DNA from: Iphione sp. A-MEVVRFRX5
Taxonomy: Eukaryota
Assembly (NCBI GenBank): GCA_976226885.1
Contig: OZ320313.1
Location: 83,514,001-83,578,000, forward strand
Length of the DNA: 64,000 nucleotides
Direction: 5' to 3'
The notes under the pieces: model-generated
The model's database searches: none
Told to the model about the DNA's origin: nothing
Seen by the model: only the letters and a program-made list of their open reading frames with translations
Made by a program: the position numbers and the translations under genes
Shown: piece by piece, positions 1 through 64,000 of the stretch
Layout of the letters: each line of letters starts with the position of its first letter
Numbering within the stretch: the stretch's first letter is position 1

Positions 1-431
1 TATGCATCCTTCTATTACTTGGAGTTTACGCGACTTTTTGCAAGAATGACTTCCTTTCCAATTGATTTCCTTACTAACCACTAATAACGTTATTTTGAAT
101 TGTGGTGGTGTCATGGTCTTGTACCCATGTCCCGTTGCTGGCTGTTTCCAGGGTACACTACTTTGCCTTAATGCTGGTTTGGTTTGTCCGTTGCAAGCTG
201 CCACAATGCCATATGGCCGCAGACCTGCCCGCTGTACCAGCTACTGTGGCTTCTGCGAGTTCTGCAGCTGGGCTAAGCTGTAATGTTCACTTTACACCTC
301 ACGCTCACTTCATACTCTCATTCCTGCCAACACTAGTTTAAAACAGGCAATTTAAATGAACGGCATAGATCATGCAGAATATTTTTGAGAGACATGAATG
401 ATGAGTAGAGGGGTGCATTAATCTGGTTCAG

Positions 432-1931
432 AGGAAGATACATATACGTCCAATTTGGGGAATGAATCCAGTAGAAGATATTGTATATGGAAGATACTAC
501 CACAGTGTGCCGATATCAACTGCCACTCAAGGTCAGGTGGGGAAATAAAGCTCATAAACCCACAGGGCGAGTTCAGCATAGTTCCCCAAGCTCACTTGAG
601 GTGGCCATTGGCACACTGTGGTTGTATATTGTATATTTATACTCCGTAAATGTTATGGAAAAACCATTCAAAATTGGATGTGAGCTGGAGAAGGAGGATG
701 ACGATATTTACGTAAGCCATCATATTGAATAATTCAAATATTCCCACAAGGTCTGTCGTTACACTGTTGGCAGCAATGAGTTTCCTAAATGAGAAAGTTT
801 TCTTAGACCTGATTGATGTCTTGTAGGTGGTTGTAGGGTAGGTCTGTGGTCGGGCAGGTGGGCCCCTTGACAGGTAGGTCTATCTTGTTATGCCGACCTC
901 ATGTAACTTCTCGACCCATGCCTTCATGTGTCTATGTCCACATAGGGATTGTTTACTTATTTGCATTCCCTACTTGTAATCTTTGGCTCCAAGTTTACCC
1001 TGTAAACCACACCCAACTTTCCTTCTCAGTTCACTCCTCAAACCACGCCCTTCCCCTCCTAATTCACTAGGGGTGCATTTCTCAATTCGTGCCGTCCCCT
1101 GCTATTGTCTTCTAGTATATTTTCTTTTCCATGAACTGTCTTATCTAAGTAATGAATGTTCAGTTTTGCCAAACTGCAGTTCGCAGTATATCATTACCAT
1201 CGCTTGTTTTTCTCCTTTTTGTGGAGTTGATACAGTAGTGAGACTTGCTTCACTCCACCCACCACACCAAAGCTTTACACACGACCGAGTTTACTGCTTA
1301 TGGCTTTGATTCAGTTGGCCCAGTAACGTATGGCCTACATATCTTCTTACTTGCCTCTCTCCAATTGTATCTCCTGATGTAAAGATACTTCTGTCACAAA
1401 TGTCAATTATCTTCGCACTTAACGCCCGTGAAGCATGGCTATCTTCACTTCATGGCCTTCAGATAGCTTCATACCTTCCTGTAGTAAGCCATGGTTAGTC
1501 CTGTACGTTTTCAGAACAACGGCATCGCTTAAACGGATGACTGAATGAACTACTACCGCTAGTAATAAAATCTTCTAGACGTAGTTTATTCTTAATAACA
1601 CTAGGTTTTCTTCAGATTTACTGTTATGGATTTTCACACATCGGCGAAAATGCATGAATCACATAAACGTGACTTATGACTGTAAACTTTAATTGAAGGC
1701 CGCCTTAACCATGAAACCAGAATTCCATCCAGGTCCTCCATGTTTATTGAAGGTACTACAAGTTCAGTCTCACATGGTGATCCCCTGTGCTCTCTTTCCC
1801 TTCCAGGTCCTCACATTGACATTTCATTGCCTGCACGGACCTATGACAGTCACGACCTAGGTGCCTCATCCTTCACCAAGGCATCGACGGATTACCTCGA
1901 GGTACTAAAGAAGAACTACATGCTCACCTAG
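432..1931 (+). CDS. Last two coding exons of an unidentified gene (join 432..531,1807..1931); upstream exons probably outside the window
   Basis: ttcag|AGG at 432 and CAA G|gtcagg at 531 (phase 1) match a strong acceptor ctctttcccttccag|GT at 1807 (phase 1). The spliced peptide RKIHIRPIWGMNPVEDIVYGRYYHSVPISTATQGPHIDISLPARTYDSHDLGASSFTKASTDYLEVLKKNYMLT ends at TAG 1929-1931. AATAAA at 2476 and 2557. Family not recognised. Confidence 0.5.
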
Positions 1932-2556
1932 ACTCGACCATATGTCAGCCAGCCCGGGACTGCAGAGAAACACCATAGGAATCATGTTATTAGTCATTAA
2001 CTTTCATTTATCATAACTGCCATTAATATTTCTCACACCGGGTTCTCCCCTTAGTTGTAGATGTTTTACTTGAAGGTGTGTTAAGGTTGTAGTACCAGTC
2101 AACTCACGTCTCCATCTACACATGTACTGCAGCCTTTTTATCTGGTCAGCATGGTTTTAGTCCCATTATTGTGCAGTATTCATCCAGACTTTGGAGTCTA
2201 CACTTGCCCTCCTGTTCATGTTTAGATCAATGCGGTGTGTGCCTCGGAGAGAAATTCATATGTACATGTATATGTGAGGTCAGGAATTTGGGGGGGTGGG
2301 GGGCGGCCCTAGGGGAGGAAGGATATATGGCTCCAAATCTGTACTCATTTTTAGCCTCTTAAGCGACCGATGTAATATTAACATTGAACTGTGATTGTAT
2401 CAACCCTCCGTCCACCGTTTGTGATCACATTACATCTGTGTTATTCTTAATGACCAAACTATTTATATTGTATCAAATAAAAAGAGAAAATTCCACTTTG
2501 TTTCATCTTTACTTGGACTGTTGTATATATAAACGGAAGATTCTATTATTCATATA

Positions 2557-2572
2557 AATAAACTTTTTTATT
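2557..2572. terminator. Back-to-back polyadenylation signals (AATAAA on + at 2557-2562; AATAAA on - at 2572-2567)
   Basis: Sequence aataaacttttttatt lies downstream of both the putative + gene stop (1931) and the CCDC77 stop (3091). Use as cleavage signals is inferred. Confidence 0.4.
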
Positions 2573-3090
2573 TTGATAACGATCACAGTAGTATCTATTA
2601 GTGTTAACAACATCTATCTGCGAAAATAACTGATATTGCTTCTTGTAGACGCCTATAGAAGTCCATCAATCCTTATAAATTGTGTGCCCGTCGTAGGGCT
2701 TTTGCAATTCGCACTCGGGACTGAAAACACTAGAAGCAGTTCGATCACTTCAATCATTTCATGACCTATTGATATACAGTTAGTAGTAAACATTAAATTA
2801 GTTCCTTTGGCTCAATTTAAAACACCAGTTGTGTCCCCAGCATGACTGGCCACCTTGCGCCTAATCTTGGAGAAAGGTGATAATCGTGTGAAGGTTGTCC
2901 ATCCTGGTCTGCACTGTTTCCAGTGTTCACCTCGGCCAACGTATACATCTAAAGCCCTCCAGTTGATTTGAACAATCTTGGGTGACTAGTGTCCACTAGT
3001 TATCTTCAATCTATTTGGTCCCCCGATTGTGCTCACAGGAGCCAGCCAAGGTCAAAGTCATCCAGCTACTCAACCTGACGTGATGTGAGG

Positions 3091-11132
<8,042 letters not shown>

Positions 11133-11336
11133 GATTGGCTAAAGCTGTGCCAAATGGAGTCATTGTCAGTATACATGTATTTACTGTTACAAAGTCACTG
11201 TATCATGAATATTATCGTTATTTGTGAATGGTATAGACCATACAAGATACAAGTGCATACCAAGAAAATAAATATATGCTATGAAGGAGGAAACCATGAA
11301 ATTACAAGCAAGCAAAACAAAATACAGTGGAGTCTT

Positions 11337-11465
11337 TATTTGCGACCACATCGATTTCCGACCATTCTTGCTATTACGACCAGTACAGCCTGGTACAAAA
11401 GTTTGGATTTCTGTACTTAAAAATAATCTATTTACGACCAAATTTCTCATTACGACCAGTTCAGG
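11337..11465. mobile_element. Fragment of the same MITE family as 10663-10827
   Basis: tatttgcgaccacatcgatttcc matches the reverse complement of 10796-10821. Repeated ttacgacca motifs. Confidence 0.5.
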
Positions 11466-12959
11466 TTGCTCCCAAGGGGTGGTCACAAACAGAGTCTCCA
11501 CTGTACATGTCACTGAACTGGTGGGACAAGTCATACAGCATATGCAGGAATACAAATATTTGACTAAGCTTGCTTTGACAGATGGAATTATTGTATTTAT
11601 TCCTTAGTTTCTTGTTTTCCGATATACAGCTTTTGATATAGTGATTAATTGATATAATCAATATAAAGCAATAGATAGTAAAGGATAAAGAAATCCTAGC
11701 AAGGTAGTCAATGTATGTGTATCAGTAGCAGCAACACTTTAAACCAAGGGACATACATACTATCTTATTATCATGTCATCACATACATGTAAGTAATCAT
11801 AGTTATTGGAAAAGTTTACAGCTTACAATGATGTATCAACCAGTGGAAATGAATAAATGATTTTTTTTTATTTAAAGTCAGTCTGACCTCCACTGATGTT
11901 AACACAAGTATTATGTTAGTCTTCCATTTTGACTGGATGAGATAAGTAAAATGACATTTTTTTAAATTCAAAATTGCAGTTTGTAAAACTTTCAGTAGAT
12001 AGACCATTTAATTTTTCAAATGCATAAATGAGTCTAAACGTTAAATCACATGTCAGAACTGCGATCATCTTTTATATTTCATGATGGGTGTATGGATTAA
12101 ACAACTCAGGCCTGGAGCTGGAACTGTCATAGATCTCATCTTTTGTGATTTGATCTACTATACACATCACTCAATGCTATGGCTAACTGCTTAGACTATG
12201 CACTGGCAGAATATTCTTCAAGTCGGCATGACGTCACAGTGGCTGATAAGCCTGGTACCCTTAGTCAAATGTGGGTCAGTCTGCCTGGAGTGGAGGTGAA
12301 AGGGAGTGTGTTTCTCTCTTTGAGCCATTGTACTGTTTTGTATCATAATAATAATTTGACATTGACATTAATGCTAACTCTGACATTATGTTTGAGGCAC
12401 ATGTAGAACTACCTTAAGATAAAGTGAAAAAGTCAAAATTATCAGTGGTTTGTTTTTACTAGGCTTTAGAGTTCACATTAGAATATGCAGAAACTCCCAG
12501 ATTATCACCCACTTTTCACCTCTGTAGTGTTTTTGTTAAATTTGAAATTATAGCAGAGGATTTTTATCTAAACACTAATGTCATCCTTTAGATTAATACT
12601 AAACCTATACATTTATCACAATGAAACTCCATGACACCTTTGAAGTCCTTATCAAATTGGGTTTGACAACTCTTTGTTTATACCTTGCTTGCAAAAAGTG
12701 CCCGGATTGCCGACTCCAAGAATATGTAAGAATGAATATATTGAACAGAAATATTCATTACACTGAAGAATCAAATATAACCAAATATCAGGTCTGAGTA
12801 CAGTTTAAGTAGGTTTGCTTGGGCCTCTAGCCTTAATCAGCTTTGGTAAGCTGATCCTAACCCTCATCACGCACTTAAATAGGGACACAAATGGTGAAGT
12901 TGTTAATTATGGTAAGCTGAGATCAAGGCCTAATTTACATACGCATGTTCTCACAGCCG

Positions 12960-13204
12960 TGTCACCATGTTGTTACAGTGATTTTTGGTAACAACAGGAC
13001 CGCTTCCACGTGGCTGTGCATGGCTATGTGGCAATGGCCATCTGAGTCACTGTGTTTTCTTTTTGGAATATGTCCCAATTTTCCTGACTGTGCCACTGTG
13101 TTGTTACCATGGTTTTTGGAGACTAATGGCAACACCTGGACTGCTTTTATATAGCTCCATGCTTCACAGTGAAAACACAATGACATAGTAACAACATGGT
13201 GACA
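12960..13204. mobile_element. Fold-back/MITE-like element
   Basis: Perfect 17-bp inverted repeat tgtcaccatgttgttac (12960-12976) / gtaacaacatggtgaca (13188-13204), plus imperfect internal inverted repeats. Confidence 0.5.
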
Positions 13205-13936
13205 TACACAATGGTGCCCAAACACAGCCATACTGACTTATGTATTTGGAAGTCGGGCCTTAGGAAGCAGTGTCATGTCTGATGTTGACCAATGCCTTGA
13301 TTACACTACCTATATAAAACATTGCCTGAAAGTAGGTCCGGTCATGGGGCTGTCATCTTATAGTGATGTGACTTCACAGAAATACAGTATTTTACATACT
13401 GATTGAGCCATATGGATATTCTAGGCAAAACAGAGATGATTATCCATTATTTGTTAATGTAGACGATGTATTTAAAAAACCAAATGACACATATGGCCCC
13501 ACTTCATTCACACTGAATTGTATTACTACACTATGTATGTAGTATCGCTACACCTGTGTCCAGAATTGCCTCTGTGCTCCTTCAGAAACAAGGGTTGTAA
13601 ACTTGAGAGACTTTGGTCAGCCCCTGTATGTCCAGTCAAGCAGAACCAAGGGTTGTAAAATGTAATCCCTACTCCGGAGCAATGAGTGTGCATCCTCTTT
13701 CTCCTCCACTCCTGCTCCAGCCAGATGCCAGAGCTAGGGCCATCCTTCTCTTGCAACTACTACCCCTACAACCCTGTCGATTTGAGTTGATACAGGTGGG
13801 CGGGATGAAACCAAATTACTCAGCATCCAACTAGTCTCTTTGAATAAACCCTACACATCCCTGGACCTCTCTGCCGTTGATGCCACCACCTGCCAATAAC
13901 CAAGCATTAATTTGGTTGAAAAATGGTCAGTGTCAG

Positions 13937-13940
<4 letters not shown>

Positions 13941-14010
<70 letters not shown>
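13941..14010. repeat. (GA)n microsatellite, about 35 units
   Basis: Direct reading. Confidence 0.97.
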
Positions 14011-14013
<3 letters not shown>

Positions 14014-14379
14014 TGTGTGTTCAGCCTTTACCTCCCTGCTGGTCGATGGGCAGCTTGGTGGGGAAAGAGTGTATGTGCACGTGCACAGACTAGTCTGTAC
14101 ATTGACCTCCCTCTCCCCAATCTCTACCCCTTCCGCCTTCCCTCAACCATACACACTGTAATCAATTAGTGCAGGTGCCAAAGGCATAAATTTGTGTTAG
14201 CAAAAACTGACCAAAGGTCATTAGATACCTTGCAAAATGCATTAGAGGTATAAACAAATGTGTTTTCAAAAAGAATATTGATATGATATGTTTTAAACTC
14301 ACACACAAATCCTTTTGGTATGCGCTAAGAAGTACAGCCTTGACCATTATAATTTATTCATGTTGGAACACACAAGGGT

Positions 14380-14925
14380 AGTAAAATGGCAAGGTAGGAT
14401 GGAAATTGTGTTACAGACAACACATTTGGTATTTCCCAGAGACATGGAATAACCTGGAGTCAGGAGCAAATAAGATGAGGGTATGGGGTCAGGGAGGCCC
14501 AGGGACAAATTGCATGGCCATGGGTGGTGGCAGCCAAGAAGGAGGCCTGTAAGCAAGTTGCGTGGGTGTGGTCGGCAGTGGAAGTGATGTTATTTAACAA
14601 GCACCTGGCACCTTCTCCAGGCATGCAGCTGATTGATCAATCCAGGACCTGTGTATGGTTTTCCATCAGGTTCCCCTAGTTTGCACAACCTAACCCTTCA
14701 TCTCTTTGATCCCCTGGCCATCACCACGCACATCTGGGAAAGCGAGCAATAACCGATCCTTCATCTCCCTGGATCCATCTGGTTGCTGCCACCCCCAAGC
14801 AGCACAAGTAAGTACTAACCAACTGTTCATATCCCCAGGCCTCCCTGCCCCTGCCGCCGCCACTGATGGCCATGAAAGTTTGCACCCATGTGACTCGACC
14901 AGGTACCACCTGCATGACTAAAACC
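14380..14925 (-). mobile_element. Highly decayed Ngaro/DIRS-like RT-RNase H relic
   Basis: Frame-shifted minus-strand fragments (QVVPGR, LVLTCAAWGWQ, GPGLINQLHAWRR) weakly resemble the RT thumb and RNase H motifs (vV.pGR; EL...WG; HipG..N..AD.LSR). Confidence 0.3.
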
Positions 14926-14927
14926 TC

Positions 14928-14988
14928 AACAAGAGTGTGGACCTGTAAGGTCTATTGTCCCCTGCCATCAAGAGATGGGGGAGAGAGG

Positions 14989-15039
<51 letters not shown>

Positions 15040-15614
15040 TGAGTGTGTGTGTGTGTGTGTATGGTATCTCTCTCTCTTTTCAACCATCTTGATTGGCAGC
15101 TAGTTTGGGGATGGTTGGCTAAGATTTTTAGTCCTTCAGGTTTACAACTCTCGGTTCTGCGTGACTGAGCACAACCCCTGTTCTGCTTCACTGAGCACCA
15201 GACTGCTACAAACCCTTGGTTCTGCATGACTGAGCACAGCACCCTCGGTTCTGCCTCAATGAGTGCCAGACTACTACAAGCTGATACTGATCAAAGGGAG
15301 ATGTTGGTGAGTGTGTATGTGTGCATGTATGTGCACTGTCAGACCTAAGAACCCCTAAACCAGGTATGTATGTTTGTAGGTGTGTTAGCAAAAGAGTAAA
15401 ATTGGCATAATTTCACCTTCAAAATACTTGAATTACTATCAAAATTACCTAGTGCCATGGGGCAATATACCGGTATACCAATATCATACATTAAAATCAG
15501 TTCTTTTCAGTGAAGGATTTGAGACTTATAAGACCCACAAGAGTGTGACAGATGGTCAGGACACCAGCCAGCAGCATTCCTAATGTCCCCCCTCTATGAG
15601 GTGGGAACAATAAA
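14928..15614 (+). mobile_element. HINE/Helentron-like non-autonomous repeat, family A copy 1
   Basis: Starts aacaagagtgtggacct...tattgtcccc. Internal (GA)n/(GT)n and about 27-30-bp tandem units. Shared core tgtatgtttgtaggtgtgttagcaaaagag...cttataagacccacaagagtgtgacag. Ends in a gtcccc...ggg hairpin. Homologous to 15925-16732 and 54078-55037. Confidence 0.7.
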
Positions 15615-15924
15615 GGGATACTAGTGTCCTTGTACCCTTAACCATTTTCAGCTCCAAAAGCATGGTCAGTCTACCAACACTTGACGTCAAGATCGCAGGT
15701 TGAGACGGGGAGTCTTGGTAGACTGACCATGCTCTCACAATCATACTAAAAGTGTGTTCTAATATAGCTTATAATCATAACAAGATGAAATTATCTCTTA
15801 CTTTCCAATGAACTGAATCAAATCTTCATAGTTTTTAAGGAGAGCGTCATGTTCACCCAAACAGGCAGTGAACAAAGGTTCTTGAAGCTGATCGGATGAG
15901 AGAAGTCACATGATTTCTAGTTGT

Positions 15925-16732
15925 AACAAGAGTGTGGACCTGTGAGGTCTATTGTCCCCCGCCATCAACTACCCAGAGAGGATGGGGGGGGGGGAGACAG
16001 AGAGAGAGAGAGATATATATATATACAAGCTGATACTGGTAGAAGGCTGCTACAAGCTGATACTGGTAGAAGGAAGATATTGGTGAGTGTGTATGTGTAC
16101 ATGTATGTACATTATCAGACCTAGGAACCCATAAACCAGGTATGTATGTTTGTAGGTGTGTTAGGAAAAGAGTAAAATTGGCATAATTTCACCTTCAAAA
16201 TACTCGAATTACTATCAAAATTGCCCAGTGCCATGGGGCCATATATATTTAGGCAAAAAAAAATAGGTGTGTTGTTTCTGGTAATGACCACCCAAAAACC
16301 TAGGTAAAGAGGGGGGGTATCTTTTTTTTTCAAATTTTCTTTCCACTTTCTTCCTCTGGTTTTTTGATAATAATAAAGATAATATGAAGAATTTTGACCA
16401 ATTTGCAGTTTTTGCTGAATTTCCATGGATTTTATTGCTTTTCTACTGAATTTACAAAAAACATGTACTGTGAAAACATGTATCTAAAGAAATTCAGCCT
16501 TGGAAACTCTTCAGGGACAAAAAATTTTTAGGTAGGGTGAGGTTTTACTAGGTGGGGGGGGGAGGGTTACCAGAAACACACCTATTTTTTTGGCCTAATA
16601 TTATATATTAAAATCAGTTTTTTGAGTGAAGGGTTTGAGACTTATAAGACCCACAAGAGTGTGACAGATGGTCGGGACACCAGCCAGCAGCATTCCTAAT
16701 GTCCCCCCCTCTATGAGGCAGGGGATAAAAAA
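15925..16732 (+). mobile_element. HINE-like family A copy 2, itself interrupted by a MITE
   Basis: Same 5' and 3' boxes as copy 1. Internal 26-bp tandem gctacaagctgatactggtagaag. Confidence 0.7.
16250..16597. mobile_element. MITE family C with TA-flanked terminal inverted repeats
   Basis: ta|ggcaaaaaaaataggtgtg..tttctggtaa ... ttaccagaaacacacctatttttttggcc|ta. Absent at the equivalent site in family A copies 1 and 3. Second copy at 37436-37794. Confidence 0.8.
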
Positions 16733-18179
16733 TCACAGAATGCACACAAGAAAGCAGTAAAACTATGAAGATTGAAGATATTTTAACAAGAAATAATGCA
16801 TATACTGTATGTAATAATTTTTTATAGTTCAGTCACCTTATTTTGATGTATATAATATCCCATTTCTGTCAAAATTCACTGTAAAACTCCACCATTTTGT
16901 TTACTACAACTTCGAATTTTCAACAATGTAGAGTATCAGCCAATATAAATCAGGATCAAATATTAACCAATATTTTCTCTTCTTGCACATTTCACCTATG
17001 CTTTGGGTCGTGTCAGACCAATGCACTCCTTAGGTGATGTTAAAAGATAGGACATGCACCCCCAGCCATATTAAAACACTACACCAAAAGACTGCACCTG
17101 AGAGGTCTTCGTGACCACCACTAGAGACACTATACCAAAGATTGACGCTACTCACTGGGTCTCAACCCCAAATAAGGCCCCCAAACAGGTATAGAGTCGG
17201 TGTTGCAGGCAAGGGTAAAGCACCCCATCCTGAACAGAAGGCAGAATTGGTCATCATCTTCCTTACCATTTGCACCCATAATGGTCTTCTCACCCTCTGC
17301 ATGTCATGTTCATCACAATGTAATAACTGTACATCGAAATAGAGCAGAGAATGTCACATACCAAACTGAAGTACAGAGCATCACGTGTCCTGCTCGTGTA
17401 GACTGTCCTAGTGACTGGTGTACATGTAGTGGTACATCTTTTGAGGCTGAAACCTTTGTTCTAACACTTGTGTCATGATGTTACCTATAGAGCACAGTAG
17501 ATTGAAGCAGGACTTGGGTCTGGAGACTCATGCCAGGTCATATTGTGTTGTATTATTTTAACTTAAGAAATACTATGAATTCCATTTGCAGTTATTTTTC
17601 TCATCAGAACAGCAGTTAAGTGCAATATCTGGTTTGGGTATGTCAGGTTACTTCTGGTATAAAGGATCCCGGCCAAGTTCAACGGACCAGACCCCACCCG
17701 TTATCTTGTTTAAGAGACGAGTTCTTCTTGGGCGAGAAGCCCCCCACACCCCACATTCCTTATAATCTCAACTTATTGTCGGGGGAGACCCCCAACATCC
17801 CGCTTCAGATGGTCATTTTCAGCAGGGGTCTGCTATACTAGAAACTACCCGGTTTGCCTAATTAACATCATCACCCTCGGGTCTGCGGCCCTCAGGTTCA
17901 GGCATTACTCAGACAGACCAAAACCAGATGTCACACTTAACCGCTTTGATGGGGGGGGGGGGGGGGTGTTGAATCACTCCAACAAGAGGCTACAGAGAAA
18001 TCTATACAAGTTACTGGAGTACTGTCGAATACTATTGGGTCCTGTCGAATAGTGGATGCCAATTACTACCTACCAGCGCAAGTGGCTTGATACCAGGTGA
18101 AAAACAAGAAATATATGTACAATAGTAGTAGTAGTACTACTACTAATAATAATAATACTGCTACCTGTATACATCTTAC

Positions 18180-19112
18180 CCGTGTCTTGAGCCCTGTTGA
18201 AAGCTGGCCGTATTAGATCTCGGTGGATAATAAAACACACCAGGGCACTTAAACCAGAAACAGCGACCAATCAATGGCTTTTGCAATTCCGCTATACATA
18301 AATATACGAGAAACTACAATCGCAAGTCATTATAAACAAGGGCGACATAACAGAGGTCGAGGAGTGCGAACATGTTCAAACACGAACTACTCAACTTGAT
18401 TTAACGTGCTCAGGACCAATTTCGTTCCGTAACGACCTAATACTGAGAACTAAACCAACATTCTAATGTCGTTCGTCATTAATCTCTATTCGACAAATGC
18501 ATACCTGAATTCGTTCAACTCCTGCACACGATCCAAGTTTTAAGTTTGTTTTGTTGATTGTGGGCGATATTTGAAATGACCGCCAGGCTGCACACTCGAC
18601 GAAAGTTCAATGCTATTTGTCGATTTCGCAAAATACTCATGCATCGTCAGTATCCCGTATGTGGTGCAACAAATAATATGTATATCCTTCAAATGTCAGT
18701 TGATGTATTTTGGAATAAATTCAATCAAAGCATTTATTTACAACCAATTATTAAATGCCGAAATGTGTTACGTCTGAAAATAGTTCGGCGCTTGGAATAA
18801 TTACCGAACCTCTAGCGGAGGGAAATATAGTAAATTTCACACTATTCAACTTATTCTTTAATGTTTATACTTTTGTGTAGATTCATCGATTTTTAGAGCT
18901 GATAATACACTGAGTTTGGTGAATGTTTGAAGATCTACTTTGCTTGTCGGAATACCGTCCCGAGAAGGGAAGTGGTACGGCAGCTGCCCCCAAACAACAT
19001 AGAAGTGGATCTGGCCATTATGAAAGGATAGCCACTAAAACGTGAAAACCTCTGCCAGGACAGTAGACACGTCTTCACAGTGGATGTAATTCAGCGTGCA
19101 GGAGCTGTAGCC
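18180..19112. promoter_or_regulatory. Putative bidirectional promoter and 5' UTR region for CCDC77 and KDM5
   Basis: Visibly CpG-rich relative to the flanking introns. A strong minus-strand donor cgg|gtaaga at 18180/18179 could join the acceptor just upstream of the CCDC77 ATG (about 11138-11144). A plus-strand acceptor-like tttgtgtag lies near 18880. Transcription start sites are not demonstrable from sequence. Confidence 0.5.
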
Positions 19113-48177
<29,065 letters not shown>

Positions 48178-48896
48178 CAGCAAGATGTCAGGCAGCGTTG
48201 GTCAGTGGCATGAGTGTAGAGTATGATAATGGGACCTCCTCCAGCTGCTCTGGCATCGACGGTGCAGGCAGGCAAGGTGGATGATAGCACAGGATGGTGC
48301 ACTGAATAACAGCAGGCAGCAAACTGTGTACACCTGAGACAGGGCGACACATAACACAAGCACCCACACACACGGACACACACAATCACTTGTTTGTAAG
48401 CATGTACAGATTGCATTCGATACGTTTTTTCCCGTCTGCTGGCTTGAGCCCGGTTCATTAATGGTGTATGAGGGTATGCTGAAAACATGACTATGAAGTG
48501 AGGGCCGACAGTCAGGCGTGGACGTGCACAGACTCTAGAGGAAGTGTGGGTTAGGGATCGCTGGGCACCGGGGTCCAACTTCCTGCCTGCCATGAACCTC
48601 CTATGAGCATATATACGTACATATATAACCTATTTTTAACATGTTGAATGTTTCTTATATTGTGTTTTTGTTTCCATGGTCTGATTTCCCTCGTCCCGCA
48701 TACCTATGTACCATGATCGTTTGTGTTAATTTATTGGGACCCCCCTCTGGCGGTCGGTGCAGTAGTCTGATCCCTCCGCACTGTCCCTCACTCTAGTGGT
48801 GGCGGGCCAGTTGGAGGGGAACAGAGGGCCGTTTGCCTATGTAGTGGGTGGAATATCCGCCCTCTCCTTCTGTAACTAGCATTCGGATTAAAACAA

Positions 48897-48902
48897 AATA
48901 AA
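48897..48902 (+). terminator. Probable KDM5 polyadenylation signal
   Basis: AATAAA about 720 nt after the stop codon, preceded by ATTAAA and followed by GT/T-rich sequence. Confidence 0.55.
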
Positions 48903-50099
48903 GCATTCGATTGTGTCTTCTATCAACTAGCCTTACCTGCTTTTCTTTTCCGTGCACCTAAAACTGGAAGCACCTTGTGTGGAGCAGGGAATAAAGGACT
49001 AGATGTCTCCACAGTACGTGTTATCGATACAGAAATTGATGATGCTGAAGGGCCGTACAGGTGGTGCCATTTGGGGAACATCAATACTAGTGTGTCGCAG
49101 GGTAGACGACGCCGCCGATTTTCTAGCATTCTTGCCTCTCCACTGGATCTCCTGGCGGTATTTCCTGTTCTTCCTGATACCTCTAGTATCGTGGACGGTT
49201 TCTGTTCAAATATCCATGGTGTCTGAGGTAATCTCTTCCATTGACTCAAGGTTTAGAGGCAGTTGCCATCAGCAATCCGAGAAATGCCACCGGACCTTGG
49301 GTTGCAGCTCAACTGGGTGCATGAATGAACCAGTGTTGGTAGCCTTTACCCAACAGGTAGAAAAGTCACATAAAAACACCCCCAAAAATAGGGAACTAAG
49401 AATGACATCCGAATGAAAATTTAAGGAATACTTGCATTTTGAAAGATACCAAGTTATACCAAAAAGCTGCAAGGCTGTAAGTAGCTTTTTATATCATTAA
49501 GTACAATAAAGAGCTCTTGATTTTTGGAGTTGCAATAACAGTTGGCCATAGAACTGAAATCCAGTATCCTAGCTTGTTTCCTTGTTCTGACTACTAAAAT
49601 ATAACTGGATTAACATTTTTAGGTAGAGTTTGCCTTCTTTCACCAAACGCTGCACAGTGGAGAACCAGTTGCAGAGCATGTCACGGGTGACCAAAAAGGG
49701 AAAGGCCAATATTTCTAAGACCAAGTCACTCATTGCCCTCTGTGGGGAATGTCTCAGACTAAACACTGGGAGAGCAAAAATTGGTCAGTTTCTACCTTGG
49801 TCTTCTATGCAGGTCTTAATCTATTGAAACCAAATGAACTAGAATCACATTTAGGTTTCCTTTACCCAAATATACATCTCAACTATACTACTAATTTTTT
49901 CCGATTACAAATCTAAAAATAAGGGCAAACTCAAAAGTGGATAAACTTGACAAAAAAGGTTGGAAAAATAAGAGTTTTCCCAGAAGAGGTACCAACCTTG
50001 CTGTGAACGAATAAATCGTCTGAAAAAATACATTTGGACCCTTCCAGAAAAATTAGTCATTCACTTGGATTTTGGACCAAGATCATCTATTGCTCCCGA

Positions 50100-50950
50100 G
50101 TGGGAATCTCGTGGGTCCTCTCAGACGGAGCATTAGAGGAAGACGAACAGATGAGGTTCTGTGATGCAATGGACGATAAAAAGTGGTAGGCAAAGATGGT
50201 CATGCAAGGATGGCCTGATAAACGGCGAAATAAAAAAAAAGCCGCTTGAAGCGGACTCGGTGAAACATCCGCGAAAAGTACGCTCGAACTGGCAATCTTC
50301 CGGAGTTCCAGACTCAATGAATGCACGCTCCTTGTGGGATCACATGCGTCAGTTTAGTCGCATTAAGGATAAAGCACAACAGAAAAATTGTCAACACCCC
50401 CGCAATTGCAGTGATTATAAGGTTGACGGAAATCCGGTCGTCGCACAAAACGGAGACTGCGTGGGCAGATGACTCCTTGAAGTAACATCGGACATCATCA
50501 TTCTGGAGGTGATCACACGAGACAAAACTCTCAGGCTCAGGAGGTTCAAGACTGGGGCAGACGTTAATCCCACATTTAAGTGGCTAACGGAGGAGCTGCT
50601 GGTGCCATTTGGCTCTTTGGTGACGAGCTTCGGTAGAATTTAGAGTACGAACAGCGACTTGCCAAGTGTTTGGCGAGGGGCAGGTCAGGAGGAAAATCAC
50701 AACCCCAAAATTGTCACAAACTTTGCAGGCGCAACGATCACAAAAGTTTCAGAGGCAAGTCTGCCAGAGGGAGATATCGAAATCAGACTGCCTACCGCAG
50801 CCCCGTCCAATCTACTGGACAGCTTTGTTTGAATGTTCAGGTGTGCATATCACCACAATTCTTAACAAAGGGTCGCAAATCAGGCTCTCAAACATTATAG
50901 CAGGGACATTATCAAACCTGCAGTTACCCGGCCAAACGCGTAATGATTGA
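50100..50950 (+). mobile_element. Decayed and rearranged Ty3/Gypsy-like relic
   Basis: KMVMQGWPDKRR resembles the GWP motif before Gypsy integrase; RFKTGADVN resembles the protease FklDTGAdvn. The order is non-canonical and the frames are broken. Confidence 0.35.
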
Positions 50951-51745
50951 TCGCTGGCAGTTTCCAGCGATATTCTTTTTGTAATGTTCCCACTTTTGTG
51001 TTAGTTCGACCTGGGCCGTCCACGCCTGAGCAGGCACCATGAGTACCTTGATGTCGGTTTCTTCACACAGTAAATGTTTTAACGTTTCCTGAGATTTTCT
51101 TTAGTCACCTCTCTCCCGGTTGTGCCTGGCCTCTACAGCATTGAATTCCTCTGAATCTCTTCAACATCACGTATTGGGTTGTTGGAAGGGTACGAATTTC
51201 CCAGTTTGACTTGTCTATAAGCTACAGGAAAACCGGCTCACCAGCCGAGCCTCCTGAGTGAATATGAAGGGAGGCGCGATCTGGGGGTAGATCAGTACCA
51301 TGCCCGAAGCTAAGGGGGTATCAGGGGTCAGAGCAATTAATATCTATTGGCCTTTATAGGGATAGAAGAAAATAGTTCCACCCACCCCTGTGGTATCAGG
51401 GGTATCGTCCGATACATCCCCCCCCCAGAAACCTACCTGGCTACGGGCCGGAGTACATCCATGTGTGGAAGTGCAATCTGGCTGTGCATGGCCCGGAAAG
51501 GTGAGGAACAAAAAGGCTAGTCCTCACTGACAACGGACAGGAAACCCTGAGATTAGGTGAAAGTCAAAACAGTGTCTCCGAAGAAGGAGAGGAGGGCCCT
51601 TCACCCGTACTCCCAAGGCGAATCTATAGTCAGACCGGGCGATGATCAGTATTTGGCCGAACGTTTGATTAATACCCCCACCAGTTCGTGGATGCATGTA
51701 CAACTCAATAGTAAAGTTCACTATGCAATAACTAAGGCCTGTCTT

Positions 51746-51812
51746 TCCTCCTCCTCCTCCTCCTCCTCCTCCTCCTCCTCCTCCTCCTCCTCCTCCTCCT
51801 CCTCCTCCTCCT
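51746..51812. repeat. (TCC)n microsatellite, about 22 units
   Basis: Direct reading. Confidence 0.97.
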
Positions 51813-54077
51813 GTTCTTCTCCTGCTGTCATCCTCTTCCCTCAACTTCCTCCCTCTTCTTCAGCCCCCCCCCCCGCATCTCCATTGACAAAGCAACAATT
51901 GCCCAGCCCTGTTTATTTTATCAGATATTAAAATGCTATCAACTGATATAACAAACATTTGTCTACAAACACATTCAGTGTCCAGGCCCGTAGCAAGCTC
52001 TTTTTTTTGCGGGGGGGGGGTTATCTGAAATAGAGAGGTGGACCTCCTGGTTATGGAGACCGCGTTTATCGGAGACCGGAGCTGATCAAACACCACCACA
52101 AGTGAAAATAGAGACAATCCCACACTGGCCAGTTGAGACAGAAACAGGATGAACAGCCAGCACATGCAGAAATTTACATCAACTGATCGCCTAGCATGTA
52201 ATATATCCGCTGACGAGCAACTAGCACACACAGAAGCAGACAATGTGCAACCAGCATATACAGATATTCATAATAAGCAGCCAGCACACATAGAAGCTGA
52301 CAGGTACCTAATACAGTAGTTCATGATAAGAGAATAGGATGTATATTTGCTGACAGCACAGAGAAGCTGTAGGCAATGCACACAGAAGTTGATGAGTAAG
52401 CAACGTTTATAAAAGTTGGCAATGTTGAAGTTATGAAGCTAGTTATGAAGCTCATGAGCAGACAACACACACAGAAAATATTGCAGCCACAACACAGATT
52501 AGTAGGAACCGGACTGTAGACAGAAAACTTGATGATAAACAATACACACCGGAATTGGCATACAGCCAAAATGAACAAAAGTTAACATATTGCAGGTGAG
52601 AGAATGCATCATAGATGCAGGGATGGGGTATGTCAGTGCAAATGTTTTTGTGAAAAATCCTTGAAACTGAGTCATAACTGAACAAATTGTGTTTTTGTGT
52701 AAATTTCTTTAAACTGAGCAAGAATTTTCAAAACTATTTTTATGCAAGTATTGTGAAAAATTATCTATTTCATATATGGTATATAGTCACCCACTTTTAA
52801 TGATACGCGGGTCACTATATACACAATGTCCCCAAGTAAATATGATCAGCCAGCATGTACAGATGTTAAGGAAAGTACAGCCTGCTAAGACATGAGCAAG
52901 CTTTTGGCATGAGCCAGCTTTTTTTTATTGGAACGAAGTATAGAGAGTTTGGCGTTCATCTCAACTGGAAACACTTCGAAAAGTATTTGATCTCAACTGT
53001 TTCTTAAAAATTTTATTAGAGGAGACACAGCTTTGACATCTCGATGGGGAAATTCACTAGTCAAGCTCTGGCTCTGACTCAACGTGTCTGGATTTCTGGT
53101 CTTGCAAACACTATAATAATCAATAAGGCTATTTTAAACAGTACCATTCACTCTGCTAATGTCTTCACTTTAATTGCCAGTATCTGCCACTTGACTTTTG
53201 TAAATTGTGAATAACTCTAGCCATACATTGTTTCATATACCGTTCACTTGAAATCTTTCTGATGAGGTTATTTTGATTCCATTTGCCCAGTAATAAATAT
53301 GCTTGAGGCAGAGTGTCAAGTTCCTCTGAGGGATTGCCTCCTTGCATTCTACAATATGGCTACTGTATTTAGATATTCATAGTAGATATTACGTGGCAAG
53401 TGGGCCAACTGCTCTATGCTCCGGTGCGACCATGCAATGGTTTCTGCATTTAGATATTCCCATCAGTGATCATCCGACGATGACACACGAGAAAAATATA
53501 CACGTAATTGTCCTAGACAAGTATGCCCTCTTTATCGATGTTGATGTCAGTTTCTGCAACCAGCTGTTCTCATTGGATGAATTTTGAACTTACGCACAAA
53601 CTTGAATAAAAGGAATGTGTAAGTCTTTGAGCTACCAGAATTTCTAAGGAACAGGAAAATATTGTGGATGTAATAGCCGAGGAGAACGTTCATCTTTTGC
53701 CTAGAGAAAAGGGTCTATGGGCCAGAAAGGGAGAGTGACACATATTTTGTCTACTTTATTGTTCATATTTAATCATATGTCTGTGCTGAAAAAAGTAGTG
53801 CTAAAATAAAATGTATGCTTTGACAGCAATACCCAGCTGTAAGTGAGAGAATAAATCATCGATGTCAGGATGAGGTATGCCATATCCCTATGTAAACTGT
53901 GTTTTTATGCAAATTTCTTCGAACTGAGCCATAACTGTGTAAAGCTTGCAATTTCTTTAAGCAAATTAACATTCTCCTTATGGTTTGTACATCCTCTGTA
54001 ACCCTGCAAATGACACATACAAAATCTTGAATGTGACACCTTTTAGGGTAGCAGAAGTGGTGTTGGGGGGCCAGAGA

Positions 54078-55037
54078 ATAAGAAGAGTGCAGACCTGTGA
54101 GGTCTATTGTCTCCCGCCATCAACTGCCCAGGTGGGTGTGTGTGTGGGGGGGGGGAGAGGGAGAGTGAGTGTGTGGGTGTGCAGGCCTGTAGCCAAGGGG
54201 GTATCGGGGGTATCGTCCGATACCCCCCACAGAAGCCAGAAGTTCCACCTCTCTAGGCCTATGGGTGTATCATGAGAAAGAGGGAGGAAGGGATAGGGGA
54301 GAAAGAGAGAGAGAGAGAGAGAGAGGGCAGAGAGGGAGACAGACGGACAGACATACAGACAGACAGAGCAGAGAAAGAGAGGATGGAATCCTCTCTAACC
54401 AGGAGTACCAACTCTCTAACCATGCAGGAGTTCCACCTCTCTAGCTAAGAGTTCCACCTCTCTTATTTGAGATACCCCCCACAAGACTTCCTGGCTACGG
54501 GCCTGGTGTGTGGTGTCTTTCTCTCTTTTTACAACCACCTTGATTGGCACCTTGTTTTGGGGTGGTTGGCTGGGCTTGTTCAAGTCTTTCAGGTTTACAA
54601 CCCTCAGTCCTACCTGACTGAGCACACAACCCTTACTTCTGCCTGACTGAGCACACCATCCTCGGTTCTGCCTGACTGAGCACCAGACTGCTACAAGCTG
54701 ATACTGGTATAAGAGATGTATTGGTGAGTGTGTGTGTCTGTACTTGTGTGCATTGTCAGATCTGGGAATCCCTAAACCAGATATATATGTTTGTAGGTGT
54801 ATTAGCAAAAGAGTTAGTTTAATTGGTATAATTTCACCTTTAAAATACTACCAAATTGAATTACTACCAAAATTACCCAGTGCCATAGAGCCATATATAC
54901 AAATATCATATATTTAACCAGTTCTTTTGAGTGAAGGGTTTGAGAGTTATAAGACCCACAAGAGTGTGACAGAAGGTTGGGACACCAGCCAGCAGCATTC
55001 CTAAGGTCCCCCCTCTCTATAACGTGGGGGACAATAA
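54078..55037 (+). mobile_element. HINE-like family A copy 3, containing a nested MITE
   Basis: Same 5' box, core and 3' gtccccc...gggggacaata hairpin as copies 1 and 2. Confidence 0.7.
54182..54505. mobile_element. MITE family D (hAT-like CAGG termini) nested in family A copy 3
   Basis: caggcctgtagccaa ... ctggctacgggcctg (13/15 complementary). Related ends at about 51385-51450 and 51983. No clear target site duplication. Confidence 0.55.
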
Positions 55038-58000
55038 GTGATGGTGAGTAGGCAAAATAGTGGAGATAGTGTATTAGCATAGGTTAACACAATAACTTCA
55101 GGGGTAGGATAGTAAGGGAGACTGTCCAACAGCACACACAGTACAGAAGGCTGGGGAGAAAGGAAATTAAAAACCTGAAGGAATGAGTAGAGGTGAACGA
55201 ACAGGGTGAAGAAAGATGAGAAACTGGAGAGGAAAGAGAAGAGAAGGAGACATAGAGGAGAGACGAAAAGAGTCAGACAATGTGGAGTTAGGTTCAGAGG
55301 AGGAGAGTATTTTTTTTGTATTTCTTTATTTTTCCTGACATAAAATATATGTCATTACGTACACCTCGGGTTCTTTTCGGTTCCTTTCAGCACGATGATA
55401 ACTATATAGATTCTATGTACAGAAAATAGTAATGAGATACAATAAGGAAATATGTGGATGTACCTTGATTCTTTCAGCAGCTAGTTGTGTTGCAACATCG
55501 ATTTGCCTCGTTTTTTTTCTAGACTAGATATTTAATTACTGCTGCATTACTTTTCAACGAATGATGTCTGACATCCCTGATATTACATGAGTATGTTTTA
55601 AATGACCAGAGTATAAAGTTTTTTTTCCCACATTTTGTAGACTATTTGTCAATTTAGACACCAAACAACGGCTGAGTGTCTTTCCTTTTGCATAGAAGAA
55701 ACCATATGCTCTAGGCACCAGACAACGCCTGAGTGCCTCCCTCTGTGGTCGTATAATATGTATAGAGGCCTATGTTATATGGACTGTACAAACAACAGAC
55801 GACGCATAAGTGCCTTTCCCTTTTGAATAGAAGAAATCTCTTCCAGGCACCAGATGACGTCTGAGTGCCTATCTCAGTGCCTTCATAGCAGCAACAATGT
55901 TGTCCAACGATACATACAATGATACATACGTGCAGTAGACGACAGACAACGCCTGTTTGCTTTTCTCTTCCCAAGTCCCGTGACACGAGACGATGCCAGT
56001 CAGCAATTAATAATTTCCCTAAGGTTTTATGCGATTGCAGACGAAACTTGGCCTTTGATAAATTTCCAATATCCCTGTCCTGACTACCTCGATACAGTGA
56101 ATATAATTTAAAGCCTTCCCTGTTTGGCCTCTCCCTTGGGAGGCGAAGTGTTTTCTGGTCCCGTGTTAGCCCCTCTGCTGTAATGGTGCCCCCATCAGTC
56201 TTAGCCATATTGCACGTGGTTCAGTAACCTTAGGTCACGCCTCACTTAGGCCCTTTTCTATACATACCAAATTACTCTTGATCAATTGGCTGTAACTGCT
56301 TCCATCTCATATTCTACTATCGATAACTTCTCAGTACCCTCTGTATATGTCACATGTTGGTGACGTTGATCGTCACAGAGCAGGATGAAAGGAGTAGGAA
56401 CACTGAAGGAGATGGGGACAACACGAGAAAAACAGAGGAATGTTGCTAAAATGAGAACAGGAAAGGAGCCACTGCGGCCCAAATGAGCTACTCATCCCAC
56501 TGTTCGCTCGGCACGAATGAAAATTATGCAAAACTGATAGCAAGTCTCAGGCGGTTTCAGGTGAAGCCCTTCTGTCTTCGAGGTAACCTCTGTTGGAAAG
56601 CCTTCACTGACATTAACCTACGAGGTATATTGTCCCCTGCTTGGTATTCAATCAAGTGGAACGGTTACTGCTTGGATGCGCATGTATACAGCTAAGCAGT
56701 GTCCCACGAACCTGTAAATACTCTCCCCCTTATTTTCATTATTTAAAATGCTTTGAATTATATGAAAATAAGCCAGTAGCAAGCATCCATATGGCAGAAT
56801 ATTAAGAAATCATTCAATTTGACTCAACAGTTCAGTAGATTGACCAATAGGGTTGCGAAAGAAGGTGAGAGGGTTGCACAGCAGACCCACAGGGTTGCGA
56901 AAGGTGAGAGGGTTGCACAGCAGTATCCCCCGCCACCCTCCCCCCAGCCTATTAGGCAGAGGACAATCAAGACGCAAACTGAGGCAGTATTGTATACAAA
57001 TAAGCTTTATAGCAAAGAAAACCCCAATATACATCCTTTCTTTAACATTCAAAAACATGTGACAGCATTTTACAAGAAATGAGATACATTTATGTCATGA
57101 TGAATGTGTTCTTGGTTAAATGAAAAATGTATTATATACACGCAGAAACCTCCCGTATATATGCATATTGCATTTACATGTACAAATCTAGAAAATCACG
57201 TTATTATCCATAAACTTTTATCCATAAACTTCATCCTTCCCATATCAACTTTAATTTTCAAGGTTTTCTCTTAGTACTTTTATCTTTATTCAGCAACGGG
57301 AAATCCTCTTGACCAAAGTCTACATCAAATGTATTTCAACTGTTGAGATAACTGCCCTTGTCCACGACTCTAGCTTTTTGACCTTGCCAATACACTTTTT
57401 CTTGCCGCGACAAAAGAAGTTTCTTTTTGTGTCAGGCACATGCTCTAGAAGAAAACCAGGCAAGCCACAGTAAAGAAACCTCTAGAAGAAAAGCCCGTGA
57501 CGAGATGGTGATGCACCTCTGATCAATGCATTGTAGGGGTTTCAACAGGGAGGACCCCAAGGGTTCTGATGGATCCTTCAACAGCTCTCTCAGTGCATCT
57601 ACCATCGGATGAACAGCATGTCTGTCAGCCAGTTACCCTGGCCAGTTGCCAATGTTCCTACAGGAGCTGCCGTTCAATGTCATTTTATAAGAAGCACGTA
57701 GACAGACATGACGATGCATGACAAGGCGACGGGCACGTGAAGTCGTGTCCCTATCACAGAAGCTACAATCACAAACAAATAATAACATGTAAGTAATGAT
57801 ATGGATTCTTTCAAAAACACCGTGGGTGAATTTTTAAGTAAGAGAGAGATCTAAATCCAATATTAATACGTTTGAGGAGAAACAAAGGAGATACAATATT
57901 TTCTCTTCATTTTATGGTATAGGTGCCAATTTCCAGGACAATTATTTCCTTCACATCGACTTGTTTTGAGTTTAGCCCCACCTAATGAGTAAATCTATAG

Positions 58001-59111
58001 ATTTAGAGTACTTAACGCCTGCTAAGCCACCGAAACCAAAACTTGGGTCAACATGCTATTTTGAATGGGATCACGAAAGGTCTTTTTTTTCGTCAGTTCT
58101 GCAGATATATGTAATATTAATAACGCTTGGGGCCGATTTGGTCTGTTAAAAAACTCAGTCGTCACTGAGAGGACAGACATAAACTCCTGCATAAATACTG
58201 GGGGTAGTTTTTTTTTCGAGCTGAAGTACCAAGTATCTTTATTTTTCTTTCTTTGATTTTATGAGTAATCTAAACTTAAGAAGTATAACCAATATCGACT
58301 GGGTGCTACCTGTTACAGCTACACAATCACAGTTGCTTCACTTGTGTATCAACAAATTACTAATTGATTTTCCATGGGCTACATTCTGGTATAATAATAT
58401 TATAGGTCGTTGAACTAGTGCCTCGACTCTGACTTGGCCAACGACCCCTAAAAAAGTTAAGGAACCCGTTACAAATTAAATGAGGTAATTGTTAAGTCGT
58501 GTGCTTTGTTTGATCACCTTTGTAGAAAACGCCCAGGAATCCCCTTTTCTCACTGAGCAGCCACTGCTTGAGCCGAGGGATCCGTTTGATATATGCACAT
58601 GTGCAGATGACTAAAAGACTGAAAACCACTAGTCCGTCGAACGAATAAGCTGCAAAACAAAAAAAAAATTAAAATGCCAGTTATGAGATTTATATTGTTA
58701 AAAAAACTTTCAACATTGTCTAGGAATGATTATTTAGTATATGTGTTGAGGTTTTGAATACTGCAATAATGCATTTCCATCATAGTTGCCTTTCCATCAC
58801 AGTTATATTTCTTCGGAATTTGGAGGCAGATCGTGGTACCATAGGAAGCCTAACAAAAAGGCCAGCAGATAACGACTCGGGCAGCTTGGTTTTAACTTTT
58901 AGCACTCAATCTAATGATAGCGATATGAAATACATATGTATGAAAGAAAACTTGGGTCCCAGTAATGTGACCCTTTCAGATGTCAAAACTACGCCCCCAT
59001 GCAGTGCCAGCCATGCAATTTTATGAGATGTCTGCCATCCATATTATTTATAATATATATTACCACAACTGTTACACAAAGTAGGTGACAAATATGTTGG
59101 CAAACAAATTA

Positions 59112-59695
59112 CAGGAGAAACTTACTTTCCGACCATATCACTTTGCGACCAAGACGACCATTCCGACCTTTTTGGGTCGGAACGGAATTATTCTCAGTAC
59201 ATTGCCTATGTTAAAGGCACTCACTTTGCGACCATATTGCTTTCCGACCAAATTCGCCATACGACCATTCATCTTAGGGTCGTTTTTAGTACATTTTAAT
59301 ATCACTTTGCGACCATCACCCTGGAGGGGTGAGGCCGAGAGTGGTCGCGGGCGTCAACTTTGATGACTTTGATGGTCTCTCACCCTGGAGGGGTGAGGCT
59401 GAGAGTGGTCTCTCACCTCTTTGAGTCACTTTTAGTCATCAAATTCAGCACTTTTTGGACTTAAAGTCATCAAATTCAGCACTTTTTGGACTTTTAGTCA
59501 TCAAATTCAGCACTTTTTGGACCTAAAGTCATCAAATTCAGCACTTTTTGGACGTTTCATATGTTAATAAAGAGAGAGGGAGAAAGGGATATGATTTCAA
59601 GCCCAGACCCCCTCTACAATCACTTTGCGACCATATTCAGAATTACGACCATTTTGGGCCGACCCAAGTGGTGGTCGCAAAGTGAGTTTCTCCTG
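59112..59695. mobile_element. Tc1/mariner-type MITE with internal tandem repeats
   Basis: ta|caggagaaacttactttccgacca ... tggtcgcaaagtgagtttctcctg|ta, with a TA target duplication and two mismatches across the repeat. Many tttgcgacca subterminal motifs. Confidence 0.8.
59430..59553. repeat. 31-bp tandem repeat, 4 copies, inside the MITE
   Basis: agtcatcaaattcagcactttttggac at 59434, 59465, 59496 and 59527. Confidence 0.95.
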
Positions 59696-60049
59696 TAACT
59701 GGGAGCTGAACCTTTCGTAAGTTGAGTGTAGCTGTGTAAATGCATTGTATGAAAAAGTTGCAAGTGAGAGAATGCCTTATAAATACAGGGACAAAGTATA
59801 GCAGTGAAAATTCCTTCAAACTAAGCCAGACTGTAAACTGCGTGTTTCTACGATTCTGAGTAACCACTGGACAAGAGGCGCCTAGTGTAACACTAAAGGT
59901 CAAGTTAGTAGAACATACCTCTGGTAGTTAAACTTTGCTTGATAAATTATGGTAACTTTACTAGACACTGCATTTGGAGGAATCTGGAGACGTGGGGGTG
60001 CAGCTGATATTAATCCACATCAAACAAATTTACCAACTGCATGTATCGT

Positions 60050-60660
60050 AGCAACAATGGGATAAACGGGTAGCGATGACACAAATTTTATTAGTTGTAG
60101 AAACAGCACATTGAGCTGTCAGAGCCACATGCCAAAACAATGTCATTATGACGTTCACAACAAAACGTCTCTATGATACGATTGGTCTATTGCACAGTTC
60201 GTTGACTACTTCCTACAACCATTGGTTCCATCCCTCGAATCATTTTAGAGACACCAGCCACTTTCTACGTGTTCTTGATGAGACTGATGCCTTGCCTCCA
60301 CACTCCCTACTACTACCTATGGACAAGTCTTTACACCAACAACCCTAACCAGGAGGGCAACAAAGCTTCTATGCCTGGCACTATCGAGACATCCATGAGA
60401 GGACCCTACTAATCAGCCCATATTTACCTTACTGGATCTGGTGTTAAACTGTTATAATTTTCAGCTTGATAACAAGCAGTACTTACTAATAGGCCGGACT
60501 TTGTTGGGCACAAAGCTTGTATCATCATATGCGACCATTTTCATGGGACACTCTGAGGAAACATATCTTTACATACCGTCTGCAAACTTTGATTTACGAG
60601 TGTTTCATAATTGAAATTTTCCTCATCTGGTCCAATGGGGAGAGTATGGTCTGTGCACGT
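60050..60660 (+). mobile_element. Penelope-like element reverse transcriptase relic
   Basis: Frame-shifted VDYFLQPLVPSL, RDTSHFLRVL, LLLPMD.KSLYTN, LVLNCYNFQLDNKQY, GTKLVSSYATIFMG and IFLIW match the PLE RT motifs in order. The catalytic YIDD is destroyed. Confidence 0.75.
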
Positions 60661-60710
60661 TCCCAGAACACTTCAACTCCCATCATGAAAATATTGAACT
60701 GTCAGCATTA

Positions 60711-61248
60711 CAGGGTCCCCACTCTAATTTCATTGTCAAATTCCCTGTGTTTTCCCTGTGCCATGGCAGTTTTCTCTGTGTTGGTTTCTGTGCAACTATA
60801 TATGACAGGGCTTTACATTATCAAATTATAATTCAAGTTTGTTGTTCCCTAGCATGTAATATGTATCCTTTTTGTATCATAAGTTACAAGGTCAAGTGTT
60901 AGGTACAGGATTGTGAAAATTAGAACTATAAATTCTTTAATATACTCAAATCTATGACCTAGACTCATTCCAGTGTGAACAGGTCATCATGCTGTCAGAA
61001 CCCAAAGGAAAATAGAAGCAGTTAATGTTTATGACTGTCATGAAATATTTCTTGCTATTTGATTATGTATGGATAATTTTGGAACTAATGATGTTGACCT
61101 TGTTTTAAAGGAAAAAAGATCTATATTTTTTTGGATTTTCAGAATTTTTTCCCTGTGTTTGCCCCAAATTTTCAAATTCCCTGTGTTTTCCCAGACAGGG
61201 AACTTTTTTGGCCATTTTCCCTGTTTTCCCTGTGCAGTGGGGACCCTG
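60711..61248. mobile_element. hAT-like MITE
   Basis: Perfect 13-bp terminal inverted repeats cagggtccccact / agtggggaccctg with subterminal ttccctgtg repeats. An 8-bp target duplication is not preserved. Confidence 0.6.
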
Positions 61249-62082
61249 GAATTAATGGGAGGCACAAAATTGACACTACCGTGTTGTATAAACCAAAAGA
61301 TCGTACAACAATCTCCTATACGACTGGAGTCATCTTAAACATGTAACTTGATGACTTCTCACTGAAAGAATAATATACAGTCCACTCTCTCCATTCCGGA
61401 CACCCTCCGTTCTTACCCCAACCGTCCGCATTTGAGACATGTCCGCATTGGAGGGCAGACCAGGGGGTCAAGCTTGGAAATATTATATGAAATGTGCATT
61501 AGTTAAAGTCCTAAAAAGTGATGAATTTGACGAGTACAACAGCAATGTATCTGACACCGTGTTAAATTATACTGTGTACAAAGAAAATCTGTTGCTAGCT
61601 ACCTCCTTAGAGACTTTGTGAAATGATTACACCAACACTAGAAACGGGAGGACAAAATGATGGTTGATATTTAGAAATGGTCGGCACTGTGGTTGAGAGG
61701 CTATTTCGGCCACTTTTGCTTGTAAAGTGTGGGTGACACAGCTGAATATTTGTCGATAAGACTGATTAATTAACAATAGCACCCATGAGTTGTGCTGGCC
61801 CCTTCTGGCCTACCTGCCGGTAGAAGTGTGGTTACAGCGGAGATATGAATACAGGAAACAATGTACGCCAAGAGAGCTCCCAGTGAAAAAAAGCCAGTCA
61901 GATGGATTGTGATGAATACCAGTTACGTCATCGGTGCCATTAAGGGAGTTATGAGTGACATGGTGATGGTCACCTTTCAAAAATAACTCCCTTAATCGCT
62001 GTTCTAATTACGAAATATAGCAGTATCCCTACCAGCTGCTTTGTCTAGGTTTATGTATGCATTCTTTAAAGTTGTCCACTAT

Positions 62083-63088
62083 TTCTAACACTCGCGCCGT
62101 GATCGTCGTCTATAGGCACAGTGGACCAAAGGAGGGCTTTGGTCTTGAGACCATAAAATGTTCCAATATAACACTAATCTGTATAGATTTAAATAATTTA
62201 AAATTGAAACTGGTCAAATTTTGTTAAATTATTGTTTAGATCATATCCAATCCAGGAAAAACACTAATCTGATTTGACTTATGCCAAGCTGTAGTTTTGT
62301 TTTTACTTGAATATTGATTTTTACATGTATAAAGTACTAAATTAAATACAGAATATTATGCTCTTTGTTAGAATGGCAGTTAAATGCGTTTTTTGACTCT
62401 TGTCATCAGGATTAAGCCCCTTGGCCTGGGGCCTATCAGCCCTCTACCTTGGGGCTTAATCCTGATGACAACAATCAAAAAACACACTTAACTGCTTCGT
62501 TTATCCACGTTGCCCAAGACCGCAGGTCTAAGGCATAAGTGGATAAACTAACAACTTTTCAAGAATGCATACTTAAATGTGGTTCTACCAATGATACGAG
62601 AGAGAAATGGATGAAATAGAAATGTTACTGAACTAAGCCCATTCTTGTTCATCTTAAGTTCTAACACTCGCGCTGTGATCGTCGCCTATAGGCGCAGTGG
62701 ACTAAAGGAGGGTTTTGGTCTTGAGACCAAAAAACATTCCAAAATAGTGAAACTGTAAAAAGTGTTTTATTATTTCTAAAATTACAGATTTGATATTTAT
62801 TTGACTCTAAACTGAAATGTGATTATCATTTCTTTTAGTTAAAATGTTGGTTTAGTGTGTTTTCTGATCTCACCAAAGCCCAGTGGTAGTTTTGTATTTA
62901 TTATAATAATGATTTTTCACATATAAAACACTGAAATGAAAAAAAATTATAATTCTTGTTGTTAGAACAGCGGTTAAATTCACTTTTTGCTTGCAGCCAT
63001 CAGGATTAAGCCCCGAATTCAAGGGCCGATAGGCCCAAGGCTGAGGGGTTAATCCTGATGGCTGCAAGCAAAAAGTGAATTTAACCGC
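62083..63088. repeat. Two related units about 580 bp apart, each an 85-bp block followed by a 120-bp palindrome
   Basis: Block at about 62083-62165 and 62660-62742; palindromes at 62376-62495 and 62970-63088. Confidence 0.8.
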
Positions 63089-63686
63089 TTTGACAAAAAC
63101 ACACTCAACAACATCCATTTTAGTTATCTACGTTTCAAACAAAGAATTTGATTGGCTGATAAATATCACCTTTCATGTCAGATGACCTTCATACGTCTTG
63201 TTGACATGAAAATTAAAGATGGCATATTGTATTTCAGAAGTGATATGAATATAATTTATACTCAAACTGCATTTAGCATTATTTTGTTCAGATGTTGGCA
63301 GCATTTATAAGCCATTTTGGTCTGTACATTGATCCTATTATCCTATTATCCTCCCAAACTTTCGAGTCAAGTCGTCAAGTGGCCGCCATTTTGATTTGTT
63401 CAAGCCAATGACGTTTCACCTTATACTACTACCCATGAATATGTCCTCTGACAACCACATGGCTAGAACAATTGTTTCTATGGGACAATTCCCTGAAATC
63501 GCCACAAGAGTGGTAGAACATGAGAGTTCAAATGTTATTTGTTCTTCGAAAACAAAACTCTACAAAATTTCAAATTTATATCAAGACAACATTTATTGAC
63601 ATATATTTATACAATATGTATCTTTTTGCAAGTATACTTGTAGTTCACAGAAGTAATTCATGTGCTAATAACGATGGCAATTTCAC

Positions 63687-64000
63687 TTAGACACCCAAGT
63701 TAAATGTCAAGGTACAATTTTGTAAGTTTGTTGTACCTGAGAATACAGTATGAAGGATATTTTCACAAGATACATTCAATTGCGTCATGGTTACCTGTTC
63801 ATGCGTTTGGCCCAAATTGACATTTGCAAGCAACATTTCTTGACTTGAAGTATCGGATTGAACATTTTGCGCACTTTTGGCTATGGCGCGTACATCTTTT
63901 GGGTTTTCACTATAACCTCCATCAGACTTATGCCCTGTTACCGATTGTATGTTAGCCGCAGAAAATCCAGTACTGTCCAATACAGTTAAGACTGTGCGTC
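63687..64000 (-). mobile_element. Crypton-like tyrosine recombinase C-terminal fragment, continuing beyond the window
   Basis: RTVLTVLDSTGFSAANIQSVTGHKSDGGY resembles the Crypton/DUF3504-type motif RAT.it.L...g....I..vtGHks..sl..Y. Spacing to the Tyr is shortened, so it is probably inactive. Confidence 0.6.

Follow-up and report, generated by a model that had tools for sequence, protein, structure and literature searches.

Conserved divergent arrangement of KDM5 and CCDC77 in Iphione sp. and a candidate shared promoter between them

In the stretch of 64,000 nucleotides analysed here (the window), a gene for the histone demethylase KDM5 on the plus strand and the gene for the centriolar protein CCDC77 on the minus strand lie head to head, with start codons 7,981 bp apart (19113 and 11132). 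This confirms the two ATGs diverging at about 8 kb that were described in an earlier note on this DNA, and the genes have the divergent orientation of a bidirectional promoter pair. The question is whether they are transcribed from one promoter region or are neighbours for another reason. Immediate neighbourhood of unrelated genes in the same orientation rarely persists from corals to birds, and such pairs serve as pointers to shared cis-regulation. Here the partners are a well-studied chromatin eraser and a protein that holds centriole triplets together and affects centriole duplication.

Identity of the two genes

The exon-1 peptide of KDM5 matches the Pfam family JmjN (E=2.5e-17), and downstream exons match, in genomic order, ARID, PHD, JmjC (three exons), KDM5_C-hel (E=1.7e-29), PLU-1 (E=8e-37), PHD and PHD. 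This is the domain order of KDM5/JARID1 proteins (JmjN, ARID, PHD, JmjC, C-terminal helical/zinc-finger region, PLU-1, PHD fingers), with KDM5_C-hel standing for the helical/zinc-finger region. The exons are also colinear by tblastn with KDM5 of Priapulus, amphioxus, coral, and Rhea.

CCDC77 comprises nine coding blocks on the minus strand, from the ATG down to 3091, with an in-frame TAG 9 nt 5' of the ATG. Eight of the exon blocks are colinear and 60-81% identical with CCDC77 of annelids, molluscs, chordates, and cnidarians (tblastn). The closest homolog shares 81% identity over 470 aligned residues and has a similar N-terminus, and the 84-aa exon at 5469-5720 matches proteins that bear the name CCDC77 in their sources. 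Similarity to CCDC77 runs over the whole length and in the same order. For both genes the exons were compared singly rather than as joined spliced models, and on these sequence comparisons the orthology of KDM5 and CCDC77 is solid. For the CCDC77 exons Pfam returned nothing beyond sub-threshold coiled-coil noise; the protein has no Pfam family of its own, and a PDB sequence search with CCDC77 gave no match. A word search with one CCDC77 exon retrieved only unnamed exon-sized open reading frames, and a representative search was used instead. The description of CCDC77 as poorly characterised is out of date, since it is a component of the centriole A-C linker (PMC12290023, PMC11060037). Coordinates of both genes and of the features between them are collected in Table 1.

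Table 1. Features of the KDM5-CCDC77 locus (positions in the window; a slash marks the splice junction)
Feature	Position	Strand	Remarks
KDM5 (JARID1-type H3K4 demethylase) coding region	19113..48174 (end about)	+	ATG to last PHD-finger exon
KDM5 exon 1, coding part (JmjN)	19113..19262	+	terminates at donor CAG/GTGGGT
CpG-undepleted patch	18200..19200 (about)		o/e 0.85-1.60, about 50 CpGs
Candidate non-coding CCDC77 exon 1	18180..18296	-	predicted; 3' end set by donor CGG/GTAAGA at 18180, 5' limit provisional
Candidate CCDC77 intron 1 or intergenic spacer	11145..18179	-	7,035 nt, candidate donor to candidate acceptor
Dispersed non-coding repeats	14928..17078		copies in KDM5 introns 36722-37784 and 54079-55037
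CCDC77 first coding exon	10953..11144	-	candidate acceptor cag/CTTTAGCCAATC, ATG at 11132, donor after 10953
CCDC77 remaining coding region	3091..10952	-	colinear (tblastn) with CCDC77 loci in 11 species
CCDC77 exon blocks (about)	8731-8868, 7303-7446, 6331-6492, 5469-5726	-
CCDC77 exon blocks, continued (about)	4611-4880, 4183-4353, 3554-3763, 3094-3282	-

Conservation of the pair across animals

By tblastn, the two genes are head to head in four other animals, with distances measured between CDS starts: Priapulus caudatus (448 bases), the amphioxus Branchiostoma floridae (4,982 bases), the coral Desmophyllum pertusum (6,649 bases), and the bird Rhea pennata (3,740 bases, with a B4GALNT3-like gene next). 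Counting this genome, five species have the pair, each in 5'-5' orientation and with no called gene in between. The same adjacency in the same orientation is thus found in protostomes, in deuterostomes, and outside the Bilateria. Since a coral and bilaterians share it, it dates at least to the cnidarian-bilaterian ancestor, and on this comparison of sequences KDM5-CCDC77 is an ancient divergent gene pair that has been retained in this annelid-like genome. The earlier note had proposed that the pair is conserved with vertebrates and at least as old as their common ancestor with this invertebrate. The arrangement in Rhea and the human gene order (IQSEC3, SLC6A12, SLC6A13, KDM5A, CCDC77, B4GALNT3; PMC8303811) bear out the first proposal, and the coral, priapulid, amphioxus, and bird loci make the pair older than the second had it. 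Human 12p13.33 resembles Rhea in running from KDM5 through CCDC77 to B4GALNT3 or a B4GALNT3-like gene, the Rhea pair being head to head, and differs from amphioxus and coral, where IQSEC lies just after CCDC77 instead of beyond KDM5A. No homologs of IQSEC, B4GALNT3, or USH1C were found within our window.

The survey of other genomes that the earlier note had suggested gave a mixed picture. Beside the four positive loci, CCDC77 has a different divergent neighbour in Trichoplax (IQSEC) and in the teleost Betta (an USH1C-like gene), and six loci were uninformative. In Amia, Rhincodon, and S. purpuratus the 10-kb flank fell short of bridging the first introns or the models were 5'-truncated. In Mya, Watersipora, and an intronless locus no KDM5 was found within 10 kb of CCDC77, which, given the 8-kb spacing here, is not proof of loss.

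The pair can therefore be broken, as the replacements in Trichoplax and Betta indicate, and its adjacency might be no more than an ancestral order that decays slowly in conservative genomes, free of selective or regulatory coupling. Amphioxus, coral, priapulid, and bird, which keep the pair, all have conservative genomes, and that IQSEC has remained close by in coral, amphioxus, and human points to a block that is stable overall. Against this stands the 5'-5' adjacency in five lineages (Cnidaria, Ecdysozoa, Lophotrochozoa, Cephalochordata, and Vertebrata), a signature of cis-regulatory constraint according to Irimia et al. 2012 (PMC3514665), and we regard simple slow decay as rather unlikely.

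The CpG landscape and a candidate first exon of CCDC77

Between the two start codons there is a single promoter-like CpG patch, directly upstream of KDM5 exon 1. Each 200-bp window in 18200-19199 has a CpG o/e of 0.85-1.60, compared with 0.47 for the whole window. The G+C content of the patch is only 0.34-0.54, so that it is CpG-undepleted but not G+C-rich; the CpG-rich segment of about 18200-19260 in the earlier note stands in the first sense and not in the second. The patch of about 1 kb is presumably unmethylated in the germline, and it extends less sharply into the KDM5 5' introns, to about 22.5 kb. On the plus strand upstream of the KDM5 ATG there are an AATAAA at 18714 and an ATTAAA at 18750, and from the position of these hexamers the 5'UTR and start site of KDM5 probably lie 3' of them and upstream of 19113.

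The DNA on the CCDC77 side of the patch is very different. Nowhere in the window is CpG more depleted than in the segment between the candidate donor and the candidate acceptor. Mean o/e is 0.21 at 11.5-18.0 kb, compared with 0.35 in KDM5 introns (Mann-Whitney p=0.007), 0.38 in CCDC77 introns (p=0.006), and 0.52 in the flanks (p=9e-6), and this interval therefore resembles a transcribed, methylated gene body and is unlike flanking DNA. The depletion could alternatively come from methylated repeats. At least 2.2 kb of the interval consists of repeats; those at 14928-17078 include internal duplicates of 91-94% identity. A search of 10000-20500 against Rfam gave a sole, sub-threshold hit inside a GA microsatellite, which was discarded. 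On this CpG landscape, the favoured reading is that CCDC77 starts at the KDM5-side patch and has a 7-kb intron in its 5'UTR.

If so, transcription of KDM5 would most likely start in the proximal part of the 18200-19200 patch and that of CCDC77 at its distal edge, where a short non-coding exon would end at 18180. Splicing would join it, over 7.0 kb of intron with repeats, to a site 12 nt 5' of the ATG. Divergent transcription of both genes would then come from a single promoter region under 1 kb in width. We take the human KDM5A and CCDC77 genes at 12p13.33 to be divergent with nearly overlapping start sites. The strong donor at 18180 that the earlier note reported is indeed in the minus-strand sequence, as CGG/GTAAGA, although by itself it is weak evidence because a chance GTRAG donor occurs about every 500 nt. 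It is the one strong donor on the minus strand out of the patch, with no AATAAA or ATTAAA over 1.3 kb. Between 18296 and 18180 the candidate exon is free of ATG; the nearest one further upstream occurs at 18299. In JGI metagenome contigs, exact-pattern scans gave 0 matches both for candidate exon 1 and for the beginning of the ATG exon.

At the other end of the proposed intron, the candidate acceptor 12 nt 5' of the CCDC77 ATG has a branch-point-like TACTGAC upstream and a pyrimidine fraction of only 0.53, at the 52nd percentile of all YAG sites. Good acceptor-like sites are present 7-33 nt 5' of the CCDC77 ATG in Betta, Rhea, and coral (95th-98th percentile) and absent in Priapulus, where the spacing is only 448 bp, a distribution consistent with a 5'UTR intron in every species whose genes lie far apart. 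An out-of-frame ATG lies 31 nt 5' of the CCDC77 ATG and would be removed by the proposed splice. With the CpG landscape in favour of a non-coding first exon and the weak acceptor against it, a shared bidirectional promoter of KDM5 and CCDC77 in this genome appears evenly balanced between true and false, and the start-site positions, the exon-1 splice, and any co-regulation of the two genes are to be read as predictions.

The weak acceptor would fit a conserved pair with two separate promoters, CCDC77 starting within about 30 nt 5' of its ATG at 11132 from a promoter of average CpG content. The 7 kb to KDM5 would then be a spacer swollen by repeats, and something other than a shared core promoter would keep the genes linked, such as distal elements that serve both or regulatory sequences of one that lie within the other. 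Of the five species with the pair, four have CDS starts separated by 3.7-8 kb, the repeats in the interval here are in keeping with such a spacer, and in Rhea the CCDC77 ATG exon carries a CpG island of its own, 2.2 kb away from that of KDM5A, which argues for separate promoters in at least one lineage. In addition, the CCDC77 ATG lies within TCAAAATGGCG in amphioxus, coral, Mya, and Priapulus. This is a YY1-like/Kozak context, typical where starts sit close to the ATG, and its overlap with the ATG in four phyla suggests that the ancestral start was at the ATG exon; our window has a degraded form, CCAATCATGGCA. However, CpG density around the CCDC77 ATG exon (10800-11400) is not enriched, at 2.2 CpG per 100 bp, the window mean, and no TATA box was found. 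Moreover, CpG depletion of the interval exceeds that of introns and sets it far apart from the flanks, and the out-of-frame ATG at -31 would force a CCDC77 5'UTR of less than 31 nt. Separate promoters, together with the spacer and either cause of linkage, are thus a tentative possibility, one that deserves weight without being probable.

The CCDC77 transcript might also start elsewhere in the interval, for instance at another upstream exon or from a promoter supplied by the repeats at 14.9-17.1 kb. Repeats could carry promoters, and other donor-like sites on the minus strand are found at 17294, 17267, and 17156, but the DNA around these sites is strongly depleted in CpG and lacks a promoter-like patch. 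No other observation favours such a start, which we consider quite improbable.

Sequence motifs gave little guidance on start sites. None of the vertebrate-type motifs GC box, NRF1, ETS, E2F, CRE, and full YY1 was found in 17900-19300. The only CCAAT boxes there (18267, 18416, and 18744) were set aside because their spacing is incompatible with either start-site model. Among k-mers common to the KDM5-upstream regions of five species, none rose above shuffled controls.

Comparison with known divergent pairs

Among the conserved ancestral microsyntenic pairs (CAMPs) of metazoans, 5'-5' orientation and small distances between the genes are over-represented (Irimia et al. 2012, PMC3514665). Like them, KDM5 and CCDC77 are unrelated genes that are adjacent 5'-5' across cnidarians, protostomes, and deuterostomes. 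Unlike them, they have CDS starts separated by several kb in most species, and only in Priapulus, with its 448 bp, must the start sites be less than 1 kb apart. The HSPD1/HSPE1 pair, a classical bidirectional promoter whose conservation extends from human as far as unicellular relatives (cited in PMC3514665), likewise consists of divergent genes around one CpG-rich region, but there the two genes are co-expressed from mapped start sites separated by less than 1 kb, whereas a shared promoter of KDM5 and CCDC77 requires the candidate 7-kb 5'UTR intron. KDM5-CCDC77 is a well-documented case of a known class, the conserved divergent microsyntenic pairs.

Whether the pair has been fired from one bidirectional promoter throughout its history, with a non-coding first exon of CCDC77 and a long 5'UTR intron, ending a few nt short of the ATG, kept and KDM5, CCDC77, and IQSEC forming a block of more than 600 million years, is a larger claim that we consider unlikely. 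If true, a chromatin regulator of cell-cycle genes would be transcriptionally coupled to centriole duplication throughout animals. The shared-promoter reading for this genome predicts co-regulation of KDM5 and CCDC77, something that human cells or any of these animals would allow one to test easily. Should the promoters be separate, the locus makes a case for asking what else, for example enhancers inside the neighbouring gene, holds the genes together.

Conserved bidirectional promoters have been used to predict unannotated 5'UTR exons (PMC2688522), and the KDM5-CCDC77 pair is not mentioned in the part of its supplement files covered here. The reasoning is alike, in that bidirectionality of a pair in one species points to a missing non-coding first exon beside the partner in another; that study drew on mammalian alignments and transcript data, and ours on genomic sequence. 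For annotation, the corresponding prediction is a missing non-coding first exon of CCDC77 beside KDM5.

A divergent gene pair conserved from Cnidaria to Vertebrata

The earlier note had proposed that KDM5 (+) and CCDC77 (-) form a divergent pair conserved with vertebrates, and the same 5'-5' adjacency was indeed found from Cnidaria to Vertebrata. We surveyed 12 CCDC77 loci, using CDS ranges as gene ranges and checking each locus by tblastn with exon pieces from the window. With the window included, Cnidaria, Ecdysozoa, Lophotrochozoa, Cephalochordata and Vertebrata all show the adjacency, which is thus at least as old as the cnidarian-bilaterian ancestor. The pair was kept in five of the seven informative lineages, a result at odds with loss of the linkage in most intervening lineages. 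The gene order in Rhea agrees with the human order IQSEC3, SLC6A12, SLC6A13, KDM5A, CCDC77, B4GALNT3 (PMC8303811). KDM5 was not found within 10 kb of CCDC77 in Watersipora (Bryozoa), Mya (Bivalvia) or an intronless CCDC77 locus (L011), which is weak evidence because the spacing in the window is already 8 kb. Amia and Rhincodon (Vertebrata) and S. purpuratus (Echinodermata), with long first introns or 5'-truncated models, fall outside the count.

Divergent neighbours of CCDC77 and distance between CDS starts
Species	Arrangement	Bases between CDS starts
Priapulus caudatus (Priapulida)	KDM5/CCDC77 head-to-head	448
Branchiostoma floridae (Cephalochordata)	KDM5/CCDC77 head-to-head	4,982
Desmophyllum pertusum (Cnidaria, stony coral)	KDM5/CCDC77 head-to-head	6,649
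Rhea pennata (Aves)	KDM5/CCDC77 head-to-head, then B4GALNT3-like gene	3,740
Trichoplax (Placozoa)	IQSEC-type gene as divergent neighbour	941
Betta splendens (Teleostei)	USH1C-like gene as divergent neighbour	1,039

Deeply conserved gene pairs, mostly 5'-5', form a recognised class (Irimia et al. 2012, PMC3514665), of which KDM5-CCDC77 is a further, real and well-supported example. The pair is not mentioned in those supplements on human bidirectional pairs that were checked, and among the papers naming both genes, the 10 of 11 that were listed are, by their titles and abstracts, clinical, GWAS, livestock or computational protein-interaction work, with none of the 10 on synteny or a shared promoter.

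Identity of the two genes

The + strand gene is a complete KDM5/JARID1-type gene. Searches were run separately for each exon, with single exons rather than spliced models as queries. Downstream of the JmjN piece lie, in order, ARID, PHD, JmjC (three exons), KDM5_C-hel (E=1.7e-29), PLU-1 (E=8e-37) and two PHD fingers, and the final exon ends near 48174 (+). Another CpG-undepleted patch (50001-50500, o/e 1.08) is located 2 kb beyond this exon. The ORF piece 60399-60611 shows weak similarity to the shark and coral loci, of the kind that a transposon fragment would give. In the Priapulus locus (L006), the first three KDM5 exons occur twice (480-1608 and 8401-9537) at a separation of about 7.9 kb, and JmjN-ARID-PHD is doubled in the annotated protein; the cause is a tandem duplication or else an artefact of the assembly.

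Features of the KDM5 and CCDC77 genes in the window
Feature	Position	Strand	Description
CCDC77 coding region	ATG 11132 down to 3091	-	Nine coiled-coil coding blocks
Candidate CCDC77 acceptor	YAG 12 nt before CCDC77 ATG	-	Branch-point-like TACTGAC upstream
Candidate CCDC77 exon 1 donor	18180	-	CGG/GTAAGA
KDM5 exon 1 coding piece	19113 (ATG)-19262	+	JmjN, Pfam E=2.5e-17; donor CAG/GTGGGT at 19262

The nine - strand blocks gave no Pfam family match and no solved structure by sequence, and a word search with the 84-aa exon (5469-5720) matched unnamed exon-sized ORFs only. An exhaustive representative search with the same exon returned 158 matches at E<=0.001, among them sequences labelled CCDC77 by their source from Amia, Macrostomum, Monosiga, Priapulus, Watersipora, sea urchin, gar, whale shark, wall lizard (Podarcis), pipefish and koala, and CCDC77 loci in 11 species match eight window exon blocks in colinear order (tblastn). 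The closest CCDC77 (P0339, from a cDNA-sized contig of a Logan assembly) is 81% identical over 470 aligned residues, followed by annelid, mollusc and other lophotrochozoan CCDC77 at 65-72%; in a quick ML tree P0339 nests within the annelids, beside Owenia, Capitella and Ridgeia (SH-aLRT 94). Judged through this nearest homolog, the window probably comes from an annelid. The N-terminus read from ATG 11132 resembles that of P0339 and a TAG lies in frame 9 nt upstream, which identify 11132 as the start codon. The description of CCDC77 as poorly characterised is outdated: the protein makes up the centriole A-C linker together with WDR67 and MIIP, and when it is depleted, triplets lose their cohesion and centriole duplication is impaired (PMC12290023; PMC11060037).

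In the window, the pieces 4924-5040 and 4599-4880 (-) each align with the start of one and the same CCDC77 exon of other species, and in amphioxus this exon start occurs four times in tandem at about 130-bp spacing (L007:33712-34181). In sea urchin, the counterpart of window exon 5469-5744 occurs three times with a 2.7-kb period inside a CCDC77-like model (L005:21084-26612) that lacks the first two coding exons. The L011 copy (10001-11491, on a 362-kb ENA contig) is full-length and intronless, encodes 496 aa with about 71% identity to the window exons and clusters with P0339 among annelids in a quick tree; the adjacent SGT1-like gene is also apparently intronless.

Where CCDC77 transcription may start

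The ATG spacing (7,981 bp), CpG patch and donor that the earlier note described are all present. CpG o/e is 0.85-1.60 in each 200-bp window of 18200-19199 (about 50 CpGs) versus 0.47 for the whole window, and G+C is merely 0.34-0.54. Judged by composition, the patch is undepleted in CpG, as expected of germline-unmethylated DNA, and is not a G+C-rich island. It ends abruptly at 18200 and, on the other side, fades through the KDM5 5' introns to about 22.5 kb. AATAAA (18714) and ATTAAA (18750) on the + strand within the patch suggest that KDM5 starts after 18755.

Whether CCDC77 also starts at this patch is, in our judgement, evenly balanced. Transcription of both genes would then begin there, and a putative non-coding CCDC77 exon 1 would end at 18180 and be spliced to the acceptor 12 nt before ATG 11132. 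Consistent with this, the patch is the only one in the 8 kb, and the CCDC77 ATG exon has window-average CpG density. Beyond the patch on the - strand lies a strong donor, and polyadenylation hexamers are absent for 1.3 kb; the candidate exon is ATG-free from 18296 down to 18180, and the proposed splice removes an out-of-frame ATG 31 nt upstream of the CCDC77 ATG. In Betta, Rhea and coral, the ATG is preceded at 7-33 nt by acceptor-like sites rich in pyrimidines (95th-98th percentile); Priapulus, with 448 bp spacing, has none. Against it, the window acceptor ranks at the 52nd percentile for pyrimidine content among all YAG sites, and chance alone would yield a GTRAG donor roughly once per 500 nt.

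Mean CpG o/e at 11.5-18.0 kb is the lowest in the window (0.21), below the introns of the two genes (0.35 and 0.38; p=0.007 and 0.006) and the flanks (0.52; p=9e-6). This level resembles a methylated gene body, unlike flanking DNA, and favours the patch start, but it may be explained by dispersed repeats, which fill at least 2.2 kb of the interval. The repeat family is non-coding, with copies at 14928-17078, 36722-37784 (KDM5 intron) and 54079-55037 (downstream of KDM5) that are 72-94% identical, some beside GA and GT microsatellites.

A separate CCDC77 start just upstream of 11132 is a possible, less probable alternative, and other start sites take what is left. TCAAAATGGCG, which may represent a YY1-type element, a splice acceptor with Kozak context, or the two combined, holds the CCDC77 ATG in amphioxus, coral, Mya and Priapulus. 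YY1-like/Kozak context of this kind usually accompanies a start site near the ATG. Rhea also has a second CpG island, on its CCDC77 ATG exon. Exact-pattern scans of JGI contigs for the ATG-exon start and candidate exon 1 gave no matches, and promoter motif scans, cross-species shared k-mers and donor scans at other loci added nothing on the start site.

Amphioxus (L007:9979-10006) and coral (L008:9979-10008) share a nearly identical stretch of about 21 nt around the CCDC77 start codon (CCGCCAGATTCAAAATGGCG), with inverted arms CCGCCA/TGGCGG. The window has CCAATCATGGCA in place of TCAAAATGGCG.

IQSEC as a neighbour of the pair

No IQSEC homolog was found within the window. An IQSEC-type gene (Sec7 and IQ_SEC7_PH) directly follows CCDC77 tail-to-tail in amphioxus (L007:43914-48146) and coral (L008:22403-24333), is head-to-head with CCDC77 in Trichoplax (L003:3080-9059), and human IQSEC3 lies three genes from KDM5A (PMC8303811), suggesting that KDM5-CCDC77-IQSEC is an ancient three-gene block.
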